This document shows positions 1 to 64,000 of a DNA stretch of 64,000 nucleotides, piece by piece (positions within the stretch are counted from its first letter, which is position 1; every line of letters begins with the position of its first letter). The translations under genes were made by a program, and so were the position numbers. The stretch is from Acidobacteriota bacterium. Its GTDB lineage: Bacteria > Acidobacteriota > UBA4820 > DSQY01. Location of the stretch: positions 78,532 to 142,531 of the forward strand of contig JBFMHB010000001.1 in the NCBI GenBank assembly GCA_040752915.1. Reading direction: 5' to 3'. The notes beneath the pieces are model-generated. The model saw only the letters and a list, made by a program, of their open reading frames with translations, had not been told where the DNA came from and did no database searches.

Positions 1-284
1 TCCGGGCCGAAAGCTCCATTGGGGCTGTCCACCTCAGCGATCCTGGCCCCATCGGGATCGAAGGCCGACAACACCAAATCCACACCCTTCTGAAGGGCCA
101 CAACCTTTACGTACTCTCCCTTCTCCAGGACCGCCGCGAACCGGTGTGCCTCCCCGGGACCCAGAAGCCCCGTATGAGGCTCCCCCACCTCCAACGAAGG
201 ACCCGGCGCCTCCTGCGCCCCCAAAAGCAGGGTCAAGAGAGTCAGACACGCCGCAACGAACCACCTGAATCGTCCCAGCCTCAT
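1..284 (-). CDS. Exported protein, N-terminal fragment (gene continues beyond window start); signal peptide then conserved region
   Basis: Reverse-strand translation from ATG at 284..282 preceded by an AGGAGG RBS: MRLGRFRWFVAACLTLLTLLLGAQEAPG... (Sec signal peptide) then GEAHRFAAVLEKGEYVKVVALQKGVDLVLSAFDPDGARIAEVDSPNG. The frame is open to window edge, so it is absent from the ORF track. Confidence 0.5.
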   Translation of the reverse strand, partial: MRLGRFRWFVAACLTLLTLLLGAQEAPGPSLEVGEPHTGLLGPGEAHRFAAVLEKGEYVKVVALQKGVDLVLSAFDPDGARIAEVDSPNGAFGP

Positions 285-882
285 ACCCCGCCTCCTCTCT
301 GTCCCCGCTGAAGGTGATACGGGAGGAGGGAGTTCCAGGTTTAGCGCGCAGGGGAAACGCACTCCATTCGCGCGAAACGCCTCATCTGGACGCACCACCG
401 CCCGCCTTCGGAGGTCGGTTTCGCGCTCGGCCTCGAGGCCCGCCGGCAACCTTGCGGAGGGGCTTTGCGTATAGCCATTCTCGCGCGCCGTCGCTCGGCG
501 CAGGGAGGCGGTTTTGGACGGCAGGCGGCCCCGGGTGGAAGAGTTCAGCGTCTCCGGCCTTCAAGTGCGCGGATGGCTCGTTGCAGGCTGGCAGGCCGTC
601 TTTTCCCGCCGCGTCGTCCTGAAATCTCGCTCCGGGAGGAACCTTCTCTGGATCCCCCTCTTCCTGCTCGCTCCTCTGGTCCTCCTGGAGCCTTTCTGGG
701 TCTTGGTGACCGCCATGCTCCTCCTGGCCCTCGGAGGGCGCCTCTCCCTGGAACGATCCGAAGCCGCGCCCGATGACCTCCCACCGGCCGCGGCTTCCTC
801 CTCGGCTTGAGGGAAAATGGCCCCGCCCGCCAGGGGGATCCACCGAGGGTGTAGACTGGCAGATAGCTGAAAGGGGGTTCCG

Positions 883-2103
883 ATGGCCCGTCGACCGTAT
901 CGCAGCCTTCCCTCCGACGCCGGGGTGGACCGGCGCCTCTTCCTGAAATCCCTGGGCGCCGCCTCGGCGGCGGTCACGGGCGGAATCGTCTTGGGCGTCC
1001 CCGCCGACGCAGAGGAGACCCCCAAGCCGCCGCCCCCCGCGGAAATCGAGACCAACCTCGAGGACTTTCTCAAGGTCCCAAGGGGACCCCATGCCATCCC
1101 GGGTCCTTTTCCAGGGAAGGTCGTGCGCCTTTCCAACGAGAAGTGCCTCCGGGGTGATAAGGTGGACCCGGCCGTCGTCGCCGAAATGGTGGAGGCGGGT
1201 ATCTGCCGCCTCACCGGGAAACGCCTTCGGAAAAGTTTCGACCTCTTCTTCACCAAATCGGACGTGGTCGGCATCAAGGTCAACCCGGTGGGAGCCCCGC
1301 TCATCAGCACCAAACCCGAACTCGTCGAGGCGGTCATCGCCTGGCTGGAGCGCTGCGGCCTCCCGCGGAGAAACATCGTGATCTGGGACAGGTTTGACGA
1401 CATGCTCCGGGAGGCCGGCTTCACGCCCCAGCGCTTCCCGGGCGTCCAGATCGAGGCCATGCAGACCATCGCCGAGGAGGGAAAGTCCTGGAAAAACGAG
1501 AAGGGCGAGCATGTCAGCGCCCAGAACTTCGACCTCGGGGCCTACTACTACGCGAAAGGGGTCCTGGGAAAATCGGTCCCGGGGTACGGCAGCGACGACG
1601 CCTACCTGAACCAGCACGTCTTCGACGGGGAGTACAGCTACTTCGGAAAGCTCGTAACCCAGAAACTGACGAAGATCATCAACCTACCCGTATTCAAGAA
1701 TACCGGGAACGGCATATCCATCGCCACCAAGAACCTCGGCTACGGGGTCACGTGCAACACCGGGCGCCTCCACCAACCCCTGTTTTTCAGGGTGTGCACA
1801 GAGGTCGTGGCGGCCCCGTGGGTGCGGGACAAGCTGGTCCTCAACATCGCCGACGGAATCCGGGGTCAGTACGATGGGGGGCCCATGGGAAACGAGCAGT
1901 TCCAGTTCCCGCACCACACGCTCTACTTCGCCACCGATCCCTTCGCCCTGGACTCGGTCTGCCATGGGGAGATGGTGGCCAAGAGGAAGGCCATGGGGGT
2001 CAAGGTCAACGAGGCTCCCCGGTTCACCGATTACCTAAGGCAGGCCGAAAGGCTTGGGCTCGGCGTGGTGGATCCGGCCAAACTTGAGGTTGTTCGGGCA
2101 TGA
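883..2103 (+). CDS. DUF362-like domain protein with twin-arginine (TAT) signal peptide
   Basis: N-terminus DRRLFLKSLGAASAAVTGG is a TAT motif (RRxFLK); the body matches DUF362-type proteins (VGIKVNPVG..., KIINLPVFKNTGNGISIATKNLGYG). 406 aa with uniform coding statistics. Confidence 0.65.
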   Translation: MARRPYRSLPSDAGVDRRLFLKSLGAASAAVTGGIVLGVPADAEETPKPPPPAEIETNLEDFLKVPRGPHAIPGPFPGKVVRLSNEKCLRGDKVDPAVVAEMVEAGICRLTGKRLRKSFDLFFTKSDVVGIKVNPVGAPLISTKPELVEAVIAWLERCGLPRRNIVIWDRFDDMLREAGFTPQRFPGVQIEAMQTIAEEGKSWKNEKGEHVSAQNFDLGAYYYAKGVLGKSVPGYGSDDAYLNQHVFDGEYSYFGKLVTQKLTKIINLPVFKNTGNGISIATKNLGYGVTCNTGRLHQPLFFRVCTEVVAAPWVRDKLVLNIADGIRGQYDGGPMGNEQFQFPHHTLYFATDPFALDSVCHGEMVAKRKAMGVKVNEAPRFTDYLRQAERLGLGVVDPAKLEVVRA

Positions 2104-2981
2104 GGCGGACCCAGGCGCTCGAGGCGCTCCTGCTCGCCGCCAGCGTCCTGTCGGCGGCCATCCCGTCCCTCTGCGGTGCGCCTGCCCAGGAAAACCCTCC
2201 CCGCGACGCCCCCCCCGCGGGCTGGGTTCGATCCGCGTCCCCCCGGATCTTCTCCGGTGAGGCGCTCTACGACCACATCGACGGGGGAGCCGAGACCTTC
2301 CTGGAGCTGGGTTTCCGGACCTGCACCGTCTCGCGCTTCGAGAGCCCAGGCGACGCCGAACTGGTCCTCGAATCGTACGAAATGCAGGATCCGGCGGCGG
2401 CCCTGGGAATCTACCTCATGCAATGCGGCCGGGAGACACCCGACCCCTCCCTCTCCGAGCGAAACACGGCGGGGAAGACGCAGGTTCGTGCCGTGAAGGG
2501 CCGTTTTTATTTTGTTGCGACGACCGGAGACGCGGGCGGCGAGGCTCGGGCCGCCCTCCTTGGCTCCATGCGCGCCGCCCTGGCCGGCACGCCCGCGGAA
2601 CCGGCCCCCGACTGCCTTTCGTGGATCCCTGAGGACGGGCGCAAGGAAGGATCCCTGCGAATCGCGCGGGGGGGCCTGGGGCTCCAGGCGTCGCTGCCTT
2701 TTGCGGATTCGGATATCCTCTTGCTGGCCGCCGGGCGGGCCACGGCCGTGTCGGCGGACTACCCGTCCGACTCCGGGTGGGTCATCCGGCTGGCCGCCGT
2801 ATACGAAACGCCCCAGGCGGCCCGGTCCGGGGCGCGGCGGCTTGCGGAGGCCCTTGGATGGGAGCCTCCGGCCTCGGAGGCCTCGGTCTGGACGGGGCAG
2901 ACGCCGGACCATCGGGTTTGCCGGGTCGCGGTTGCGGGCCCGCGCCTCGACCTCGAGGCCGGACCGCCCGCGGCGCCCTGA
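2100..2981 (+). CDS. Hypothetical exported protein
   Basis: ATGA overlap with the upstream gene stop. N-terminal hydrophobic signal MRRTQALEALLLAASVLSAAIPSLCGAPAQ. No recognisable catalytic motif. Confidence 0.5.
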   Translation: MRRTQALEALLLAASVLSAAIPSLCGAPAQENPPRDAPPAGWVRSASPRIFSGEALYDHIDGGAETFLELGFRTCTVSRFESPGDAELVLESYEMQDPAAALGIYLMQCGRETPDPSLSERNTAGKTQVRAVKGRFYFVATTGDAGGEARAALLGSMRAALAGTPAEPAPDCLSWIPEDGRKEGSLRIARGGLGLQASLPFADSDILLLAAGRATAVSADYPSDSGWVIRLAAVYETPQAARSGARRLAEALGWEPPASEASVWTGQTPDHRVCRVAVAGPRLDLEAGPPAAP

Positions 2982-3050
2982 TTCCGCCCTCTCCGACTTC
3001 CCGACTCCCCTCCAACCTGTGCTAGAATCGGCCCATTCGAGGATCGGGGC

Positions 3051-4499
3051 ATGCTGAAGGCGTACCGGTACCAATTCAACATCGTGTGCGCCCTGTCTGA
3101 TCTGGCCGCCCTCGCCGCGGCATTCCTGAGCGCCTACCTTCTCCGCCGCGACGTGCTTCCAATCCTCATTTCGGCGCTTGCCCAAAGACCCGTTTTCCCG
3201 CTCGGCGACTATCTCCCCGTTTTTCTCCTCTCCTCCCTGGTGATCCTGGGGTGCCTGTACGCGCTGAAGGGCTACGCCCTGAGCCCGAGCCTGCCCCTCA
3301 CCTCCGCGTTCCTCCTCAACGCGCGGGCCATGGTCACCGCCTTCCTGGTGACCCTCGCCCTGGCCTACCTGCTCAAGCTGACCTTTCTGAGCCGGCTCTT
3401 TCTGGTCTCGTTCCTGCTCCTCTTCATGGCTCTTTCCACATCGCTCCGGTACGCCGCCGCCCTCTGGTTCCGGAGAGCCGCTCAGAAGGGACGCTACGTC
3501 AAGCGGGTTCTCCTGGTGGGAGCCGGCCCCCAGGCCAGGATCCTGGCCCGGCGGATCCAGGAACGGCCGGAGCTCGGCGTCCAGGTCCGCGGCTTCCTGA
3601 GCGTTCCGGGCGTGGACTCCGTCGAAGACGTCTCCCAGATGACCGGATTCGGCATTCAGAACCTGGGCGAGGTCACCGCCCTCCCCGCCCTCCTCGAAGC
3701 CGAAGTGGTGGACGGAGTCATCTTCTGCGTCACCGCGGGGAGCCTTGGGGCCTTCGAGGACCTCTTCCTCATGTGCGAGGACCAGGGTGTGGATACGCTC
3801 GTCGCCGCGAACCTCTTCCCGCACCTCGTGGCCCAGGTCCACCTCGAGCGTCTGGAGGAGCTTCCCCTACTCCGCTTCACGACGATCCCCCACAACTACA
3901 TCGCCCTTTTCCTCAAGAGGACCCTCGACCTGGCCGCCTCGGCCCTGGGCCTCCTCGTCCTGTCGCCCCTTCTGGTTGTCGTGGCCGCCCTCATCAAGGC
4001 CACCTCCCGGGGACCCGTTCTCTTCAGCCAGGAAAGGGTGGGCCTCCACGGGCGCCGCTTCATGTGCCACAAATTCAGAACCATGGTGCAGAACGCGGAG
4101 GAGCTGAAGGCCCACCTCACCCACCTGAACGAAGCCGACGGCCCCGTCTTCAAGATCCGCCAGGATCCCCGCGTCACCCCCGTGGGCAGGTTCCTCCGCA
4201 AGTTCTCCCTGGATGAGCTTCCCCAGCTCTGGAACGTCCTGGTTGGCGACATGTCCCTCGTGGGTCCCCGGCCGCCCATTCCGTCGGAAGTGGACAAGTA
4301 TGCCCGCTGGCAGAGGAGGCGGCTGTCCATGCGCCCTGGAATCACTTGCCTGTGGCAGATTTCCGGCCGGAGCGAACTGGACTTCGACACGTGGATGCGG
4401 CTGGACCTCCAGTACATCGACCACTGGTCTCTGACCCTGGATTTCGTCATTCTCGCCAAGACCCTTCCCGCCGTCCTCTCCACGCGCGGGGCCGCCTGA
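3051..4499 (+). CDS. Polyprenyl glycosylphosphotransferase (bacterial sugar transferase, WcaJ/EpsB/WbaP family)
   Basis: N-terminal multi-TM region, a central linker, and a C-terminal Bac_transf domain: LVLSPLLVVVAALIKATSRGPVLFSQERVG, RPGITCLWQISGRSELDFDTWMRLDLQYIDHWS, DELPQLWNVLVGDMSLVGPRP. Confidence 0.9.
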   Translation: MLKAYRYQFNIVCALSDLAALAAAFLSAYLLRRDVLPILISALAQRPVFPLGDYLPVFLLSSLVILGCLYALKGYALSPSLPLTSAFLLNARAMVTAFLVTLALAYLLKLTFLSRLFLVSFLLLFMALSTSLRYAAALWFRRAAQKGRYVKRVLLVGAGPQARILARRIQERPELGVQVRGFLSVPGVDSVEDVSQMTGFGIQNLGEVTALPALLEAEVVDGVIFCVTAGSLGAFEDLFLMCEDQGVDTLVAANLFPHLVAQVHLERLEELPLLRFTTIPHNYIALFLKRTLDLAASALGLLVLSPLLVVVAALIKATSRGPVLFSQERVGLHGRRFMCHKFRTMVQNAEELKAHLTHLNEADGPVFKIRQDPRVTPVGRFLRKFSLDELPQLWNVLVGDMSLVGPRPPIPSEVDKYARWQRRRLSMRPGITCLWQISGRSELDFDTWMRLDLQYIDHWSLTLDFVILAKTLPAVLSTRGAA

Positions 4500-4544
4500 C
4501 CTTTCTCGCCCGGGGACGCTGGGCTACAATGCCCCAGGAGAGGA

Positions 4545-5621
4545 ATGACCTTGCCCTGGTACAAGAACGTGCTCGGACTCAGGGGCCCCCAGTCGAAGCG
4601 GCGGGGACGCTACGAACTCCCCGACGAGGCCCGCCTGAGCGAGATCCGCAAACACCCGGTCGGCCCCGAGGGAAAGGAAGCCCCCGACCTGAAGGCCCGC
4701 GCGGGAGAAGCCCCGCCTGGACCCATCGCAGGCCTTCGGGTGGAGGTCCGCACGGCCGCGGGAATGGAGCGCCTCCCCTTCCTGCTCCGCGTTCTGGAGG
4801 AGGAGGGGGCTAGGGCGACCTTCTACATGGGGTTTGGCCCGTGCCGGGCCCACCTCGCGGCGCGCGCCTTTCTGGCCGAGCCTTCCCTCGCTTGGAGGGC
4901 CTGGCGGAGCGGCCTTGTCGGCGCCTACGGGTGGAGGACCGCGGGATCGGGGCTCTTCTCGGCTCCTCCCCTGGCCCTTTCGGCCAGAATCAACGCGGTC
5001 GCCGTGCGGGACGCGGGCCACGAACCTGGCGCCATGCCGTGGGACCACTTTCTGTGGCAGGCGCGGGTCGCGGACATGGATCCGGAGCGGATCGCGCTGG
5101 AACTTGCCCGCGGGGAGGAGGCCTTCATCCAGGTCTTCGGCGCCCCGCCCCACACCATCGGCGCACCCGGATGGATGTGCAGCGACGAAAGCCTCCGGCT
5201 CCAGGACCGCCTTCATCTCCTTTTCGGATCGGACTGCCGGGGCACGGACCCGTTCCTGCCCGTCATCCAGGCTCGGGTGCTGCAGACACCGCAGGTGCCG
5301 GTCACGCTGCCCACGGCGCGGGAGCTCCTTCTGTCGGAGGGCATGGCGCCGGCCTCGGCCTTCGCGCGCCTGGCGGACGAGGCCGCCTCCTCAACCTGGC
5401 CCGTTTACGGAGCCTCCGCCGAACTGGAAGGTGGCCCTTATCTCGAGGACTTTCGCGGCTTTCTCTCCCGCCTTCGGGCCTCCGGAAGGACGGTGGTCGC
5501 TCTTCGCCAGGTTCTCGCGGGGCGCCTGGCCGACGGATCCCCCCTTCCCCGGTGCACCATGGCCTACGGTTGCATGGAAGGTCGCCCCGGGGTCGTGTCC
5601 CTCCAACTCCTCGAGGTGTAG
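4545..5621 (+). CDS. ArnD-like polysaccharide deacetylase (4-deoxy-4-formamido-L-arabinose-phosphoundecaprenol deformylase family); start codon uncertain
   Basis: Blocks shared with E. coli ArnD as I recall it: GLRVEVRT (GLRIDVDT), ATFYMGFGP (ASIFFSVGP), YGWRTAGSG (YGWDILLAG), PWDHFLWQAR (AWDHHAWQAR), APGWMCSDE (AAGWRADQ), FGSDCRGTDPF (YNSDCRGAMPF), QVPVTLPT (QIPVTLPT), ELEGG (EVEG). Confidence 0.65.
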   Translation: MTLPWYKNVLGLRGPQSKRRGRYELPDEARLSEIRKHPVGPEGKEAPDLKARAGEAPPGPIAGLRVEVRTAAGMERLPFLLRVLEEEGARATFYMGFGPCRAHLAARAFLAEPSLAWRAWRSGLVGAYGWRTAGSGLFSAPPLALSARINAVAVRDAGHEPGAMPWDHFLWQARVADMDPERIALELARGEEAFIQVFGAPPHTIGAPGWMCSDESLRLQDRLHLLFGSDCRGTDPFLPVIQARVLQTPQVPVTLPTARELLLSEGMAPASAFARLADEAASSTWPVYGASAELEGGPYLEDFRGFLSRLRASGRTVVALRQVLAGRLADGSPLPRCTMAYGCMEGRPGVVSLQLLEV

Positions 5622-5700
5622 CTGAACGCGCGGACATGGCACGGTCCGGAGACTCCTTCTCCGGCCCAAGGGGCGGTAGGACCGCCGGACGGGGCTGTCG

Positions 5701-8700
5701 ATGGCTGAACCCATGAAAGCAGGACTCCGAGGATACTTCAGAGGGTCACGCCTCCCCGCCTCCTTGGCGGGCCTTGCGGCAGGCGTCTTCCTCCTCGGAG
5801 CCTGCGGGCTCCTATGGGTCGGGTACCTGTCTCCTCGCGTGGAACGGCACCACGCCCAGACCCCACCCGCCTCGCCGGAACACCCGCCGGAGGGAGCCAG
5901 GCTCGAGCGTGCGGCCTTCCTCGCCATCGGATTTCTCCTCTCGGTGACGGGAGGACTCGCCGCGTACCTTCTCGTGAACCGCCAGCGAAGGCTGGAGGCG
6001 CACATCGCGATGGCCGTGCGCGACGCCCGAGAACTGAACGAGAAGCTGGAGGCTCAGCTCGCGGCACGGCGCGAGATGGAGGCGCGCTTCACGGCGTTCA
6101 TGAACCACCTGCCCGGAATGGCCTTCATCCGGGACCCTCAGGGCCGCTATGTTTGGACCAGCGGTGGCTGGTCCCGGGAAACGGGCCTTTCTTCGGAGGA
6201 GGTCTCGGGGCTCTCACCTTCGGCGGTCTTTCCGGACGTGGTGGCCCGGGACTTCCTCGATCTCGACCGGAGGGTCCTGGAGGAGCGCAGGGTGCTCCGA
6301 CAGGAGTTCGCCCTCCCGGGACCGGACGGGTACAAGTTCTGGACGGAGACCGTCTTTCCCATCCCCGTGCCCGGCGGAACCGGACCCCTCGTGGGCGGGA
6401 TCGCTCTCGACATCACGGTCCTCAAGCGAGCCCAGACCGAGCTGAAGGAATCCGAGCGCCGCCACCGCGAGCTCTTCGAAGGAAGCCTCGCGGGCGTCTT
6501 CTCCACCACCGTCGAAGGGGAGATCCTCGCCTGCAACGACGCCCTGGCACGCATGTTCGGCTTGTCCTCGGCGGAGGAAGTAAAAAAGCACTCGGCCTGG
6601 GAAGGGTACTTCGACCTCGACGCGCGCCGGGCCTTCCTCGACGTTCTGCGCGCCTCCGGTTCCGTGGAAGGCCACGAAATGGCCGTCCGCAAGGTGGACG
6701 GCACCAACCTCTGGATCCTCGTGAGCGCCAAACTGGAAAGAGACGCGAGGGATCGCTTGGTCGTGTCCGGAACCGCGGTGGACATCACGGAGCGCAAGCG
6801 CGCCGAGAAGGCGCTTCAGGAATCCGAGGCGTGCTTTCAGGCTTTCCTGGCCCGGGTTCCCGGCGTTGTCTTCATTCGCGACGCGGACGGGCGTTACGTA
6901 TATGTGAACGAAGCCTGGGAGGTCCTGAGCGGACGGCGCGCCGAGGAGGTCCTGGGGAAGACGCCCGCGGACCTCTTCCCCAGTGAAGTGGCTGACCGAA
7001 TCCTCGAGGAGGACGCGCAGACCCTGGCGGGCCGGGTCCAGGTCTGGGAGGAGGAGCCCGAAGAGATCAACGGTCGAACCCGGTACTTCTTCTGCTCCAA
7101 ATTCCCGCTTCCCTGCGGCGAAGGACGCCCCCCGAGGGTGGCGGGCATCAGCATCGACATCACCGACCGCAAGGAGGCCCAGGAGGCCCTCCGCGCCTTC
7201 GTGGACCATATCCCGGGCCCCGCATTCCTCCGCGACGCCGAAGGAAGGTACGTCTACGTGAACGAGGCATGGGAGCGTCTCATGCACCTGGAGAGGTCAC
7301 AAGTATTGGGCAGGACTCCCAGGGACCTCTTCCCGCCCAGCCTGGCGGAACCGATCGAAGAAGAAGATCGAGACGCCCTCGCGGGCCGCCTCCTTGAATG
7401 GCAGGAGGAAGCCCAGGAATTCGATGGCGAGATCCGGTACTTCTCCTGCGCCAAATTTCCCCTCGGAGAGGTCCGCGGTGGAAACCCCCTCGTCGGCGGC
7501 ATTTCGGTGGATGTGACCGACCGGCGGCGGGCCCTGGACGCCCTCCGAGAATCGGAACGCTACTTCCGCGACCTCTTCGAGTGCGCCCACGACCCCATCT
7601 TGATCTTCGATCCCGACACGGAGGTCATCCTGGACGCGAACCAGCGCGCCGTCGAAGTCTACGGCTTCTCCAGGGAAGAGCTGGTGGGGCTTTCCCTGGA
7701 GACGATCACCCTGGACGTTCCTCGGGGGAAGGACGCCATCCGGCGGACCATGGCCGCGGGGGCCTATCTGGATTACCAGACGACGCACAGGCGAAAGGAC
7801 GGCCGTCTTCTGCACATCGAGGCCAACGCGGCGGTCATCTCCTTTCGGGGGCGTCCCGCCATCCTCTCCATCGCCCGGGACGTGACCCGCCGGCGCGAAG
7901 TCGAGCGGGCGCTGGCGGACTCGGAGAGGAGGTACCGCCTCCTCTTCGAAAGGAACCTGGCCGGGGTATACCGGGCGCGCCTGGATGGTTCCCTCATCGA
8001 GTGCAACCAGGCCTTTGCCCGCCTCTTCGGATTCGACTCACCGGAGGAAGCGGTGGCCGCCTCGAATCACCAGTTCACGGCCCGGAGGGAGGATTTCGAG
8101 GCCTTCCGGACGAGGCTCCTTCAGGACGGCGCCGTCACCGACCACGAAGTGCGGACTCGCCGCAAGGACGGCGCCCTCTTCCGCATCCTGGAAAACGCCG
8201 TCCTGGTGCGCGAGCCGGACCAGGAGCCCTACTTCGAGGGCACCCTCATCGACATTACGGGCCAGAGGCGGCGGGCGCAGCTGGAAGCACGCGCCCGGCA
8301 GCTCGAGGCCCTCGGCAAGATCGCCCAGGGACTCGCTCACGAGGTCCGGAATCCTCTCTTCGCCATCCAGGTGAACCTTTCGGCCCTCCGTCGGCTCATC
8401 CAGGCCTCGCCCGAAGGCGAACGGCACGCGGATCTGATGAACGAGAACGTCCAGCGTCTGGACCGCCTCATGCGGACCATGATGGAGTTGAGCCTCTCGG
8501 TGGCGCCCGAGGAGATTGAATCCATTTCCCTCGGCCCCCTCGTGCAACAGGCCGTCCAGGACGCGCGCTCCCAGGAACCCGAGAAGGCCGCGCGGGTGCA
8601 CGTCCACGTGGATCTCCCCCAACCTTCCCCTGCCTTCTGGGCGGCACCCAAGAAGGTCGCCCTGGCCCTATCCCACGTGGTCGCCAATGCGTTGGCCGCC

Positions 8701-8988
8701 TCCCCGGACGGCGATCCGGTGGACCTCCAGGCGCGAGTGAAGGACGGGCAGGTCCACTTTCGCGTCGAAGACAGCGGTCATGGAATCCCGACCTCGGATA
8801 TGGAGCGGATATTCGAGCCCTTCTTTACGACCCGGCAGGGACGTTCCGGCCTGGGGCTGACCCTGGCCCGCCACTACGCTCACATCCACGGGGGATCGCT
8901 CACCGGGCGGAACAACGGCGGCCGCGGGGCCACTTTCGTCCTTCAGATCCCCTTGGATTGCCGCCCTTCCCCGCCGCTGGACGCCTAA
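5701..8988 (+). CDS. Membrane-anchored multi-PAS sensor histidine kinase (about six PAS/PAC repeats, HisKA, HATPase_c); no adjacent response regulator
   Basis: Two N-terminal TM segments. Repeated PAS cores (GMAFIRDPQGRYVWTSGGW, GVVFIRDADGRYVYVNEAWE, GPAFLRDAEGRYVYVNEAWE, etc.) separated by ITERKRAE/ITDRKEA PAC linkers. H-box LAHEVRNPLFAIQ and ATP-lid G-boxes DSGHGIP...GLGLTLA at the C-terminus. Confidence 0.9.
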   Translation: MAEPMKAGLRGYFRGSRLPASLAGLAAGVFLLGACGLLWVGYLSPRVERHHAQTPPASPEHPPEGARLERAAFLAIGFLLSVTGGLAAYLLVNRQRRLEAHIAMAVRDARELNEKLEAQLAARREMEARFTAFMNHLPGMAFIRDPQGRYVWTSGGWSRETGLSSEEVSGLSPSAVFPDVVARDFLDLDRRVLEERRVLRQEFALPGPDGYKFWTETVFPIPVPGGTGPLVGGIALDITVLKRAQTELKESERRHRELFEGSLAGVFSTTVEGEILACNDALARMFGLSSAEEVKKHSAWEGYFDLDARRAFLDVLRASGSVEGHEMAVRKVDGTNLWILVSAKLERDARDRLVVSGTAVDITERKRAEKALQESEACFQAFLARVPGVVFIRDADGRYVYVNEAWEVLSGRRAEEVLGKTPADLFPSEVADRILEEDAQTLAGRVQVWEEEPEEINGRTRYFFCSKFPLPCGEGRPPRVAGISIDITDRKEAQEALRAFVDHIPGPAFLRDAEGRYVYVNEAWERLMHLERSQVLGRTPRDLFPPSLAEPIEEEDRDALAGRLLEWQEEAQEFDGEIRYFSCAKFPLGEVRGGNPLVGGISVDVTDRRRALDALRESERYFRDLFECAHDPILIFDPDTEVILDANQRAVEVYGFSREELVGLSLETITLDVPRGKDAIRRTMAAGAYLDYQTTHRRKDGRLLHIEANAAVISFRGRPAILSIARDVTRRREVERALADSERRYRLLFERNLAGVYRARLDGSLIECNQAFARLFGFDSPEEAVAASNHQFTARREDFEAFRTRLLQDGAVTDHEVRTRRKDGALFRILENAVLVREPDQEPYFEGTLIDITGQRRRAQLEARARQLEALGKIAQGLAHEVRNPLFAIQVNLSALRRLIQASPEGERHADLMNENVQRLDRLMRTMMELSLSVAPEEIESISLGPLVQQAVQDARSQEPEKAARVHVHVDLPQPSPAFWAAPKKVALALSHVVANALAASPDGDPVDLQARVKDGQVHFRVEDSGHGIPTSDMERIFEPFFTTRQGRSGLGLTLARHYAHIHGGSLTGRNNGGRGATFVLQIPLDCRPSPPLDA

Positions 8989-11891
8989 GGGGGCGTCATT
9001 CGCGTGTCCTCCAATCCCCATCCGTTCACGGGGATGCGGAGCAGGCTGCCGGAGCGGTCGCGGACGAGGACGTACCCATCCTGAAGGCCCTTCAGGAAGA
9101 GGCGCCCCGTCAGCGCGACGTCCTGTCTGCAATAGGCTTCGATGAGGTCGAAGCGGCCCTCCCTGAACCAGGCCACCGACTGCACGCCGTCGGCGCTCTT
9201 GCCCTCGCCGAAGTTGGCCTCTCCAAGGGAGGCGAGGGAAACCCGGAAGCCCATCTTCTTCCTCAGAGCCTTCAACAGGTCCAGGGTCTTGACCTTGTGA
9301 AGATCTTGTTCCGTGTAGGGCTGGAGGACCGCCAGGTCGAATCCGTCCACATTGAAGCCCACCACCAGCGGCGCCGCGAGCAGGTCTTCCACGAGCGCGT
9401 CGGCCTCTTCCTCGAAATAGGTCCGCCAACGGTCTCGGTCCAGGTCCCAGGTTACCGCCAGGGCCAGGCGCATGGCCGCTATGTGCCCCCACCCGCCCAC
9501 TTCGGCGGCGAGGCGCTGGGTTTCGAGATCGAAGACCAGTCGCCCGGGAGCTGGGCCAGGGGGGCTCCCCTGCCTTGTCGCGCCGGCCGAGGTGGGGGGC
9601 GTGGTGGGGTGTCCCTCCCCAGGATCCAGGTCCTCCTTCCCCAGGAGGATGGAGCAGACGAGACGCGCCCCTTCCTTGTCGAGCGGCTTGTTGCCGGACC
9701 CGCACTTGGGCGATTGGATGCACCCAGGGCACCCGGTTTCGCAAGGACAATCCCGAAGGAGGTCGGCGGTCGTCTGAAGGAGTTCCTCGAAGACGCCGAA
9801 CCCCTTTCTGCACAGGCCCACCCCGCCCGGATACCCGTCGTAGACAAATACGGCGGGTCCGCCCGTCTGGGGGTGAAGAGGGTAGGATATGCCTCCGAGG
9901 TCCCACCGGTCCGAAAGGGCCCTTAGGGGGAAGATGCCGATGAGGGCATGCTCGAAGGCGTGGATGCCTCCCATGAAATGGAGACCTCTCCCCGCCGCGG
10001 CGGGCTCCGACCCGGGGGGAAGGACCACCCAGAATCCCTCGGTCTCGAAGACGATGGGGGGGGCTTGGAGGGGATGTTCCGACAGGGTCTCCCCTCCACT
10101 CAGGCTCTTCTTCACGTACGAAGTGATGTGCTCCGTGACCTTGAGGCGCCCCAGGAACAGCTCCGCCGGCCCCGTCGTCCGGCGATCCCGGACCTCCAGG
10201 ATTTCGGTTTCCTTGTCTCCCCGAGCCTCGGTGTAGTAGTCCGCATCGGAGATTTTGGCCACCGCCTTCAAGTCCTTGTGCGAGAGGGCCACGATTTCGT
10301 AGCTCTGGCCCTGGTGGAGGTACACCGCTCCGACGTGGCACTCCCGGTGGACTCGAACTCCGTCCACCGTTCCGATGGCCTTTCCCGAGGGATCGACGAT
10401 CCGGTAACTCTCTCCGATTCCCCTGAGGCTCAAGTCGCGGTGGGGCGAGCGATGGAGCGTGTGCCAGGACGTACCCTCCGCATCCAGGACGAGGTCGCCC
10501 GCTTCAGCCAGGTCCTCCAGGACGTGCCGGCGGAGTCCCCCGGCGGCGAACTCCTCCTCCCTCAGGGGTGCCTCGCGCGCCGCGCAGAGGAAGTGGGGAG
10601 GCCAGAGCAAGGGGTTCTCGGGATCGAGAACGGCCTCCTCCAGGGGCCGGTTCAGCAGGCGGTCCGGGTGCGTCACGAAGTACTGGTCCAAGGCGTCGGG
10701 CATGGCGATGAGGAAGACCGCCGCCTCTTCCCCCCCGCGTCCCGCCCGGCCCATGCGCTGAAAAAGGGAGACGAGGGACCCTGGGTACCCCACGAGGACG
10801 CACGCATCGAGCCCGCCCACGTCAATGCCCACCTCCATGGCGGAGGTGCTCACAACCCCTCGGAGGGAGCCGTCGAAAAAGGCGGCCTCGATGCGCCTCC
10901 TTTCGGAGGGGAGGAATCCGGCGCGGTAGGAGGAGACCGTCTTCCGGTAGGACCGGTCTCTCTGGCAGAGCCACGAATACAGAAGTTCGGTGACTCGTCG
11001 GGCCTTGGTGAAGGTGAGTGTCCTCCTCCCCTCCCGTAAAAGACGGTCCATGACCTCCACGGCCAGGGTGTAGGGGCTCCCTTCAGTGGCGAGCAGGTGA
11101 AGACGGCGGGGGGGACGCGGGGCCCCGCTCTCTTCCAGGACGAGGGCCTCCCGCCCGGTGAGGGTTCGAAAAAAGCCGGCGGAATCGGACAGCGTGGCGG
11201 AGGTGGCCACCCACCGTGCGTCGGCGCCCGCACGGTCCAGGACGCGGCCCAACCTCCACAGAAGGTGGTGGACGTTGGCCCCGAAGATGCCACGGTACAC
11301 GTGCGCCTCGTCGAGAACCACCAGAGCCAGGCGCCGGAACCATCCCTCCCAATTCTCCCGGAAGGCCAGGAACGCCAGGTGGAGCATGTCAGGATTCGTG
11401 ATGAGGACGGGCGGCGGGTCCTTTTGGAGGACCTTCCGTTGCGCGCTTCCCGTGTCCCCGTCGTAGACCGCGGCCCGAAACCCGGTCATGCCGAGCGTCT
11501 CCGCAAAGTCGTTGATCTTGGCGCACTGGTCCTGGGCGAGGGCTTTGTACGGGTATAGGAAGAGAAAGCGTCGCGCGGGATTCTCGAGCCAGGCGTGGAG
11601 GGCGTAGAGCTGATATACGAGGCTCTTTCCGCTGGCGGTGGGCGTGCTGACCATGAGATCCCGGCCGGCGAAGAGACCCTGAAGCCCCCGGACCTGGTGG
11701 GAGAAGAGGCTCTTCATCCCCGCACGGGCCAGACCGGCCCGCAGTTCCCCGCGCAAGGCGGCCGGAGGCTCCTCCATGCCCCCCGGTGAGGCGGGGAGGT
11801 CGAAGGTGGCCCTCACGTTCTCTCGAAACCGGGGATCCGAGGCGGGCTCCCAGAGGAAGGAGCGGCAACCGGCGCGGGGCTGGTCGGGCAT
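8985..11891 (-). CDS. Fusion protein: DEAH-box helicase (MrfA/YprA-like) + DUF1998-type Cys4 zinc finger + C-terminal DEDD-family 3'-5' exonuclease domain
   Basis: Helicase motifs I TPTASGKS, II DEAH, III SAT, VI QRMGRAGRGG. DUF1998 metal cluster CPCETGCPGCIQSPKCGSGNKP. The C-terminal ~185 aa carry DnaQ/RNase D-like Exo I (FDLET), Exo II (GFNVDGFDLAVL) and Exo III Y-x3-D (YCRQD) motifs. Convergent 4-nt overlap with the kinase gene. Confidence 0.9.
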   Translation of the reverse strand: MPDQPRAGCRSFLWEPASDPRFRENVRATFDLPASPGGMEEPPAALRGELRAGLARAGMKSLFSHQVRGLQGLFAGRDLMVSTPTASGKSLVYQLYALHAWLENPARRFLFLYPYKALAQDQCAKINDFAETLGMTGFRAAVYDGDTGSAQRKVLQKDPPPVLITNPDMLHLAFLAFRENWEGWFRRLALVVLDEAHVYRGIFGANVHHLLWRLGRVLDRAGADARWVATSATLSDSAGFFRTLTGREALVLEESGAPRPPRRLHLLATEGSPYTLAVEVMDRLLREGRRTLTFTKARRVTELLYSWLCQRDRSYRKTVSSYRAGFLPSERRRIEAAFFDGSLRGVVSTSAMEVGIDVGGLDACVLVGYPGSLVSLFQRMGRAGRGGEEAAVFLIAMPDALDQYFVTHPDRLLNRPLEEAVLDPENPLLWPPHFLCAAREAPLREEEFAAGGLRRHVLEDLAEAGDLVLDAEGTSWHTLHRSPHRDLSLRGIGESYRIVDPSGKAIGTVDGVRVHRECHVGAVYLHQGQSYEIVALSHKDLKAVAKISDADYYTEARGDKETEILEVRDRRTTGPAELFLGRLKVTEHITSYVKKSLSGGETLSEHPLQAPPIVFETEGFWVVLPPGSEPAAAGRGLHFMGGIHAFEHALIGIFPLRALSDRWDLGGISYPLHPQTGGPAVFVYDGYPGGVGLCRKGFGVFEELLQTTADLLRDCPCETGCPGCIQSPKCGSGNKPLDKEGARLVCSILLGKEDLDPGEGHPTTPPTSAGATRQGSPPGPAPGRLVFDLETQRLAAEVGGWGHIAAMRLALAVTWDLDRDRWRTYFEEEADALVEDLLAAPLVVGFNVDGFDLAVLQPYTEQDLHKVKTLDLLKALRKKMGFRVSLASLGEANFGEGKSADGVQSVAWFREGRFDLIEAYCRQDVALTGRLFLKGLQDGYVLVRDRSGSLLRIPVNGWGLEDTRMTPP

Positions 11892-11912
11892 CGGGTTTCC
11901 CGGCCCGAGGGC

Positions 11913-12356
11913 CTACCAGGCCTCTCCGGCCCGGACCTTTCGGAGGTAGAAGATGTCCTTGCGGAGAACGTACCCTTCGCGCTGAAACAGGGCGAGGCTG
12001 GGGCCGTTCCAATCTTCGATCAGGCAGGCGACGATGCCGCGCCCCCGGCTTTCGAAGACCTCCTCGCAGGCGGCGATGAGGCGCGCTCCGAGGCCCATCC
12101 TCCGGAAGGGCGGGGCCACGGCGAGGCGGTTGATCCACCCTTTCCTCCCATCGTCGGTCGCCAGAACCACCCCGGCCAGCGACGCCCCCACAAAGGCCCC
12201 AAGAAGAAGCGTCCCTCCCGAGGCCAGTTCCTCCGCCATCCTCTCGGCCGAATCTCGCCCCTCGGGATGATAGGGCAGCCCCGCCTCGGTCCACAGCCGG
12301 TGGACCGCCGGCACGTCCTTGGGGCCCAGACTCCTGATGACGGGTTCTTCGATCAC
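11913..12356 (-). CDS. GNAT family N-acetyltransferase
   Basis: Acetyl-CoA binding motif RRMGLGARLI and the GNAT fold signature WINRLAV...; 147 aa. 21-nt spacing to the downstream helicase gene. Confidence 0.8.
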   Translation of the reverse strand: MIEEPVIRSLGPKDVPAVHRLWTEAGLPYHPEGRDSAERMAEELASGGTLLLGAFVGASLAGVVLATDDGRKGWINRLAVAPPFRRMGLGARLIAACEEVFESRGRGIVACLIEDWNGPSLALFQREGYVLRKDIFYLRKVRAGEAW

Positions 12357-12372
12357 CGTCCAGCCCTCACGA

Positions 12373-12633
12373 TCACCGCTTCTTCCGGATAAAGGACCGG
12401 ATCGCGCGGCCCTCCTGGAGGAACCCTTCCCACTCGTGCCCCGCGCCCCTGCAAAAAGCCGGGAAATCCGCCTTGACGCCCTGATCGTCCGCCAGAACTT
12501 CGAGCAGCTGGCCCGGCGCCAGGGCCTTCAACGCCTCCGCGGCCCGGACAACGGGGAGAGGGCAAAGAAGGCCCAGGCAATCGAGAAGCGCGTCACCAGA
12601 GCCTGGGTTGGGGATCGGCGCCCCCTTCGTCAT
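12373..12633 (-). CDS. TusA/SirA-like sulfurtransferase family protein
   Basis: DCLGLLCPLPVVRAAEAL contains the conserved CPxP active-site motif of the TusA family; 86 aa. Confidence 0.7.
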   Translation of the reverse strand: MTKGAPIPNPGSGDALLDCLGLLCPLPVVRAAEALKALAPGQLLEVLADDQGVKADFPAFCRGAGHEWEGFLQEGRAIRSFIRKKR

Positions 12634-13693
12634 CGCTCCGGCCCACCTTTCTCTTCGGTCCGGAGGTGTCCTCCTCCTCGGAGGCGCCCGCCGGCCGGAT
12701 GCGGTAGTAGCTTTTTCTCAGGGGGTTGTCCCGCCCCGAAGTGAACGGACCCCCGTTCTCCCCCGCGCGATCCAGCACCGTCAGGCAGTTCTGGACCTTG
12801 GCGTCGAGGTTGTCCAGGTGATGGAAAAAGACGGCCTCCGGGGTCTGCGGGTCCACGGGACTCCCGAATCCCTCGGAGCGTTCCCCCTGGTGGCTCAGGA
12901 CCACGTGAACGAGGTGCCTCCTCTTCTCCGAGGAGAAGCCCGGCAGGGAATCGCAGAGCCGCTCCGCCAGGCGAGCGCCCATGTGAATGTGGCCGAGGAG
13001 CTTTCCGTCTGTGGTGTAATCGAACCCCGGGTCGCTGGAGATTTCCAGGGCTTTCCCCGCATCGTGAAGGAAGCAGGCGCAGAGCAGGAAGTCCACATCC
13101 AGGCCGGGGTAGTTCGGCGCAAGGGCTCTCACGCCCCGGGCGAGGCTCAGGGAGTGCTCCATCAAGCCGCCCACCCAGGCATGGTGGATGGACTTGGCGG
13201 CGGGCGCCCGCCGAAAGGCGGCGAAAATCGGATCCGCCCGGAAAGCCTTCAGGAGCCTGCCCCAATCCCGGTCCTTCATGCGGGAGAGGATCTTGTCGAA
13301 CTCCTCGTCCATCTCGGCGTCGGAGCGACGGCTTCGGGGTGAAAAGAGCCCCGGGTCCGCCTCTTCTCCTTCCAGGGGCTCTACCGCGCCGATGGTGAGC
13401 TGAAGGGCCCCTTGAAACGCGTCCACCCGGGCCCACACCTTCAGGGCGCGCCCGGGCCGGAGAAGGTCCAGGTATTTCTGGACGCGGCCCTTCTTTCCCT
13501 CGAAGCTGTCCCACAGCTTCGAAGGCAGGCTCCCCGATGCGTCTTGAAAAACGCCCTCCCAGTAGGGATCCCCGGATTTCGTTTGGCGGACCTGCCCTGA
13601 GACGAGCCAGAGGACCCCGCGGAACTCGCTTCCTTCGGTGAGCTGGGCCAGGCGCATGGCGTCCATCGGGTCCTCCTCGGGCAGTCTATCCAA
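12593..13693 (-). CDS. OB-fold + HD-domain protein, YhaM-like 3'-5' exoribonuclease family
   Basis: N-terminal OB-fold region (LWLVSGQVRQTKSGDPYWEGVFQDASG...ALKVWARVDAFQGALQL). HD domain with H...HD metal motif (HHAWVGGLMEHSL...CFLHDAGK...GHIHMG). Low-complexity C-terminal tail. Confidence 0.7.
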   Translation of the reverse strand: MDRLPEEDPMDAMRLAQLTEGSEFRGVLWLVSGQVRQTKSGDPYWEGVFQDASGSLPSKLWDSFEGKKGRVQKYLDLLRPGRALKVWARVDAFQGALQLTIGAVEPLEGEEADPGLFSPRSRRSDAEMDEEFDKILSRMKDRDWGRLLKAFRADPIFAAFRRAPAAKSIHHAWVGGLMEHSLSLARGVRALAPNYPGLDVDFLLCACFLHDAGKALEISSDPGFDYTTDGKLLGHIHMGARLAERLCDSLPGFSSEKRRHLVHVVLSHQGERSEGFGSPVDPQTPEAVFFHHLDNLDAKVQNCLTVLDRAGENGGPFTSGRDNPLRKSYYRIRPAGASEEEDTSGPKRKVGRSDDEGGADPQPRLW

Positions 13694-13915
13694 GGGACGC
13701 CGGACGTGGCAAGGAGAGCCAGAGGCTTTCGAGGGAAATCACCGAGAACGGGGAGCCGCGTGGGGCCGGTCCCTATTTCGCGATCTGGTTCCCCATTTCC
13801 CGTTCCCTCGGCCACCTGGACTCGCGGTTTCACGGGTCCTTCTCCTTCCTCCCCCCTCCCGAGAAGGGCCGCTTCTTCTGTTGCCAGTCCCGCCGTGCCG
13901 ACCCATAATGACCCC

Positions 13916-14530
13916 ATGGGCGAGAAGGTGGACCGTGCCGGGTTTCTCCGCCGGCTCTTCTTCGTGGATTCGGGGACCCAGGCGGCCAGAGCCCTTCGCG
14001 GCGAGGGGTCCTATCCCACCGGGCGCATTCCCTTCACATTCCTCCGCCCCCCCGGAGCCCCGCTCGAGCCCCAGTTTCTCTCTCGATGCACCCGCTGCGA
14101 CTTGTGCCGCGAAGCCTGCCCGGAGAAGATCCTCGTACCCGCCCAGGAGCCGCTCATGGGGAGAGGCACGCCCGTCATCGATCCGGACCTCGGGCCCTGC
14201 ACGCTCTGCCTCAAGTGCGTGGAGGCCTGCCCCGACGGGGCGCTTCTCCTCGACGAGGACCGCCGCATGGGAAAGGCGGTCTGGCATGCCGAGACGTGCC
14301 TATCCTCCCGAATCGTCGCGTGCGTGAAATGCGTCGAGGCCTGTCCCGTGGGTCCTTCGGCCATCCAGATCCTTCCCGGAAAGGGCGTGGAGATCTACCC
14401 CGACGGCTGCACCGGCTGCGGTTTCTGCGTCCGGGCCTGTCCCACGGAGCCCAGGAGCCTTCACCTTCAAGGCCGCCCGCCCATGCCGCTCCGCGGCCAT
14501 CCTCCGGTTCCGACGAGGCGCCATGGCTGA
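13916..14530 (+). CDS. 4Fe-4S ferredoxin-type protein with four CxxCxxCxxxCP motifs (NapF-like)
   Basis: CTRCDLCREACP, CTLCLKCVEACP, CVKCVEACP, CTGCGFCVRACP. Start chosen at ATG 13916 (MGEKVDRAG) rather than the ORF-track start 13706, whose first 70 residues are low-complexity. Confidence 0.7.
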   Translation: MGEKVDRAGFLRRLFFVDSGTQAARALRGEGSYPTGRIPFTFLRPPGAPLEPQFLSRCTRCDLCREACPEKILVPAQEPLMGRGTPVIDPDLGPCTLCLKCVEACPDGALLLDEDRRMGKAVWHAETCLSSRIVACVKCVEACPVGPSAIQILPGKGVEIYPDGCTGCGFCVRACPTEPRSLHLQGRPPMPLRGHPPVPTRRHG

Positions 14531-15293
14531 GACCCCCGCCCTCGCCATCGAGAACTTGAAGAAGTCCTATGGTCGCCTGGAGGCCGTGTCCGACCTGACC
14601 CTCGAGGTGGCCGCGGGCGAAATCTACGCCTTTCTCGGTCCCAACGGAGCCGGCAAGACCACCACGCTTCGCACCGCGGCGGGGCTGCTCCTGCCGGACG
14701 GGGGCTCCATCCGGATCTGCGGAGAGCCGGTGGAGGCCGACGCCCTCCCGTTCCGCCGCCTCATGGCCTACGTTCCGGACCGGCCCTACTTGTACGAAAG
14801 GCTCACCGCCTGGGAATACCTCGATTTCCTGGCCCGTGTTCGGGGCCTTCGGGAATGGCAGGACAGGGCCCGGTCTCTTCTGGAGCGGTTTCGTCTCGAG
14901 GCCTGGGCCCACCAGCTCGTGGAGGGTTTCTCTCACGGGATGCGTCAGAAACTCGTCCTCGTCGGAGCCCTGCTTCACCGGCCGCGTCTGCTCATGGTGG
15001 ACGAGCCCATGGTCGGGCTCGACCCGCGCTCCTCGAGGGACGTACGGGACCTCTTCGGGGAACTCGCCTCCGAGGGGACGGGCCTCTTCCTCTCCACCCA
15101 CTCCCTTGACATGGCGGCGGAGGTGGCCCACCGCATCGGGATCCTGCACCGAGGCCGACTGGTGGCCGAGGGCGCCTTCGGCGAGCTCCAAACCTTGGCC
15201 AGCCGGCCGGGAAGCTCCCTGGAGGATATTTTTCTCACCCTCACGGAGGAGAAATGGGAGGAAGAATCACGAGCCGGATTCGGGGCCTCCTGA
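14523..15293 (+). CDS. ABC transporter ATP-binding protein (ABC-2 type), no permease gene adjacent on this strand
   Basis: Walker A GPNGAGKTT, Q-loop, ABC signature FSHGMRQKL, Walker B LLMVDEP, H-loop STHS. 8-nt overlap with the ferredoxin gene. Confidence 0.9.
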   Translation: MAETPALAIENLKKSYGRLEAVSDLTLEVAAGEIYAFLGPNGAGKTTTLRTAAGLLLPDGGSIRICGEPVEADALPFRRLMAYVPDRPYLYERLTAWEYLDFLARVRGLREWQDRARSLLERFRLEAWAHQLVEGFSHGMRQKLVLVGALLHRPRLLMVDEPMVGLDPRSSRDVRDLFGELASEGTGLFLSTHSLDMAAEVAHRIGILHRGRLVAEGAFGELQTLASRPGSSLEDIFLTLTEEKWEEESRAGFGAS

Positions 15294-16357
15294 AGCCCCG
15301 CGTGGCCCTCGTCCTCGGCGGAGGAGGAGCCCGCGGCTTCGCCCACCTCGGCGTGCTCAAGGTGCTCGAGCAGGAGAAGGTCCCCGTGGACCTCATCGTG
15401 GGATGCAGCGCCGGAGCGCTCATCGGCACGCTGTACGCCTTCTCGGGCTCCACCGAGGCCGCCGAACGGGGGCTGGTGGAGTTCTCCCATTCACCTGGCT
15501 TTTCCGACGGACACTACCGGGACATCCAGGCCATCGTCCCGCTGGCCGGGGGCGAAAAGCGCGGCCTCTTCAGCCGACTCCACAGGGCCTACAAGATGGC
15601 CTCCTTCTTCGCCTCCACCCTCCTCAAGGAATCCTTCGTCCATCCGAAGGAGTTCGAGCGAAATGTGGCCGCGGTCATTCCCGACAGGCGCCTGGAGGAG
15701 TCCCCCATACCCCTCGCCATCGTCGCGACGGACCTGAAGACGGGTGAGGAGGTCGTCCTCCGGGAGGGTCCGGCGCGTCTGGCGGTCCAGGCCTCCTCGG
15801 CCATCGCGGGCGTCTTCCCGCCCGTCCAGGTCGGTCGCCGCGACCTCGTGGACGGCGGCTTCGTCGACAAGGTCCCCGTGGAGGTCGCCATCCGCCTGGG
15901 CGCCGACGTGGTCCTCGCGGTCAACGTGGGCCTGGATGTGGATCGAAACGGGGACGTTCAGAAGCGCGGGGCGACCATTTCGGCCCGGGCCAACGCCATC
16001 ATGTCCGAGGCGCTTACGGAGATTCAGACTCGCTTCGCCGACGTGCTCATCTGCCCCGACGTCCAGTCCGTCCACTGGGCGGATTTTCGCTCCGTCGAAC
16101 GCGCGGTCCCCCTTGGGGAGGCCGCCGCCCGGAAAGCCATGCCTCAGGTCCGAAAGGCCCTTCGACGAGGCTGGCGAAGGAAGTTGGTTCGAATCGTTGG
16201 CCGCTGGCCGAGGCGCACCGTCGTCTTTCGACCCCTCTCCCCTTCCTTCACACCCGCCCTTCCGGAGGCGCCTCCGGCGCCGGCAGAGACGGATCGGGCC
16301 CCACACGCCGAGGCGGCCCCTGCGGCGGCGCCGAACTCCCCTCCGAAGGCACGCTGA
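15254..16357 (+). CDS. Patatin-like phospholipase family protein
   Basis: Oxyanion-hole GGGGARG, nucleophile elbow GCSAG (GxSxG) and catalytic DGG(F) block (DLVDGGFVDKVPV). GGAGGA RBS 4 nt upstream. The 3' end of the ORF is low-complexity and Pro-rich, so the true stop is uncertain. Confidence 0.85.
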   Translation: MGGRITSRIRGLLKPRVALVLGGGGARGFAHLGVLKVLEQEKVPVDLIVGCSAGALIGTLYAFSGSTEAAERGLVEFSHSPGFSDGHYRDIQAIVPLAGGEKRGLFSRLHRAYKMASFFASTLLKESFVHPKEFERNVAAVIPDRRLEESPIPLAIVATDLKTGEEVVLREGPARLAVQASSAIAGVFPPVQVGRRDLVDGGFVDKVPVEVAIRLGADVVLAVNVGLDVDRNGDVQKRGATISARANAIMSEALTEIQTRFADVLICPDVQSVHWADFRSVERAVPLGEAAARKAMPQVRKALRRGWRRKLVRIVGRWPRRTVVFRPLSPSFTPALPEAPPAPAETDRAPHAEAAPAAAPNSPPKAR

Positions 16358-16637
16358 GGACGAGGGCCGTCCAGGTGGGGAAGAGAGAGAGAACGGGGAC
16401 CACCTCGGCGCCCAGAGCCAGGACGAATCGCCAACGGAATCCGAGGATCCCCACAAGAATTGCCGCCGTTCCGAGGTCGAGCACGAGGTCAAAGGGCGAG
16501 GCCGCTCCCTCAAAGAAGAGGGGGAACAGCGCCATCTCCACGAGGTCCGCTACGCCCGCCACGAAGAGCGCAACCAGCTTCCGGCTCCTGGAAACCCCGG
16601 GAAGCGTTCCGGGCCGCAAGTTCCTCATGCCGATCAC
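16248..16637 (-). CDS. Possible small membrane protein (two hydrophobic helices); low confidence
   Basis: 129-aa ORF with two clear TM-like segments (LVALFVAGVADLVEMALFPLFF; LGTAAILVGILGFRWRFVLALGAEVVPVLSLF). Its 3' end overlaps the low-complexity tail of the convergent patatin ORF. Confidence 0.25.
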   Translation of the reverse strand: MIGMRNLRPGTLPGVSRSRKLVALFVAGVADLVEMALFPLFFEGAASPFDLVLDLGTAAILVGILGFRWRFVLALGAEVVPVLSLFPTWTALVLSVPSEGSSAPPQGPPRRVGPDPSLPAPEAPPEGRV

Positions 16638-16796
16638 GGCGCCCTCCTGTGAATCTCAGGCGCGCGGCGCCGTGCGTGGAACCGGCGCGCGCCCGCCCTA
16701 CGGGTGGTGCCGATGGAACCGGTTGGAGGGGCCTTCCCGCAGAACCCCGCGTTCGGGCATGGCCCTTTTCGACGCCGGGGTCTCACCGGGCTACCC

Positions 16797-18104
16797 TCAC
16801 TTTTCCCTCATCCACCGAAGGACCTCCGGGATCGTGGGGCGCTTGCCCGTCATGAGGATGCCCACCCGGTAGATTTTGGCCGCCATCCAGGCCACCGCCA
16901 ACGTCCCCAGGGCAAGGAGAACCAGGCTCGCGGCGATTTGCCAGTGCGGAACGTCCACGGCTCCCACCCTCAGGAGCATCGTGATGGGCGACGTCACGGG
17001 AAACAGGCTCAACCCCACGACCCAGCCGGCGTTCGGGCTCTGCAGGGTCGGCATCATGAGAACGAAGGGAATCACCAGACCGAAGGTGACGGGCGTCTGC
17101 CACTGCTGCGCCTCCTGCTGGGTCGTGCAGGTGGCCCCCACGGCGGCATAGATGCTCGCGTAGAAAACGAACCCGAACAGGAAGTACAGAACGAGGACCA
17201 CCATCTCCAGGGGCTTCATCCATCCCCCTTCGGAGGAGGAGGCCACGTTCATGGGGTTGGCAAGGTACAGCCCAGCGCCCAGGAGAAACCAGATGCCGTA
17301 CTGGAGGAGGCCGACGGAGGCGATTCCCACGATCTTGCCCATCATCAGCTCGAAGGGACGCACGGCCGAGAGGATGACCTCCACCACCTTTCCGCTCTTC
17401 TCTTCCAACACCCCGTTGGACAGGGCCACCCCGTACATGATGATCATGATGTAAATCACCATGGCGAGCAGGATGGGCCGGATGAGGTCCGTCAAGATGC
17501 TCCCTTTCCGCGTCTTTCCGCCCTTCTGGACCTTCACGGTCTGAAGGTCCACCCGCCCCCTCAGTTGATCCGCCACGGCCGGATCCAGCCCGAGCTTCTG
17601 CAGTTTCTGCTGGAGCCGGGCCTGGTTCAGCCGACCCGTCATGAGCCCGAAAAGTTGGGTGTTCGACAGGCTCTGGGCGTAGAACGTGGCCTTGATTTCC
17701 TGCTCCGGATCGGGCTCCACCAGTAGGATTCCGTCCAGCTTCCCGTCGCCCACTTCCAGTTTCAGGGCCTCCAGGTCCGCATCGGGGGGGGCGAGTTGAA
17801 ATTCCGAGGCGGCCTCGGCGCGCCGGTCGGCCTCCTCCTCGATGCGGTCCCCGGGATCCCCCGACCTCTCTTTGGCCCCTCTGCTCTCGAGGATCATGGG
17901 GCCGGCCCAGCCCGTCCTGTCCACCACCGAAATCCTCACTTCTTCGTGCCGCATGATGGACAGGGCCGCCGGCAGGATCATGAGTGCGCCGAAGATCACG
18001 GGCGTGAGGATCGTGCTGATCAGAAAGGACTTCTTCCGCACGCGCTCGAGGAACTCCCTTCGAACGATGGCGAGAATGTTCAGCCAGTTAGTTCGCATGG
18101 CCAT
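16797..18104 (-). CDS. ABC-2 family transporter permease (NatB-like)
   Basis: 435 aa. One N-terminal TM, a large extracytoplasmic loop, then five C-terminal TM helices typical of ABC-2 permeases. 17-nt overlap with the upstream ATPase gene. Confidence 0.8.
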   Translation of the reverse strand: MAMRTNWLNILAIVRREFLERVRKKSFLISTILTPVIFGALMILPAALSIMRHEEVRISVVDRTGWAGPMILESRGAKERSGDPGDRIEEEADRRAEAASEFQLAPPDADLEALKLEVGDGKLDGILLVEPDPEQEIKATFYAQSLSNTQLFGLMTGRLNQARLQQKLQKLGLDPAVADQLRGRVDLQTVKVQKGGKTRKGSILTDLIRPILLAMVIYIMIIMYGVALSNGVLEEKSGKVVEVILSAVRPFELMMGKIVGIASVGLLQYGIWFLLGAGLYLANPMNVASSSEGGWMKPLEMVVLVLYFLFGFVFYASIYAAVGATCTTQQEAQQWQTPVTFGLVIPFVLMMPTLQSPNAGWVVGLSLFPVTSPITMLLRVGAVDVPHWQIAASLVLLALGTLAVAWMAAKIYRVGILMTGKRPTIPEVLRWMREK

Positions 18105-19008
18105 CCTCCCCCGTCACGACCTTCACGAAGATGTCGTGCATGGAGGCCTGGGCCTCCTCGAACCTGGATACCTTGACCCCCATCTCCAGCAGGCGCTTGA
18201 GCACCTTGCCCGCGTGGGCCTCGGGGCGCAGGAAGAAGCGCGCCTCGTTGGGTAGGAGCGCCGTGCTCTCGGACAGGTCCTCGAACTTCTCGGGCGACAG
18301 GTCCGCCCCGTCCGAGAACTCCACCTTCACGGCGCGCGTTCCGTATTGCTTTCGAATCTCGCCCACGTCCCCCCTCAAGACCACCCTTCCCTGATGGATC
18401 AGAGCGATGGACTGGCAGAGCTTTTCCACCTGCTCCATCTGGTGGGTGGAAAGCACCACCGTGGTTCCCTGGGTAATGGCCTCGTCGAGAACCTCCATGA
18501 ACAGCTCCGCGTTCACGGGGTCGAGGCCCGAAAAGGGTTCGTCCAGGATGGCCACTTTGGGCCGGTGCTGGATGGCGACGAGAAGTTGAATCTTCTGCTG
18601 CATGCCCTTGGAGAGTTCATCCAGGCGGTTGGCTTCCCATTTCTCCAGGCCCAATCGCTTGAGGCCCTCCGTGGCCCTGCGGGAAGATTCGGCGGCGGAG
18701 AGCCCGCGCAGGCGGCCGAAGAAACGAAGGAGCTCCCCCACCTTCATCTTGACGTAGAGGCCCCTCTCCTCCGGCAGGTAGCCGAGGGCCGAGGCGGCCA
18801 CCCTCTCCCTCGGACGCCCCATCACGTGGACCGTCCCCGCGTCCGGAAGAAGGATGCCCAGAGTCATGCGGATGAGGGTCGTCTTTCCCGCCCCGTTGGG
18901 ACCCAGAAGCCCGAAGATCCTTCCCTCCGGAATCTCCAGATCCAGAGGCTTCACCGCTTCGACTTTTCCAAAGGACTTGCGCACACTCCGATACTCGAGC
19001 GCGTTCAT
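18088..19008 (-). CDS. ABC transporter ATP-binding protein (NatA-like)
   Basis: Walker A GPNGAGKTT, signature LSKGMQQKI, Walker B AILDEPFSGLD, H-loop STHQ. Forms an operon with the permease. Confidence 0.9.
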   Translation of the reverse strand: MNALEYRSVRKSFGKVEAVKPLDLEIPEGRIFGLLGPNGAGKTTLIRMTLGILLPDAGTVHVMGRPRERVAASALGYLPEERGLYVKMKVGELLRFFGRLRGLSAAESSRRATEGLKRLGLEKWEANRLDELSKGMQQKIQLLVAIQHRPKVAILDEPFSGLDPVNAELFMEVLDEAITQGTTVVLSTHQMEQVEKLCQSIALIHQGRVVLRGDVGEIRKQYGTRAVKVEFSDGADLSPEKFEDLSESTALLPNEARFFLRPEAHAGKVLKRLLEMGVKVSRFEEAQASMHDIFVKVVTGEDGHAN

Positions 19009-19155
19009 GGCGCCTCCCCGGTCATTCTACTCGGTTCCCCCGCGCCTTTCGCCCCACCTTTTTCCTTTCGAATCTCCCATCGCACCTTCCGGGTCCCTCG
19101 ACCTTCCTTCACGCCCCACGTCTCTCGTCTCGCCTTTCTCATCCCGCTCCTGGTC

Positions 19156-20085
19156 TCACGCCCTTTTCCTCTGGTATACGTCCGTGCTGAGGTACTTGAG
19201 GCCCGAGTCGCACAGGAGGGTCACAACTCGGGAGCCCGGGCCGAGTCTTCGAGCCACACGGAGGGCCGCTACAACGTTGGCTCCCGAGGAGGTGCCCGCG
19301 AAGAGGCCCTCCTCCCGCGCCAGGCGACGCGCCATTTCCTTGGCCTCGGCCGTCGCCACGGGAACGATTTCGTCTACGAGAGAGGGCTCCCACAGCGGCG
19401 GCGTGAAGCCGATGCCCACCCCTTCGATCTTGTGGGGCCCCGGCGGGCCGCCGGACAGGACCGCCGATTCGGCGGGCTCCACGGCGGCGACCCGCAAATT
19501 CGCCTTGCGCGCCTTCAGCGCCGTCGCCACCCCCCGCGAGGAGGCCCCGGTGCCCACGCTTTGGACGAAGGCATCCACCTTCCCATTCGTTTGCTCCCAG
19601 ATCTCTTCTCCCAGCGAAACGTAGCCCGAAACGCTGTCCAGGTTGGTCAATTGGTCCGTCCAGTAGGTGTTCGGCTCTCCGCTCAAGGCCCGCGCCGCTT
19701 CGATCATGTCCAGGATCAATTTCTTCGTCGTGAGCCCGCCCTCGCTCGGCACGAGGGTCAGTTCCGCCCCGAGGGCCGCCATGTGGTCCAGCTTCTCTGC
19801 GCTGAAGGCATCGGAGGTTACGATTCGAAGTCGGTAGCCTTTCGCCGCGCACACCAGGGCGAGGGACGCCCCCGTACTGCCGCCCGTGTACTCCACGACC
19901 GTTCCTCCCGCCCTTAGACGCCCGTCCGCCTCGGCCCGCTCGATCACCGCACGGGCCATGCGGTCCTTCATGCTCCCCGTGGGGTTCTCCCACTCCAGCT
20001 TCACCCAGATTTCCCCACAGCCTTCGGGCACGACTTTCCGGAGCCCCACCAGGGACGTGTTCCCGATGGAATCCAGCACGCTCAT
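19156..20085 (-). CDS. Cysteine synthase family PLP-dependent enzyme (CysK/CysM-like), paralog 1
   Basis: Start set at MSVLDSIGNTSLVGL (reverse ATG 20085..20083), not the ORF-track start 20427 whose first 114 residues are Arg/Pro-rich. PLP-lysine block NPTGSMKDR, Gly loop GTGAS, and the C-terminal TSSGAN block. Confidence 0.85.
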   Translation of the reverse strand: MSVLDSIGNTSLVGLRKVVPEGCGEIWVKLEWENPTGSMKDRMARAVIERAEADGRLRAGGTVVEYTGGSTGASLALVCAAKGYRLRIVTSDAFSAEKLDHMAALGAELTLVPSEGGLTTKKLILDMIEAARALSGEPNTYWTDQLTNLDSVSGYVSLGEEIWEQTNGKVDAFVQSVGTGASSRGVATALKARKANLRVAAVEPAESAVLSGGPPGPHKIEGVGIGFTPPLWEPSLVDEIVPVATAEAKEMARRLAREEGLFAGTSSGANVVAALRVARRLGPGSRVVTLLCDSGLKYLSTDVYQRKRA

Positions 20086-20417
20086 CGCCACCTCCCTCCC
20101 GCCGGTCCATTCCACCACGCGGCGCGTAAACGCCTCAAGCCCGAATGGGAAGACGAAGGGCCGGCCCAGTCTCGCTCCGGGGAAGGCTGTCATCGCGTCC
20201 CATGAGGCGGGTCGTTTGGGAAGGCGGCGCGTGGGGCGCAACAGGCCCCCTCCAGGCCGGAGGAGAGCGCCGCCGCGAAGGGGGGGCTTCCACCGAGCCC
20301 GCCACCGGGATGACCCTCGGGAAACGGCTCGCCGGTCCGTTGGACGCGACCGCTCCGGCCTGCCCGCTCCGTTGAAAACCGAACACGCCTGGGGCATACT
20401 GGGCCGCGGGAGTCGGG

Positions 20418-21071
20418 ATGGCGACAACTCCGGAACTGCGGTACCCCTATCTGGCCGTGGAAGGCCCCATCGGGGTCGGCAAGACGACTCTCGCGCGTCT
20501 CCTGGCCCGCCGCCTGGGCGCCACCCTCCTTCTCGAGGATGTGCAGAACCCCTTCCTTTCGGATTTTTATTCCGGCAAGAAGGGCTCCGCCTTTCAGTGC
20601 CAGCTGTTCTTCCTCCTGACCCGGTACCAGCAGCAGCAGCACCTCGTCCAGCGCAGTCTCTTCGACTCCCGAATGGTGGCGGACTATCTTCCCCGCAAGG
20701 ACAAGATCTTCGCGTACCTGAACCTCGACGACTCAGAGCTGGTCCTGTACGAGAAGCTTTACGGCCTCCTGATGGAGAACCTCCCCAAGCCCGAGGCCGT
20801 CATCTACCTGCAGGCCACCACCCCCACGCTCCAGAAACGCATCCGCGCCCGGTCGCGCGACTTCGAAAAACGCATTTCGGACGAGTACATCGAAGAACTC
20901 AACCGCGCGTACAACCACTTCTTTTTTCACTACCGGGACACGCCCCTCTTGATTGTGAACACGAATGATGTAGATTTTGAGAGGGATCCCTCGGAGCTGG
21001 ATCACCTGATCGCCCAGGTGAACCGGTTGGAGAGGGAGGTCCTCTTTTACGCTCCGCCCGCATTCCGATAG
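20418..21071 (+). CDS. Deoxynucleoside kinase (dNK family)
   Basis: P-loop GPIGVGKTT, LLEDVQNPFL, and the ERS/DRY-like motif region; 217 aa, typical of dAK/dGK/dCK family members. Confidence 0.85.
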   Translation: MATTPELRYPYLAVEGPIGVGKTTLARLLARRLGATLLLEDVQNPFLSDFYSGKKGSAFQCQLFFLLTRYQQQQHLVQRSLFDSRMVADYLPRKDKIFAYLNLDDSELVLYEKLYGLLMENLPKPEAVIYLQATTPTLQKRIRARSRDFEKRISDEYIEELNRAYNHFFFHYRDTPLLIVNTNDVDFERDPSELDHLIAQVNRLEREVLFYAPPAFR

Positions 21072-21164
21072 TCGGGAGCGGGACGGGGTCGGAACGCCTG
21101 ACCGAGTGCTTTCCCTCAAGCCCAAGGGGCCGCCCCGAGGGATGGGGAGAAAGGAGAACCACCC

Positions 21165-22049
21165 ATGTCCAAGATCCGGGAAGCGATTCCCCAGGCCGTC
21201 ACCGTTCCTTCTCTGCGGGGGCGCAAGGGCCGGGACAAGATCGTCATGATGACGGCTTACGATTACCCCTCGGCACGGATCGCCGAGGACGCGGGAGCCG
21301 ACGTCCTCCTCGTGGGAGACTCCCTCGGGATGGTGGTCCAGGGCCAGGGGGATACCCTCTCGGTAACGCTGGACCAGATGGCCTACCACTGCTCCATGGT
21401 TTCGCGGGCGGCCCGCCGCGCTCTGGTGGTGGCGGACATGCCCTTTCTCACCTATCACACGGGCTGGCAGGATGCGGTCCGGAACTGCGGCCGGTGCTTC
21501 CAGGAGGGCGGCGTTCAGGCGGTGAAGATCGAGGGAGGCCGGCGCCGGGCCGCCTTGATCCGGCGGCTCGTGGCCAGCGACATGCCCGTTCTGGGCCACA
21601 TCGGCCTGACGCCCCAAAGCCTCCACCACCTCGGCGGGTTCAAGGTGCAGGGAAAGAGCCTGGAGGCCGCCCGGGGCTTGGTGGACGACGCCCGGGCCGT
21701 CGAGGAAGCGGGGGCTTTCGCCGTGGTGTTGGAATGCATCCCCATGGAGGTGGCCGCGGAAATCACCGCCGCCGTCTCCATCCCGACGGTGGGCATCGGC
21801 GCGGGCCCGAACTGCGACGGCCAGGTCCTGGTCTTTCACGATCTCCTGGGCTTGTACGACGGCAGGCTGCCGCGATTCGTCCGGCGGTACGGAGATTTCG
21901 GCCGGCAGATGCGGGAGGCCCTCGCTCGCTTCCGCGAGGATGTACGTTCGGGCGCCTTTCCAGCGGAAGCCGAGTCCTTCCACCTCCCCGAGGAGGTGGC
22001 CGTCCACTTCGAGGAGGGGAACCGCCGTGCGGATCCTGCGTCTCGCTGA
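21165..22049 (+). CDS. panB: 3-methyl-2-oxobutanoate hydroxymethyltransferase
   Basis: IVMMTAYDY, LLVGDSLGMVVQG, VKIEGG, GHIGLTPQS, IPTVGIGAG — the canonical KPHMT blocks. Confidence 0.95.
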   Translation: MSKIREAIPQAVTVPSLRGRKGRDKIVMMTAYDYPSARIAEDAGADVLLVGDSLGMVVQGQGDTLSVTLDQMAYHCSMVSRAARRALVVADMPFLTYHTGWQDAVRNCGRCFQEGGVQAVKIEGGRRRAALIRRLVASDMPVLGHIGLTPQSLHHLGGFKVQGKSLEAARGLVDDARAVEEAGAFAVVLECIPMEVAAEITAAVSIPTVGIGAGPNCDGQVLVFHDLLGLYDGRLPRFVRRYGDFGRQMREALARFREDVRSGAFPAEAESFHLPEEVAVHFEEGNRRADPASR

Positions 22050-22887
22050 GGAGGCCCGTGCTTTCAGCCGGTCCGCGCGGGCGGGCGGCGAAACGGTGGC
22101 CCTGGTTCCCACCATGGGCTACCTGCACGAGGGACACCTGTCGCTCGTGCGCCTGGCCCGGCGTCGCGCCTCCCGGGTGATGGCGACGATCTTCGTGAAT
22201 CCCCTCCAGTTCGGTCCCCGGGAAGACCTTTCGCGCTATCCCCGGGACTTCGACCGGGACAGGTCCCTCCTCGAGCGGGAGGGCGTGGATGCCCTTTTCG
22301 CCCCCGAAGTGGAAGAGATGTACCCCGCCGGGGCCTGCACTCGAGTCGTGGTGGAAGGCCCTCTGACCGAAGGGCTTTGCGGCGCCCGCCGTCCGGGCCA
22401 CTTCGCCGGCGTGGCCACGGTCGTGGCCAAGCTCTTCGCCCTCTCCGAGCCGGACGTGGCCGTATTCGGACAAAAGGACGCCCAGCAAGCGGCCGTGATC
22501 CGCCGCATGACGCGGGACCTCAACTTGCCCGTGGAAATCGTGGTGGCCCCCATCGTGCGCGAAGCCGACGGCCTCGCCATGTCCAGCCGCAACGTGTATT
22601 TGAACGCCGAGGAACGCTCCCAGGCCGTGGTCCTGAGCCAGGCTCTCGCCTCCGCCCAGGCCTCCTTCGAAACGGGCGAACGCCGGACGGCGGCCCTCCT
22701 CGAAATCGCGCGGCGAGTCATCGCCTCGGCGCCGCTGGCGCGACTGGATTACGCCGAGATCGTAGACGCCGAGACCTTCTTGCCCGCAGAACAGGTCTCC
22801 TCCCCTTCCCTGCTCGCCCTGGCCGTCCATTTCGGCTCCACGCGGCTCATCGACAACACCGTGCTCCAACCCGATCGTGAGGCCTGA
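22028..22887 (+). CDS. panC: Pantoate--beta-alanine ligase
   Basis: GTG start at 22028 (VRILRLAEEAR), overlapping the panB 3' end. LVPTMGYLHEGHLSL (HIGH-type motif), FVNPLQFGP, GHFAGVATVVAKLF, MSSRN. Confidence 0.9.
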
Positions 22888-22890
22888 GCC

Positions 22891-23283
22891 ATGCTGTTGA
22901 ACGTACTGAAGGGAAAAATCCACCGCGCCACCGTCACGGACGCCGACCTCGCCTACGAAGGTTCCGTCACCCTCGACGCGGCTCTCATGGAAGCCGCCGG
23001 CATCGTCCCCCACGAAGCCGTGGAGATCTACGACGTGACCAACGGCTCACGGCTCCGCACCTATACGCTCTGGGCCCCCCCTGGCTCCGGAGTGGTGTGC
23101 ATCAACGGGGCCGCCGCCCACCTCGTGAAGAAGGGGGACGTCGTGATCCTGTGCGCCTACGCCCTCATGGATCCCGCGGAGGCCTCGCTTTTCCGACCCC
23201 GCGTGGTTCTCGTGGACGGCGAAAACCGCATCAAGAACGTCTCCCGCTATGACGGCGGGCGCCTTCAAGACGATGACCGGTAG
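22891..23283 (+). CDS. panD: Aspartate 1-decarboxylase
   Basis: [25 protein letters not shown] (pro-enzyme cleavage region G24-S25), NGAAAH, and CAY — near-colinear with E. coli PanD. Confidence 0.9.
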
Positions 23284-23782
23284 GGGAAGGCTGGGGCGGG
23301 CCCTTCTCGCGGCGGCGTTCGTTCTCGCCGGGGCCACAGCCCGCGCTCAGGCCGATCCGGCCTTTGACCTGTTTCTCAAGAGCGACTACGGGAGCGCCCG
23401 AGTCTGGATCAACACGGCCACGGGAGAGTTCCGGTGGCTGGACGCCGGTAAGGGCCTGGACCTGCGCGGACGGGGGTCCCTCGCCTTCCCCAACCTGGGC
23501 CCCGTGGTCTTCTCCGTGTCAGGCGAATTTCCCGGGTACGACTGGGTCAGCGCCACGCTGAAGATCTACGGGACCACGGCCACCGGGTACCTTGCGGCTT
23601 TTCCTGCCGGAGAAAGGGTCCGCAAGGTGACTTCGAACTTCTTCGACCGGAACACCCGGGACGACCTCCCCAAGCCCCGAAAAGCCGACCGGGGAGGTAC
23701 CTCGAAGCCTCCCACGCCTCCCCCGCCGCCGCCCTCGGTGGGGGAAATCCGAACGGCCCCCCCGGAGGTTCCGAAGGGATGA
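23249..23782 (+). CDS. Hypothetical secreted protein with Pro-rich C-terminus; true start probably the ATG at 23273
   Basis: Signal peptide [27 protein letters not shown], overlapping the panD 3' end. No known domain motif. Confidence 0.45.
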
Positions 23783-23948
23783 CGGCGATGCAGGCGGACC
23801 GACGGATGGGCGCGGGCGGGATGGTGGGCATCTCCCCCTGCCGGACCTCGGGTACAAGACGGCCGCCCGCCCCGGACCACGGCCCCTGCGGCCGGCTCGC
23901 CCTCGAGGCGGGCTGATTGGCGCCTTCCGCCTCGCCTCCGTCGCCCCT

Positions 23949-24686
23949 CTAAATCCCGTAGGCCTTCAAGTCGAAGGGAAAGGCGGCGCGCTGAGCGGCC
24001 ATGAGGCGGTCGATTCCCCCGGCCGCCACGGCGAGGAGCGCGTCGAGATCGGCTTTGGAAAAGGGCTCGTGCTCGGCGGTTCCTTGCACCTCGATGAACC
24101 GCCCGTCATCGGTCATGACGACGTTCATGTCCACCTCGGCGATGCTGTCCTCTTCGTAGTTGAGGTCCAGGATCTTCTCGCCCCGCAGAACGCCCACGCT
24201 GGTGGCCGCCACCATGTGTTTCACGGGAAAGGTCTTGATGAGCTTGGCCTCGGCGAGGTGATGGAAGGCCAGAACCATGGCCACGAAGGAGCCCGTGATG
24301 GCCGCCGTGCGGGTTCCGCCGTCGGCCTGAAGGACGTCGCAGTCGATCCAGACGGTGCGGTCCGGAAGGGCCGAGAGGTCGGCCACCGACCGGAGCGAGC
24401 GGCCGATGAGCCGCTGGATCTCCTGGGTGCGGCCCGACTGACGGCCGCGGGACGCCTCGCGCGGCGTCCTCTGCTGGGTGGACCCCGGGAGCATGCCGTA
24501 CTCGGCGGTGATCCAGCCCTGCCCCGTCCCTTTCATGAAGGGCGGAACCCTGTCCTCCACGGTGGCCGTGCAGAGAACCTTGGTGCGCCCGCACTCGACC
24601 AGGCAGGACCCTTCCGGGAAGGCCACGAAGCCCGGGTGGATGGCCACGGGTCTCATCTCGTTCGCGCTGCGTCCGTCGTTCCTCAT
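23949..24686 (-). CDS. rph: Ribonuclease PH
   Basis: Start at [13 protein letters not shown] (reverse ATG 24686..24684), with an ATGA overlap onto the murI stop. Blocks [39 protein letters not shown] match RNase PH. Confidence 0.9.
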
Positions 24687-25528
24687 GGAAGAACCAACCT
24701 TTCTTCGGATACGGGCCTCAATTCGGGAACGGGTTCGCCCAGGATCCTTTCGCCCACATCGCGAAAGTGCGTCCCCGCATCGGTGACGTAACAGGTGAGC
24801 CGGCCGCGCGGGGCCCCCGGAACGGCAGGCTTCAAGGAGGGCGCGAGGGCATCGGCGGCGGCGGCGGCCGAGGAGATCAACGCCACGCTCGGGCCTGCCA
24901 CCTCCGCCAGCACGGGGATGAGGACGGGGTAATGAGTGCAACCGAGAATGAGCGTGTCCACCCGGCGCTCGAGGAGGGGTGCGAGGTAGCGCGCCGCCAC
25001 CTCCCTGGCCACGGGATCCTCGGCCCAGCCTTCCTCCACCAGGGGGACAAAAAGGGGGCAGGGCTCGGAGAAGACCTCAATCGCGGGATCCAGTCTCGCC
25101 AGAGCGCTCGCGTAGGCCCCGCTCGCCACCGTGGCCCGCGTCCCGATGAGCCCCACGCGGCCATTCCTTGTAGCCTTCGCGGCGGCTTCGGCCCCTGGAC
25201 CGATCATGCCCAACACGGGCACCGGCAACTCCTCTTTCAGAACTTCCAAGGCAAGGGACGATGAGGTGTTGCAGGCCACCACGAGGTGGCGGATCCCCCG
25301 CCCCGTCAGAAAGCGTCCGATCTCCCGGGAATAGCGCACCACCGTCTCGGGCGACTTGTTTCCGTAGGGAACCCTAGCCGTGTCTCCGAAGTAGAGGATG
25401 TCCTCGCCGGGAAAGGCGCGGCGGATCTCCCGGACCACCGTGAGGCCGCCCACCCCCGAGTCGAAGACGCCGACGGGGCCCTTATTCACCCGCGACTCCT
25501 CCCAGCCCTTCGGATCGGCGCAACTCAA
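24683..25528 (-). CDS. murI: Glutamate racemase
   Basis: [22 protein letters not shown] and ILGCTHYP (both catalytic Cys regions). The start may be a downstream GTG. Confidence 0.9.
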
Positions 25529-26075
25529 GGCCCAGAAGGCGGTTTTCGGGGCAGATGGGCTTGGAGAGGTCCAGGTGGCCGAGGAGGGTGTCCGTCTCGC
25601 GGCCTTCGATGAGGACCTGCACGGATCGGATCTCGGGGAAATTCCAGACGAGCGTGTTGACGATGCCGTAAATGCGATGGACCTCCGTGTGAACGCCGCC
25701 TCCGGAGGTCACGGGTCCTCCCAGGTCCACCACGGCCCTGGCTCCCGAAACAAGGTACAGGGCCCGAAGGGTGCAGTGCTCGGGAAAAGGGGAAAAGCGC
25801 CCCTCCCCGGCGGGCCCCTGAATGTACCTCGACACGAGGAGGGCCATGGACTCCTCGGGCGTGGCGCCGGCGGCCATGCGGACCTTCTCCGCGTGAAGCA
25901 GGCCGTCCTCCGCGGACGGGTAGAGGAGGGTCCTTTCCGCTTCGTCCCCCTCCGGCACGGCGACGGAGGGCCCGCCCTCCGGTGAGGGTGTGGGCGCCCC
26001 GCCTCCTCCGCAGCCGAGCAGATAGACCAGGGGGAGGACAAGCAGGAAGGCGAATGCCCGCCGGTCAGGGGACAT
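25482..26075 (-). CDS. GerMN-domain lipoprotein
   Basis: Lipobox LLGC after a signal peptide. GerMN-like blocks LYLVSGARAVVDLGG, IYGIVNTLVWNFPEIRSVQVLIEG, GHLDLSKP. Confidence 0.6.
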   Translation of the reverse strand: MSPDRRAFAFLLVLPLVYLLGCGGGGAPTPSPEGGPSVAVPEGDEAERTLLYPSAEDGLLHAEKVRMAAGATPEESMALLVSRYIQGPAGEGRFSPFPEHCTLRALYLVSGARAVVDLGGPVTSGGGVHTEVHRIYGIVNTLVWNFPEIRSVQVLIEGRETDTLLGHLDLSKPICPENRLLGLELRRSEGLGGVAGE

Positions 26076-27615
26076 CGGCCGGCGCCGCGGGGTTTTCATA
26101 CCGCTCCTTGAAGGCCGCCACGGCCTCGGCGAGGCCGCGGGCCACCTGCTCTTGGAAGGATGGATCGTTCACTTTTCGGAGGTCATCACCGTGGGTCAAG
26201 AAGGCCACCTCCACGAGCACCGCGGGCATGCGCGCCCCTTCGAGCACCGCGAAAGGGGCCTGGCGGACGGACCGGCTGGCGGTTCCAAGGATGGAGTTCA
26301 GGTTCTGCTGGATGGTCTCGGCGAGAAAGGCGCTCTCCACAAGGAAGGCTGTCTGGGCCATTTCCCAAAGGACGAGATGGAGGCCGGACCCGGTATCGGT
26401 TCCCTGTCCCTCCAAATTTTCCTTGGAAGCCAGTTCGCTGGCCCAGAGGTCCGTGGCATCCCGGCTCATGAAGTAGACCTCGGGGCCCCTCGCGCCGGGC
26501 GCGGGGGAAGCGTTGAGGTGGATGGAGAGGAACAGGTCGGCCTGATTGAAGTTGGCGATGGCGGTCCTCTGCATCAAGGAAACAGTGGAGTCCTCCGTAC
26601 GCGTCAGGACGACCTTGAGTCCCTGCGCCTCCAGCAGAGGAACCAACCTCTGGCTCAGCTCGAGGGCGATGTCCTTCTCGGTCCGCCCACCGGGAGCGAC
26701 GGCTCCTGTGTCCCCTCCCCCGTGGCCGGGATCGAGGACGACGACGTCCAGGGCAGGCGTCTTCACGGGCATTTCCTTGGCGAATGATGTCCCAGGTGAC
26801 TCGGGAGCCGACGCTGCCGGCTCCGGCGGTAGCCCTGGCCCTGCATTCCCGGATGGAGGCGGGGCGGGGACCTGCTGACTCTCCCCCTTCACGGCCAGGA
26901 CAAGCCGTTCAGGGTTTCTGAGTTTGAGGATGTCCAGCTTCTTGAACCGGTCCCCCAGGTCGACCCGAAGGACCTTCCCTTCGCGGTCCGGGGCCACCCG
27001 CTCCACGATGCCCCTCCCGAGTTCGTGGGCCGGCGCGGAGAAGGCGCCGCTCCTGAGCCGCACCAGGACCTCTCGTCCCGACCGAGTCACCTCCGCCCCC
27101 GTCACCCCCTCCCCGGCCAGGGTGATGCGAACGAAGTCCGCGCTCACCGCCGTGTCCACGGTGACAGCCTGTCCGGAGCCGGCAACGCTCTTCACCGGAG
27201 GAACGACCTGGACCATGGGTTTGGCCTCTTCGCCGAGGATTCGAACCGGGCCTCCGAGCGCTTTCGGGAGCACGTTCGTCAGGAATTCCTCGGGGAGCCA
27301 CAAGCAGCCCTCGGCCTCCCTCGGCACGTGGGCCATCTTCACGATCTGGCCGTCCAGGGAAACCATCGGAGAGGCCGTGGACACGAGAATGCGCCGCCCG
27401 CCGAGGAGAAGCGCCGGGTAGGAGGAGACCGAGTCCTTCCCCACGGAGCCCTTCAGATGACGGGCGAGCTCGTCGGCGCAAACCCAACGGACCCCCTGAT
27501 AGACCCTCTCCCGCACCGAAAACAGGCCCGTCGGGGCCGAAACGTCCATCGCACGAAAACCGACGGCAAGGAGGAGGGCCGCCCCCGCCGACAGCGCGCC
27601 TCGATTCAGCTTCAT
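26065..27615 (-). CDS. N-acetylmuramoyl-L-alanine amidase (AmiC-like: AMIN domain + Amidase_3)
   Basis: Signal peptide, then an N-terminal AMIN-like beta domain, a Pro-rich linker, and an Amidase_3 catalytic domain with LDPGHGGGDTGAV, Zn-ligand E (KDIALE) and H (SIHLNA). Confidence 0.85.
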   Translation of the reverse strand: MKLNRGALSAGAALLLAVGFRAMDVSAPTGLFSVRERVYQGVRWVCADELARHLKGSVGKDSVSSYPALLLGGRRILVSTASPMVSLDGQIVKMAHVPREAEGCLWLPEEFLTNVLPKALGGPVRILGEEAKPMVQVVPPVKSVAGSGQAVTVDTAVSADFVRITLAGEGVTGAEVTRSGREVLVRLRSGAFSAPAHELGRGIVERVAPDREGKVLRVDLGDRFKKLDILKLRNPERLVLAVKGESQQVPAPPPSGNAGPGLPPEPAASAPESPGTSFAKEMPVKTPALDVVVLDPGHGGGDTGAVAPGGRTEKDIALELSQRLVPLLEAQGLKVVLTRTEDSTVSLMQRTAIANFNQADLFLSIHLNASPAPGARGPEVYFMSRDATDLWASELASKENLEGQGTDTGSGLHLVLWEMAQTAFLVESAFLAETIQQNLNSILGTASRSVRQAPFAVLEGARMPAVLVEVAFLTHGDDLRKVNDPSFQEQVARGLAEAVAAFKERYENPAAPADVP

Positions 27616-27755
27616 TCGGGCTCCCCGTCCCGCCTTGCGGGACACCAGCGCATTGTACCGATCCCCGCCCTCCCTCGCAATGGAGGCGCGCCCCTCGGGG
27701 GGGTCTCCGGCGGCCTTGACCCTGGCTCCGCTTCTGCGCTATCGTTCTGGTCGGC

Positions 27756-27831
27756 GCGGGCGTAGCTCAGTCGGTAGAGCGCGAGCTTCCCAAGCTTGAG
27801 GTCGCGGGTTCGAGACCCGTCGCCCGCTCCA
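27756..27831 (+). tRNA. tRNA-Gly (anticodon CCC)
   Basis: Manually folded cloverleaf: acceptor GCGGGCG/CGCCCGC, D-arm GCTC-AGTCGGT-AGAGC, anticodon stem CGAGC/GCTTG with loop TTCCCAA (U33-CCC-A37), T-arm GCGGG-TTCGAGA-CCCGT, discriminator U73, encoded CCA. Confidence 0.85.
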
Positions 27832-27842
27832 GAGAATCCGAA

Positions 27843-27874
27843 GAGGGAGGCTGTGCCTCCCTTTCTTGTTTCTG
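27843..27874 (+). terminator. Rho-independent terminator-like hairpin after tRNA-Gly
   Basis: GGGAGGC-tgt-GCCTCCC stem-loop followed by a TTTCTTGTTTCT U-rich tract. Confidence 0.5.
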
Positions 27875-28058
27875 CGGATTCGAAGGCAAAAGGGTCGAGA
27901 AGGGCGGGACACGCCGAGGCGTTGCCGCGAGAACGCGACCGAGGAGGGAGCGTTCGCAGCGCAACAACGCCCGGCGAGAGACCCGCCCCGGGAACCGTAG
28001 GCGCCGTTGCGCGCGCAAGCGGCCGGACTCCGACGGCCGCGAGCACGCTACGGCGCGT

Positions 28059-28085
28059 AGGTTCGAGACCCGTCGCCCGCTCCAG
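28059..28085 (+). repeat. 27-nt direct repeat of the tRNA-Gly 3' end (T-arm + acceptor 3' strand); putative att-site remnant
   Basis: GGTTCGAGACCCGTCGCCCGCTCCAGA occurs at 27807..27833 (inside the tRNA) and again identically at 28059..28085, with no 5' half of a tRNA upstream of the second copy. Confidence 0.7.
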
Positions 28086-28094
28086 AATACCCAA

Positions 28095-28124
28095 AGAGGG
28101 AGGCCCAGCCTCCTTCTTTTTTTT
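28095..28124 (+). terminator. Strong Rho-independent terminator after the duplicated tRNA 3' end
   Basis: GGAGGC-cca-GCCTCC hairpin followed by TTCTTTTTTTTT; near-identical in sequence to the hairpin at 27843..27874. Confidence 0.55.
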
Positions 28125-28353
28125 TGGCTCTCCTGAAGAATCTGTGCAGACCCCCGAGGGGAACCGCCGTCCGCAGCAGGCGAATGGCGACCTTCCGGCG
28201 CATTGAGGAAAAGTCGATCCGCAAGGCCCCGCCTCCATTGCGCCCTCCGCCCCGATGGCATACCCTTGCTCCTTGCCATCCTGGAGGGAGGGCGGGGGGC
28301 CGCGGAAATCAAGAACTCGGCGCCCGCGGGACTCCGAACCCGCCGGAGGAGAC

Positions 28354-31077
28354 ATGGAAGGTCTGGTCATCTTGCTCCTGGCGGCCGTTCTCCTGGGAGG
28401 CCCCGTGGTGGCCCTCACCCTTGCGATTGTGGCTCTGGTCCGAGGCAACCGGCTCCGACGCAACCTTCTCGATGCCCTGGATGACCAGCGCCGGGAATTG
28501 CAACACCTTCGAGCCCAGCTTGCGAAACTCCACTCCGATCTCGCGAGGAGCGATGGTCCCCCAGTTGAAAGGAGCCCCGGTCCCGCCTTGCCCCTTGAGG
28601 CTCCAACGGAACTCCCCCCGTTGGCGCCGGAGCCCCTGACCCAGACCGCTTCAGATTCGATTCAGGCTCCGACGCAACCGATTCCTGACCGGACCGCCCC
28701 ACCTGCTCCACCCGTCGAGCCGCCCACGGCCTCCAGCGCACCGCCTGGGGCCGGACCGCCTCCCCAACCACCCGTCCGACCCGCCATGGGCCTGGAGGAG
28801 AAACTGGGGGCCAGGCTTTTCGTGTGGGTGGGAGCCGTCGCTCTGGCCCTGGCCGGAACCCTGTTCGTGAAGTATTCCATCGACCAGGGCTGGATCAGCC
28901 CGCCCGTGCGCATCGCATTGGGGGTCCTCTTCGGCGCGGCCCTCCTGGTGACGGGGGAGCTTCTCCGAAAGGGCTACCGACTCCTCGCCCAGGCGTGCTC
29001 GGCGGCCGGCATCGCCGACCTCTTCGCGTGCTTCCTTGCGGCGAGCAACCTGTACCACCTCATTCCGAACCTGGTGGCCTTCGCCCTCATGGGACTCACG
29101 GCCGCCGTGGGCGTGGCGCTCTCTCTTCGGCAGGGGCCACTGGTGGCCGTGGTGGGGCTCATCGGCGGCTTTTTCACGCCCTACTGGCTCAGCACGGGTT
29201 CCCACCGTCCGGGCCCGCTCTTCGGCTACCTGCTTCTGCTCCAGGTAGGCCTCCTGGCCGTCACGCGCCTGCGCAGGTGGTGGCCCCTGGCGGGTCTCAC
29301 CCTCCTTGCGGGAATGGGCTGGGCGGCCCTCTGGCTCGCGTTCCCGTTCCGGCCCGAGGACGGCCTCTGGGTGGGACTTTTCCTCCTCGCAAGCGTGGGG
29401 GCTTTCCTGGCCAGCGGTTTCGCCGGTCGGGCCGCGGCGGCCTGGGGAGACGCGCGGATCCCCCTGGGCCTCGGGTGGGCCGCCCTGGGCTCCGGCCTCG
29501 GGCTCCTCGCCGCACTGGCGGGCCGTGGCGGATTCGGCACCACGGAGTGGGTCTTCCTGGGCATCCTCGGCGCCGCCTGCCTGGCCATGGGGCGCCTGGA
29601 CGAGGCCTTCGAGGGGACGGCCTGGCTCGCGGTGATCCTCACGACGATCTTGCTCGGTCTTTGGGGGGCCGGCCTGGCTCCCGACGCCCTGGGCCTTTAC
29701 CTCGCGACGGCGGGTTCGCTGGGCGCCCTCTTCGCCTTTGGGGCCTACGCTTGCCTGTGGGGCTCCGCGTCGCCCGGCCGATGGGCCGCCCTCTCGGCCC
29801 TCTCGGCGCTGGGCGCGTTTCTGATGGCATGGCGGACCCACCTGGGACTCGTCCATGGGGGCCATTGGGGTCCTCCGGCCCTTGTGATGGCTTTCCTTTT
29901 CCTCGCGGGCGCCGTTCCCCTGGCCTCCCGCCGGAACACCTTGAAGGGCGGCGAGGAGGCCCTGGCGGCCATGGCGGCGGCCGCGACGGCTTTCGTGAGC
30001 CTGGCCGTGCCTCTGGAACTCCATCGCGAGTGGATGGCGGTGGCCTGGGCTCTGGAGGTGGCGGCGCTGTGCTGGCTGTCCGAACGCCTTCGGGTGGGCG
30101 CCCTGGCCAAGCTGGCCTGGGCCCTCGCGGCTGGCGTCGCGGCTCGCCTCCTCCTCAACCCCTTCGTCCTCGCCTACCCCACGGGGTCCACTCCTGTGCT
30201 GAACTGGATCCTCTACGGCTACGGCTTGCCATTGCTGGCCTTCGCCGCGGGCGCCTGGTTCGTCCACCGCGACCGCAAGGCACTTTCGGAGGCCCTCCAG
30301 TGGGGGGCCCTGGCCTTCGGCGGGGCCCTTCTGGCCCTCGAAGTTCGCCACTATTTTCACCCAGGGCGCCTGGACTCACCCCGGGTGGACCTGGCCGAGT
30401 GGGGCGGTTGGGTCGTGGCATGGATGGCGCTGGGGCTTGGCCTCCTTGCGGCCTCCCGCCGCTGGCCCCTTCGGTCCCTGGACTGGGGCGGGCGCCTGCT
30501 CCTTCTCGCGGCTCTCGCCCTGGCGGCGTTGGGCCCGTGCCTCGTCGCCAATCCTGCCTGGACCCGCCACCCCGTTGGGGACACGCCGGTTTTCAACGCC
30601 CTTCTCTTCGTTTACGGGGTTCCGGCCCTGCTGGTCCTGCTCGGAGCGGCGGAACTCCGGAGCCGTGGCGAAGAGAGGATCTCGCGCGTTCTGGGGGCCG
30701 GAGGCCTCATCCTCCTCTTCTGCCTTCTGACCCTGGAAATCCGCCAGGGCTTCCGGGGCAGTCTGCTTCAGGCGGGCCGCGCCACCAACATGGAGAATTA
30801 CGCGTATTCGGCGGGATGGATCCTCTTCGGGCTGGTCCTCCTGGGGGCAGGCATCGCCCGGCGATCGGCGGCCTTCCGGTACGCATCCCTCGCCGTGATG
30901 ATTCTCACCATCGGAAAGATCTTCCTCTACGACCTCGCCCACCTGAAGGACACCCTGCTTCGCGCCCTCTCGTTCCTGGGGCTGGGGACGAGCCTGCTGC
31001 TGATCGCCTACCTTTACATGCGTTTCGTTTTCCGCCGGAGGGACGAATGCGAATCCGCCGCTTCGCGGGAGTCCTGA
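28354..31077 (+). CDS. DUF2339-family polytopic membrane protein (N-terminal TM + coiled coil + Pro-rich linker + >20 TM helices)
   Basis: Start taken at ATG 28354 (MEGLVILLLAAVLLGG) with a GGAGGA RBS. Coiled-coil LRRNLLDALDDQRRELQHLRAQLAKLHSDL, a Pro-rich spacer, then ~600 aa of repeated hydrophobic helices — the architecture typical of DUF2339. Confidence 0.75.
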   Translation: MEGLVILLLAAVLLGGPVVALTLAIVALVRGNRLRRNLLDALDDQRRELQHLRAQLAKLHSDLARSDGPPVERSPGPALPLEAPTELPPLAPEPLTQTASDSIQAPTQPIPDRTAPPAPPVEPPTASSAPPGAGPPPQPPVRPAMGLEEKLGARLFVWVGAVALALAGTLFVKYSIDQGWISPPVRIALGVLFGAALLVTGELLRKGYRLLAQACSAAGIADLFACFLAASNLYHLIPNLVAFALMGLTAAVGVALSLRQGPLVAVVGLIGGFFTPYWLSTGSHRPGPLFGYLLLLQVGLLAVTRLRRWWPLAGLTLLAGMGWAALWLAFPFRPEDGLWVGLFLLASVGAFLASGFAGRAAAAWGDARIPLGLGWAALGSGLGLLAALAGRGGFGTTEWVFLGILGAACLAMGRLDEAFEGTAWLAVILTTILLGLWGAGLAPDALGLYLATAGSLGALFAFGAYACLWGSASPGRWAALSALSALGAFLMAWRTHLGLVHGGHWGPPALVMAFLFLAGAVPLASRRNTLKGGEEALAAMAAAATAFVSLAVPLELHREWMAVAWALEVAALCWLSERLRVGALAKLAWALAAGVAARLLLNPFVLAYPTGSTPVLNWILYGYGLPLLAFAAGAWFVHRDRKALSEALQWGALAFGGALLALEVRHYFHPGRLDSPRVDLAEWGGWVVAWMALGLGLLAASRRWPLRSLDWGGRLLLLAALALAALGPCLVANPAWTRHPVGDTPVFNALLFVYGVPALLVLLGAAELRSRGEERISRVLGAGGLILLFCLLTLEIRQGFRGSLLQAGRATNMENYAYSAGWILFGLVLLGAGIARRSAAFRYASLAVMILTIGKIFLYDLAHLKDTLLRALSFLGLGTSLLLIAYLYMRFVFRRRDECESAASRES

Positions 31078-32963
31078 TCCTCGCGGTCCTTCCCCTGGCC
31101 GCCCAGGTTCCGCCTGGCCGATTTGAGCGCATCGCCCAGGCCCCTTCGGAGGGCTGGTACCGTGTCAATCTGGATCCCGCCACGCGGGGGCGCATGACCC
31201 CCGACGCCCGGGACTTGAGGATTGTGGACGCTTCGGGCGCCGAAGTGCCCTACCGGCTCCTTCTACCCCCGAAGCCAGCCGAAGCCATACCAGCCGCAGC
31301 GCGCGCTGTCCGGGAATCCCCGGATGGGTGGGAACTGGTCTTCGACCTCGGTGCCTCGACGCCTCCCCATCATGCCTTCCGTTTCGAGTTCGCCAACCGC
31401 GCGGCGGTTTCCGACTGCCGGCTGGAGTCGGGCCGAGACGGCGCATCCTGGCGCCTTCTGGCCCGGGGGGACCTTTTCCGCCTCGGCGAAGGTGAGGGCC
31501 TGTCGAGAACTTCTCTGGCCTACCCGGCCACCTCGGATCGCTACCTCCGCCTGATCTGGCCCAAGGGGGGAGACTACCCCGACGTCCGGCGCGCCGAAGC
31601 CCTTCCCGCGCCGCCTTCGCCCGCCACGATCCTCGAGTTCGCTCTGAGCCTGACCCACGAGAGCGATCTACCCGCCGGCCGCGTTTATCTCGTGAGCCTG
31701 CCGGGTACCGGCGCCGGCCTGAAGGGACTCCGCCTCGCGGCACACGGCGCCGGGGCCCTTTCCTACCGGCTCTGCGCCGTCCGTCAGGGCCGCTGGGAGA
31801 CCGTCGCCGAGGGGACGTTGACCGCCGATCCAAAGGGCGCGTGGCCCGATGTGGCCGTTGAGGAGGGCCCCTTCGAGAGCCCCGTGCTCCGGCTCGAGGT
31901 CGCCTCGGGGGTTCTTCCCTCGCCCTCCGTTGCGGCGGTTTGGGGTTCTTTTCAGGTTCCCTCGATCTTCTTCCATGCCGGTGCGCCCGGCGCCTACCGC
32001 TTCACGTACGGCAGCCTTGGCATGGCGCCGCCTCAGTACCCTTCTTTCGCGGTCCCGTCCCCCCCCGAGTCCGTACCCCTCCTGGTCTTGGGGCCCGAGC
32101 GCGATGGAGCGCCCGCAGGCCTGCCCGCCGCCCGGGCGGGCCTGGGTGCCGCCCTGCCCGAGGCCTCCTTCTCCACCGCCTGGCCCGTGAATCCCGGGCT
32201 GAGACCCGGGGAATTGGCCCGATTGGAGTTGCCCGGGGCCGTCTACGCCCCGGCCCGGACGGACCTCGGGGACCTGCGCCTGGAGTCGGGCGGGCGTCAG
32301 GTACCGTACCTGCTCCATGCGGCCGCCGAGCCGGTCTCCGTGTGGCGGGTCACCGGGCTCATCCCGAGCCCGGGCCGCATCCGGGGTGAAAGCGAAATCC
32401 TCCTCCCCGAGGTTCCCAAGGGTATGCACCTGACGGCCCTGGAACTGCGGACCTCCGCCTCGGCTTTCCACCGGCCCCTCGCCGTCCATTTTGTGGCCGA
32501 TGGAAGCAGGCCTGGTCTCGAATCCCCACCGGCCGTCCACCACGGCGACTGGTCTTGCGCGGGCGCCTCGGCCCTGCCCTGCCGGCTCGTCGTGCCCCTA
32601 TGGGGCGCCAGCCCCGGCGGAAAGATCCGTGTGGTCTTTCAGGACGGCGACAACCCGGCCCTTTCCTCGGTGGACGCGCTCCTGTGGCGCCGTGGACATA
32701 CACTCTTTTTTCTGGCGCCCGAGGGGCCCGCGCGCCTCCTGGCCGGCTCGCCGAACCTGCAGCCGCCCCGCTATGACCTGGCCTCCCTGGCCTCCCAGAT
32801 CCTCGCCATGCCCAGCCAGGCTGCCGACCTGGGTCCCGCCGAGGAAGGGGGCTCCCTGGCGGGCTCCCGGACGGTCCGGCTCGTCCTCGTCGGCGCCCTC
32901 ATCCTCTGCGGTGCGGTCCTCCTCCTCATCCTCGCCCGCGCCTTGAAAAGGCCCGAGGGTTGA
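31047..32963 (+). CDS. DUF3999-like exported protein with C-terminal membrane anchor
   Basis: In-frame ATG at 31047 (MRIRRFAGVLILAVLPLAAQ, signal peptide) overlapping the DUF2339 3' end by 31 nt. C-terminal TM helix VRLVLVGALILCGAVLLLILA. This gene-pairing with DUF2339 is the arrangement recalled for DUF3999. Confidence 0.65.
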   Translation: MRIRRFAGVLILAVLPLAAQVPPGRFERIAQAPSEGWYRVNLDPATRGRMTPDARDLRIVDASGAEVPYRLLLPPKPAEAIPAAARAVRESPDGWELVFDLGASTPPHHAFRFEFANRAAVSDCRLESGRDGASWRLLARGDLFRLGEGEGLSRTSLAYPATSDRYLRLIWPKGGDYPDVRRAEALPAPPSPATILEFALSLTHESDLPAGRVYLVSLPGTGAGLKGLRLAAHGAGALSYRLCAVRQGRWETVAEGTLTADPKGAWPDVAVEEGPFESPVLRLEVASGVLPSPSVAAVWGSFQVPSIFFHAGAPGAYRFTYGSLGMAPPQYPSFAVPSPPESVPLLVLGPERDGAPAGLPAARAGLGAALPEASFSTAWPVNPGLRPGELARLELPGAVYAPARTDLGDLRLESGGRQVPYLLHAAAEPVSVWRVTGLIPSPGRIRGESEILLPEVPKGMHLTALELRTSASAFHRPLAVHFVADGSRPGLESPPAVHHGDWSCAGASALPCRLVVPLWGASPGGKIRVVFQDGDNPALSSVDALLWRRGHTLFFLAPEGPARLLAGSPNLQPPRYDLASLASQILAMPSQAADLGPAEEGGSLAGSRTVRLVLVGALILCGAVLLLILARALKRPEG

Positions 32964-33125
32964 CGCGCTCTCAGCCCGCCGGTGCCGGGATCTGCCCACC
33001 CACGCGGCAAGTGGTTTCCTGTTTTGCTCTCCTCCGGAATGGCTGATTCTCTCGTTCCCTGTTTCCTTCACCTTGCATCCCCGCCTTCCTTGCCCTAGAC
33101 TCCCTCTCCCGTCGTGGAGCATGCC

Positions 33126-33473
33126 ATGGCCTGGTTTAACAAGACGCCGCCGCCCCCCCCCAGGACGGTGCTCGCCCCAACGGCCCTCCTGGAGGGAGAC
33201 CTGGTCACACGCTCCGAGGTGGAGGTCCACGGGCGAGTGGCCGGCACCCTCAAGACCGATTCGACCCTTACAGTGGGGCGGGAAGGCTCCTTGGAGGGTG
33301 AAGCCCAATGCTCCGCCCTGGAAGCGGCCGGTCGGTTGAAAGGCCAATTCGCCACGGCCGGGCTCTCCTCCTTCGGGGAGTCCGCACGCTTCGAGGGGGA
33401 CCTCTCGACCAGACGCCTAAGAATCGCGGCCGGCGCCGTGCTGAGGGGCCGCATCCGGGAGTCCCAGGCTTGA
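33126..33473 (+). CDS. Bactofilin (DUF583) family polymer-forming protein
   Basis: Beta-helical repeat pattern LLEGDLVTRSEVEVHGRVAGTLKTDSTLTVGREGSLEGEA...FEGDLSTRRLRIAAGAVLRGRI with regularly spaced G/V/L, matching bactofilin repeats. Confidence 0.6.
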   Translation: MAWFNKTPPPPPRTVLAPTALLEGDLVTRSEVEVHGRVAGTLKTDSTLTVGREGSLEGEAQCSALEAAGRLKGQFATAGLSSFGESARFEGDLSTRRLRIAAGAVLRGRIRESQA

Positions 33474-34117
33474 TTCTCTACGCCATCACCGACCGCCGGC
33501 TCGCCTTCTCCGAGGAGGGCCTCCTGGGTCAGGCCTCCCGCCTGCTGCGGTCGGGAGTGGACTGGCTCCAGATCCGGGAGAAGGACCTCCCCGACGGGGC
33601 CCTGTGCGCGGTCCTCGGCGCTCTCCGGTTCGAAGCCCTCCGGTTCGAGACGCGGCTGCTGGTCAACGGGCGTCCGGATCTGGCCCTTGCGGCGGGCGCC
33701 TCGGGCGTTCATCTCCCCGCCTCCGGCCTTCCCACGGACGAGGTTCGCCGGTTGTGTCCGCCTCCCATGTTCGTGGTCCGGTCCTGTCACTCCGTGAAGG
33801 AGGTGCGAACCGCGGCGGACCTGGGCGCCGACGCGGTCACCCTGGGTCCCGTTTTCGATACGCCCTCCAAGCGCGCCTTCGGAGCGCCGCTGGGCCTGGG
33901 AACGCTTGAAGAGGCGTGTCGGGCGGTCTCCATCCCCGTTCTCGCCATAGGAGGCGTTGGAATCCCTGACATCCCCCGGATTCGCGCCGCCGGCGCCGCC
34001 GGCCTGGCGGCCATCCGCCTCTTCGCCGAGACGCCCAACCCGTCGGCGACGGTGGCCGATATCCGGAGGCAGTGCCCTGATGGGCCCCCCGCTCCCCCAG
34101 GGCCTCGAATTTTTTGA
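33470..34117 (+). CDS. thiE: Thiamine-phosphate synthase
   Basis: TTG start overlapping the bactofilin stop (cTTGa). LYAITDRR, VDWLQIREKD, LLVNGRPDLALAAGASGVHL, AVTLGPVF.T.SK, and IPVLAIGGV are the canonical ThiE blocks. Confidence 0.85.
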   Translation: MILYAITDRRLAFSEEGLLGQASRLLRSGVDWLQIREKDLPDGALCAVLGALRFEALRFETRLLVNGRPDLALAAGASGVHLPASGLPTDEVRRLCPPPMFVVRSCHSVKEVRTAADLGADAVTLGPVFDTPSKRAFGAPLGLGTLEEACRAVSIPVLAIGGVGIPDIPRIRAAGAAGLAAIRLFAETPNPSATVADIRRQCPDGPPAPPGPRIF

Positions 34118-34187
34118 CGGGGGAGGCGTTCCATTTTAAATTGTTAGGCGCCGGGGACTCCCGGGCCCTTCGGCTGGAGGTGCCGTA

Positions 34188-34586
34188 ATGAAGGTCAAAC
34201 TGACCGTCGCCCTCATCATCGTGGCAGGCGCGGTGGGGCTCTTCTTTCTGTCCAACGCGGGAACGGGTAAGACCGTCTATTACTACAGTCCGACCCAGTA
34301 CATGGCGAACCCCGCCGTGCAATCCGACCGGCTCAAACTCAAAGGGATCATCGAACCCGGTAGCGTCCGTCTATCGGCGGACCGGCTCGACCTCTGGTTC
34401 GAGGTCTCGGACGGTGAGAGGAAGATCCCGGTTCATTACCGCGGGGCCGTCCCCGACGCCTTCAAGGAAGGTCTCGAGGTGGTGGTGGACGGCCGCATGA
34501 GCGGGAGCGGAACCTTCGAGGGGCGAGAGCTCATCGTCAAGTGTCCTTCGAAGTACGAATCCACAGACGGTCTTCCCAAGGCCTGA
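34188..34586 (+). CDS. ccmE: Cytochrome c-type biogenesis heme chaperone CcmE, CxxxY variant
   Basis: N-terminal TM anchor, OB-fold body (VYYYSPTQ..., LKGIIEPGSV..., LEVVVDGRM), and a C-terminal motif VKCPSKYES in which the canonical heme-binding His of HxxxY is replaced by Cys. Confidence 0.8.
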   Translation: MKVKLTVALIIVAGAVGLFFLSNAGTGKTVYYYSPTQYMANPAVQSDRLKLKGIIEPGSVRLSADRLDLWFEVSDGERKIPVHYRGAVPDAFKEGLEVVVDGRMSGSGTFEGRELIVKCPSKYESTDGLPKA

Positions 34587-34589
34587 CCC

Positions 34590-36662
34590 ATGGGGACCAT
34601 CGGGACTTACGCGCTCTTCATCGCCCTGGCCCTGGCCCTCTGGGGAGCCGTGGCGGCCTTCGTGGCCTATCGAACCAACGACCTTCGGTACCTCCGCAGC
34701 GCTGTGCGCTCCATCCACGGAATCACGGCCTTGTCCCTCCTGGCCGTGGCGGCGCTGTGGATCGCCCTCTTGAAAAACGACTTCACGATCAAGTACGTCT
34801 GGGAGTACTCCCGCTCCTCCCAGCCCATCATCTACAAGTTGTCCGCGCTCTGGGGGGGAATGAACGGGTCCATCCTCTTCTGGTGCGCGCTGCTGGCCGT
34901 TTTCTGCTCCTTGGCCGTGGTCCTGAACCGGACCAACAACTTGAGGCTGTTGCCCTTCACCAGCTTCGTGCTGCTCCTGACCCTTCTCTTTTTCCTCGTC
35001 CTCCTGAACTTCAAGACGAGCCCCTTTGAGCCCCTCATGGACTCCGAGGGCCTGGCCGTCAAGGCCTATGCCCCTGAAATGCTGGCCCGAATCGAGGGGA
35101 ACGGCCTCAACCCCCTCCTTCAGAACGTCTACATGGCCATCCACCCGCCCATGCTCTACCAGGGCTACGTGGGCTTCGCCATCCCCTTCGCCTTCATCCT
35201 GGGCGCGCTGGCCCACAGGGAGCGCAACACCTTCTGGATGCGGTCGGCCAGAAACTGGGCCATGTACTCGTGGCTCACTCTGGGCATCGGAATCCTCCTG
35301 GGCGGATACTGGGCCTACATCGAACTCGGGTGGGGAGGCTACTGGGCCTGGGATCCCGTGGAGAACGCCTCCTTCCTGCCCTGGGTGACGGGGACGGCCT
35401 TTCTTCACTCCTTCTTGATGCAGGAGAAACGCGGGATTTACCGGTTCTGGAACGTCTTCTTCATCATGGCCACCTTCCTGCTGTGCATCTACGGGACCTT
35501 CCTCACCCGCTCGGGCATCCTGCAATCGGTCCACGCCTTCGGACAGGAGGACCCGACGATCCCCTGGTACTTCAAGATCGGGAACATCTTCATCGCCTTC
35601 ATGCTGGGCATGCTGGCCCTCGGCGTGGTTCTCATCCTGAGAAGGCAGGGCCTTCTGAAAAGCGGGCAGAGGCTCGAATCCGCCGGGAGCCGCGAGAGCC
35701 TCTTCCTGTACGGGAACCTGCTCCTGGGCCTGATGACGTTGATCGTCCTTTTCGGCGTGACGAGCCCGATTTTCGTCCGGATGGTCACGGGCAAGGAGGT
35801 GAGCCACGGCCCCGAGTTTTACAACCCGAGGATCCTGCCGGTGGCCCTCGCCATTCTCCTCGTCATGGGCATCGCATCCATCGCCCCCTGGCGGCGCGGC
35901 GGCTGGGCGGGCTACCGCCGGCACCTTCTCTTTCCCTCCTTGGCCGGCGGCTCGGCCCTGGCCGTCTCGATCGCGGCCTTCCTATACGGCGGAGCCGCCT
36001 CCCGAGCGGACTTCGCCTCCCGGCCCCTCACCTACGCCTACCTCTTCGCCTGCATCGCGCTCTCTTTCTTTGTGGCCGCCATCCTGGTAGAGGAGTACAT
36101 CCGCTCGGTCAAGACATCCGTGGCCCACGGGCGGGCGACCATGCCAAGGGCCCTCCTTTCGCCCTTCCGCGACAACCCGCGTCGATACGGGGGATACCTC
36201 GTCCACCTGGGCATGGTCTGCCTCTTTCTCGGCGTGGCCTTTTCCGGGACGTTTCAAAAGGAGTACCAGGAGACCATGCGCCCCGGGGACGCCGTGCGCT
36301 TCGGGCCCTACACGGTCCGAATGGCGGGGCTCAACCATGACGATCTGAACGCCGACCTGACGAAGGTCAACGAGGCCCGGGTGTGGGCCGACCTTCACGT
36401 GTTCAAGGGGGACCGATTCGTGGCCCACCTGAGGCCCCAGCGGGTCTTCTACGCCGCGAACCCTCAGCAGCCCACCTACGAGGTCGCGATTCACTCCCGC
36501 CTCATGAACGACTTTTACACCCTCCTGGCGGGCTTCGACCCCAAGGACGGCACGGCCGTGATCGGGGCCTTCGTGAACCCCATGGTGGCATGGCTGTGGC
36601 TCGGCGGCCTGCTCGTCCTCATTGGCGGCACCACGGCCCTCGTGCCGATGAGGAGATACTGA
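34590..36662 (+). CDS. ccmF: Cytochrome c-type biogenesis protein CcmF (heme lyase subunit)
   Basis: 690 aa polytopic protein. WWD-domain GGYWAYIELGWGGYWAWDPVENASFLPW, with conserved His in the flanking TM helices. Confidence 0.9.
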   Translation: MGTIGTYALFIALALALWGAVAAFVAYRTNDLRYLRSAVRSIHGITALSLLAVAALWIALLKNDFTIKYVWEYSRSSQPIIYKLSALWGGMNGSILFWCALLAVFCSLAVVLNRTNNLRLLPFTSFVLLLTLLFFLVLLNFKTSPFEPLMDSEGLAVKAYAPEMLARIEGNGLNPLLQNVYMAIHPPMLYQGYVGFAIPFAFILGALAHRERNTFWMRSARNWAMYSWLTLGIGILLGGYWAYIELGWGGYWAWDPVENASFLPWVTGTAFLHSFLMQEKRGIYRFWNVFFIMATFLLCIYGTFLTRSGILQSVHAFGQEDPTIPWYFKIGNIFIAFMLGMLALGVVLILRRQGLLKSGQRLESAGSRESLFLYGNLLLGLMTLIVLFGVTSPIFVRMVTGKEVSHGPEFYNPRILPVALAILLVMGIASIAPWRRGGWAGYRRHLLFPSLAGGSALAVSIAAFLYGGAASRADFASRPLTYAYLFACIALSFFVAAILVEEYIRSVKTSVAHGRATMPRALLSPFRDNPRRYGGYLVHLGMVCLFLGVAFSGTFQKEYQETMRPGDAVRFGPYTVRMAGLNHDDLNADLTKVNEARVWADLHVFKGDRFVAHLRPQRVFYAANPQQPTYEVAIHSRLMNDFYTLLAGFDPKDGTAVIGAFVNPMVAWLWLGGLLVLIGGTTALVPMRRY

Positions 36663-36892
36663 TGGCGCCCCTTCTCGCGACCCTCGTCCTGGCCGTCGCC
36701 GCCTTCGTCTGGGTCCTTCGGCCCCTATTCGAGGAGGCGCAGGCGATTCCGCAGGAGCGGGCGGCCGGCCTTTTGGCCGACGCCGTGACACGGTCCGTCC
36801 AGGAACTGGAGACGGACCTTCGCCTCCAGAAGATCGAGCCCGCAGATTTGGACATGATCCAGGAACACTTGAAACGGGAATCCGCGTCTTGA
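36662..36892 (+). CDS. Small membrane-anchored protein, translationally coupled to ccmF (possible Ccm accessory)
   Basis: ATG 36662 overlaps the ccmF TGA. A single TM helix (LLATLVLAVAAFVWVL) followed by a charged helix. No Cys, so it is not a CcmH-type protein. Confidence 0.4.
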   Translation: MAPLLATLVLAVAAFVWVLRPLFEEAQAIPQERAAGLLADAVTRSVQELETDLRLQKIEPADLDMIQEHLKRESAS

Positions 36893-36901
36893 GGGGGGCC
36901 G

Positions 36902-37963
36902 ATGCGCGCTCACATCCGGTGGACGGGGAGGGGCAGCCTCGAGCTTCTCGACCAGAGGCTCCTGCCTTCCGAAGTCGTTTTCAGGGAATGTCGCACGGCC
37001 GCCGAGGTAGCAACCGCCATCCGTGACATGGTTGTGAGGGGCGCGCCCGCCATCGGAATCTCCGCCGCGTATGGCATGGCGCTGGCCGCCCGAGCGGCCA
37101 GCGTGTCCTGCGCGAACCGCCGCGACTTCCGGCGCCAGATGAACTCCGAGGCCGAGGTGCTGGCCTCCGCGCGGCCCACGGCGGTCAACCTTCGATGGGC
37201 CGTGGACCGCCTCCTCCGCCTGGCGACGGATCTCGCCAAGAGCGGCGCGGATCCAGAGGACGTGGCCGCCTCCGTGGAGGAGGAGGCCATCCAGATCCAT
37301 CGGGACGACGTCAACGCGTGCAAGTCCATCGGCAAGGTCGGCGCGGCCTTCGTGCCCAAGAAGGCTTCCATCCTCACCCACTGCAACGCCGGGGCACTGG
37401 CCACCGGCGGCTTCGGGACGGCGCTGGGCGTCATCCGCGCGGCTCGGGAGGCGGGCAAGGCTCCCCGGGTTTTCGCTGACGAGACTAGGCCCTTCCTCCA
37501 GGGAGCCCGTCTCACGGCCTGGGAGTTGATGGAGGACAACATCCCCGTGACCGTCATCTGCGAGTCCGCGGCGGCTTCCCTCCTGGCCTCCGGTAGGATC
37601 GACCTCGTCCTGGTGGGCGCCGACCGGATCGCGGCCAACGGCGACACCGCCAACAAGGTCGGGACTTACCCCTTGGCGGTCCTGGCCCATCGGCACGGCG
37701 TGCCCTTTTACGTGGCCGCCCCCCTGAGCACCTTCGATCCTGACCTGCCGGACGGCTCCGGAATTCCCATCGAATTGCGGCCCTCCCAGGAGATTCTCCG
37801 ATGGGGCGAACAGGCCGTTGCTCCTCCCGGAGCCGAGGCCTTCAACCCCGCCTTTGACGTGACCCCGCACGATCTTATCACGGCCCTGTTCACCGAGGCG
37901 GGGGCGGTAAAGCCCGTGGACGCCGGCACGGTGGGGGATCTCCTTGGCCGCCTGAGGCCATGA
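36902..37963 (+). CDS. mtnA: S-methyl-5-thioribose-1-phosphate isomerase (eIF-2B alpha/beta/delta family)
   Basis: RGAPAIGISAAYGMALA, THCNAGALAT, GADRIAANGDTANKVGTY. Confidence 0.85.
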   Translation: MRAHIRWTGRGSLELLDQRLLPSEVVFRECRTAAEVATAIRDMVVRGAPAIGISAAYGMALAARAASVSCANRRDFRRQMNSEAEVLASARPTAVNLRWAVDRLLRLATDLAKSGADPEDVAASVEEEAIQIHRDDVNACKSIGKVGAAFVPKKASILTHCNAGALATGGFGTALGVIRAAREAGKAPRVFADETRPFLQGARLTAWELMEDNIPVTVICESAAASLLASGRIDLVLVGADRIAANGDTANKVGTYPLAVLAHRHGVPFYVAAPLSTFDPDLPDGSGIPIELRPSQEILRWGEQAVAPPGAEAFNPAFDVTPHDLITALFTEAGAVKPVDAGTVGDLLGRLRP

Positions 37964-39003
37964 GCCTCATCCTCGGGATCGAGACTTCCTGCGACGACTC
38001 CTCGGCGGCCCTCCTGCACCGGGACGGCCGGGTGGTTTCGTGTCGCGTCGCGGGTCAGGACGAGGTGCACGCTCCTTATGGAGGCGTCGTTCCCGAACTG
38101 GCGAGCCGGGCGCATCTCCAGAAGCTCCCCGGAACGGTGGAGGGGGTGTTGGCCGACGCGGGATGCACCCTCGCCGACGTGGAGGAGATCGCCGTCTCGT
38201 GCGGGCCTGGACTCCTTGGCAGCCTCCTGGTGGGGGTGGCGTACGCCAATGCCCTCGGGTGGGCCAAGAACCTCCCGGTTCGAGGCGTAAACCACATCGA
38301 AGCGCACCTCCGGTCGCCGTGGATCGAGCGTCCGGATCTTCCCTATCCCGCCCTTGGCCTTGTGGTCTCCGGGGGGCACACCCATCTCTTTTGGTGCCGA
38401 ACCGCAAGCGAAATCCAGCGGATCTGCGCAACGCGCGACGACGCCGCGGGCGAGGCCCTGGACAAACTGGCCAAGCACCTCGGACTGCCCTACCCGGGAG
38501 GTCCGGTGATTGACCGCCTGGCTGAGCGCGGGAATCCCCGGGCCGTGCTCTTCCCCCTTCCGCGGATGTCCTCCGGAGACCCTCTGGACTTTTCCTTCTC
38601 GGGGCTCAAGTCGGCGGCTCTCCACTGGCTGAGGAGCCATGGGTACGGTCCACCTTTCGAGACGGACACTCATGCCCTCCCCGGATGGGAATACGACCTG
38701 CTGGCATCCTTCCAGAAGCGTGTCGTGGACCACCTGATCCAGAGGATGCGTGTGGCGGCCATCCGCAGAAAGCCCGCTTGCCTCACCATGGCGGGCGGGG
38801 TCGCCTGCAACCGCCTCCTTCGCCGCAGACTCCTGGCCCTCGGCGAGGAGCTGGGGGTTCCCGCGGCCTTCCCTTCTCCACGATACTGCACCGACAACGC
38901 GGCCATGGTGGCCTTCCGAGCGCTCGACGGGTGCGGACCAGCCCGACCGGGAGTGGCCCCACTGGACGCCTTTCCAACGGCTCACTGGACCCCCTCGGGT
39001 TGA
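37960..39003 (+). CDS. tsaD: tRNA N6-adenosine threonylcarbamoyltransferase TsaD
   Basis: ATGA overlap with mtnA. LILGIETSCDDSSAAL, GVNHIEAH, and VSGGHTHL are the Kae1/TsaD motifs. Confidence 0.9.
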   Translation: MSLILGIETSCDDSSAALLHRDGRVVSCRVAGQDEVHAPYGGVVPELASRAHLQKLPGTVEGVLADAGCTLADVEEIAVSCGPGLLGSLLVGVAYANALGWAKNLPVRGVNHIEAHLRSPWIERPDLPYPALGLVVSGGHTHLFWCRTASEIQRICATRDDAAGEALDKLAKHLGLPYPGGPVIDRLAERGNPRAVLFPLPRMSSGDPLDFSFSGLKSAALHWLRSHGYGPPFETDTHALPGWEYDLLASFQKRVVDHLIQRMRVAAIRRKPACLTMAGGVACNRLLRRRLLALGEELGVPAAFPSPRYCTDNAAMVAFRALDGCGPARPGVAPLDAFPTAHWTPSG

Positions 39004-39041
39004 CTTCGAAGCCGTTTTCGGGCAAACTGCCCCGGCTGGAT

Positions 39042-39117
39042 GGGCCATTAGCTCAACCGGTAGAGCAGGGGACTCTTAATCCCAAGGTTGTAGGTTCGAG
39101 TCCTACATGGCCCACCA
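39042..39117 (+). tRNA. tRNA-Lys (anticodon CTT)
   Basis: Manually folded: acceptor GGGCCAT/ATGGCCC, D-arm GCTC-AACCGGTA-GAGC, anticodon loop CTCTTAA (U33-CUU-A37), T-arm GTAGG-TTCGAGT-CCTAC, discriminator A73, encoded CCA. Confidence 0.85.
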
Positions 39118-39339
39118 CCCATCCCCCCTTCACCAACCGGAATCGTGAGCGAAGGCGCCAGGATCACGGCGCCTTCGCCGCCTCTTTGCGCAAGCGGCGG
39201 CTTCGGTCGCACATCGGTGGGTCCATCCGGCGAGCCCCGGTCCACGCCTCCGGTCCCGCCCGCCGTCCCGAGGGCGCATCGGCTTGCGGCAGGCGCCCCG
39301 CCCGTTCTAAAATGAGAGGCCTATGACGGGGTTGAGCCC

Positions 39340-39837
39340 ATGAAGTCGGCATGGAATCTGCTCTGGAGGTACACACTCGGGGCGGCCGTGTCGGTTCTTC
39401 TTTCGCTCCTGCTCCTGCTCGGTTTCTTCCGGCCCTTTCGAGTGTCCGGTCAGAGCATGGCGCCCACCCTCGGAGACCGGGACCTGATCCTCGTGGACCG
39501 TTGGGCCTTTCGCCTGGGGGGGCCCCAGCGAGGCGACCTCGTCATTCTGACGGACCCTTCCGGAAGCGGGTTCCTCGTCAAGCGCGTGGCCGGGCTTCCG
39601 GGGGATCACCCCGAGGCGCTTCCCGCCTCCGCCGGGGGAGTCCCCGACGGATTCCTCTATTGCGTCGGAGACAATGCCGCGGAAAGCCTGGACAGCCGGC
39701 ACCTGGGGCCATTTCCCATGGACCGGGTTTATGGGCGGGTTCTCGTCCGCATTCCGGAGCGCCATGCCGCCCGCGTCACCACAGGGGGCCTCGCCCAGGC
39801 CATCGGGCCCGCGGCCCCTCGGAAAGAGCCGCCATGA
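39340..39837 (+). CDS. lepB: Signal peptidase I (S26 family)
   Basis: N-terminal TM, Ser box VSGQSMAPTL, Lys box VKRVAGLPGD, and a GDN box (CVGDNAAESLDSRHLGP). Confidence 0.85.
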   Translation: MKSAWNLLWRYTLGAAVSVLLSLLLLLGFFRPFRVSGQSMAPTLGDRDLILVDRWAFRLGGPQRGDLVILTDPSGSGFLVKRVAGLPGDHPEALPASAGGVPDGFLYCVGDNAAESLDSRHLGPFPMDRVYGRVLVRIPERHAARVTTGGLAQAIGPAAPRKEPP

Positions 39838-40952
39838 GCCTCGGAGCTGTTCCCCTCCAAGGCGACTACTCCCAGCTCGGCCTCCCCGAGATCCTGGACT
39901 TTCTCAAGACCACCGGGAAGACCGGCGTCCTCCTCGTCCGGAACGGGACCGTGACGAAGACCCTTCACTTCAAGAACGGCGTCGTCACCTTCGCCACCTC
40001 CAATGTGCCCGAAGAACGCTTCGGGGACATGCTCCTGCGCCAAGGCCGGATCAGCCAGGCCCAATTCGACGAGGCCAGCCGCCACGTGACCCGAGGCAAG
40101 CGGCTGGGCAAGATTCTCGTGGAAATGAAAGCGCTCACCCCCAAGGACCTCTGGAACGAGGTCCGGCGCCAGGTGCAGGAGATCGCCTTTTCCATCCTCC
40201 GTTGGGATTCGGGGTCGTTCCAGTTTTTCGAAGGGGAGGAGAAGGCGGGCGAGAACATCACGACGGCCATTTCCGTCCCGGAGCTTCTCCTGGAAGGTCT
40301 CCGACGCATCGAGGACCCGGCTCTTTTCGAACGCTACATGCCCAACAAGGACGTGGTCTTCGAGCGGGTGCTTCCGGCCCACCGCCCCCAGGGCCTCCAC
40401 TTCGAGGAATACGAGAAGCACGTCTTCCGCCTGGTGGACGGGGCACGCAGCGTCCAGGAAGTGTGCGACCTGAGCGAAATCGGGGAGTTCGAGACGCTCA
40501 AGACACTGTATATCTTCTTCTCCATCGGGTTCCTCCACGTCAAGGGCCGGAAGGACCGGTTCGAGGAGGAGCGCCGCGAGTTGAAAGAACTGGGCGGCCT
40601 CATCCGCAATTACAACGAAATGTTCTCCTTCCTGTACCACTACCTTCTGCGTGAAGTCGGGCCCATCGCGGAGAACATCCTGGAGAAGTACCTCGGACGC
40701 CTCAAGACCGTTCAACCGGAGGTTTTCGGGAGAGTCACCATCCGGAGCAACGGATCCCTCTCCGAGGAACGGCTGATCGAGAACCTGCGGGCCCTTCAAG
40801 GGGATCGCCAGGCCCTCCTGGTGCAGTCCCTCAACGAGTTCCTCTACAGCGTGCTCCTGGCCATTCGAAGGACCCTCGGGCCGGACCACGAGACCCGGGT
40901 CCTGGAGACCCTCCGCCACACGCGAAAAGACCTTTTCCGTGAGCCCTCCTGA
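39834..40952 (+). CDS. DUF4388-domain protein
   Basis: ATGA overlap with lepB. N-terminal DUF4388-like block GDYSQLGLPEILDFLKTTGKTGVLLVRNGTVTKTLHFKNGVVTFATSN, followed by ~300 aa of alpha-helical sequence with no enzymatic motif. Confidence 0.6.
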   Translation: MSLGAVPLQGDYSQLGLPEILDFLKTTGKTGVLLVRNGTVTKTLHFKNGVVTFATSNVPEERFGDMLLRQGRISQAQFDEASRHVTRGKRLGKILVEMKALTPKDLWNEVRRQVQEIAFSILRWDSGSFQFFEGEEKAGENITTAISVPELLLEGLRRIEDPALFERYMPNKDVVFERVLPAHRPQGLHFEEYEKHVFRLVDGARSVQEVCDLSEIGEFETLKTLYIFFSIGFLHVKGRKDRFEEERRELKELGGLIRNYNEMFSFLYHYLLREVGPIAENILEKYLGRLKTVQPEVFGRVTIRSNGSLSEERLIENLRALQGDRQALLVQSLNEFLYSVLLAIRRTLGPDHETRVLETLRHTRKDLFREPS

Positions 40953-41904
40953 CGGCGCCCTCTTCCCGGAGGGCCCTCTCCTCGCCTTCGTCGGTCCCAC
41001 CGCCACGGGCAAGACCCGCCTGGCGGTGGAAGCGGCGCTCCTCCTCGGGGGAGAGATCGTCTCCTGCGATTCGATGGCCGTGTACAAGGGCTTCGACATC
41101 GGGACGGACAAGCCCTCCCCAGCGGAGCGCCGGGGGGTCCCCCACCACCTCATCGACGTCGCCGAGCCGGGGAGCTTCTACTCCGCGGGCTCGTTCCGGG
41201 CGGACGCGCTGAAGGCCCTTTTGGACATCTGGTCCCGGGGGCGGACGGCCATCCTCGTGGGTGGAACGGGCCTCTACTACCGGTCCCTAACGCGCGGGCT
41301 CGTCTCCGCGCCAGGACGGCACGGAGAAATAAGGGAAAGGCTCAGCCGCCGCGCCCTGGCGCGGGGCCCCGAAGGACTGCACCGGATCCTTTCCCGGCTG
41401 GACCCCGACCGCGCCCGCGAGGTGGGCCCCCGCGACACCCTGCGGATCGTACGGGCGCTCGAGGTGCGACTGCTGACCGGGAGGCCCTTTTCCAGGTGGA
41501 TCCGGCAGGACCCGGCCCAAAAAGGAGTCACCCCGGGGCTCACGGTGGGTTTGACGGCACCCAAGCCCTTCCTCTACCATAGAATCGAGCGCCGGGTCGA
41601 GGAGATGATGGCCGCGGGCCTGCTGGATGAAGTCCGGCGGCTGAGGGAAGCGGGCCACCTTTCCGGACCCGCCTCCAAGGCCATCGGCTACGGGGAATTG
41701 GCGTCCTTCCTCGAAGGTTCCTTGGACCTGGAGGAGGCGGTCCGGCGAATCAAGCAGCGGACCCGGAACCTGGCCAAGCGCCAGCAAGCGTGGTTCAAGA
41801 AAGAAGAAGGAATTCATTGGTTCGATATCCAAGAGGAGGAATGGCGCGATGATGCCCTCGAACTCATCCAGAGATGGCGCGAAAAAGCCGGCGCCCAACC
41901 GTGA
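40939..41904 (+). CDS. miaA: tRNA dimethylallyltransferase
   Basis: P-loop GPTATGKT, SCDSMAVYKGFDIGTDKP, GGTGLYYRSL. Confidence 0.9.
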   Translation: MSPPDGALFPEGPLLAFVGPTATGKTRLAVEAALLLGGEIVSCDSMAVYKGFDIGTDKPSPAERRGVPHHLIDVAEPGSFYSAGSFRADALKALLDIWSRGRTAILVGGTGLYYRSLTRGLVSAPGRHGEIRERLSRRALARGPEGLHRILSRLDPDRAREVGPRDTLRIVRALEVRLLTGRPFSRWIRQDPAQKGVTPGLTVGLTAPKPFLYHRIERRVEEMMAAGLLDEVRRLREAGHLSGPASKAIGYGELASFLEGSLDLEEAVRRIKQRTRNLAKRQQAWFKKEEGIHWFDIQEEEWRDDALELIQRWREKAGAQP

Positions 41905-42202
41905 AATCAACATCCAGAACCAGATCCTCAATTTCGTCCGCAAGGATCGTTCCCTCATCACGATCTTCCTCGTCAGCGGGAAGAAGTTCGTCGGTCAGGT
42001 CCTTGGCTTCGACCGCTACACGATCCACATCCGCGGGCGCGACTACGACCAGATCGTCTTCAAGCACGCCATCACCAACGTGTCGGTTCCCCGCCACGTG
42101 ATGCAGAAGATGACCGGTGGAGAGGGCGACGAGCCCATGGACGGGGCCCTTCCCTCCTCGGAGGGGGAGGACCCGATTCCCGAGGACGACGAGTCCCAAT
42201 GA
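41849..42202 (+). CDS. hfq: RNA chaperone Hfq with extended acidic C-terminal tail
   Basis: Sm1 ITIFLVSGKKFVGQVLGFD, Sm2 FKHAI. Classic miaA-hfq synteny. The start overlaps the miaA 3' end, so the exact start is uncertain. Confidence 0.8.
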   Translation: MMPSNSSRDGAKKPAPNREINIQNQILNFVRKDRSLITIFLVSGKKFVGQVLGFDRYTIHIRGRDYDQIVFKHAITNVSVPRHVMQKMTGGEGDEPMDGALPSSEGEDPIPEDDESQ

Positions 42203-42284
42203 ACCGCATGGGGAAGGGGGGCCGGGCGGCCCCCCTTCCCGCCTTGCGCGGGCCGGCCCTCGTCCCGGCCGCTTGGGGTGAGCG

Positions 42285-42950
42285 TTGGACCAGACGGAAC
42301 TGCTGAAACGGATCACCTGCTTCAGCGGGCTGGATGAAGCCCATCTGGAGGAGGTTCTCCGCTTTTCGGAACGTCGCACCTTCAGCCGCGGGGAAGTCCT
42401 GTTCGAGTTGGGCGATCCGGGCGAGGCGCTTTACATCCTCCTCTCGGGGCGGGTCAAGTGTTACATCAACGGCAAGGACGGACGTCAGGTGACGCTCGCA
42501 TTCCTGGGTCCCGGAGAACTGGTCGGCGAACTGGCCCTGTTCGATCCGGCGGAACGCCGCTCGGCATCCGTCCAGGCGGTGGAAGAGACGGACTGCGTGT
42601 GGCTTTCCCGGGAACGCTTCCTGGAGGCCCTCGCCTCCAATCCTTCCCTTGCCCTCTCCGTCATCCGGACCCTTTCCCAGAGGCTTCGGGAAACCTCCCA
42701 GCGCGTGGGCAGCCTGGTTCTGATGGACACCTTCGGCCGCCTCGCGCGCTTCATCACAGAACTGGCGGAGCGCGAAGGGCGCCAGCTGGCCGACGGCTCC
42801 ATCCTGATCACGCGGCCGACCCAGGAGGAGATCGCCCATTTCATCGGAACCAGCCGCGAGACCGTGAACCGCCTGCTGAAGGAACTGGAGACCCAGGGGT
42901 TCTTGCGCCTTCTCGGCCGGAAGATCCTCCTGTTCAAGACCCCCTCCTGA
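42285..42950 (+). CDS. Crp/Fnr family transcriptional regulator (cNMP-binding domain + HTH)
   Basis: TTG start. cNMP-binding beta-roll (GEVLFELGDPGEALYILLSGRVK...GPGELVGELAL) and C-terminal HTH TQEEIAHFIGTSRETVNRLLKEL. Confidence 0.85.
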   Translation: MDQTELLKRITCFSGLDEAHLEEVLRFSERRTFSRGEVLFELGDPGEALYILLSGRVKCYINGKDGRQVTLAFLGPGELVGELALFDPAERRSASVQAVEETDCVWLSRERFLEALASNPSLALSVIRTLSQRLRETSQRVGSLVLMDTFGRLARFITELAEREGRQLADGSILITRPTQEEIAHFIGTSRETVNRLLKELETQGFLRLLGRKILLFKTPS

Positions 42951-43000
42951 GGAGGACCCAAAGCCCCCGCGTGGTACACTCCCACCGCATGGAGGGATGC

Positions 43001-44044
43001 ATGAACGACGCGTCCTGGAAGAGGGTGCTCCTCGTTGCCTGCACCGTCACCTTCGCCGCTCTGGGCGGTGTGGACCCCGAAGCCCCCTATCGAGAAACCG
43101 TTTCCGGAGGGAGCGTGGATTGGGACGCGGGGTGGATCCGGGCCGAAGCGGAGGTCCCCCTTCCTGCCGCGGGACCTTCCACCGCCCAGGCCCGTGTGGA
43201 TGCCCGGAGAGTCGCCGTTCTCAAAGCCCAGGCCGCGGCGCTTCGAATCGCCATGCGCCTTCCTGTCGACTCCGAGCGTCGGCTCGAATCCTTTGAGGCG
43301 CTCCGGACCCGGGTCCGGGGCATCGTCTCGGGAGGCCGGGTCGTTTCGGAGGGGGACCGGGACGGACGCTACGTTCTGACCCTCGAGGTGCCCATCAACG
43401 GCGTCCAGGGCCTCGCTTCGGAGGTGGCCCTGGTCACTCTCCCCGCGCCCCCGCCCGAACCCGCGCCCCCCCGGAGAACGCCCTCGGACCCGCCTGCTCC
43501 GCGGGCCGAGCCGACTCCCCCGCCGAGTCGCGAGCTCTCCTCCTTCGCCACGGTCACCGTGGATGCCCGGGAGGCGGGAGTGAGGCCCGCCCTGCAGCCG
43601 AGGATTCTGGATCCCGCCGGGAGGGAAGTCTACGGCATCAAGACCATCAAACCCCTGCGCGCCCGGGAAGGGATGCTCGCCCGCTACGTAACCCGGCCGG
43701 CCGCCTCCCAGGGGCGCTTCCGCCTCACGGACCCGCACCTCTCCCCCGCCCTCCCCCTCGCCCTCGCCGCCCTGCCCCGGATCGAAAGGGCGCAGCGGCC
43801 GCCCTCCACCCGTCCGCGGGGGGAGGAGGCGGCCATCGAGGTGAAGGCAATGGGAGCCTCCGGCTCCCTCGGGGCCGACATCCTCGTCACCGAGGAGGAG
43901 GCCCGCCGCCTGCGCGAGGCCGAAGCCGCAACGGGGGCCCTCTCGGAGGGGCGGGTCCGAATCGTGGTTCGTCCCGACGTGGGCGGAGTGGAGGGTCGCG
44001 GCCTCCGCCCGAAACCCTCGGACCTCTGGCTCGCCGAACGCTGA
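43001..44044 (+). CDS. Lipoprotein with N-terminal LPP20/FlgP-like domain
   Basis: Lipobox LLVAC; RBS GGAGGGA. LPP20-like block GWIRAEAEVP...AQARVDARRVAVLKAQAAALRIAM...RVRGIVSGGRVVSEGDRDGRYVLTLEV, a Pro-rich linker, then a C-terminal region of unknown fold. Confidence 0.5.
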   Translation: MNDASWKRVLLVACTVTFAALGGVDPEAPYRETVSGGSVDWDAGWIRAEAEVPLPAAGPSTAQARVDARRVAVLKAQAAALRIAMRLPVDSERRLESFEALRTRVRGIVSGGRVVSEGDRDGRYVLTLEVPINGVQGLASEVALVTLPAPPPEPAPPRRTPSDPPAPRAEPTPPPSRELSSFATVTVDAREAGVRPALQPRILDPAGREVYGIKTIKPLRAREGMLARYVTRPAASQGRFRLTDPHLSPALPLALAALPRIERAQRPPSTRPRGEEAAIEVKAMGASGSLGADILVTEEEARRLREAEAATGALSEGRVRIVVRPDVGGVEGRGLRPKPSDLWLAER

Positions 44045-44054
44045 AGGGGGTACC

Positions 44055-45917
44055 GTGGCGCTGGCCTGGCCCCGCTTTCGCCGGGGCGGACTCATTCTCG
44101 GCGGGATTCTGACCGTCCTCGGGGCGCTCCCCCTCGCTCTGGGGATCGCCTCGCCCGGCGAGGGAAGGCTGTACGATCTCCTGCTCCGAACGCGGAGGCA
44201 CCCTCCCTCCGGCCGGGTGGTGCTCGTTGCGGTGGACGATGCCGCGTTTCAGGCCTTGGGGGGACGCAATCCCAGCCGCGCCGACATCGCCGCTGTCGTG
44301 GATCGCCTCTGGGCTTCGGGCGCCGCCCTGGTGGCGCTGGATTTTTTGTTCCTCGAGCCAAGAACGGAAGCCGAAGACGCGCTCCTGGAAGGCGCTCTCG
44401 CGCGCGCGGATTGCCTCCTGGCCTGCAGCCCCGGCAACGGTCTCTATCCCTTGGACCGGTTTCGGCGCCAGGCCGTCGGACTCGGCTCCATCGACCTCCT
44501 CTCCGATCCGGACGGCATCTTCCGCAAAATCCCCGCTCCGTACGTGGAGGCGCAGGAGGGCCGATTCAAGATCCGGCACCCGCCTCTCGCCCTGGCAAGC
44601 GCTCTTCTTTACTGGTTTCCCGAGGGACCGCCGGAGGTGAGGCTGGAAGGGAACACCCTGCACCTGGGAGAGAGGCGGTTCGCCACCGATGGCACGGGAT
44701 GGTGGATCCCTTACCTCGGCGGTGAAGGAACCCTGCCGCGGATCCCCTTTCTGGAGGCGTTGAAGGGGTCAGGGCCCCTCCCCGCCTTGAAGGGCCGCAT
44801 CGTCCTCGTGGGTTCCGCCCGCCCCAGCCAGCACGACTTTTTCTCCGTCCCCCTCCCCAGGCTTGCGGACCCGGGACAGACCTCCCTTTCGAGCCACACC
44901 ATGGCGGGGGTCGAGGTCCATGGCCAGGCTCTGGAGGCCCTACTGGCCGGCCGGGAAATCGTACCCGTCCGCGGGCCATGGGCCTGGGCCCTTTTCGCCC
45001 TTCTGGCCGCCCTGGGCACGGTGCTCACATCCCTTGCCCTCCGGCCCGGCCCGGCCCTGGCCGTCTGGTTCCTGGTTTTCGCCTCCCTGGCGTGGGGCGC
45101 CATCGCCGCCGTGCGGGCGGGAAGGCCCCTTCCGATCTTGGGCCTGGCGCTTTGCGCGCTTCTCTTCGCGGGGGGGTCCTTCGCCTACCACCGGGCCCGC
45201 GACTACAGCGAGCGCCGGGCGGTGGAAGGCCTTTTCAGCCGGTACGTCTCGCCGAACATCGCCAGGACGCTCCTTCGGAACCCGGGTGTCGTCCAGCTCG
45301 GAGGCCGAAGGAAGGACCTGACCATTCTCTTTTCCGACATCCGCGGGTTCACGCGCCTCTCCGAAGACCTTCCGCCGGAGCGCGTCTGCCTCCTGCTCAG
45401 CGAGTACTTCAACGAGATGACGGAGGTTCTTTTCGCCTTCGACGGCACCCTGGACAAGTTCATCGGAGACGCAATCCTGGCCTTCTTCGGCGATCCCCTG
45501 ACGCAACCCGACCACCCCGCCCGCGCTCTGGCCTGCGCCGTCGCCATGCAGGAACGCGCCAGGGCCCTCCGGGAGCGGTTCTCCAGGGAGGGGAAACCGC
45601 CGCTGCACATCGGAATCGCCGTTACGTCGGGGCCCGTGGTGGTGGGGAACAACGGCTCCAGGAACAACTTCGCCTACACGGTGATCGGGGACACGGTGAA
45701 CCTGGCCTCCCGGCTCCAGGGCCTCGCCGTTTCCGACGACGTGATCGTGCCGGCCGGCTTGGCGGCCCGCATCCCCGAGTTGTACGAGACTTACGAGGTC
45801 GAACCCCTCGATCCGGTCCGGGTCAAGGGCAAGAGCGAAGAGATCCCCATCCTGCGCGTTCGGGGGAGGCGGTCCTCCGGCTCCGACCCGGCGCAGACGC
45901 ACGGAGGTGTTCCATGA
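44055..45917 (+). CDS. CHASE2-sensor adenylate/guanylate cyclase (class III nucleotidyl cyclase)
   Basis: N-terminal TM, a periplasmic CHASE2-like domain (VVLVAVDDAAF...ALDFLFLEP), three TM helices, then cyclase motifs LTILFSDIRGFTRLSE, KFIGDAILAFFGDP, VVVGNNGSRNNFAYTVIGDTVNLASRLQG. Confidence 0.85.
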   Translation: MALAWPRFRRGGLILGGILTVLGALPLALGIASPGEGRLYDLLLRTRRHPPSGRVVLVAVDDAAFQALGGRNPSRADIAAVVDRLWASGAALVALDFLFLEPRTEAEDALLEGALARADCLLACSPGNGLYPLDRFRRQAVGLGSIDLLSDPDGIFRKIPAPYVEAQEGRFKIRHPPLALASALLYWFPEGPPEVRLEGNTLHLGERRFATDGTGWWIPYLGGEGTLPRIPFLEALKGSGPLPALKGRIVLVGSARPSQHDFFSVPLPRLADPGQTSLSSHTMAGVEVHGQALEALLAGREIVPVRGPWAWALFALLAALGTVLTSLALRPGPALAVWFLVFASLAWGAIAAVRAGRPLPILGLALCALLFAGGSFAYHRARDYSERRAVEGLFSRYVSPNIARTLLRNPGVVQLGGRRKDLTILFSDIRGFTRLSEDLPPERVCLLLSEYFNEMTEVLFAFDGTLDKFIGDAILAFFGDPLTQPDHPARALACAVAMQERARALRERFSREGKPPLHIGIAVTSGPVVVGNNGSRNNFAYTVIGDTVNLASRLQGLAVSDDVIVPAGLAARIPELYETYEVEPLDPVRVKGKSEEIPILRVRGRRSSGSDPAQTHGGVP

Positions 45918-46993
45918 AGCGATCGGCTGGACTCTTGGCGTTCCTTCTCTTGCTTTTGGGAGGCGGCGCCGCCTCCGCCCAGTCCCGGGTGACGGCCACG
46001 GGAACGGCCGCCATCCTGTCCGGAGACGCCGCGCGGGCGCGCGACCGCGCGGTGGAGGCCGCTCTCCGCACGGCCGTCGAGCAGGTCATCGGGACGCTCG
46101 TGGACTCGGAGACCCTGGTTCAGAACAACCAGCTCCTGGCGGACCGCATCTACACGCAAACCAGGGGCTACGTCTCCAACTACTCGATTCTCTCCGAGAA
46201 CGCCGACCGGGACTCCAATATCTACACGGTTCAGGTGGAGGCGGAGGTGCGGGAGGGCAGCCTGGCGGACGACCTCGGTGGTCTCGGGCTCCTTCTGAGG
46301 CGGATGAAGATGCCCCGCGTCGCGGTGGTGCTCAAGAACGACGACGGGACCGTCGCGGCCTTCGTTCAGAAGGTGCTGAGGGAAAAGGGCTTCCTCCTTG
46401 TGGAGACTCCGGACGAGGCGGGAGGCGCAGGGTTCTGGTCCATGGATCAGGGCGCCCAGTCCGACCTCCTTCGACGCTACGGAGCGGAGGTGGCCATCCT
46501 CGGTGCCGCTTCCGGTGGGGCCGGCGGAAGCGTGAGGGGCTCCAACTTGACCTCCTACCAGGCGTCGGTCAACCTGAAGGCGGTAAAGGCCGATACCCGG
46601 GAGATTCTGGCCACCGCCTCGGGACATGGCACCTCCGTCCACGTGGGCGAGGCCGGATACCAGGAGGCGGCCCGCCAGGCGGCCACCGTGGCGGGAGGCG
46701 ACCTGGTCCGCCAGATCACGTCCCAGTGGGCCCGCGAATCCTCCTCGTCCCGGGCCCTTCTGCTTGATATCGATGGCGTGACGCCCGAGCGGGCCGCGGA
46801 GGTGGCGGCCCGGCTGGAGCGGGAAGCCCGCGGCGTTCAGGAGGCGATCCTTCGAAGCTCGGAAGGGGCCCGCGCCACGCTCCACGTGTCCATGCAAGGA
46901 GACGCCTCCGATCTGGCGCAGGAGATTCGAAAGCTCTGGCCCAGGGCCAAGGTCACTTCCCAGAGCGCCAACCGTTTGACAGTGGCTTTCTAG
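45914..46993 (+). CDS. Periplasmic protein with LPP20-like repeats
   Basis: ATGA overlap with the cyclase stop. Signal peptide MKRSAGLLAFLLLLLGGGAASAQS. Two blocks resembling the LPP20/FlgP fold (ATGTAAILSGDAARARDRAVEAALRTAVEQVIGTLV...; GYQEAARQAATVAGGDLVRQIT) flanking a central domain. Confidence 0.5.
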   Translation: MKRSAGLLAFLLLLLGGGAASAQSRVTATGTAAILSGDAARARDRAVEAALRTAVEQVIGTLVDSETLVQNNQLLADRIYTQTRGYVSNYSILSENADRDSNIYTVQVEAEVREGSLADDLGGLGLLLRRMKMPRVAVVLKNDDGTVAAFVQKVLREKGFLLVETPDEAGGAGFWSMDQGAQSDLLRRYGAEVAILGAASGGAGGSVRGSNLTSYQASVNLKAVKADTREILATASGHGTSVHVGEAGYQEAARQAATVAGGDLVRQITSQWARESSSSRALLLDIDGVTPERAAEVAARLEREARGVQEAILRSSEGARATLHVSMQGDASDLAQEIRKLWPRAKVTSQSANRLTVAF

Positions 46994-47026
46994 GACCGCT
47001 ATCCTGGGCCCTTAGGAGGAATCCCG

Positions 47027-47911
47027 ATGAAACGCCTCGTAGCCCTGTCGCTCGTCCTCGCCTTCTCGGCCGCATCCCTGGCGACCTTCGCCCAGAAGCC
47101 CCGCATCGCCGTGCTGAAGATCAGGAACGAGTCCCAATACGGCCACGGGCGTCTGGGGCCCGCCATCGAGGACTGGCTGGTGGAGAAGCTCGTCCAGTCC
47201 GGCCAGTTCCGAGTCATCGAGCGAAAAGAGCTGGAATCGGTCCTCGCCGAGCAGGAGCTCTCCTTGAGCGGAGCCATCGACGACAAGACCGCCGTCAAGG
47301 TGGGCAAACTCCTGGGCTGCCAGCTCGTGGTGATGGGCGCCGTCACCGATTTTTCCATCCGCAAGGCCGGAGGGGAAGCCTTCTTCAGGCTCGGCGTCGA
47401 CGCCAGCAAGACGACCGCCGAAGGCACCCTCAGCCTCCGCCTGGTCAACACGACCACGGCCGAGATCCTCTTTACGGGCAGCGAATCGGGCAAGGACTCC
47501 TTCGGGAAACTCCGGATCGCCGGTATCGGCGGCGGCACGGACTGGGACGAGTCCCAGGCGCGTAAGATCTTCCAGCCGGCGGTGGACCGCCTGGCCCAGC
47601 AGATCGTCAACAGCGCGTCGAGCCTCAAAGAGGGGCTCGGCGCCGCGGCCCTGGTCTCCGGAAAAGTGGCCAAGGTGAGCGACGGCAAGGCCTACGTCAA
47701 TCTGGGCAGTACGGACGGAATCCGCGAAGGACAGCAGTTCGGCCTCTTCCGGGTGGGGGAGACCATCACCGATCCCGACACGGGAAAGGTCCTCGGCCAG
47801 GAGAAGTCTCGAATCGGAACGCTGACCATCACCAAGATCGTGGGCGAGCACCTGTCCATCGGGGTGGTGGACGGAGGCGGCCAGGCCCAGGTCGGAGACG
47901 TCCTGGAATAG
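47027..47911 (+). CDS. CsgG-like (curli production assembly/transport component family) periplasmic protein
   Basis: Signal peptide. Family-like blocks PRIAVLKIRNESQYGHG, LVQSGQFRVIERKELESVLAEQELSLSGAIDDKTAVKVGKLLGCQLVVMGAVTDF. Confidence 0.6.
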   Translation: MKRLVALSLVLAFSAASLATFAQKPRIAVLKIRNESQYGHGRLGPAIEDWLVEKLVQSGQFRVIERKELESVLAEQELSLSGAIDDKTAVKVGKLLGCQLVVMGAVTDFSIRKAGGEAFFRLGVDASKTTAEGTLSLRLVNTTTAEILFTGSESGKDSFGKLRIAGIGGGTDWDESQARKIFQPAVDRLAQQIVNSASSLKEGLGAAALVSGKVAKVSDGKAYVNLGSTDGIREGQQFGLFRVGETITDPDTGKVLGQEKSRIGTLTITKIVGEHLSIGVVDGGGQAQVGDVLE

Positions 47912-47947
47912 TCCGAGGGAGCCGGCCATCCGGGCCGGGGCGAGCGC

Positions 47948-48496
47948 ATGACCGTTCCCAACATGCTCTCCATCCTGCGCATCGCGCTCATCCCCGTGTT
48001 CATCCTCGCGGTGGCCTACGGGCATCCGCGCCTCGCCCTCTGGGTCTTTCTTGGATCGGGAATCACGGACTCCCTGGACGGGTTTATCGCGCGCTTCTTC
48101 AACCAGCGGTCGGAGCTCGGGGCCTTCCTGGACCCCATGGCCGACAAACTCATGCTCACGGCCACCTACGTCGCCCTCGCCCTTCCGGAGACGGGCATCA
48201 GCCATCCCATTCCCGCCTGGGTCCCCATCCTCACCATCGCCAGGGACGTGGTGATCGTCACCCTGGCCCTGATCTTGAACCTGACCCACGGGATCAAGAG
48301 TTTTCCGCCCTCGCTCCCGGGAAAGTGCACCACCGTCGTCCAGATCTCCTACGCCGTGGCGGTTCTGATCCAGAACGCCTTCTGGTTCGACCCTCGTTTT
48401 GTGGCCGCGCTCAAGTGGGGTGTCGCCTGTTTCACGGTGTACTCGGGCGTTCACTACTTCTGGAGAATGCGCTCGTGGACACGCACCCAGCCTTGA
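47948..48496 (+). CDS. pgsA: CDP-diacylglycerol--glycerol-3-phosphate 3-phosphatidyltransferase (CDP-alcohol phosphatidyltransferase family)
   Basis: Signature DSLDGFIARFFNQRSELGAFLDPMADK (D-G-x2-A-R...G-x3-D-x3-D) and 4-5 TM helices. Confidence 0.85.
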   Translation: MTVPNMLSILRIALIPVFILAVAYGHPRLALWVFLGSGITDSLDGFIARFFNQRSELGAFLDPMADKLMLTATYVALALPETGISHPIPAWVPILTIARDVVIVTLALILNLTHGIKSFPPSLPGKCTTVVQISYAVAVLIQNAFWFDPRFVAALKWGVACFTVYSGVHYFWRMRSWTRTQP

Positions 48497-48510
48497 GCCG
48501 CCTGGGGGCG

Positions 48511-48987
48511 ATGATCGCCATCGCCACCCTCGGGCTCGCCTGCGCGGGGGGACCGCCCGCGTCCCCGCCTCCGCCCTCCCCCGCCCCGACCACGGTGGTC
48601 CTCCCCAACGGATTCACGGTCCGGGTGGAGCCCGCCCTGAACCCCCTGGAGCAGGCGAGAGGATTGATGTTCGTGGAGTTTCTCGCCCCCGACGAGGGCA
48701 TGCTTTTCCTGTTCGACACGGAGGAGGCGCGACCCTTCTGGATGAAGAACTGCAAGATCCCTCTCGACCTGGTGTGGCTGGACGCGGGGTTTCGCGTCGT
48801 CGAGATTTCTCCCGACGTGCCCCCCTGTCCCGGCGACCCCTGTCCGAGCTACGCCCCTTCCGTCCCCATTCGCCACGTGCTCGAGGTGAACGGAGGCTTC
48901 TGCGCCCTGCACGGCCTCCGTCCGGGGGACCAGCTCCTCGTGGTCGGGCTCCCGCCCCATCCAAGGGGGGAAGGGATGCCTGGGTGA
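48511..48987 (+). CDS. DUF192-domain lipoprotein
   Basis: Lipobox LGLACAGG. DUF192 blocks ARGLMFVEFLAPDEGMLFLF and FWMKNCKIPLDLVWLD. Confidence 0.65.
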   Translation: MIAIATLGLACAGGPPASPPPPSPAPTTVVLPNGFTVRVEPALNPLEQARGLMFVEFLAPDEGMLFLFDTEEARPFWMKNCKIPLDLVWLDAGFRVVEISPDVPPCPGDPCPSYAPSVPIRHVLEVNGGFCALHGLRPGDQLLVVGLPPHPRGEGMPG

Positions 48988-49032
48988 GATGAGCGGGCCC
49001 CCGTTCGCCCCTCCACCAGAAGGAGGCCCGAC

Positions 49033-49611
49033 ATGGCGCCTGGCCCCGTTTCCAGTGACCCCTTCGCGCCTCGCCTCCACGTGTACACGGGCGACGGCAA
49101 GGGAAAGACCACGGCCTGCATCGGCCTCGCGGTCCGCGCTGTCGGAGCGGGGCGAAGGGTCTGGATGATCCAGTTCGACAAGGGGTACGACGGCACGAAC
49201 GAACACTACGCCGAGCGGAAGGTACTCCGTACCCTGCCCCGCCTGAGACTCGACCCCACCGGCTGCGAACGGATACGGCCCGACGGGACCTTCCGCTTCG
49301 GCGTGACGCCTCCCGACCTCGAGGAGGCGTCACGCGGGCTCTCCTTGGCGAGGGAAGCCGTGCGATCGCGGGACCACGACCTGGTGATCCTGGACGAGGT
49401 CCTCTCGGCCCAGCAGTACCGGCTCATCCGGGAGGAGGACATCCTGGACCTTCTGAATGCGTGGCGAAGCGATGGGCAGGCGGAACTCGTCCTTTCGGGC
49501 CGGACCCGACTCCAGTCCGTCCTGGACGCCGCGGATCTGGTCACCGAGATGAGGAAGGTGAAACACTACTTCGATGCGGGCGTCCCGGCCCGCGAGGGCA
49601 TCGAGTATTGA
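49033..49611 (+). CDS. cobO: Cob(I)yrinic acid a,c-diamide adenosyltransferase (CobA/CobO/BtuR family)
   Basis: HVYTGDGKGKTTACIGLAVRA P-loop, LVILDEV, and GRT blocks typical of BtuR/CobO. Confidence 0.85.
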   Translation: MAPGPVSSDPFAPRLHVYTGDGKGKTTACIGLAVRAVGAGRRVWMIQFDKGYDGTNEHYAERKVLRTLPRLRLDPTGCERIRPDGTFRFGVTPPDLEEASRGLSLAREAVRSRDHDLVILDEVLSAQQYRLIREEDILDLLNAWRSDGQAELVLSGRTRLQSVLDAADLVTEMRKVKHYFDAGVPAREGIEY

Positions 49612-49805
49612 CGGGGCCTGCGGCCTCGGATTCCCCCCTCGTAAACCCCTGGAAGGCCCCGGGCCCGGCCGGCCCCGGACAGGGGCCTCCCGGCCTGCCC
49701 CCGCCGGCGACCCCATCTCATTGACAGCAGGTGGGTTCCGGGATACAATCGGTTCAGATTTCGTCTTCGGGCGGGATCAAATCCAAGATCGGGAGGTACA
49801 CGTAC

Positions 49806-51584
49806 ATGTCGGTTACGGAAGAACGGGACCATCAGGGTCCAGGTGCGCCCTTTGAGGTGCCCCAGGAGTGGCTCGACCTGAACTCCGACAACATCGGGGA
49901 AGAGAGCCAGGTGGATATGGGGGCGCTCCTCAAGGCCCAGGTGGCCGATCATAGCGAACGGCACCTCATCCGCGGCCGGGTGGTCGCCATCACGCCCACC
50001 GACGTCCTCATCGACGTGGGTCTCAAGAGCGAAGGCGTGGTGCCCAAGGAGGAGTTCCTCAACGCGCGCGGCGAACTCGCCGTGGCGCCGGGGGACGAGG
50101 TGGAGGTCTTCCTGGAGCGCTTGGAGGACCAGAACGGGCACGTGGTTCTGAGCAAGGTCAAGGCCCAGAAGATGAAGGCCTGGGAAGAGGTGGAGCGCGC
50201 CTACAAGGAAGGGCGTCCCATCAAGGGCATCATCCTGGACCGGGTGAAGGGCGGCCTGGCGGTGGACGTGGGCGTTCGCGCCTTCCTCCCCGGCTCCCTG
50301 GTGGATCTTCAGCCCATCCGCAACCTCCGCGCCCTCAAGGGCCAGGAGGTCGAAATGCGGGTCATCAAGGTGAACCGCAAGCGCGGAAACATCGTTCTCT
50401 CCCGCAAAGCCTACCTGGAAGAAAAGGTCTCGGTCCAGAAGGAAAGGATCCTCGAGGCCGTCCAGCAGGGCGTCCCCCTCCGCGGCACCATCAAGAACCT
50501 CACGAACTTCGGCGCCTTCGTGGACCTGGGCGGCATCGACGGCCTGCTTCACGTGACGGACATGTCCTGGAAGCGGGTGAACCACCCCTCCGAGATGTTC
50601 CAGGTCGGCGATCAGATCGACGTCCTCGTTCTGAACTTCGACGAAGAGACGGGGAAACTCCAGCTGGGCTTCAAGCAGCTCGAGCCCTCCCCGTGGACGA
50701 ACGTGGGCGACAAGTATCCCATCGGGATGAAGGTCCGGGGCCAGGTCATCTCCCTGACGAACTACGGCGCCTTCGTGGAACTGGAGCCCGGCATCGAAGG
50801 CATGATCCACGTTTCCGAAATGTCCTGGACCAAGAAGGTCAAGCATCCCTCCGCCGTCCTCAACGTGGGCGACATGGTCGAGGTGGTGATCCTGGACGTG
50901 GACGTGGAGGCCCAGCGCATCTCCCTCGGCCTCAAGCAGGCCGAACCCAATCCCTGGGACATCATCACGGAGACCTTCCGTGAGGGCGATCGGGTGACCG
51001 GCAAGGTGCGCAACATCACCGATTTCGGGGTCTTCGTGGAGGTCCTCGACGGAGTGGACGGCCTCGTCCACATTTCCGACCTCTCCTGGAAGCGGATCAA
51101 CCATCCCAGCGAAGTGCTGAAGAAGGGGGACGACGTCTCGGCGGTCATCACCAACATCGACGCCGTGAACCAGCGCCTTTCCTTGAGCATCAAAGCCCTC
51201 CTGCCCGACATCTGGGAGCAGTTCTTCCAGAATCACTACGTGGGCGACGTGGTTCCCGGCGCCGTCACGAAGATCGTGGACTTCGGCGCCTTCGTGGACC
51301 TGGGCGACGGTGTCGAGGGGCTCGTCCACATTTCCGAGCTATCCGACAAGCACATCACGAGCTGTTCGGAGGTGGTGGAAGTCGGACAGAGCTACCCCTT
51401 CAAGATCATTCGTCTCGAGCCCCACGAAAAGCGCATCGGCCTCTCTCTCAAGGAAGGCCAGAGGCGCGAGCGCCAGGCGAGGGAGCGTGAGGACGACCCG
51501 CAGTACCGTCCGGCCGAGGACGGTCGGGTGAGCCTCGGGGACGTCCTGGATTTCAGCGGGTTCCAGAAGAACGGAGAGGAGTGA
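49806..51584 (+). CDS. rpsA: 30S ribosomal protein S1
   Basis: Start at ATG 49806 (MSVTEERD) with a GGGAGG RBS. Six S1 repeats (GRVVAITP.., GIILDRVKGG.., GTIKNLTNFGAFVDLGG.., GQVISLTNYGAFVEL.., GKVRNITDFGVFVEV.., GAVTKIVDFGAFVDLG..). Confidence 0.95.
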   Translation: MSVTEERDHQGPGAPFEVPQEWLDLNSDNIGEESQVDMGALLKAQVADHSERHLIRGRVVAITPTDVLIDVGLKSEGVVPKEEFLNARGELAVAPGDEVEVFLERLEDQNGHVVLSKVKAQKMKAWEEVERAYKEGRPIKGIILDRVKGGLAVDVGVRAFLPGSLVDLQPIRNLRALKGQEVEMRVIKVNRKRGNIVLSRKAYLEEKVSVQKERILEAVQQGVPLRGTIKNLTNFGAFVDLGGIDGLLHVTDMSWKRVNHPSEMFQVGDQIDVLVLNFDEETGKLQLGFKQLEPSPWTNVGDKYPIGMKVRGQVISLTNYGAFVELEPGIEGMIHVSEMSWTKKVKHPSAVLNVGDMVEVVILDVDVEAQRISLGLKQAEPNPWDIITETFREGDRVTGKVRNITDFGVFVEVLDGVDGLVHISDLSWKRINHPSEVLKKGDDVSAVITNIDAVNQRLSLSIKALLPDIWEQFFQNHYVGDVVPGAVTKIVDFGAFVDLGDGVEGLVHISELSDKHITSCSEVVEVGQSYPFKIIRLEPHEKRIGLSLKEGQRRERQAREREDDPQYRPAEDGRVSLGDVLDFSGFQKNGEE

Positions 51585-51588
51585 GGTC

Positions 51589-51867
51589 ATGACGAAGGCT
51601 GACCTGATCGAACTGGTGGCCAAGCAGTCCACCCTGCCGAAGAAACCGGCGGAGATCATCGTCAACACCATCTTCAAGGCCGTGACCGACGCCCTCGAAA
51701 GCGGAGAGAAGGTCGAACTCCGCGGCTTCGGGAGTTTCCGCATGAAGGTGCGGGAGGCCCGCACGGCCCGCAACCCCAAGACCGGCGAAAAGGTCCAGGT
51801 CTCACGGAAGAAGGTCCCCTACTTCCGGGCTGGCAAGGAACTCAAGGAAGCGGTGAACCGTCACTGA
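51589..51867 (+). CDS. ihfB: Integration host factor beta subunit / HU-family DNA-binding protein
   Basis: MTKADLIE, GFGSF, RTARNPKTGE (HU arm). rpsA-ihfB synteny as in E. coli. Confidence 0.85.
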   Translation: MTKADLIELVAKQSTLPKKPAEIIVNTIFKAVTDALESGEKVELRGFGSFRMKVREARTARNPKTGEKVQVSRKKVPYFRAGKELKEAVNRH

Positions 51868-51969
51868 ACCCGCGCGGGGCGGGGGCCCCAGCGGGCTCCC
51901 CGCCCCCACCGCCGCTCGGCCGCCCCGGGTCCCGGCGGGGCCCGGGGCCATTTCTGCGGGGGCGCGACC

Positions 51970-52464
51970 ATGGAGATCGTCTTTTCGCCCTGGCGCCTTC
52001 AATACGTGAAGGATCCCGACAAGCAGGCCGGCGGGTGCGTGTTCTGCAAGGCCTTTACCGATCCGCCTTCGTTGGACAACCTGGTGGTGTACCGCGACGG
52101 CGCGACGGCCGTTCTCCTGAACAAGTTCCCGTACACGAACGGCCATCTCCTCGTGGTCCCCAGGGCCCACGTGGACACCCTCACCGGCCTGGACACCGCG
52201 GCCCGGGCTTCAGCCATCGAGACCGTCGCGTATTGCGAGCACCTCCTCAGGCGGGTTTACAACCCGCACGGATTCAACGTGGGCCTCAACCTGGGCGAGG
52301 CGGCCGGGGCCGGAATCATCGACCACCTGCACTTCCACATCGTGCCCAGGTGGACCGGAGACACGAACTTCACGACGCTCTTCGGCAAGCTCCGGGTCAT
52401 CCCCGAGGATCTCCAAGGCCTTTTCGAGCGCCTCCGCGTCGAATTTCCGGAGAAGATCGGGTAA
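51970..52464 (+). CDS. HIT (histidine triad) family hydrolase
   Basis: CVFCK zinc-binding motif and the histidine triad HLHFHIVPR. Confidence 0.9.
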   Translation: MEIVFSPWRLQYVKDPDKQAGGCVFCKAFTDPPSLDNLVVYRDGATAVLLNKFPYTNGHLLVVPRAHVDTLTGLDTAARASAIETVAYCEHLLRRVYNPHGFNVGLNLGEAAGAGIIDHLHFHIVPRWTGDTNFTTLFGKLRVIPEDLQGLFERLRVEFPEKIG

Positions 52465-52470
52465 CCCCCC

Positions 52471-52875
52471 GTGCGCGAGAGCCGTACCGCCGATCGCGTC
52501 GTTCAGTGGTTGGACCGGGCAACCGAGGCCCGCCGGGCGTGCCTCCGCTCGGCCTCCGAGGGCAGGGTTTACGACAGCGCCCTCTCGGCCTTCGACTCGG
52601 TGCGATTCGCCCTCCACGGCGCCGCCGAAGCTCACGGCATCGCCTCCCGTGAAGGAGACAGCCTGCTGGCCCTGGCCGAGTCCCTCTCGAAGGCCACGCA
52701 ATTCGGGTGCATCCCCTGCCGATTCTCCTCGCTCCTCGTGCTCGGGCAGGACCTCCGGGCCGCCGGATATCCCCCGGACCGCGTGCGGCGGATGCTGCCG
52801 AAGGCCCTGGAGGTATCAGAGAACCTGGCCCACCTGGCCCTGGCAAGGGTCCCCGAGGCCTCCCGGCAGGACTAG
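52471..52875 (+). CDS. Hypothetical alpha-helical protein (GTG start); low confidence
   Basis: 134-aa ORF immediately after the HIT gene on the same strand. No motif recognised. Confidence 0.3.
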   Translation: MRESRTADRVVQWLDRATEARRACLRSASEGRVYDSALSAFDSVRFALHGAAEAHGIASREGDSLLALAESLSKATQFGCIPCRFSSLLVLGQDLRAAGYPPDRVRRMLPKALEVSENLAHLALARVPEASRQD

Positions 52876-53381
52876 TCCCTCCCCTTCCGATCTCTGCCCC
52901 TCCCATCCTCCAAGGGATTCTCCGGCGCGGAGAACCCCCCTCGGACCTCCGGGTGGCGGATCTGCCCTCCCAGGTTCGCGGCCCAGGTCACCAGGCCGGC
53001 GGCGGCCAGGAGCAGGACGAGGCAGAGGGCGGTGGCCCTCCGGCCCGGCGATTCCGCTTTCCGTTGAAGGAGGAGAACCGCCCCCGCGGCGAGGCCCGCG
53101 ACGGCCATCGCCAGAAGCGCGGCAAGGGCCGCCTCCTCGTGAGCCTCCAAGATCGCGTGGGGCATTTCCGGAAAATCTTCCACAACCTCCTCCGCCTCCC
53201 GTCCGGAAAAGAAGGCGAGGAGGGCGGCGGGCGCCAGCAGGAAACTGCCAAGAAGCGAGGCTCGCCGTAGCTCGGCGCTTCGCCTGACGAAGGCCCACGC
53301 GCCCAGGGCCAGCACGAAGAACGCGCCCATGACGGGCGCGTGGTTCACGATAAGGTGCAGGTGGGCCCAGTTCATCGCCAT
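52872..53381 (-). CDS. Hypothetical membrane protein (3-4 TM helices)
   Basis: Hydrophobic helices (APVMGAFFVLALGAWAFV; LLGSFLLAPAALLAFF; ALLAMAVAGLAAGAVLLL; LCLVLLLAAAGLVTWAA). Divergent from pfk. Confidence 0.5.
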   Translation of the reverse strand: MAMNWAHLHLIVNHAPVMGAFFVLALGAWAFVRRSAELRRASLLGSFLLAPAALLAFFSGREAEEVVEDFPEMPHAILEAHEEAALAALLAMAVAGLAAGAVLLLQRKAESPGRRATALCLVLLLAAAGLVTWAANLGGQIRHPEVRGGFSAPENPLEDGRGRDRKGRD

Positions 53382-53516
53382 CTCCTCGAAAAAAATATGC
53401 CGTTAGAATACTCCAAACGCTCCTTCGCCGCAGTCCATTGCCGGAGGCCTGCTCCCGCCGTATACTCGGGTCTCAGGCATCAGCGGCGTGCGTTTCGCCT
53501 TTTTGGAGGTGCGTCC

Positions 53517-54725
53517 ATGGTCGGCTCCTCGTTCACCGGTCCCGCCGGTGGCCCGAAGGTGGGGATGGTCTTTTCCGGCGGCCCCGCGCCTGCCGCCAAC
53601 GCCGTCATCTCGGCGGCCGCTCTCGGTTTCCTGGACCACGGAATCGGAGTCCTGGGGTTCCTCGACGGGTTCTCCCGCCTGGAGAGGTGGGATGGGTCCG
53701 AGGGGTCCCGGCTCGAGCCCGGCCGTGACTACCTCGTCCTCGACGACTCGATCTCCACGATCCGGAACCACCGGGGCATCTTCCTCCGGTCCTCGCGGGC
53801 CAATCCCGGCAAGTCCGTTCGAAGCCGCGGCGACCTTGAGGACGCGTCCAAATCCTCCAAGCTGCGCGCCATCGTCAGCGGGCTGAAGGCCCACGGCGTT
53901 GGCGCCCTTCTCACCATGGGCGGCGACGACACGCTGAAGACGGCCAACTTCCTCCACCTTCTCGGGATGCCCACCATCCACATCCCCAAGACCATCGACA
54001 ACGACTACTATGGAATCGCCTGGACCTTCGGATTCTGGACGGCGGTGGACTCCGCCCAGAAGGCCCTTCTCAACCTGAAGGCCGACGCCGACTCCACCAA
54101 CGCCTACTTCCTGGTGGAGCTCATGGGGCGCAAAGCCGGCTGGATCACCTACGCCGCGGGGGTGGCGGGCGAAGCGTGCGACATCCTCGCCGCCGAGGAC
54201 GTGGACGGAGACGTGGACCCGGATGCCCTCGCCTCCCGTTTCGCGGACCTGATCATCCGGAGGGAGAAGGCCGGGCGCACGGCTGGACTCATCTGCATCG
54301 CGGAGGGCCTCGCGGACCGCCTCGGCGAATCCCACCGTCCCCGGGAGGTGGACGCCCACGGGAACGTGTACTTTGGCAAAGCCGAACTCTGCAGAAGCCT
54401 CGCGGAAAAGACCGCGGCCCTTTATACGGAGCGGACGGGACGGATCAAGAAAGTCAATCCGAAGCAAATCGGATACGAGACGCGCACGGCCCCACCCATC
54501 TCCTTCGACGTGGTCCTGGGTTCCATGCTGGGCCACGGGGCTTTCCGGCTTTATCAGGAAGGCCGCTTCGGGTGCATGGTGAGCGTGGAGGACCAGTTCC
54601 AGATTCGCGCGGTGCCCTTCGCCGACCTCATCGATCCGGAAACCCTGCTCACGAAGATCCGCCTCGTGGACCGGGACAGCGACCTCTTCCGATTGAAGGA
54701 CGCCCTCTCCTACCCGAGGGGCTGA
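53517..54725 (+). CDS. 6-phosphofructokinase (PfkA family; possibly PPi-dependent)
   Basis: Start at ATG 53517 with a GGAGGT RBS. GGPAPAAN (variant of the GGPAPGMN ATP-site motif; the Gly-to-Ala change is sometimes associated with PPi-PFKs), MGGDDTL, IPKTIDNDY, and MGRKAGW. Confidence 0.85.
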   Translation: MVGSSFTGPAGGPKVGMVFSGGPAPAANAVISAAALGFLDHGIGVLGFLDGFSRLERWDGSEGSRLEPGRDYLVLDDSISTIRNHRGIFLRSSRANPGKSVRSRGDLEDASKSSKLRAIVSGLKAHGVGALLTMGGDDTLKTANFLHLLGMPTIHIPKTIDNDYYGIAWTFGFWTAVDSAQKALLNLKADADSTNAYFLVELMGRKAGWITYAAGVAGEACDILAAEDVDGDVDPDALASRFADLIIRREKAGRTAGLICIAEGLADRLGESHRPREVDAHGNVYFGKAELCRSLAEKTAALYTERTGRIKKVNPKQIGYETRTAPPISFDVVLGSMLGHGAFRLYQEGRFGCMVSVEDQFQIRAVPFADLIDPETLLTKIRLVDRDSDLFRLKDALSYPRG

Positions 54726-54806
54726 GGGCGGCCCGGGGTTCTCGCCCCGTGACGCGGGAGGGGCCTTCCGTGATAAGATAGGCGCTGGTCTGAGGAGAGG
54801 GAACCC

Positions 54807-55559
54807 ATGTCCGGTCACAACAAATGGGCCAATATCAAGGCGCGCAAAGGCTCCCAGGACGCCAAGCGCGGTAAGATGTTCACCAAGATCGCCAAAGAGA
54901 TCATCGTGGCGGCCAAGCTCGGCGGAGGCGACCCCGATAACAACCCGCGGCTTCGGGCGGCCATCCAGGCGGGCCGGGCCATCAACATGCCCAACGACAA
55001 CATCAAGAGGGCCATCTCCCGCGGGACGGGTGGCGAGGGCGCCGAGGCCATCGAGGAAATCCTCTTCGAAGGATTCGGGCCCGCCGGCGTCGCCATCATG
55101 GTGGAGGTCCAGACCGACAACCGGAACCGTACCACCGGCGAGATCCGCCATCTGTTCAGCAAGTACGGGGGGAACATGGGCGTCCCCGGTTGCGCTGCCC
55201 GGAACTTCCAGCGGCAGGGGCAGATCACCGTGGCGGGCGAGGGGCTCACCGAGGAGAAGGTCTTCGAGGCCGCCATCGAGGCCGGGGCGGAGGATGTTCA
55301 GAGCGACGGCGATACCTACACGGTCGTCACAACCTTCGAATCCCTCAACAGCGTGAACGATGCGCTCGTCAAGGCCGGCCTCCCGGTCACCGGCTCCAGG
55401 CCCGCGTACGTCCCACTCCTGACCGTCCGCCTCCAGGGGGACCAGGTGAAGGGCCTCCTCAAGCTGGTGGACGCCCTGGAGGACAACGACGACGTGGCGG
55501 CCGTTTGGGCCAACTTCGACATCGACGACAAGGACCTGGAGGCTTTCGAGGCCGGATGA
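54807..55559 (+). CDS. yebC: YebC/PmpR family probable transcriptional regulator
   Basis: MSGHNKWANIKARKG, KIAKEI, and GFGPAGVAIMVE — a full-length DUF28/YebC family match. Confidence 0.9.
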   Translation: MSGHNKWANIKARKGSQDAKRGKMFTKIAKEIIVAAKLGGGDPDNNPRLRAAIQAGRAINMPNDNIKRAISRGTGGEGAEAIEEILFEGFGPAGVAIMVEVQTDNRNRTTGEIRHLFSKYGGNMGVPGCAARNFQRQGQITVAGEGLTEEKVFEAAIEAGAEDVQSDGDTYTVVTTFESLNSVNDALVKAGLPVTGSRPAYVPLLTVRLQGDQVKGLLKLVDALEDNDDVAAVWANFDIDDKDLEAFEAG

Positions 55560-56050
55560 TCGCGCTCGGGGTGGACTCGGGCTCCCGGTGCACCGGTTAC
55601 GGCGTCGTGGAAGGACGCGGGCCCGCCCACCGGGCGCTTGCCTTCGGGGCCGTGCGGTTGTCCCCGGATCTGCCCCACTCCGAACGGCTCGCCCTCATCG
55701 GCGAGAGGCTCCGCGCTCTCATCGGGGAATTCCACCCGGAAGTCCTGGCCCTCGAAGGGGTCTTCATGGCCGAGAACGCCCAGAGCGCGCTCAAACTGGG
55801 GCAGGTGCGAGGGGCCGTCATGTTGACCGCCGCCCAGGTGGGCGTGCCTGTCTTGGAGATTTCGCCGGCGGAAGTCAAGGCGGCCGTCACCGGCTACGGC
55901 CGGGCGGAAAAGGTTCAAGTCCAGAAAATGGTCCAGGCCATCCTCGGTTTGCCCAAGCCTCCGACGCCGCTCGACGCCTCCGATGCGCTCGCCCTGGCCA
56001 TCTGCGCCCTGGCCCGGAGCCGGCTTGGGTCCGTCGGAGCCCCAAGATGA
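55556..56050 (+). CDS. ruvC: Crossover junction endodeoxyribonuclease RuvC
   Basis: ATGA overlap with yebC. MIALGVDSGSRCTGYGVV, LEGVFMAENAQSALKLGQVRG, and DASDALALAICA are the RuvC catalytic blocks. Confidence 0.9.
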   Translation: MIALGVDSGSRCTGYGVVEGRGPAHRALAFGAVRLSPDLPHSERLALIGERLRALIGEFHPEVLALEGVFMAENAQSALKLGQVRGAVMLTAAQVGVPVLEISPAEVKAAVTGYGRAEKVQVQKMVQAILGLPKPPTPLDASDALALAICALARSRLGSVGAPR

Positions 56051-56634
56051 TCGGGCGCCTCCGGGGGAAACTCCTGGAGCGCGAGCCCTCCGGCCTGGTG
56101 GTGGAAGCGGGCGGCGTGGGCTACCAGGTCCAGGTGCCCCTGACCACCTTCACGCGGCTCCAAGAAGACACGGTGGACCTTTACATCCACACGGAGGTGA
56201 GGGCCGACGCCATCCTGCTCTTCGGCTTCCTCACCCGCCCCGAAAGGGAAACCTTCCGGAGACTCATGGCCGTTCAGGGCGTGGGTCCCATGACGGCTCT
56301 GGCCGTGCTCTCGGGACTCACGTTTGACGAGCTTCTGGCGGCCATCCGGGGTGGCGACACCCGAAGGCTCCAGTCCATCCCGCGCGTGGGCAAGAAGACC
56401 GCCGAGCGGATCTGCCTCGAACTGCGGGAGAAGATGTCCGATTTCGGCGGGATCTCCCTCCCGGGGACCCCAACCTCCACCCTCGGCGGCGAACTGACGG
56501 ACGCGCTGACGGCCCTGGAGAGCCTCGGATACAAGACCGCCCAAGCCGAAAAGGCCCTCGCCGACGCGCGCGCTCAGGCGCCCGCCGGACCCATCGAGAC
56601 GTGGATCCGCCTCGCCCTCAAGTCCTTGTCCTGA
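56047..56634 (+). CDS. ruvA: Holliday junction branch migration protein RuvA
   Basis: ATGA overlap with ruvC. MIGRLRGKL, GVGYQVQVP, VQGVGPMTALAVLS (HhH), IPRVGKKTAERI (HhH2), and a C-terminal domain III. Confidence 0.9.
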   Translation: MIGRLRGKLLEREPSGLVVEAGGVGYQVQVPLTTFTRLQEDTVDLYIHTEVRADAILLFGFLTRPERETFRRLMAVQGVGPMTALAVLSGLTFDELLAAIRGGDTRRLQSIPRVGKKTAERICLELREKMSDFGGISLPGTPTSTLGGELTDALTALESLGYKTAQAEKALADARAQAPAGPIETWIRLALKSLS

Positions 56635-56689
56635 ATCACGAGGAGCGCCCGGCCCCAGGGGCCTTGCACCGCCGGCCGCGGGCGGGAGG

Positions 56690-57370
56690 CTAAAGGCCGC
56701 CCCTCAATCCCGCGTCCACGAAAGCCTGGATACGGCGCCGGTCTTCGGGGCCGAGGTCCTCGAACTGGACCCCGTAGGCGTTGAGGCGCGAATCCACCTC
56801 CCGAGCCTCCCTCACCACCTTGCCCGAGACCCTCACCTTGTCCTTTTCGAGGGGGAGGGTGATTTGGAGTTGAATGGAGTCGCCCAGCTTCAATCGCCGG
56901 GCGGTCAAAATCAGGATGCCCGAGGCACTCAGGTTGAGGGAATTGCACAGGAACAGACTCGATTGCACGTACCCCTGCACCTGAACGTAGACCAGAAGGC
57001 GGGCGTCCTTGCGCACGGCGATCGAGAGGAGGCGGCGGCAGGCCTCGTTGAAATCGCCCCCCACGACGGGTTTTCGCAGGACGGTGTTGACCCCCTCCGG
57101 CTTCTCCGCCGACGGGCTCCCGCTCAGAAGGATCAGGGCGGCGTGGCGGCCCGCCGGGTTGAGCCGAACTTGCTTTACGAAATCCCGGACCTCCATGTCG
57201 GCCAGTCGGTCGTCCGTGATGATGAGGCTCGGGCTCACCTCCGAGATTTTTCGGAGGGCCTCCTCGCCCGTCGCGGCGCGTAGGACCTCGTGCTCCTTCC
57301 TCAGGAGGAGGCTCTGGTCAAACGGCACCACCGGAATTCCGCTCTCCAAGATCAGAATGCGATGTCCCAT
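56690..57370 (-). CDS. Response-regulator receiver domain fused to a PilZ (c-di-GMP-binding) domain
   Basis: Receiver fold with phospho-Asp candidate in LIITDD and conserved K (LRKP), but the N-terminal acidic pair is degenerate (ILILESG instead of DD). PilZ motifs RKDAR (RxxxR) and NLSASG (D/NxSxxG). Confidence 0.7.
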   Translation of the reverse strand: MGHRILILESGIPVVPFDQSLLLRKEHEVLRAATGEEALRKISEVSPSLIITDDRLADMEVRDFVKQVRLNPAGRHAALILLSGSPSAEKPEGVNTVLRKPVVGGDFNEACRRLLSIAVRKDARLLVYVQVQGYVQSSLFLCNSLNLSASGILILTARRLKLGDSIQLQITLPLEKDKVRVSGKVVREAREVDSRLNAYGVQFEDLGPEDRRRIQAFVDAGLRGGL

Positions 57371-57487
57371 GGGCCCCTCCGGGTCCGCACCCCCCTCGGC
57401 GGGGACGCGGGCCCATGATGACTCGATTGCGCCTAGCCCCGTAGCAAGTGTAGGCCCAGGCGGGAGCCCGATTCAAGAGCCCACGGG

Positions 57488-58441
57488 TCAGGGGGCGGCG
57501 GATTCCGGCTCCTCGTAGGGATAAAGCGGGGTGGAGAGATACCGTTCGCCGCTATCGCACACGACGCTCACGACGCGCTTCCCGGGCCCGAGCTCCCGGG
57601 CCACCCCGAGGGCGGCGTGAAGGATCGCCCCCGAGGAGATGCCCGCCAGGATGCCCTCTTCGAGTCCGAGGCGGCGGGCCGCCTCGAGGGCCTCGTCGAA
57701 CCCGACGCGCACGACCCGGTCCACCACCGAGGGGTCGTAGTTGTCCGGAACGAATCCGGCTCCGATTCCCTGGATCCGGTGCTTTCCTGGCTCTCCACCC
57801 GAGAGCACGGGCGAATCCGACGGTTCCACCGCCAGGACCATGACCGATGGCCCCAGGCTGGCCTTGAGCATTCTCCCGACGCCCGCCACCGTTCCACCCG
57901 TCCCGACCCCCGCCACGAAGGCGTCCAGTTTTCCCCCCGTGTCCCTCAGTACTTCCAGGGCCGTCGAGTTCCTGTGGATCCAGGGATTCGCCGGATTGTC
58001 GAACTGTGAGGGCACGAAGCACCCCGGCGTTTCGGAGGCGATGCGGAGGGCCACGGCGATGGCCCCCTTCATCCCCTTCTCTCCCGGAGTCAGAATCAGC
58101 CGGGCGCCGAAGGCCTGGAGCAGCCGCCTCCGTTCCAGACTCATGGTGTCCGGCATCACAAGGGTCAGCCGGTATCCCTTCTGCGCGGCCACCATGGCGA
58201 GACCGATCCCCGTGTTCCCGGAGGTCGGCTCGACGATGGACATCCCAGGCAGGAGGGTTCCCGCTTCCTCGGCGGCGGATATCATCGCGTGCGCGATGCG
58301 GTCCTTTACGCTGGCGCCGGGATTGAGGGATTCGAGTTTGACGCACACTTCGGCCATGTCCGCCGATGGAATCCGGTTCAGGCGCACGAGGGGCGTATCC
58401 CCTATGACCTGCGAGATGTTGTCGTAGATTCGTCCTCTCAT
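57488..58441 (-). CDS. cysK: Cysteine synthase A (O-acetylserine sulfhydrylase), paralog 2
   Basis: Start at MRGRIYDNISQVIGDTPLVRL (reverse ATG 58441..58439), with an ATGA overlap onto the nth stop. SVKDRIA PLP-lysine, PTSGNTGIGLA, GVGTGGT, and SSGA blocks. Confidence 0.9.
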   Translation of the reverse strand: MRGRIYDNISQVIGDTPLVRLNRIPSADMAEVCVKLESLNPGASVKDRIAHAMISAAEEAGTLLPGMSIVEPTSGNTGIGLAMVAAQKGYRLTLVMPDTMSLERRRLLQAFGARLILTPGEKGMKGAIAVALRIASETPGCFVPSQFDNPANPWIHRNSTALEVLRDTGGKLDAFVAGVGTGGTVAGVGRMLKASLGPSVMVLAVEPSDSPVLSGGEPGKHRIQGIGAGFVPDNYDPSVVDRVVRVGFDEALEAARRLGLEEGILAGISSGAILHAALGVARELGPGKRVVSVVCDSGERYLSTPLYPYEEPESAAP

Positions 58442-59163
58442 CTCTCTCGCTCCTGAGCCTCGGGACGGACCGCGCCCTCCCTGGCCCGCTCTCTCCCGAA
58501 GACAGGCCCGGCGGCAGGACGTTCCTGGCCGAGGCCGATTCGGGGACAATCGCTCATCAACAGGCATCCGCCGCACCTGGGCACCCGGGCCGTACAGATG
58601 GCCCGACCGTGCCGGATCAGCCGGTGGCCGAGGGCCGTCCATTCCCGCCTGGGAAACCGGGCCATGAGATCCGCCTCGATGGCTTCGGACCTTCGATGCG
58701 CCGTCAACCCGAGCCGCCTCGAAAGCCGCGCCACGTGCGTATCCACCACGAACCCCTCTTGGATTCCAAATCCCGTTCCCAGAACCACGTTGGCCGTCTT
58801 CCTGGCCACTCCGGGGAGCCGAAGCAGTTCTTCCATGGTCCCTGGCACCGCTCCTCCGTGCCTTTCGGCGATGAGGCGGCTGACCTGCCTCAGGAAACGG
58901 GCCTTGTTCCGGAAAAACCCCGTGGGACGAACGATCTCTTCCAGTTCCTGGGGCTCGGCCTCCGCCAGCTCCCCGGGTCCAGGCCATCTCCCGAACAGGG
59001 CCGGCGTGACCTGGTTCACACGCTCATCGCGGCATCGGGCCGACAGGATCGTCGCCACGAGGAGCTCAAAGGGCGTCCGGAAGGACAGGGTGCAGGATGC
59101 GTCCGGATAGAGAGCCCTCAAGCCTTCCGCGACGCGTTTGGCCCGTCCAGACTCCTCCCGCAT
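58438..59163 (-). CDS. nth: Endonuclease III (DNA glycosylase/AP lyase)
   Basis: HhH-GPD with LPGVARKTANVVL, catalytic K/D, and the C-terminal 4Fe-4S cluster loop CTARVPRCGGCLLMSDC. Confidence 0.9.
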   Translation of the reverse strand: MREESGRAKRVAEGLRALYPDASCTLSFRTPFELLVATILSARCRDERVNQVTPALFGRWPGPGELAEAEPQELEEIVRPTGFFRNKARFLRQVSRLIAERHGGAVPGTMEELLRLPGVARKTANVVLGTGFGIQEGFVVDTHVARLSRRLGLTAHRRSEAIEADLMARFPRREWTALGHRLIRHGRAICTARVPRCGGCLLMSDCPRIGLGQERPAAGPVFGRERAREGAVRPEAQERER

Positions 59164-59805
59164 GCCAACCCCCTTCCGGACCTCTCCGGAAAACGATGAC
59201 GGTAAAGGGAAAAACCGTCCCCTTCACCCGGCCTATTCCCGCAGGCGGCCGGACAAACCGGGTCCGGAGGAGGGTGGATCGCCCTTATAGGGTGCGTCCT
59301 TCCTTTTCGCCCGACGATCTTCCGGCGAACCCGCCGACCCCTTGAACCCGAATTTGGGTCGGACGTGCCCCCGGAAACCTACTAACCTGAAGCGGCCCGA
59401 TTCAAACGGCCCTGCGGGCGACCCTTTCCTGCGCCCAAGAGAACACCGACTCGGGCTGGTCTAGGAATGCGCCTCGACCGGGTGGACTCCCGGAATTCGA
59501 CTTATCTCACGCCACACTCGCCAAACATCTCAACAATGAGGTGATTTCGATATATAAAATATAGCCAGTAGCCAAGTTCCAACACCCGTTTCAGCGCACC
59601 CCAGACAAGGCCAAATGGGGGTTCTTTTCTTCCCACTGTGATGGTTGACCCGCAACCATTCTACTGTAGAAATTGGTGCCCAAGTCTGGAATGCTCTCTC
59701 CGGACCATTCGAAGAACCCAAAGGAACCCGGCGATCTCCGGTGTTTCTTCATGAGGTTTCCTTCAACGACCCAGGCGCTCTTGGTCCCCCTCCCCCTCCC
59801 TCCGC

Positions 59806-61380
59806 TCAGGGGCTCTCGATCTCCGCGGCGGGCGCGTCCAATCGTCTTCCCCCGAGTCTTGGCCAGGGCACGGCGGCCAGGAAAAGCAGAACCAGGGGCG
59901 CCACCAACCAGAGGGCCCCCACTTTCACCCAGAGAGTCTCCGTCTTCCTTGGGGCGACGATGCCCCAGAACGAAGCCGGTTCCCCCGGCGTGGCCGCGGA
60001 TTGCAGCCGGCCGCGGGGATCCACGATTCCGCTGATCCCGCCGTTGGCGCTCCGGATCAGGAACCGGTCCGTCTCCACGGCGCGGACGCGTTCCATGAGG
60101 AAATGCTGGGCGGGACCGGGGGTCCCTTCGTACCATGCATCGTTCGTGAGATTCACGAGAATCTCGCCCCCCTCCCTCACCTGCCTTCTCACTAGACCGG
60201 GGAAGATGGCCTCATAACAGATGGTTACGGAGGCCGCGCCGGCGGGAGTGGACAGGGGTCGGAGGGAGTCTCCTGGAACGAAGTCCCCCACCGCCTCCAC
60301 GAGGGGTCGGGCAAAGAAGAGAAGGCGGCGCAGCGGCACGTATTCCCCGAAGGGGACAAGGTGGGTCTTGGCGTAGCGACCGCCCTCCCCACCCTCCGGC
60401 GGCACCAGCACGGCGCCGTTCTGGAACCCCCCTGGACCCTTGAAGGTCGTACCGAGCAGGATGGGAGCGGACAGCTCCCGAGCAATGGAGGCCACCCCCG
60501 ATCGGTAGGCCTCGTCCCCGTCCCATGCCACGGGTGTGCAGGACTCGGGCCAGACGAGCAACCGCAGGCCGAACTTGCGGAAAGCGAGGCTCAGGGTCTC
60601 CAGCCTGGTCCAGGTGCGATCCGCCTCCTCGGGGTCCCATTTCTCATCCTGACGGATGTTCGGCTGAAGGTATCCGACGGCGAGGCGGGGCATGGGAGAC
60701 ACGGGGCGCCCGGCCTGGACGGTCCCCCAGGCGAAGGCGCCCCCATACAGGAGCACCGATAGAAGGACGCCCGCCAAGGTGGACGGGGCCCCGCGCTCCC
60801 GGATCCAGAGGGCCACGGCCGCGGCGCCCAGCACGGCCAGGAAGGAGAGGCCGATGACTCCGAGGAACCTGGCGTTCTGGAGCAAGGCGGAGTAGAGGCT
60901 GAGGGAATAGCCGGGGCCCCACCACGGAAACCCCGTGAGGAGATGGCCCCTCAGCCATTCCCAGACCACCCAAGCGCAGGGCGCGAGGAGAAGCGCTCCC
61001 TCTCCCCGGCGCTTCACGGCCCAGGCCACCGTTGCGTAGAAACCCGCCCAGTAAAGCCCGAGGAGCACGGACAGCCCCGCCACGAGGGGAATGGCCATCC
61101 ATGGAGCGATCCCCCCGTACCGGACCATGGTGGGAACGAGCCACCAGAGGGTGACGGCTTCGCAAAGGGCTCCGCCCGCCCACCCCCACGACGCCGCCCG
61201 GCGGGGTGTCTCTTCCGGCAGAAAGAGAAGGCCCGGAACGAAGGCGGCCACCGCGAGGATGCCCACGCCGTACGGAGGGAGCGAAAGACCCCACAGGACG
61301 GCCCCCGCGACCAGGGCCAGGGGGAACCTCAACCGATCTGAGCCAAGCCGCTCGAAAAGACGCCCGACCGTTCCAGCCAC
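59806..61380 (-). CDS. lnt: Apolipoprotein N-acyltransferase
   Basis: N-terminal 6-7 TM helices. A C-terminal CN-hydrolase domain with catalytic E (LVWPES), K (YAKTHLVPFGEYVP), and C (VTICYE). Confidence 0.85.
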   Translation of the reverse strand: MAGTVGRLFERLGSDRLRFPLALVAGAVLWGLSLPPYGVGILAVAAFVPGLLFLPEETPRRAASWGWAGGALCEAVTLWWLVPTMVRYGGIAPWMAIPLVAGLSVLLGLYWAGFYATVAWAVKRRGEGALLLAPCAWVVWEWLRGHLLTGFPWWGPGYSLSLYSALLQNARFLGVIGLSFLAVLGAAAVALWIRERGAPSTLAGVLLSVLLYGGAFAWGTVQAGRPVSPMPRLAVGYLQPNIRQDEKWDPEEADRTWTRLETLSLAFRKFGLRLLVWPESCTPVAWDGDEAYRSGVASIARELSAPILLGTTFKGPGGFQNGAVLVPPEGGEGGRYAKTHLVPFGEYVPLRRLLFFARPLVEAVGDFVPGDSLRPLSTPAGAASVTICYEAIFPGLVRRQVREGGEILVNLTNDAWYEGTPGPAQHFLMERVRAVETDRFLIRSANGGISGIVDPRGRLQSAATPGEPASFWGIVAPRKTETLWVKVGALWLVAPLVLLFLAAVPWPRLGGRRLDAPAAEIESP

Positions 61381-63476
61381 TCCAGGTACCTCTCCCTTTC
61401 ACCGGTCCCCCATTTTCGGCCGGGATCCGAGAGTCGCGCCGCCCAGAGGCGCGCCCGCACCAGCGTATCATGATCTCTTACCGGGTCCGCCACGCGAAAG
61501 CCCGCACCGCCCCACTGCCGGACGCCCGCCAGATCCCCTCCCCCCCGAAGACGGAGATCCGCCTCCGCGATCTCGAACCCGTCCTGAGTCCTTTCCAGGA
61601 CCCTCAGCCGCTCGATGGACTCGGGCGCGGCGGCGGGGGAAACCATGAGCACGCAATAGCCCTTCTGCCCTCCGCGCCCGACCCGCCCGCGAAGCTGGTG
61701 CAACTGCGCGAGTCCAAACCGTTCCGCGTGTTCCACCACCATCACGCTGGCCCCGGGCAGATCCACCCCCACCTCCACCACCGTCGTGGCCACCAGAAGC
61801 CGAACCTCTCCGGACCGCACCCTCGCCATGACGGATTCCTTCTCCTCGGGCCTCATGCGCCCGTGGAGAAGGGCCGACGGGTACCCGCGGAACGCGCCGG
61901 TGGAGAGCCGCTTGAATGCCTCGCTCGCGGCCTGCAGGTCCAGAGCCTCGGACTCCTCCACCAAGGGGAACACCACGAACACCTGGCGCCCCGCATCCAT
62001 CTCCTTCCTCATGAAGGCTTCCGCCTTTCGCCGGGCCCCTTCTTCGCGGATGGCCGTCACCACTGGGGACCGTCCGGGAGGCATCTCGTCCAGCACGGAG
62101 AGGTCCAGGTCTCCGTACAGGGTCAGCGCAAGGCTCCTGGGAATAGGCGTCGCCGTCATGACGAGCACGTTGGGCCGTCTGCCCTTTTCCACGAGGTGGG
62201 CCCTCTGAAGCACCCCGAATCGGTGCTGTTCGTCGATGACGACGAGGCCCAGCTCTCGGTACGTCACATGTTCCTGGAAGAGACTCTGGGTCCCGACGAG
62301 GATCTGGATGTTCCCCGCGGCCACCTGGGCGAGGATCTCCTTTCGCCCTTTCCCCTTGACGCCGGACGTGAGGAAGGCGGCCCGCAGACCCGTCCCATCG
62401 AGCATGGCCTCGAGTTTGAGGTACTGCTGGCGCGCCAGGACTTCCGTGGGCGCCATGAAGGCGGCCTGCAGGCCCTTGTGGGCCGCAAAGATCATGGCCA
62501 GAAAAGCGACGACGGTCTTGCCGCTTCCCACGTCCCCGTGAAGGAGCCGGTACATGGGCCGCGGCGAGGCAAGGTCCTCGAACACCTCCCGCAGGACCCG
62601 CCGCTGGGCCCCCGTGAGGCGGAAGGGAAGAACACGGCGCAGCAAGTCGCCCGCATCGGGCGACGGGGCGATGACCGGTCCCGGCTTCAAGTCCCGGTCG
62701 CGCCGAACCAGAGCGAGGGACCACTGGAATCGCAGGAGTTCCTCGAAGGCCAGCCGCTTGTGGGCCTCGGGCGGCGGCCCCACGGGAACGCCCTCCCCGG
62801 GCGCGGGGGGAAAGTGGGCGGTCCTGAAGGCATCGGCCCGTGGAAGCAGGGACTCCTCCCGGAAGAGGTCCCCCGGGAGGATCTCCTGGATCTCCACCGA
62901 CCCCTTGTCCAGGAGCAGGCCCATGAAAATCCGTCGCAGGGTGCGCGGATGCACCTCTCCTTCCCGGCGGTAGACGGGGACCAGGCGATCTGAGAGGAGG
63001 GCCTGGTCCGGACCGTCCGCGGCCTTCTCGACCTCCGGGTTTTCGAGCTGAAGCCGCAGTCCTCCCCGGACCGAGTAAAGTCCCACCTTTCCGTAGAGGA
63101 ACACCTCGGTTCCAGCGGGCAGGCTCTTCGACAGCCACGGCTGGTTGAACCACACCGCGTGGAGACTGCCCGAGTCGTCCTGAACGATGGCCTCGGTGAC
63201 GTGAACCCCGCCTCGGAAGCTACGCCTCGGATGGATGGCCGCGATCCGCGCCCGGAAGCATGCGACGGTGCCCGGCTTGGCGGCCCCAAGGCGGGAGGGC
63301 CTACGTCGGTCCTCGTATCGGAAGGGAAGCCTCCACAGGAGTCCCTCCAGATCACGCACTCCCGCGGCGGCCAGGCGGCGTGCCGTGGCCGCCGTGATCC
63401 CGGGCAGGAGTGCGAGCCCCTCGGTGGACCGCTGGGCGTTCGAAGGACCGCCGGGCCGACTAGTCCGCCTTTCCAT
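61329..63476 (-). CDS. recG: ATP-dependent DNA helicase RecG
   Basis: N-terminal wedge region (LPGITAATARRLAAAGV...RLPFRYED). Helicase motifs GDVGSGKTVVA, DEQHRFGV, and QLRGRVGRG, plus the C-terminal TRG region. Confidence 0.9.
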   Translation of the reverse strand: MERRTSRPGGPSNAQRSTEGLALLPGITAATARRLAAAGVRDLEGLLWRLPFRYEDRRRPSRLGAAKPGTVACFRARIAAIHPRRSFRGGVHVTEAIVQDDSGSLHAVWFNQPWLSKSLPAGTEVFLYGKVGLYSVRGGLRLQLENPEVEKAADGPDQALLSDRLVPVYRREGEVHPRTLRRIFMGLLLDKGSVEIQEILPGDLFREESLLPRADAFRTAHFPPAPGEGVPVGPPPEAHKRLAFEELLRFQWSLALVRRDRDLKPGPVIAPSPDAGDLLRRVLPFRLTGAQRRVLREVFEDLASPRPMYRLLHGDVGSGKTVVAFLAMIFAAHKGLQAAFMAPTEVLARQQYLKLEAMLDGTGLRAAFLTSGVKGKGRKEILAQVAAGNIQILVGTQSLFQEHVTYRELGLVVIDEQHRFGVLQRAHLVEKGRRPNVLVMTATPIPRSLALTLYGDLDLSVLDEMPPGRSPVVTAIREEGARRKAEAFMRKEMDAGRQVFVVFPLVEESEALDLQAASEAFKRLSTGAFRGYPSALLHGRMRPEEKESVMARVRSGEVRLLVATTVVEVGVDLPGASVMVVEHAERFGLAQLHQLRGRVGRGGQKGYCVLMVSPAAAPESIERLRVLERTQDGFEIAEADLRLRGGGDLAGVRQWGGAGFRVADPVRDHDTLVRARLWAARLSDPGRKWGTGERERYLEWLERSGVFSSGLAQIG

Positions 63477-64000
63477 TGCCGTTGGAGGCGTACATCTCTT
63501 CGATCAGGTGGCCGAACTTCTGGTTGATGACGCGCCGCTTCACCTTCATGGTGGGGGTCAGCTCGCCCTCCTCGGCGGTCAGTTCCTTGGGCAGAAGGCG
63601 GCACTTCTTGACCTGCTCGAAGCGGCTCAAGTTCGCGTTCACCCTCTCGAGGACGTTTTCGAAGAGGTGGGCGACGACGGCCTCCCTGCACAGGTCCCGC
63701 GGGTCGATCTTGTTCACGCCCTTGCTCTTGGCGTAGTCGATCACGTTGTCCCAGTTGGGAACGATGAGGGCCGTGATGAACGGGCGTCGGTCTCCGATGA
63801 GGACGGCCTGGGAGACGTACTTGTTGCGCTTCAGCTCGTTCTCGATGGGCTGGGGAGCCACGTTCTTGCCGCCCGAGGTGACGATGATCTCCTTCTTGCG
63901 GTCCGTGATGTAGAGGTACCCGTCCTCGTCCATGGTGGCGATGTCCCCCGTGGCGAACCAGCCGTCCGGAGTCAGGACCTCGGCCGTCTCCTTTTCCATC
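63460..64000 (-). CDS. Long-chain-fatty-acid--CoA ligase (AMP-binding enzyme), C-terminal part only; gene runs off window end
   Basis: WFATGDIATMDEDGYLYITDRKKEIIVTSGGKNVAPQPIEN and the hinge/A8-A10 motifs of adenylate-forming enzymes, ending in LTPTMKVKRR. The ORF is open at the window boundary. Confidence 0.8.
   Translation of the reverse strand, partial: MEKETAEVLTPDGWFATGDIATMDEDGYLYITDRKKEIIVTSGGKNVAPQPIENELKRNKYVSQAVLIGDRRPFITALIVPNWDNVIDYAKSKGVNKIDPRDLCREAVVAHLFENVLERVNANLSRFEQVKKCRLLPKELTAEEGELTPTMKVKRRVINQKFGHLIEEMYASNGNGKAD

Follow-up and report, generated by a model that had tools for sequence, protein, structure and literature searches.

The window analysed here, a 64-kb stretch of DNA, belongs to an Acidobacteriota genome of the Thermoanaerobaculia type and harbours four co-directional genes on the minus strand, whose coordinates had been given in an original prediction and are all confirmed by the list of open reading frames (ORFs). 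In the direction of transcription these genes code for a homologue of the YhaM family of 3'-5' exoribonucleases with an OB fold and an HD domain (12593-13693, 366 aa when read from TTG), a TusA-like sulfur-carrier protein with a CPLP motif (12373-12633, 86 aa; Pfam TusA, 7e-20), a GNAT acetyltransferase (11913-12356, 147 aa; Pfam Acetyltransf_1, 1e-12) and a single-chain helicase-exonuclease (8985-11891, 968 aa), in which Pfam, the structure 6znp and the homologues identify an SF2 helicase of the MrfA/YprA type and a DEDDy 3'-5' exonuclease. The helicase-exonuclease gene is an ordinary chromosomal gene of its genome, and when the window was scanned for Rfam families and tRNAs, only two tRNAs turned up, both distant from the locus.

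The gene junctions are tight. The HD and TusA genes overlap by 41 nt, the TusA and GNAT genes are separated by 16 nt and the GNAT and helicase genes by 21 nt, and a sequence scan of all three junctions found nothing resembling a terminator. Upstream of the HD gene, a sigma-70-like site on the minus strand (13683-13712; TTGCCA, 18-nt spacer, TAGACT), defined by a consensus match only (9 of 12 positions), is a possible promoter of the co-directional cluster. The YhaM-like, TusA-like and GNAT genes are probably co-transcribed with the helicase gene in this genome.

The HD protein aligns collinearly with the solved YhaM structure 9h3f over aa 37-310 (E = 7.6e-33), and a Pfam scan identifies a tRNA_anti-codon OB fold and an HD domain. 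It scores 118 bits against PRK13480, below the equivalog cut-off of 460, and therefore is a member of the YhaM family and at most a candidate functional equivalent. The more probable translation start is ATG 13666 (357 aa) and not TTG 13693 (366 aa), since a 100% identical protein at NCBI (P0121) has 357 aa and the promoter-like site (13712-13683) fits the ATG start. A single HD-TusA protein (P0169) was considered as Rosetta-stone evidence and rejected: on its contig the helicase and an ABC permease are split as well, and indel errors explain the apparent fusion. The GNAT protein reaches 59.6 bits with PRK03624, beneath the cut-off; it is a neighbour of the helicase rather than an established partner.

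All the motifs that had been read from the 968-aa protein (TPTASGKS, DEAH, SAT, QRMGRAGRGG, the Cys4 cluster, FDLET, GFNVDGFDLAVL and YCRQD) are present in the translation. The helicase body (aa 13-750; 9642-11855, minus strand) comprises an N-terminal region, RecA1, RecA2, a winged helix, OB-CON and an MZB/DUF1998 domain with the Cys4 cluster. The Pfam search proposed for this protein retrieved DEAD (2e-26), Helicase_C (7e-15), WHD_HRQ1 and MZB/DUF1998 (PF09369; aa 646-725, 2e-22), and Pfam and the translation together identify the DExH core motifs I, II, III and VI. The predicted MrfA/YprA architecture is firmly supported by a full-length collinear alignment with Bacillus subtilis MrfA (6znp; query residues 13-727 with MrfA residues 8-732, 405 bits, E = 6e-120). 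The four cysteines C715, C717, C721 and C724 do not vary across 17 sequences. TIGR03817 matches aa 31-750 with 665 bits, short of its equivalog cut-off of 874. Within the YprA/MrfA family, 3'-5' DNA helicase and DNA-dependent ATPase activities are known only for MrfA and SftH.

A linker rich in Pro, Gly and Ala, delimited by spacing and composition (about aa 751-785; 9537-9641, minus strand), joins the MZB domain to the C-terminal exonuclease domain (aa 786-968; 8988-9536, minus strand). In this protein 52 aa separate the Cys-cluster motif from Exo I; in 77 loci the interval is 45-251 aa and likewise rich in Pro and Ala. The C-terminal domain has an RNase H-like exonuclease fold and a complete DEDDy set, consisting of Exo I (DxE), Exo II (D) and Exo III (Yx3D); the claim that a genuine DEDD 3'-5' exonuclease had been added to the helicase is hence borne out by motifs and fold alike. 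Of the catalytic residues, D788, E790, D852 and Y920 show no variation among 75 species, D924 is kept in 74 of the 75, and N847 is conserved; the catalytic residues are likewise retained in 121 close homologues. The family model PF13482 falls slightly below threshold in the full-length scan (21.4 bits, cut-off 22) and exceeds it when the exonuclease domain is scanned alone (26 bits), where 11 of 11 members match.

The fusion is common. The best 120 homologues, which span 792-1042 aa and nearly all fall between 920 and 1040 aa (full-length ones, 940-1040 aa), repeat the single-ORF architecture, and helicase and exonuclease share one frame at 70 of 80 species-level genome loci. The fusion-bearing metagenome-assembled genomes carry labels that include Acidobacteriota, Thermodesulfobacteriota/Deltaproteobacteria and NC10/Methylomirabilales, as well as Kuenenia, Firestonebacteria, Opitutales and others. 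The 968-aa protein is one ordinary example of a helicase-exonuclease family that is widespread and has been catalogued before, and the novelty implied by the original prediction is not supported.

The exonuclease belongs to a sister subfamily within PF13482, which is nearer to PolA/PolB proofreading domains, and is not an orthologue of MrfB. MrfB is a DEDDh exonuclease with a C-terminal TPR domain and an N-terminal extension that binds MrfA. In place of the general base His258 of the DEDDh set, a tyrosine occupies the equivalent position, three residues before the final Asp, in all 75 species; the protein stops about 10 aa past the exonuclease fold and has neither the TPR domain nor the N-terminal MrfA-binding extension, and the Pfam scan of the 968-aa protein returned no TPR match. 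Searches of PDB sequences with the 211-aa C-terminus (phmmer), an 11-sequence profile and a 75-species profile did not match the MrfB structure 8un9 and recovered nothing beyond faint signals from Pol II, Pol delta, T7 polymerase and NrnC/diDNase. By structure comparison, many other DEDD enzymes are as near to the domain as MrfB is. The designation "MrfB-like" is therefore appropriate for the role of the domain, but not for its descent, since the domain is DEDDy and its sequence is not detectably similar to MrfB.

Bacteria use this exonuclease module in further architectures as well, namely fusions with Gp157 domains and unannotated extensions. Its IMG/VR relatives are proofreading domains of phage family-A polymerases; broadening of the profile with these relatives was abandoned, because they would draw the profile away from MrfB. 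Among isolated phage genomes the domain found no match at E <= 1e-5. We take YprB itself to be a PF13482 member, in line with InterPro and with a published survey of the family. In that survey, Majorek et al. 2014 (PMC3985635), the COG3359/PF13482 cluster is followed by TPR repeats, and the cluster associated with DEAD/DEAH helicases is separate. As profile matches to MrfB and any special structural closeness are lacking, the two systems may have independent origins and act differently. We tentatively raise the possibility, which we hold to be the less probable one, that a YprA helicase independently captured a mobile DEDDy module, rather than that adjacent mrfA and mrfB genes were joined. If so, the captured module would be a relative of phage PolA proofreading domains that bacteria also carry as a fusion with Gp157-type domains. 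Recruitment of 3'-5' exonucleases by YprA helicases would then have happened on two or more occasions, and the substrate or pathway of the fused clade might differ from the excision of mitomycin adducts.

Could the fusion be an artefact, two adjacent genes joined by an error in sequencing or assembly? A related contig (L093) does carry frameshifts, which split the helicase into two ORFs and merge the HD with the TusA gene. Yet the frame is uninterrupted in the window, and a frameshift artefact is excluded because the one-ORF architecture recurs in 120 homologues, each an independent cluster representative, and also in species-level genomes, of which 70 or more have it. Moreover, relatives without the exonuclease (Actinomycetota, Dehalococcoidia) stop 17-46 aa past the Cys cluster, and an exonuclease profile found no separate exonuclease gene in the flanks of these helicases (L080-L088). 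An error of this kind is exceedingly improbable. The interpretation of the four genes as a dedicated nucleic-acid processing module fails on the comparison of loci. HD, TusA and GNAT genes flank the helicase gene only at L001, L003, L008 and L009 (and at the duplicate places L002 and L004), all from close Thermoanaerobaculia-type relatives with a helicase identity of at least 64%, and in the comparison the remaining 71 fusion loci lack all three partners. Across 75 loci, the most recurrent neighbour family of the fusion gene occurs in only 9, all of the Desulfobacterota type. The four-gene "module" is lineage synteny, and there is no conserved helicase system to which the upstream genes belong. 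It is unlikely, albeit less so than an assembly error, that the four genes nevertheless form a true functional unit within the Thermoanaerobaculia lineage and share a nucleic-acid substrate, perhaps in the processing of 3' ends of RNA or R-loops, or with modification-coupled regulation. No fewer than 5 distinct genomes keep the co-directional order, with identities as low as 64% for the helicase and 58% for the HD protein and with a variable downstream flank; and the tight spacing, the overlap, the single upstream promoter-like site and the absence of junction terminators make co-transcription with a 3'-5' exoribonuclease homologue possible, and with it a local functional link. However, the same loci share an unrelated divergent upstream Fer4-ABC-patatin block, which is equally well conserved, a pattern predicted by synteny through descent. 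The genes also come apart: HD with TusA, HD with GNAT and HD alone all occur without the helicase, as L089 retains HD and TusA at the same locus but lacks GNAT and the helicase, and L090 has HD and GNAT only.

Regarding function, the original prediction had offered interstrand crosslink repair or defence, neither of which the evidence favours. In favour of an anti-phage helicase-nuclease related to DISARM DrmA/B, Druantia DruE or Dpd, the protein shares the YprA-family core and the DUF1998/MZB domain with defence helicases, and PADLOC reports partial matches to BrxH, DruE, DpdF and DrmA models. These matches are confined to the generic RecA core, the best scoring 145 bits as compared to 405 bits over the full length of MrfA, and the three partner genes are unmatched. 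Neither a full-length match to a defence helicase model nor the system partners that mark defence YprA proteins (DISARM, Druantia, Dpd, ARMADA), among them DrmB/C, a methyltransferase, a PLD or Vsr nuclease, DruA-D and Dpd genes, were found, there is no methyltransferase, PLD or other defence partner nearby, and the neighbours are housekeeping genes that differ between species. Bell et al. assign the clades that have MrfB as an associated or fused partner to a DNA-repair branch, apart from the defence branch (10.1101/2025.09.15.676423). Thus nothing supports a defence role, which we judge very improbable. As to crosslinks, the MrfAB study (10.1101/426304) argues against inter-strand crosslink repair and in favour of mono-adducts or intra-strand lesions.

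Overall, we consider it likely that gene 8985-11891 encodes a single-chain version of the MrfA helicase and 3'-5' exonuclease pair, and that the upstream genes are lineage-specific neighbours. By analogy to B. subtilis, where MrfA is a 3'-5' helicase and MrfB a 3'-5' DNA exonuclease, the protein most likely performs a single-chain, MrfAB-like excision repair, with DNA as the putative substrate and the same presumed polarity. The SF2 motor would move 3'->5' on single-stranded DNA beneath an OB-CON-MZB "canopy" and unwind the lesion-bearing strand, which the DEDDy exonuclease, held on a flexible Pro/Ala-rich tether, would degrade from a free 3' end. The covalent tether would stand in for the N-terminal peptide and the TPR domain of MrfB in the two-protein system. 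According to Burby & Simmons (10.1101/426304), conservation of MrfAB function does not reach beyond close relatives, and hence a mitomycin-type adduct substrate transfers only weakly to the fused clade. We found no biochemical or genetic study of any member of this clade in the literature.

As a discovery the architecture carries little weight, for it is common, listed in domain catalogues and mentioned in the MrfAB/YprA literature. The fused clade is large and includes cultured Desulfovibrionales, for instance Pseudodesulfovibrio pelocollis SB368 and Maridesulfovibrio sp. FT414 (loci L037 and L055), which would make a convenient single-polypeptide system for the handover of DNA from an MrfA-type motor to an exonuclease. 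Furthermore, the DEDDy, non-orthologous exonuclease calls for caution in annotating these proteins as "MrfAB fusions" with a function in mitomycin repair.

Among known systems, the helicase part resembles B. subtilis MrfA (YprA) from the N-terminal region through RecA1, RecA2, WH and OB-CON to MZB over about 715 aligned residues, and the protein as a whole resembles MrfA plus MrfB (YprB), the pair that carries out mitomycin-C excision repair, in coupling this helicase to a metal-dependent DEDD 3'-5' exonuclease of PF13482. Both exonucleases are structurally closest to PolB proofreading domains and share the spacing from general base to Asp (H258-x3-D262 in MrfB, Y920-x3-D924 here). The fused MrfA-MrfB or YprA-YprB proteins noted in the literature (10.1101/426304; 10.1101/2025.09.15.676423; cluster F.14 in PMC3985635) have the same architecture with a C-terminal PF13482 domain and appear there as an architecture only, uncharacterised; matched by this description, the 968-aa protein almost certainly falls into the same class. 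Other helicase-exonucleases are built differently. WRN is a RecQ helicase that lacks MZB/DUF1998 and bears its DEDDy exonuclease at the N-terminus, in contrast to the C-terminal exonuclease described here, and Staphylococcus aureus DinG combines an N-terminal DEDD exonuclease with an XPD-like SF2 helicase of 5'-3' polarity, also without MZB/DUF1998. Finally, Mycobacterium smegmatis SftH and the actinobacterial "YprA only" proteins of TIGR03817 belong to the same helicase family, yet these Actinomycetota relatives end right after the Cys cluster, with neither an exonuclease domain nor a matching adjacent gene, where the protein of the window continues into its own exonuclease.

The four open reading frames lie on the minus strand exactly where the original prediction had placed them, its quoted motifs are all found in the translations, and each of its domain assignments is upheld by Pfam and NCBIfam. 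The outermost gene (12593-13693) codes for a YhaM-like protein of 366 aa, which combines an OB fold with an HD domain and matches the solved YhaM structure 9h3f (E = 7.6e-33). It is followed by a TusA-family gene with a CPLP motif (12373-12633; 86 aa; Pfam 7e-20), a GNAT gene (11913-12356; 147 aa; Pfam 1e-12) and the fusion gene (8985-11891), whose 968-aa product harbours the Pfam domains DEAD, Helicase_C, WHD_HRQ1 and MZB/DUF1998. Residues 13-727 of this protein are collinear with 6znp, the structure of the Bacillus subtilis helicase MrfA (E = 6e-120). As read from the sequence, the HD and TusA genes overlap by 41 nt, and gaps of 16 nt and 21 nt separate TusA from GNAT and GNAT from the helicase, respectively. 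The HD gene probably starts at ATG 13666 (357 aa) rather than at TTG 13693, because the identical NCBI protein (P0121, labelled Acidobacteriota) comprises 357 aa, and a sigma-70-like -35/-10 match on the minus strand (13712-13683) lies just upstream of that ATG.

A gene for a 1095-aa multi-PAS histidine kinase (5701-8988, plus strand) converges on the helicase gene, and their ends overlap by 4 nt at the helicase stop codon. The related loci L001/L002 also have this convergent kinase, and other genes take its place in L003 and L008. An Rfam/ARAGORN scan of the window yielded only two tRNAs, tRNA-Gly(CCC) and tRNA-Lys(CTT) (27756-27831 and 39042-39117, plus strand), and no other RNA family at the gathering threshold.

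The C-terminal domain of the fusion protein (8988-9536) is a real DEDD exonuclease, as judged by conservation, Pfam matches of the isolated domain and structure prediction. In a scan of the full-length protein the domain stays below threshold for PF13482 (21.4 bits, cut-off 22) and PF10108, and in isolation it passes the PF13482 threshold with 26 bits. Among 11 diverse members of the domain, PF13482 is matched by all 11, PF10108 by 10 and PF01612 by 7. The residues D788, E790, N847, D852 and Y920 are invariant in 121 homologues and, separately, in 75 species-level genomes, 74 of which also retain D924; the catalytic set is thus complete DEDDy, with Exo I (DxE), Exo II and Exo III (Y-x3-D). The AlphaFold2 model is confident (pLDDT 89.2, pTM 0.86), and hence the predicted exonuclease has gained both a profile match and a fold.

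The helicase-exonuclease fusion itself is real, since almost all of the best 120 homologues share the architecture at a length of 920-1040 aa, and of 80 loci recovered by scanning a single genome for each species, 70 encode helicase and exonuclease in a single reading frame. The titles of fused loci range from Acidobacteriota/Thermoanaerobaculia and many Thermodesulfobacteriota/Deltaproteobacteria to NC10/Methylomirabilales, Candidatus Kuenenia, Firestonebacteria, Opitutales and others; cultured carriers include Pseudodesulfovibrio pelocollis and Maridesulfovibrio sp. FT414. Relatives from Actinomycetota and Dehalococcoidia end 17-46 aa past the Cys cluster, and their flanks contain no separate gene matching the exonuclease profile. 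The Cys cluster is joined to Exo I by a linker of 45-251 aa that is rich in Pro and Ala, a composition as expected of a putative flexible tether.

The original prediction further suggested that the four genes form a dedicated nucleic acid-processing module. Tight spacing, the single upstream promoter-like site and the lack of terminator-like sites at the gene junctions make co-transcription plausible in the window genome, yet this is no sign of a conserved machine. The order HD-TusA-GNAT-helicase recurs at helicase identities as low as 64%: in L009, the nearest genome locus (88% identity, titled “uncultured Thermoanaerobaculia bacterium”), in L001/L002, L003/L004 and L008. The frameshifted locus L093 has it as well. 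All order-bearing loci with upstream gene calls also share a divergent, unrelated ferredoxin-ABC-patatin block, and their downstream flanks differ; this pattern is synteny by descent. At 57% identity or below, HD, TusA and GNAT are absent from 71 distinct fusion loci, including L007, L010, L005 and other Thermoanaerobaculia. The linkage is thus confined to relatives with at least 64% helicase identity, and when the three ORFs flanking the fusion gene on either side were clustered across 75 loci, no neighbour family appeared in more than 9.

Conversely, parts of the trio occur without the helicase: L089 (5001-6297) carries overlapping HD and TusA genes beside the same ferredoxin-ABC-patatin block without GNAT, L090 (5001-6538) only overlapping HD and GNAT genes, and L091 and L092 HD alone. 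Accordingly, if TusA or GNAT has a functional partner, it would be the YhaM-like nuclease and not the helicase. A single 381-aa HD-TusA protein (P0169) was dismissed as an indel artefact, since on its contig (L093; ena:ERZ25039477 contig_52744, 5001-9541) the helicase is also broken into ORFs of 351 and 541 aa and an ABC2 permease into two.

The most recurrent neighbour, in 9 of 75 loci, all Desulfobacterota-type (L023, L028, L030, L040, L046, L053, L054, L056, L062), is a protein of about 600 aa encoded on the opposite strand in the upstream ORF u1, which looks like lineage synteny. In one lineage with a 50% identical fusion gene (L005, 9042-11346; L006, 6988-9292), genes for a PatA_N-domain protein and an NYN/YacP-like nuclease come after it in the same orientation.

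A role in defence, also considered initially, is unsupported. Matches to PADLOC models (BrxH, DruE, DpdF, DrmA and others) are limited to the generic RecA core (best 145 bits, versus 405 bits for the full-length MrfA match), and HD, TusA and GNAT match no PADLOC model. The four genes are surrounded by genes for the PAS histidine kinase, a ferredoxin, ABC transporters and a patatin-like protein, and the vicinity of the fusion gene contains neither a methyltransferase nor a PLD nor any other defence partner. The suggested repair of inter-strand crosslinks is not the best analogy either, because Burby & Simmons (10.1101/426304) report data against such a role of MrfAB. They also describe MrfAB function as conserved among close relatives only, and thus any transfer of its substrate to the fusion protein would be weak. 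The model published for MrfAB has the helicase peel off the strand that bears the adduct, which the exonuclease degrades; in an AlphaFold-Multimer prediction the free 3' DNA end comes to lie close to the MrfB active site. Judged by its homology to MrfA and SftH, the fusion protein's motor would translocate 3'-5' on ssDNA under an OB-CON-MZB canopy, and the covalent Pro/Ala-rich tether might assume the role of the MrfB N-terminal peptide, holding the exonuclease close to the 3' end as it emerges.

An exhaustive profile search found the exonuclease module in 3,800 representative clusters, 497 of them at E <= 1e-30; the helicase fusions among the carriers include many 5'-truncated fragments. In P0313 and P0318 the module forms the N-terminus of proteins that also carry a Siphovirus Gp157 domain; P0313, encoded among chromosomal housekeeping genes in L124, matches the domain of the window at 46% identity. 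In P0346, P0356 and P0372 the module precedes unannotated extensions of 300-400 aa. Isolated phage genomes gave no match to the domain, and viral relatives from IMG/VR (L094-L123) share 26-34% identity with it overall. Four of these relatives were checked: two form the N-terminal proofreading part of phage family-A DNA polymerases, and the other two are short PF13482 proteins; most other extended ORFs are polymerase-like in size and layout. The exonuclease behaves like a mobile DEDDy module and not like a dedicated MrfB, and these other architectures and phage polymerase relatives suggest that the helicase may have captured such a module instead of fusing with an MrfB gene.

Overall, the initial interpretation holds in part, for the architecture, and is wrong as regards novelty, the module and the roles in defence and crosslink repair. 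In any detectable sense, the exonuclease domain is not an MrfB orthologue: profiles of 11 and of 75 domain sequences did not find the MrfB structure 8un9, the general base is a Tyr rather than His258, and the TPR domain and N-terminal MrfA-binding extension of MrfB are absent. The spacing is equal (H258-x3-D262 and Y920-x3-D924), and according to the MrfB authors MrfB most closely resembles PolB-type DEDDy domains, as does the fusion exonuclease. Nor is the fusion new, contrary to what was implied initially. Fused MrfA-MrfB (YprA-YprB) proteins have been noted by Burby & Simmons and by Bell et al. 2025 (10.1101/2025.09.15.676423), who assign the clade with an associated or fused MrfB to the DNA-repair branch, and Majorek et al. 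2014 (PMC3985635) list PF13482 members in one cluster of DEAD/DEAH-box helicases and T7 polymerases, which the phage family-A polymerase relatives fit, and a separate COG3359 cluster, frequently followed by Tetratricopeptide repeats, which we read as the MrfB architecture. The observation is confirmed; its significance is low, and the fusion protein is a further example of an already catalogued, uncharacterised helicase-exonuclease class.

Follow-up and report, generated by a model that had tools for sequence, protein, structure and literature searches.

The closest known counterpart of the element described here is RtT (rttR, tpr; Rfam RF00391), the 178-bp repeats of the Escherichia coli tyrT locus, which have been an unexplained curiosity of that locus since the late 1970s. 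Four copies of RtT are found at tyrT, each of which ends with the last 19 nt of tRNA-Tyr, CCA included, and the copy number ranges from 1 to 10 per E. coli genome. The outer helix of the repeat is formed between a leader and the tRNA-derived T-stem/acceptor strand (GGGGAAGG/CCTTCCCC). When applied to the E. coli locus as a control, the RF00391 model gives four matches of 133-138 bits. In Pasteurellaceae, copies of RtT adjoin Asn and Lys tRNAs. A passage in one paper (PMC4986893, citing Bosl & Kersten 1991) states that RtT is released from the transcript of tyrT and from those of numerous further operons of tRNA genes, and mentions a proposed effect on the stringent response.

In the window studied here, i.e. 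the whole 64,000 nt stretch of DNA that was analysed, approximately positions 27890-28085 constitute one copy of a multicopy element of ~200 nt present in Thermoanaerobaculia-type Acidobacteriota, and hence a member of a previously uncatalogued family of structured repeats that trail tRNA genes (Table 1). Relatives were gathered via protein homologues and contig look-ups; a genome scan with the flanking amidase protein found none. The most conserved core of the family, a 19-mer (CCGCCCCGGGAACCGTAGG) in the region of the P2 3' strand and mini-hairpin, was used as a query and identified 37 genome loci, at 34 of which a unit or unit fragment is present, while a pattern search of metagenomes added 16 further loci. 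With the covariance model of the family, R1, the count is 73 units or fragments, spread over 54 sequences that come from metagenomes and from metagenome-assembled genomes (MAGs) of Thermoanaerobaculia-type Acidobacteriota.

The architecture of these units is the same as that of RtT. In both systems, a tRNA gene is immediately followed on its 3' side by tandem units of the same strand, which carry that tRNA's own 3' end, the 5' leader forms an outer helix with the tRNA-derived 3' strand, a GGAUGAGAA-type motif follows the leader and the copy number is polymorphic. By contrast, the acidobacterial unit is larger (~195 nt, compared to 130 nt for RtT) and has an additional long hairpin (P3) as well as another type of junction; the copied part of the tRNA, which starts in the T-loop, comprises 25 nt rather than 19 nt; and units follow 12 or more different tRNA or tmRNA genes per lineage, not just a single locus. 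The RF00391 model (gathering threshold 45 bits) has no match to window positions 27600-28400 or to eight unit loci, even at E ≤ 10, and model R1 finds only weak matches, driven by the tRNA ends, in the E. coli tyrT locus. As there is no detectable homology, the functional analogy with RtT is architectural only; the unit is regarded as a deep-branching counterpart of RtT because each copy ends with the last 25 bases of the tRNA itself. The occurrence of the same design in a distant phylum without detectable sequence homology, its spread over at least a dozen tRNA or tmRNA genes and a sequence diversity sufficient for strong covariation suggest that tRNA genes and a class of RNAs, either passenger or regulatory, are related in a general and recurring way. 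The family also provides a data set for testing structure, processing signals and the mode of spread, whether by DNA recombination or through an RNA-templated step.

Table 1. Features of the tRNA-Gly(CCC) locus and its repeat unit, in window coordinates
Feature	Position	Strand	Basis or remarks
tRNA-Gly(CCC), intact, CCA encoded; host gene of the unit	27756-27831	+	ARAGORN; Rfam RF00005, 68.1 bits
Direct repeat copy 1: tRNA from G52 to CCA, plus 2 nt	27807-27833	+	Repeat search; exact 25-mer
Linker from tRNA to unit: hairpin T1 (27842-27864) and T-run	27832-27889	+	Terminator-like
5' leader, P1 5' strand (AAGGGTCGAGAA)	27890-27901	+	Pairs with 28062-28073 (tRNA-derived T-loop/T-stem 3' strand)
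P2 5' strand, GGGCGGG, nearly invariant	27902-27908	+	Pairs with 27982-27988
Long hairpin H1: three stacked helices, GA-rich internal loops	27912-27976	+	Helices 3-5
P2 3' strand, CCCGCCC, and mini-hairpin CGG-GAA-CCG	27982-27997	+	Alignment
Long hairpin P3	28001-28056	+	Helix 7: compensatory changes in 8 of 11 pairs, 98.7% paired
Junction GTAGG	28057-28061	+	tRNA identity starts at its last two G residues
Direct repeat copy 2: tRNA 3' end again	28060-28086	+	Exact 25 nt
P1 3' strand, within tRNA-derived copy 2	28062-28073	+	
3' tail: acceptor 3' strand, discriminator U, CCA	28074-28084	+	
Trailer: terminator-like hairpin T2 (28093-28119) and T-run	28087-28125	+	83% similar to T1 region

The alignment and its covariation resolve the body of the unit into a conserved four-way junction, consisting of P1, P2 with H1, the mini-hairpin and P3. 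Over the 47 pairs of this fold, 96.8% of cells are paired, as against 83.9% in shuffles, and double compensatory changes are seen at 23 pairs. The covariation score of 0.340 is reached in none of 500 shuffled alignments, for which the score is 0.115, and does not exceed 0.085 when partners are slid. Helix P2 (helix 2) is paired in 98.4% of cells, and compensatory changes are present in 11 of the 16 pairs of H1, the variable module of the family, which exists as types A and B as well as in longer variants bearing inserts. In P1, which corresponds to columns 16-27 and 189-200 of alignment A2, pairing of the leader with its own tail averages 10.05 of 12, compared to 8.99 ± 0.17 with permuted tails (p < 1e-4). 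The leader is therefore tuned to each tRNA.

Once P1 is closed, a 3' tail of the tRNA type remains, made up of the acceptor 3' strand, the discriminator and CCA. This is reminiscent of tmRNA, tRNA-like structures (TLS) and mascRNA, in which the 5' and 3' ends likewise pair, an NCCA tail derives from a tRNA acceptor and a large body is held in between. Unlike in tmRNA and TLS, the T-loop sequence of the unit is paired with the leader and there is no T-arm, no Rfam tRNA-clan model matches and the acceptor sequence varies with the neighbouring tRNA. A true T-arm at the 3' end of the unit was rejected as a candidate structure, as pairing of the GTAGG 5' strand is poor and the leader covaries with positions 59-60 of the T-loop. 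The leader was also considered as a direct copy of the T-arm, and is instead its reverse complement (for instance GGGTTTCGAA against TTCGAAACCC in the L005 MAG). This orientation bears on whether the unit could be a decayed tandem duplicate of the tRNA: such a pseudo-tRNA would account for the identical 3' end, and the leader loosely resembles the acceptor and T-stem 5' strands, but a leader that is the reverse complement of the T-loop is not what such a copy would contain, the same body lies behind unrelated tRNAs and the unit matches no cloverleaf, tRNA or tmRNA model, leaving this origin scarcely credible. With ARAGORN and the models of Rfam clan CL00001, only the upstream tRNA or tmRNA was detected, and never the unit. 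The full Rfam search was run at gathering thresholds as well as with E ≤ 10, and identified no family in the spacer of the window or in eight other unit loci; weak matches to sX4, permuted tmRNA and plastid families merely overlap the tRNAs.

The combination of a conserved scaffold with a variable 3' segment of the same sequence as the genomic DNA next to it also has a parallel in guide RNAs. The body could act as a scaffold, similar to the omega-RNA of TnpB, and present the tRNA 3' end as a guide steering a nuclease or recombinase encoded elsewhere; the bases 5' of the match, GGG in the tRNA and GTA in the unit, differ as in self/non-self discrimination. However, P1 takes up half of the putative guide, the units form tandem arrays within tRNA operons, no Rfam guide-scaffold family is matched and, unlike in TnpB and IscB systems, no nuclease gene (TnpB, IscB or Cas-like) is found among the clustered ORFs flanking the units or the ORFs scanned in the window. 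A guide RNA gene is hence very improbable.

The direct repeat in the window had previously been taken, in a sequence-only reading of the locus, as the scar left between attL and attR by the loss of an integrated island. The duplication of the tRNA-Gly 3' end on which this was based is confirmed, as a repeat of 25-27 nt; the first copy had been placed correctly, at 27807-27833, while the second, given as 28059-28085, in fact spans 28060-28086, one base further on. The repeat continues imperfectly from the first copy to 27871, such that 27807-27871 and 28060-28124 are 83% identical over 65 nt, the first 27 nt being exact. Even with three mismatches permitted, the 64-kb window has exactly two occurrences of the 25-mer (GGTTCGAGACCCGTCGCCCGCTCCA), and 100 shuffled controls have none. 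Both copies are indeed trailed by a similar terminator-like hairpin and T-run, and the DUF2339/DUF3999 gene pair follows downstream of the locus, as described. The supposed lack of ORFs in the spacer was less accurate, since mechanical ORFs do cross it (e.g. 27796-28206 on the forward strand and 27767-28312 on the reverse), but these are judged not to be credible because of the RNA-type covariation of the unit. Nor is the spacer featureless, having a folding z-score of -6.2. ARAGORN and the Rfam models agree with the earlier description in finding no 5' half of a tRNA in the spacer, and they likewise detect there no tRNA, degenerate or otherwise, and no Rfam family; the second repeat copy is not part of a second tRNA that either detects. 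The linker also contains a short motif resembling the leader (GCGGATTCGAAGGC, 27874-27887), recognised by reading the sequence against the leader consensus of the alignment, and no promoter-like site was found in it. Searches for additional units or remnants elsewhere in the window, with 28086-28360 and the stretch following tRNA-Lys included, found none.

The duplication of the tRNA 3' end together with its terminator, in the manner of att sites, is real, and is the pattern that a lost island could have left. The scar interpretation is nevertheless refuted, because related genomes retain the same arrangement with a conserved, structured spacer, the outcome that the sequence-only reading had itself named as counting against it. 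This arrangement is found at tRNA-Gly(CCC) in L005, L047, L028 and L038, and likewise at dozens of other tRNA loci. Compensatory changes in the spacer are seen between deeply diverged MAGs and behind many tRNAs; in L005, where tRNA-Gly(CCC) and unit are in the same order, the flanking amidase is only 56% identical. In none of the relatives do the repeats enclose a larger island, and an island-loss scar retains next to no probability. The fallback suggestion, a mobile or repeat unit of very small size, is still viable. The family, which is absent from Rfam, breaks metagenome assemblies at tRNA loci and could be mistaken for integration scars or att sites.

All units with a tRNA or tmRNA gene upstream in the locus are located 3' of that gene and on the same strand. 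Several others follow tRNA pseudogenes or 3' halves, and most of those remaining are at contig ends. In most complete units, the tail is an exact copy of 25 nt (G52-A76) of the preceding tRNA; such exact tails correspond to 11 tRNA species (Ala, Gly-CCC, Gly-TCC, four Leu species, Lys, Ser-GCT, Trp and SeC), and the tail of one unit behind tmRNA matches at 23 of 24 positions. Bodies that are nearly identical follow 12 or more distinct tRNA or tmRNA genes; in MAG014, for example, the Gly-CCC and Leu genes are followed by such bodies, as are Leu-CAA, Leu-CAG and Lys in BP9.bin43. Mean body identity is 89% between units at different tRNAs of the same genome, and 83% between units at the same tRNA in different genomes. 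Units are present singly or in tandem, with arrays of four or more; tandem arrays are found in L019, L020, L023, L045 and L053, and truncated, decaying copies in L006, L008, L019, L026, L028 and L044. The presence/absence polymorphism, the decaying copies and the contig breaks at units look like those of selfish, tolerated repeats, and weigh against the RNA-module reading favoured below.

The reading favoured here, to which a probability of roughly 0.6 is assigned, is that the unit represents an RtT-like RNA module that is transcribed together with tRNAs and gains or loses copies through recombination between the tRNA-end repeats. The unit would be transcribed within a tRNA precursor or operon, and its 3' end would be matured in the same way as a tRNA 3' end, by analogy with E. 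coli rtT, which is reported to be released from the transcript of tyrT. Because the tRNA 3' end is present as direct repeats on both sides, units could be duplicated, contracted or lost precisely by unequal homologous recombination, leaving the tRNA undamaged. Bodies would be homogenised or spread within a genome by joining at GGTTCGA, a T-loop sequence that is nearly universal. Unequal recombination accounts for the arrays, but not for the first arrival of a unit behind a new tRNA with the appropriate 25-nt tail. By analogy with the proposals for RtT, the RNA may have a role for the host in tRNA processing or the starvation response, or it may just be a tolerated passenger.

Many of the same properties are shared with integrative elements and CIMEs, in which a direct repeat of the 3' part of a tRNA, starting inside the gene, also flanks inserted DNA, and which similarly accrete in tandem at one tRNA and use tmRNA and the SeC, Leu, Ser, Gly and Lys tRNAs. 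The units might thus be non-autonomous, CIME-like mini-elements composed of att arms only, moved in trans by a tyrosine recombinase with a crossover in the T-loop; the two copies of the tRNA end would then be attL and attR, and the arrays would result from repeated integration. Integrases acting at the T-loop were reportedly described by Williams in 2002, and a repeat starting in the T-loop, as this one does in running from G52/G53-T54 to the tRNA 3' end, would fit these. The hosts include such classic island targets, all arrays are in a single orientation, the internal linker of the Lys arrays is unlike the final trailer and the strand test described below is weak, all of which are compatible with integration. 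However, the near-identical bodies at these many genes each have the correct tail, in place of the correspondence of one element to one tRNA, and the integrative reading is disfavoured because conservative recombination between targets would generate chimeric tRNAs. Neither compensatory changes in hairpins, i.e. covariation of the kind seen in RNA, nor a leader tuned to the tRNA would be expected of arms that bind proteins. The unit is furthermore only ~200 bp and gene-free, and its body has no match, or counterpart, in viral contigs, phages or plasmids. The integrase sought on the basis of the sequence-only reading was not found either: among the 43 largest ORFs of the window, the 30 that were scanned encode no integrase, transposase or reverse transcriptase (RT), and none lies in the flanks of ~60 unit loci, where the only recurrent proteins are orthologous neighbours and ABC ATPases. 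Integration of this type is consequently unlikely.

As small, non-coding, multicopy, hairpin-rich sequences, with a P1 similar to terminal inverted repeats, the units are also comparable to MITEs and REP/BIME elements, and like these they break assemblies and occur as truncated and nested copies. They differ from both in being strictly targeted to tRNA 3' ends, in having one terminal repeat that is target tRNA sequence, and in their complex multi-helix junction with conserved unpaired nucleotides. Unlike in MITEs, the inverted termini vary with the host tRNA, and the flanking direct repeat is variable, from 25 to more than 100 nt, instead of a short target duplication of fixed size. A search of the literature on tRNA-linked tandem repeats and miniature integrative elements found nothing specific.

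The boundaries of the flanking repeat raise a further alternative. In the units behind Trp, Gly-TCC and Ser-GCT, and in the final Lys unit, the repeat ends exactly at the mature CCA end, while in the window it ends with the T-run of the terminator; both types of boundary are RNA 3' ends. This would be consistent with a parasite of tRNA genes that propagates itself through RNA, in which the leader, as an internal guide, would recognise the T-loop/T-stem strand of a tRNA. The 3' end would be captured in one of two ways, through an RT that switches template at the 3' ends of tRNAs or pre-tRNAs or through transesterification by a ribozyme at G53|U54, with re-entry behind the tRNA gene concerned by recombination. 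The tRNA-specific pairing of leader and tail, and the greater similarity of bodies within a genome than between genomes at the same tRNA, point in the same direction. A group II intron-like domain (39.7 bits) is present on one MAG contig, L039, and would imply a source of RT. Nevertheless, no RT adjoins any unit and no known ribozyme family in Rfam matches, the cleavage or ligation activity and the cDNA intermediate that would be needed are hypothetical, and the CCA boundary could equally derive from selection, or from gene conversion limited to the tRNA part. Although such propagation appears quite unlikely, it would represent a previously undescribed class of retro- or ribozyme element in bacteria, of which the RtT of E. 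coli would be an independent or degenerate example.

The co-transcribed, RtT-like module of the favoured reading can be compared with the genomic context of the units. Some are located within essential transcription units, namely thrU-tyrU-glyT-[unit]-thrT-tuf and tRNA-Trp-[unit]-secE-nusG, and the linkers that follow tRNA-Lys and Leu-TAG are just 18-26 nt, too short for a terminator. Judged from gene order, this position in operons argues for transcription of the unit. Between tRNA and unit, the window and several of the Gly, Leu and Ala loci have a hairpin resembling a terminator, and read-through would therefore be needed for expression of these copies. On the tRNA-sense strand, 46 G.U pairs are observed against 23 A.C, in favour of an RNA of that sense, but the ratio is only 2:1 and comes from a model-fitted alignment; consequently, the unit may instead act as a folded single-stranded DNA substrate. 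The folding z-score of the spacer is -4.3 on the reverse strand, compared to the -6.2 of the forward strand.

The tRNA-Gly(CCC) gene of the window is followed by a second copy of its own 3' end, which the sequence-only reading took for the scar of a lost integrated island or, alternatively, for a very small mobile unit. A repeat search of the window recovered this duplication as a 65 nt direct repeat with 83% identity (27807-27871 and 28060-28124), the leading 27 nt being exact; the second copy, previously placed at 28059-28085, begins one base further downstream, at 28060. With a tolerance of up to three mismatches, exactly two occurrences of the 25-mer GGTTCGAGACCCGTCGCCCGCTCCA, spanning G52 to A76 in the tRNA, were counted in the window and none in 100 shuffles. 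A hairpin with a T-run was found 3' of both tRNA-end copies, bearing out the proposed terminator duplication. Between these copies, ARAGORN and Rfam detected no second tRNA, tRNA half or Rfam family, in agreement with the reported lack of a 5' tRNA half; a pseudo-tRNA is scarcely credible as an explanation. The spacer is structured, with 27872-28086 folding at -123.9 kcal/mol (z = -6.2), and together with the tRNA-end copy forms the single unit in the window.

The amidase identified the source of the window as an Acidobacteriota MAG. In a related contig, L005 (GCA_037444825.1), with an amidase only 56% identical to that of the window, a linker and a body of ~190 nt separate tRNA-Gly(CCC) from an exact repeat of its own 3' end, behind which lies a terminator; another unit starts before the contig end. 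The two loci are 85% identical, and the hairpin differences are compensatory. The comparison with related genomes that had been suggested hence reveals the same arrangement with a conserved, structured spacer, an outcome that the sequence-only reading itself held to speak against a scar. A remnant of a lost integrated element is thus extremely improbable, while the duplication and the alternative of a very small unit survive.

The 19-mer showing the highest conservation within the body, CCGCCCCGGGAACCGTAGG, matched 37 stretches in a collection of species-representative genomes. A unit or unit fragment is present in 34: the MAGs are labelled Acidobacteriota, Thermoanaerobaculia or Aminicenantes for 33 of these and Chloroflexia for one. 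The other three stretches look like chance matches. The motif occurs on up to eight contigs of a single MAG, often at contig ends, and a two-part pattern identified 16 further loci from metagenomes. Trained on 27 distinct units, the covariance model R1 detects 73 units or unit fragments across 54 sources. On the Chloroflexia-labelled contig, which may be misbinned, the unit lies behind tRNA-Glu(TTC) and ends within helix P3, without a tRNA tail (L013 172-346, L054 121-295). Contigs end inside or beside units in independent assemblies (L001, L005, L026, L027, L031, L034, L039, L042, L047 and L063), and arrays contain N-runs, either masked or gap stretches, in L017, L020, L023 and L028. As units break short-read assemblies, array lengths are underestimated.

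Wherever an upstream tRNA or tmRNA gene is present in the locus, the unit is on the same strand, downstream of that gene or of a preceding unit. Host genes encode tRNA-Gly (CCC, TCC), Lys-CTT, Leu (CAA, CAG, GAG, TAG), Trp, Ala-CGC, Ser (GCT, TGA), SeC and Glu, and tmRNA. Instead of an intact gene, a tRNA pseudogene or 3' half, at which ARAGORN called no tRNA, precedes a few units (L016 449-600, L051, L062 and L056 2939-3050, all on the minus strand); among these remnants are a Ser-like sequence lacking the acceptor 5' strand and a tRNA-Lys 3' half ending CCG. Most complete units end identically to the upstream tRNA over exactly 25 nt counted from the CCA, i.e. G52 to A76, the junction being GCG(T/C)A followed by GGTTCGA. 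The repeat stops exactly at the CCA in several loci (Trp, Gly-TCC, Ser-GCT and Lys), and in the window where the terminator T-run ends.

RNAalifold produced a consensus of 47 pairs in seven helices from an alignment of 27 distinct units, with 96.8% of cells paired, compared with 83.9% after shuffling, and compensatory double changes at 23 pairs. The covariation score of 0.340 compares with 0.115 for shuffled alignments (0 of 500 reach 0.340) and at most 0.085 with slid partners. The predicted architecture is a four-way junction.

Features of the tRNA-Gly(CCC) locus and elements of its unit in the window
Feature	Position	Strand	Remarks
Amidase_3 gene	26065-27645	minus	flank of tRNA-Gly locus
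tRNA-Gly(CCC)	27756-27831		ARAGORN; Rfam tRNA 68.1 bits
Terminator-like hairpins with T-runs	27842-27864 and 28093-28119		one after each tRNA-end copy
P1	27890-27901 with 28062-28073		5' leader with tRNA-derived T-loop and T-stem 3' strand
P2	27902-27908 with 27982-27988		GGGCGGG/CCCGCCC; stacked on P1, bears H1
H1	27912-27976		long modular hairpin
Mini-hairpin	27989-27997		CGG-GAA-CCG
P3	28001-28056		long hairpin
Junction			GUAGG, after P3 in four-way junction
3' tail	28074-28084		acceptor 3' strand, discriminator, CCA
DUF2339/DUF3999 genes			flank of tRNA-Gly locus

At least two sequence types of H1, A and B, can be distinguished, alongside versions carrying inserts. In two MAGs the hairpin is split by the same AT-rich insert of ~100 nt, AAGTATGAAGTATGAA...TTAATTCAACCTTCA (L021 5310-5575 and L011 ~3410-3480, both minus strand), perhaps a small element nested there or another H1 variant.

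In sequence, the leader corresponds to the T-loop region in reverse complement, as seen in L005 (GGGTTTCGAA versus TTCGAAACCC) and in a tRNA-Trp unit (GAGGGATTCGAA versus TTCGAATCCCTC); its interpretation as a copy of that region was rejected on this basis. Leaders pair with their own tails at 10.05 of 12 positions, against 8.99 ± 0.17 for permuted tails (p < 1e-4), and are thus tuned to their own tRNA. In several units, imperfect pairing appears to extend into the acceptor strand, which would leave an NCCA overhang. A guide RNA function is very improbable. The strand test modestly favours the tRNA-sense strand, on which the ratio of G.U to A.C is 46:23; the fold z is -6.2 on this strand and -4.3 on the opposite one.

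The design of a unit that ends in its tRNA's own 3' sequence and is closed by a leader-tail helix is shared with RtT, the repeat RNA of the E. coli tyrT locus (NC_000913.3 1285800-1287800; tyrT, tyrV, rttR, tpr), where Rfam detects four copies (RF00391, 133-138 bits), all ending in AATCCTTCCCCCACCACCA, the 3'-terminal 19 nt of tRNA-Tyr. In the RtT consensus, a 5' leader, GGGGAAGG, pairs with a tRNA-derived strand, CCTTCCCC, as the outer helix, and the leader is followed by a GGAUGAGAA motif, as are some acidobacterial leaders. Nevertheless, RF00391 gave no match to the unit of the window or to eight other acidobacterial unit loci at E<=10, placing them outside that family by covariance model, and R1 found only weak matches at the tyrT locus, driven by the tRNA end. 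That the units form a new structured-RNA or repeat family of the RtT kind, absent from Rfam, is well supported. Across 4738 E. coli genomes RtT has 1-10 copies, with a median of 3; one study (PMC4986893), citing Bosl & Kersten 1991, describes RtT as freed from the transcripts of tyrT and of numerous further tRNA operons, reports a proposed effect on the stringent response, and notes that in Actinobacillus expressed copies are found next to tRNA genes for Asn and Lys. Within the E. coli body, a AAGGTTCGA stretch also resembles the T-arm of tRNA-Tyr.

Units can lie within core transcription units, as in the contig L041 (thrU-tyrU-glyT-[unit]-thrT-tuf-tRNA-Trp-[unit]-secE-nusG), and the linkers behind Lys and Leu-TAG, at 18-26 nt, leave no room for a terminator; at such loci the units are therefore very likely transcribed through. 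A terminator copy separates tRNA and unit in the window and at some Gly, Leu and Ala loci. A few kb separate the two tRNA genes of the window from genes for RNase PH (tRNA 3' trimming; 23952-24941, minus) and MiaA (tRNA modification; 40939-41901, plus), a synteny kept in relatives and probably coincidental.

The favoured reading, at a probability of roughly 0.6, regards the unit as an RtT-like RNA module that would be co-transcribed with its tRNA, the tRNA copy supplying the closing helix and NCCA tail, while unequal recombination between the flanking direct repeats would cause expansion, contraction and precise loss of units. Behind Lys, Leu-CAA, Gly-TCC, Ala and tmRNA, units are arrayed in tandem, from two periods up to four or more, each period consisting of T-loop to CCA, linker and body; a truncated body often closes the array (L019, L026, L028, L031). 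Decaying copies exist (L044), and presence is polymorphic, tRNA-Gly(CCC) lacking a unit in L006-L010. The tRNA-Lys(CTT) region of the window (39042-39345) has none, and its orthologues in relatives carry from half a unit to at least four. Body-less leader-like motifs occur in the window (GCGGATTCGAAGGC, 27874-27887), as nested CGA(G)AAGG repeats in linkers of L017, L019 and L040, and in L024 and L043, whose arrays end in a leader and tail hairpin; such motifs may have been left by deletion of a body or may represent empty sites. In L007 (1212-1507, minus), tRNA-Lys precedes a full unit that combines a Lys-side leader with a tail of the tRNA-Trp type and is followed by secE-nusG-rplK; in L008 (1313-1504, minus), it precedes a 5' half unit, then peptidase S26. 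These assemblies share an identical amidase (P0019) and diverge exactly inside the unit: either units at different tRNAs have recombined, or an assembly chimera has formed through the repeat.

Unequal recombination accounts for arrays but not for the arrival of a body at a new tRNA with the right tail. A mini integrative element mobilised in trans would supply movement, but conservative site-specific recombination would produce chimeric tRNAs, and this alternative is unlikely. Clustering of all flanking ORFs yielded only orthologous neighbours and ABC ATPases, with no mobile-element protein associated; no integrase, transposase or RT was found among 30 ORFs scanned out of the window's 43 largest, and the body matched no viral contigs, phages or plasmids. 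The coincidence of repeat ends with RNA 3' ends, at the CCA or the terminator T-run, hints at an RNA-templated step, but selection or gene conversion confined to the tRNA part could give the same ends, and an RNA-mediated mobile element is marginally less probable still than the trans-mobilised one. Body identity averages 0.89 between different tRNAs of one genome, against 0.83 between genomes at the same tRNA, and reaches 0.95 between the Gly-CCC and Leu units of MAG014; this implies that bodies have been homogenised, or have spread, within genomes. Separately, the unit-carrying MAG contig L039 gave a group II intron domain hit (897-973, minus) of 39.7 bits, just below the gathering score of 40, which suggests an RT-bearing intron.

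Follow-up and report, generated by a model that had tools for sequence, protein, structure and literature searches.

What is the function of two overlapping genes, one for a giant membrane protein and the other for its exported partner, at positions 28354-32963 of a 64,000-nucleotide stretch of DNA (hereafter the window)? The source of the window is an Acidobacteriota MAG. A preliminary description of the locus placed the first gene in DUF2339 and the second in DUF3999, regarded both families as function-unknown, and likened the pair to envelope-spanning transport or sensing machines. The statement about function is outdated, as the two proteins correspond to Arc3A and Arc3B, for which genetic, lipidomic, and co-immunoprecipitation data are available in Pseudomonas aeruginosa (PMC8926400; PMC12663445).

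The first gene (28354..31077, plus strand) encodes a protein of 907 aa and is supported by the Pfam match, by the alignment of homologues, and by the GC content at third codon positions (GC3), which is 0.82 in this gene and 0.81 in the second. The protein matches PF10101 (DUF2339) with 352 bits and an E-value of 9.5e-105, against a cut-off of 33.6, and the entire model (positions 1-659) is aligned to residues 152-891. Twenty-four full-length homologues align with it from end to end and have the ATG at 28354 in common, with an almost invariant first methionine (alignment A3). Direct reading of the sequence places a Shine-Dalgarno-like GGAGGAG upstream of this start (28345..28351, plus strand), and in both genes a GGAGG box lies 4 nt 5' of the ATG. 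The gene ends with the TGA at 31075-31077. A longer open reading frame, 28255..31077 on the plus strand, contains the gene, and the 33 codons 5' of the ATG at 28354 have a non-coding GC pattern; an alternative start at 28255 is ruled out by the GC phase, the Shine-Dalgarno box, and the homologues. The public call for this gene (P0034), at 763 aa, is truncated at its N-terminus relative to the conserved form.

The second gene (31047..32963, plus strand) encodes 638 aa and is assigned to DUF3999 by a match to PF13163 (87 bits, E 2e-24, cut-off 30) and by the name given by NCBI, where an identical protein (P0001) is labelled "DUF3999 family protein [Acidobacteriota bacterium]". Its Shine-Dalgarno-like sequence, GGAGGG, can be read directly within the 3' end of the first gene (31037..31042, plus strand), and the same signal peptide opens all 31 of its homologues (alignment A1). 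A frame of 1379 aa (28824..32963, plus strand) also covers this gene. Its GC3 is 0.53 in the part 5' of 31047, compared with 0.82 and 0.81 in the two genes, and this frame is therefore an artefact; GC3, the Shine-Dalgarno sequence, and the homologues all reject it as the second gene, marking it as high-GC read-through. The family assignments, the two start codons, the overlap of 31 nt, and the reading of the 1379-aa frame as read-through, all of which had been proposed in the preliminary description, are thus borne out. Scans of both proteins with NCBIfam and with the PADLOC-DB models (PADLOC, E <= 0.01) gave no match.

These assignments connect the locus to antagonism resistance cluster 3 of P. 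aeruginosa, in which Arc3A/Arc3B (PA5114/PA5113) shields the cell membrane from the phospholipase effectors injected by type VI secretion (Ting et al., eLife 2022, PMC8926400). In that study Arc3A was defined as the PF10101 proteins and Arc3B as the PF13163 proteins encoded next to them (PMC8926400). The first gene of the acidobacterial pair matches PF10101 above the gathering threshold, and the second matches PF13163 and adjoins this Arc3A-like gene; the pair is an additional member of the already named Arc3A/Arc3B system rather than a new system. In P. aeruginosa, protection by arc3A is specific to Tle3, and lysophosphatidylethanolamine (LPE) and monolyso-cardiolipin (MLCL) accumulate in the mutant (PMC8926400). 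The two proteins co-immunoprecipitate, divergent Arc3A proteins complement across species, and Arc3A homologues work without a cognate Arc3B (PMC8926400). An independent CRISPRi screen confirmed the protective effect of arc3A, in this case against the lipases TseL and Tle1 (Nat Commun 2025, PMC12663445). The activity is known only from Pseudomonas proteins and from a few heterologous homologues (PMC8926400; PMC12663445).

Structure prediction (AF2), hydropathy, and the homologues divide the acidobacterial Arc3A into three parts. Residues 1-66 (28354..28551, plus strand) form an N-terminal transmembrane helix (about residues 3-28), with a hydropathy peak of 2.66, that runs into a long basic, coiled-coil-like helix; AF2 models one helix from residue 2 to 66, and the segment is kept in homologues. 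Residues 67-146 (28552..28791, plus strand) are a Pro-rich linker modelled with low confidence (pLDDT mostly <50), whose length varies among homologues while its richness in proline is constant, and which is probably cytoplasmic as judged from the positive-inside count. The remaining part, residues 147-895 (28792..31038, plus strand), is the DUF2339 core, in which AF2 packs 26 transmembrane helices closely together, mostly with pLDDT of 80-93. The total is thus 27 predicted transmembrane helices, joined by loops that are mostly shorter than 12 residues. The sequence of parts corresponds to that given in the preliminary description, namely an N-terminal transmembrane helix, a long helix, a Pro-rich spacer, and densely packed transmembrane helices; the polytopic part, put there at about 600 aa, is about 750 aa, since the 26 helices extend over residues 147-895. 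The core contains an internal repeat, in which residues ~591-701 match ~722-833 (hhalign probability 99.6%, E 1.7e-24). A conserved loop predicted to be periplasmic, with the motif NPxxLxYPxGxTPVxNW, lies at about 602-618 and recurs at about 733-748. Lysine and arginine number 31 in alternate loops, taken as cytoplasmic, compared with 10 in the remaining loops, a distribution that fits an orientation with the predicted N-terminus outside and the C-terminus inside. No catalytic motif is evident in Arc3A, and it has no other match in Pfam or NCBIfam and, by profile search, no relative among PDB sequences. Structural comparison of the model with solved membrane proteins, transporters included, likewise gave no match.

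Arc3B has the topology that had been proposed for it, with a signal peptide-like N-terminus, a large body, and a single C-terminal transmembrane helix in both the hydropathy profile and the AF2 model. The signal peptide (residues 1-20; 31047..31106, plus strand) consists of MRIRR, a hydrophobic core recognized by hydropathy, and PLAA/Q, where the cleavage site is inferred; from its sequence it looks like a signal-peptidase-I type signal. In none of the 32 sequences, this protein and its 31 homologues, do the first 60 residues contain a lipobox cysteine. The body is all-beta and contains three beta-sandwiches: D1 (residues 24-192; 31116..31622, plus strand), which is CBM32/discoidin-like, D2 (193-325; 31623..32021, plus strand), and D3 (372-570; 32160..32756, plus strand). 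They are homologous to each other by hhalign, with probabilities of 95.8% for D1-D2, 99.0% for D2-D3, and 99.0% for D1-D3 (E 2e-18). The most conserved motifs lie in D3 (DLGDLRL..GRQVPY and DGDNPPL), with invariant or near-invariant columns at D406-P420 and G534-L539 (alignment A1). Residues 608-634 (32868..32948, plus strand) form the predicted inner-membrane anchor, beyond which lies a basic tail; the hydropathy peak reaches 3.11, AF2 places a helix over exactly these residues, and the segment is found in 32/32 members of the alignment. Profile searches of Arc3B against PDB sequences gave only one weak match, of D1 to the N-terminal domain of galactose oxidase. The domains share only 10-19% identity with CBM32 and F5/8 type C (discoidin) domains, a group to which the C2 domain that binds coagulation factor V to membranes also belongs; this is a likeness in fold to modules that bind glycans or phospholipids, and no evidence of an Arc3B ligand.

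A large polytopic protein with an anchored periplasmic partner that carries beta-sandwiches of a ligand-binding type could, on superficial architectural grounds, be an envelope-spanning transporter or signal sensor, composed of a channel or sensor and a periplasmic receptor subunit, and Pseudomonas Arc3B has indeed been predicted to bridge both membranes (PMC8926400). However, no transporter, ATPase, kinase, or signalling domain occurs in either protein or in the adjacent genes, and the Pfam results, the structural comparison with transporters, and the missing lipobox all count against the likeness drawn in the preliminary description. Since none of the 32 sequences has a lipobox, contact with the outer membrane is not predicted, and a periplasm-spanning geometry is unsupported in the acidobacterial clade. 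Arc3A homologues are, furthermore, active without their cognate Arc3B (PMC8926400), and we consider a transporter or sensor quite improbable. A different proposal, which is tentative and on balance doubtful, is that Arc3A could be a membrane-protein architecture without a solved counterpart, an internally repeated alpha-solenoid of 26 helices within the bilayer. It might serve as a lipid-handling scaffold, either a lysolipid sponge or a hand-over platform, and be neither transporter nor enzyme. In this proposal the discoidin/CBM32-like domains of the long-form, lipobox-less Arc3B clade would act only on the periplasmic side of the inner membrane, where they would bind head groups or glycans and feed or position Arc3A.

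The two genes overlap by 31 nt (31047..31077, plus strand), the distance from the ATG of arc3B at 31047 to the TGA of arc3A at 31075-31077. Comparison with a Thermoanaerobaculia relative (L001) indicates that the overlap arose from an ancestral ATGA overlap by stop-loss, the relative having gacgaATGAga where the window has gacgaATGCga. The change of TGA to TGC at 31048-31050 is synonymous in arc3B (AGA to CGA) and lengthens arc3A by 9 codons. The preliminary description could have been refuted if orthologues were never adjacent elsewhere; DUF2339 followed by DUF3999 on one strand is in fact found in 11 of the 13 related loci examined, with Arc3B identities of about 24-69%, and this adjacency is not due to chance. 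Short overlaps between the genes are present in six of the paired loci, five of 4 nt and one of 20 nt, the usual form being ATGA. A profile scan of genome contigs with a 14-sequence alignment recovered 5 loci only, all of them in Acidobacteriota. By tblastn against plasmids, two alphaproteobacterial DUF2339 genes were found, neither with a DUF3999 partner, and nothing was found for Arc3B. Among cluster representatives, the long-form Arc3B has 8603 matches at E <= 1e-3 and 2138 at E <= 1e-30, and the best 150 of them are all full-length or nearly so. Candidatus Didemnitutus is the one named member among ten of these representatives that were looked up.

The surroundings of the pair consist of cell-envelope and housekeeping genes, including amiC, murI, tRNA-Gly, bactofilin, thiE, and ccmEF, in a gene order shared with the Thermoanaerobaculia relative. 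The preliminary description recognized an att scar at the tRNA-Gly gene, and the repeat itself is real: 65 nt of the 3' end of the tRNA and its terminator recur as a direct repeat 253 nt downstream of the first copy. Together with an operon GC content slightly above that of the flanks (0.70 compared with 0.66-0.67), such a repeat could suggest that arc3AB was carried in as cargo of a mobile element, since degraded, at this tRNA gene. The pair lies outside the repeats, however, as both copies are upstream of arc3AB and 188 nt apart, and there is no integrase among the neighbours. The order tRNA-repeat-arc3AB-bactofilin-...-tRNA-Lys, repeat included, is kept in the relative, in which the Arc3 proteins are 64-78% identical, and the codon-position GC values of the operon match those of the genome. 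Nothing about the repeat therefore marks mobility, and an origin as mobile cargo is very hard to credit. An Rfam scan of the region between tRNA-Gly and arc3A returned the tRNA only.

A more serious alternative concerns the role of the proteins rather than their identity. The same pair could be a constitutive device for envelope or lipid homeostasis, dealing for example with lysolipids that arise from the cell's own phospholipases, from oxidative damage, or from lipoprotein maturation, and taking no part in defence against competitors. The neighbours are consistent with this, both in their envelope and housekeeping functions and in the conservation of their order. A scan of 30 ORFs, spanning most of the window from 1 to 46 kb, found no aas/lplT, T6SS, or integrase genes, and no lipase-immunity genes among the scanned neighbours. 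At another of the related loci (L013) the pair adjoins a LiaF-like protein and an envelope-stress module of the LytS/LytTR type. Ting et al. themselves raised environmental and endogenous lysophospholipids as possible continuing threats (PMC8926400). Against a homeostatic role, all phenotypes that experiments have so far revealed for the family are specific to toxins (PMC8926400; PMC12663445), and this reading differs from the defensive one in ecological role alone, the biochemistry being the same. We consider a purely homeostatic role rather unlikely, albeit with a real claim to attention. The conserved housekeeping synteny fits constitutive membrane maintenance as well as dedicated defence.

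By analogy with Pseudomonas, the reading that we favour, and hold to be probable with considerable room for doubt, is that 28354-32963 holds a chromosomal operon, arc3AB, from a Thermoanaerobaculia-like Acidobacteriota bacterium, whose two genes encode a complex that protects against lysolipids. Arc3A would be inserted in the inner membrane, its N-terminus facing outwards and the long helix, the Pro-rich linker, and the C-terminus lying in the cytoplasm; the packing predicted for its 26 short-looped helices resembles an alpha-solenoid embedded in the membrane. Arc3B would be exported, lose its signal peptide, stay anchored in the inner membrane through the C-terminal helix, and present its three CBM32/discoidin-like beta-sandwiches in the periplasm, where the lectin- or discoidin-like fold of the model invites the speculation that they bind a head group or glycan. 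The two proteins may form a complex, as co-purification in P. aeruginosa suggests, and the conserved overlap of their genes gives indirect support to such an association. The complex would stop the build-up of detergent-like lysophospholipids (lyso-PE and monolyso-cardiolipin) caused by phospholipase A-type toxins or other lysolipid sources. This function is carried over to another phylum from experiments in gamma-proteobacteria. On the same precedent, Arc3A would be the active component and Arc3B an auxiliary periplasmic partner. Arc3A might sequester lysolipids or hand them over within the helix array, or it might capture the lipase.

Apart from immunity proteins, few defences against type VI phospholipase toxins are known, and Arc3 is among them. 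In Acidobacteriota arc3AB is kept with a translational overlap and in stable housekeeping synteny, and its neighbours include no Gac/Rsm, aas, or T6SS genes, which speaks for a membrane-protective role of wide use. The long-form Arc3B members checked all lack an outer-membrane lipid anchor, which calls into question whether spanning the periplasm is a necessity. Usable structure predictions are now available, in which Arc3B has three discoidin-like domains homologous to each other and Arc3A is an array of helices without solved relatives. The Arc3B model is confident and Arc3A is compact, and the acidobacterial pair could be suited to structural work on the Arc3 mechanism.

Of the known systems, LplT/Aas (described in E. 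coli, and PA3267 in P. aeruginosa) deals with the same damage as Arc3, namely lysophospholipids produced by phospholipase A. It helps to protect cells from T6SS lipases, and in many bacteria arc3 genes have aas genes beside them (PMC8926400). In contrast, no aas or lplT gene was found near the acidobacterial arc3AB among the ORFs scanned (most of 1-46 kb). The LplT/Aas proteins, an MFS flippase and an acyltransferase/acyl-ACP synthetase, are unrelated to Arc3; Arc3A has no part in LPE re-acylation, and overexpression of Aas cannot substitute for it (PMC8926400).

The closest comparison is with PA5114/PA5113 itself, from which the acidobacterial pair is separated by phylum (Acidobacteriota as opposed to Gammaproteobacteria), the likeness being drawn from Pfam family, adjacency, and published description. 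Arc3A of the window has 27 predicted transmembrane helices, compared with 35 reported for PA5114, and carries the module of N-terminal transmembrane helix, long helix, and Pro-rich segment. Its Arc3B, with three beta-sandwich repeats in 638 aa, is longer than the 424-position PF13163 model. It has no lipobox, whereas the prediction for PA5113 is of an outer-membrane lipoprotein that bridges both membranes by means of an additional inner-membrane helix (PMC8926400); the lipid anchor of PA5113 is a prediction and stands outside the published family criterion. The acidobacterial locus has no adjacent estA-like gene, and the Gac/Rsm control of the Pseudomonas system cannot apply to it. Common to both pairs are the families PF10101 and PF13163, with the gene for A preceding that for B on the same strand, and the very large size and polytopic nature of Arc3A, in which no catalytic motif can be recognised. 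Arc3A and Arc3B are, moreover, widely conserved as neighbours.

Two overlapping plus-strand genes in the window, at 28354-31077 (907 aa) and 31047-32963 (638 aa), very probably encode homologues of the Arc3A and Arc3B proteins of Pseudomonas aeruginosa. The first product matches the Pfam model PF10101 (DUF2339) with 352 bits across the entire model, and the second matches PF13163 (DUF3999) with 87 bits, both far over the gathering scores. Scans of both proteins against NCBIfam and PADLOC gave no match, and no PDB entries related to them by sequence were found. The closest genome loci belong to Thermoanaerobaculia MAGs. The study that named PA5114/PA5113 arc3A/arc3B (Ting et al., eLife 2022, PMC8926400) counted PF10101 proteins as homologues of Arc3A, and PF13163 proteins as homologues of Arc3B where their genes lie beside such a gene, and the pair has every one of these features. 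The preliminary description held both families to be of unknown function; they are in fact Arc3A and Arc3B, studied in PMC8926400 and PMC12663445. In that work, arc3A was the top P. aeruginosa gene for survival of the Burkholderia thailandensis T6SS phospholipase Tle3; lyso-PE and monolyso-cardiolipin build up in delta-arc3A cells, which can be complemented with divergent Arc3A proteins of other species (PMC8926400). Arc3A and Arc3B co-immunoprecipitate, with Arc3B as the auxiliary component, and the pathway is independent of re-acylation by LplT/Aas (PMC8926400). The gene arc3A was recovered independently by CRISPRi (bioRxiv 2024; Nat Commun 2025, PMC12663445), and protects against the lipases TseL of V. 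cholerae and Tle1 of A. baylyi (PMC12663445). The system to which the arc3AB-like pair belongs is thus already named and has been characterised in part. The second product also carries a DUF label publicly, being identical to an NCBI 'DUF3999 family protein' from an Acidobacteriota bacterium, which assigns the window to an Acidobacteriota MAG.

Long spurious open reading frames are common in the window because its GC content is 66.9%, and the ORF list gives plus-strand frames of 28255..31077 for the first gene and 28824..32963 (1379 aa) for the second. Codon-position GC settles the reading frames of both genes: GC3 is 0.82 for 28354-31077 and 0.81 for 31047-32963, but only 0.53 in the portion of the 1379-aa frame 5' of 31047, and the 33 codons at 28255-28354 have a non-coding look. 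The ATG at 28354 follows GGAGGAG at 28345-28351, and the ATG at 31047 follows GGAGGG at 31037-31042. Homologues agree on both start codons, with 24 relatives of the first protein aligned from Met1 across all 907 residues and the signal peptide as a common start in 31/31 relatives of the second. The start at 28354 is better than that of the exact public match to the first protein (P0034, 763 aa), which begins at Met145 and loses a module conserved in the 24 homologues (window 28354-28785), comprising a transmembrane helix, a long helix, and a Pro-rich segment. Several relatives annotated at 754-763 aa look N-terminally truncated in the same way. The stop codon of the first gene is the TGA at 31075-31077, so the genes share 31 nt, as the preliminary description had it; for a reading done with no tools, that description was accurate. 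In a related locus from another genome, L001, the junction is a classic ATGA overlap (gacgaATGAga), where the window has gacgaATGCga. A single A-to-C change converts TGA to TGC (window 31048-31050; L001 8002-8004); it is synonymous in arc3B (AGA to CGA) and removes the arc3A stop, so that Arc3A gains nine residues and the overlap grows from 4 nt to 31 nt. The overlap in the window is derived from an ATGA overlap.

The pairing itself is widespread. When Arc3B-like proteins are taken as the starting point, seven loci (L001, L002, L003, L005, L006, L008, and L010) have a DUF2339 gene directly upstream on the same strand, with none directly upstream in L004, where the DUF3999 match is only partial, or in L009. 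In the loci reached through DUF2339 relatives, the next gene encodes a DUF3999 protein in L011 and L013. The partner in L012 (8235-9851) is a 538-aa protein lying 415 nt downstream of the DUF2339 gene; it is a clear Arc3B homologue (hhalign E 3e-64 against the Arc3B alignment) that lacks most of the first domain. It has no Pfam match in the precomputed set, so Pfam-based counts of co-occurrence miss some pairs. Altogether the genes are adjacent in 11 of 13 loci, with a 4-nt overlap in five and a 20-nt overlap in one. On two alphaproteobacterial megaplasmids, from Bosea (L014 3172-6915; 1247 aa) and Novosphingobium (L015 5386-8736; 1116 aa), very large DUF2339 genes stand without a DUF3999 partner, in agreement with the reported occurrence of Arc3A without Arc3B.

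Upstream of the pair are panBCD and genes for RNase PH, a Glu/Asp racemase, a GerMN-domain protein, an AmiC-type amidase, and tRNA-Gly(ccc); downstream are a bactofilin gene, thiE, ccmE, ccmF, mtnA, tsaD, and tRNA-Lys. Among the ORFs scanned, covering most of the window from 1 to 46 kb, there were no aas/lplT, T6SS, immunity, or integrase genes. That the pair protects against lysophospholipid damage as in P. aeruginosa is somewhat more likely than not. The main alternative to a competitive role of the kind known from P. aeruginosa is that the pair performs the same biochemistry as a housekeeping function. An origin as mobile-element cargo, suggested by an apparent att scar at tRNA-Gly, is unlikely. 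The repeat is real, a 65-nt, 83%-identical copy of the tRNA 3' end and terminator, but both copies (27807-27871 and 28060-28124) lie upstream of arc3A, and both the repeat and the gene order from tRNA-Gly to tRNA-Lys are kept in L001. Island cargo was therefore rejected in favour of a stable chromosomal operon.

The spacer between tRNA-Gly and arc3A has features of its own. The tRNA 3' end and terminator recur there behind a long hairpin (27975-28125), and about 100 nt of the spacer are nearly identical in L001, whose Arc3 proteins are only 64-78% identical; L001 seems to hold the unit more than once (4695-4719, 4928-4952). Folded as RNA, the element reaches -75.3 kcal/mol (z = -4.4), and no Rfam family matches it. 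Rather than a simple att scar, it may represent a small RNA or a repeat element. The tRNA-Gly region is flanked by two adjacent pairs of inverted repeats, one of 14 nt (100%) and the other of 18 nt (89%), with arms at 27663-27693 and 28225-28297, the right arms lying just upstream of the arc3A start. Their core, CGCAATGGA / TCCATTGCG, is conserved in part in L001, and they could serve as a site for a regulator or pair into a long-range stem.

Genes related to envelope stress or lipids turn up here and there around arc3AB loci, a putative association. They include a LiaF-like protein with a LytS/LytTR two-component system (L013 9663-12243), alpha/beta-hydrolase or esterase genes (L011 10831-11637; L012 1-918), a GDSL lipase (L006 1-259), and a patatin-like phospholipase 12 kb upstream in the window (15254-16357). 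The pattern recalls P. aeruginosa, where estA adjoins arc3AB. Beyond tRNA-Lys, a 533-aa DUF4388-domain protein (39351-40952), a Crp-family regulator (42285-42950), and a CHASE2-adenylate/guanylate cyclase (44055-45917) appear unrelated to the pair.

An AF2 model of Arc3A from 25 sequences (mean pLDDT 76.4, 80-93 over most of the core; pTM 0.59) predicts a helix at residues 2-66, transmembrane at ~3-28 and then basic, a low-confidence Pro-rich segment at 67-146, and a core of 26 transmembrane helices with very short loops at 147-895. Lys and Arg number 31 against 10 in alternate loops, so by the positive-inside rule the N-terminus would lie outside, with the helix, linker, and C-terminus cytoplasmic. 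The core contains an internal duplication (~591-701 against ~722-833; hhalign 99.6%), and both units keep a periplasmic NP...G.TPV.N loop and an E(V/I)R(Q/H)xFxxG motif. The predicted fold has no counterpart among solved transporters, enzymes, or channels, and its global packing should be taken cautiously as a prediction with a pTM of 0.59.

The Arc3B model (32 sequences; pLDDT 84.9; pTM 0.76) comprises a signal peptide, three beta-sandwich domains (D1 24-192, D2 193-325, D3 372-570), a short helix, and a transmembrane anchor at 608-634. The domains are mutually homologous (hhalign 95.8-99.0%), and conservation peaks in D3 (DLGDLRL..GRQVPY, DGDNPPL) and in a PRYDL motif ahead of the anchor. 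When 1.84 billion cluster representatives were searched with the Arc3B profile, 8603 matched at E <= 1e-3, and 2138 did so at the stricter E <= 1e-30. The top 150 span ~490-930 aa, with lengths of 600-760 aa in nearly every case, and the majority align with the long-form profile over its whole length, so proteins with three domains are common rather than exotic. One member with an organism name comes from Candidatus Didemnitutus, a genus of Verrucomicrobiota. A lipobox is found in 0/32 aligned Arc3B proteins and the C-terminal anchor in 32/32. The preliminary description likened the giant polytopic protein and its anchored periplasmic partner to an envelope-spanning transport or sensing machine; with no outer-membrane lipid anchor on Arc3B, neither that likeness nor the periplasm-spanning picture is supported for this clade, and a transport or sensing role is unlikely. 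For Arc3 itself, the mechanisms left open are that the many transmembrane segments sequester lysolipids or turn them over, or that the lipase is interfered with (PMC8926400). Our literature search found no structural study of Arc3 proteins, and clade-specific details of the acidobacterial pair may help mechanistic work. Of the Arc3 features looked for, only the outer-membrane lipid anchor was absent from the acidobacterial pair; it is predicted for the Pseudomonas Arc3B and is not a defining feature of the family.
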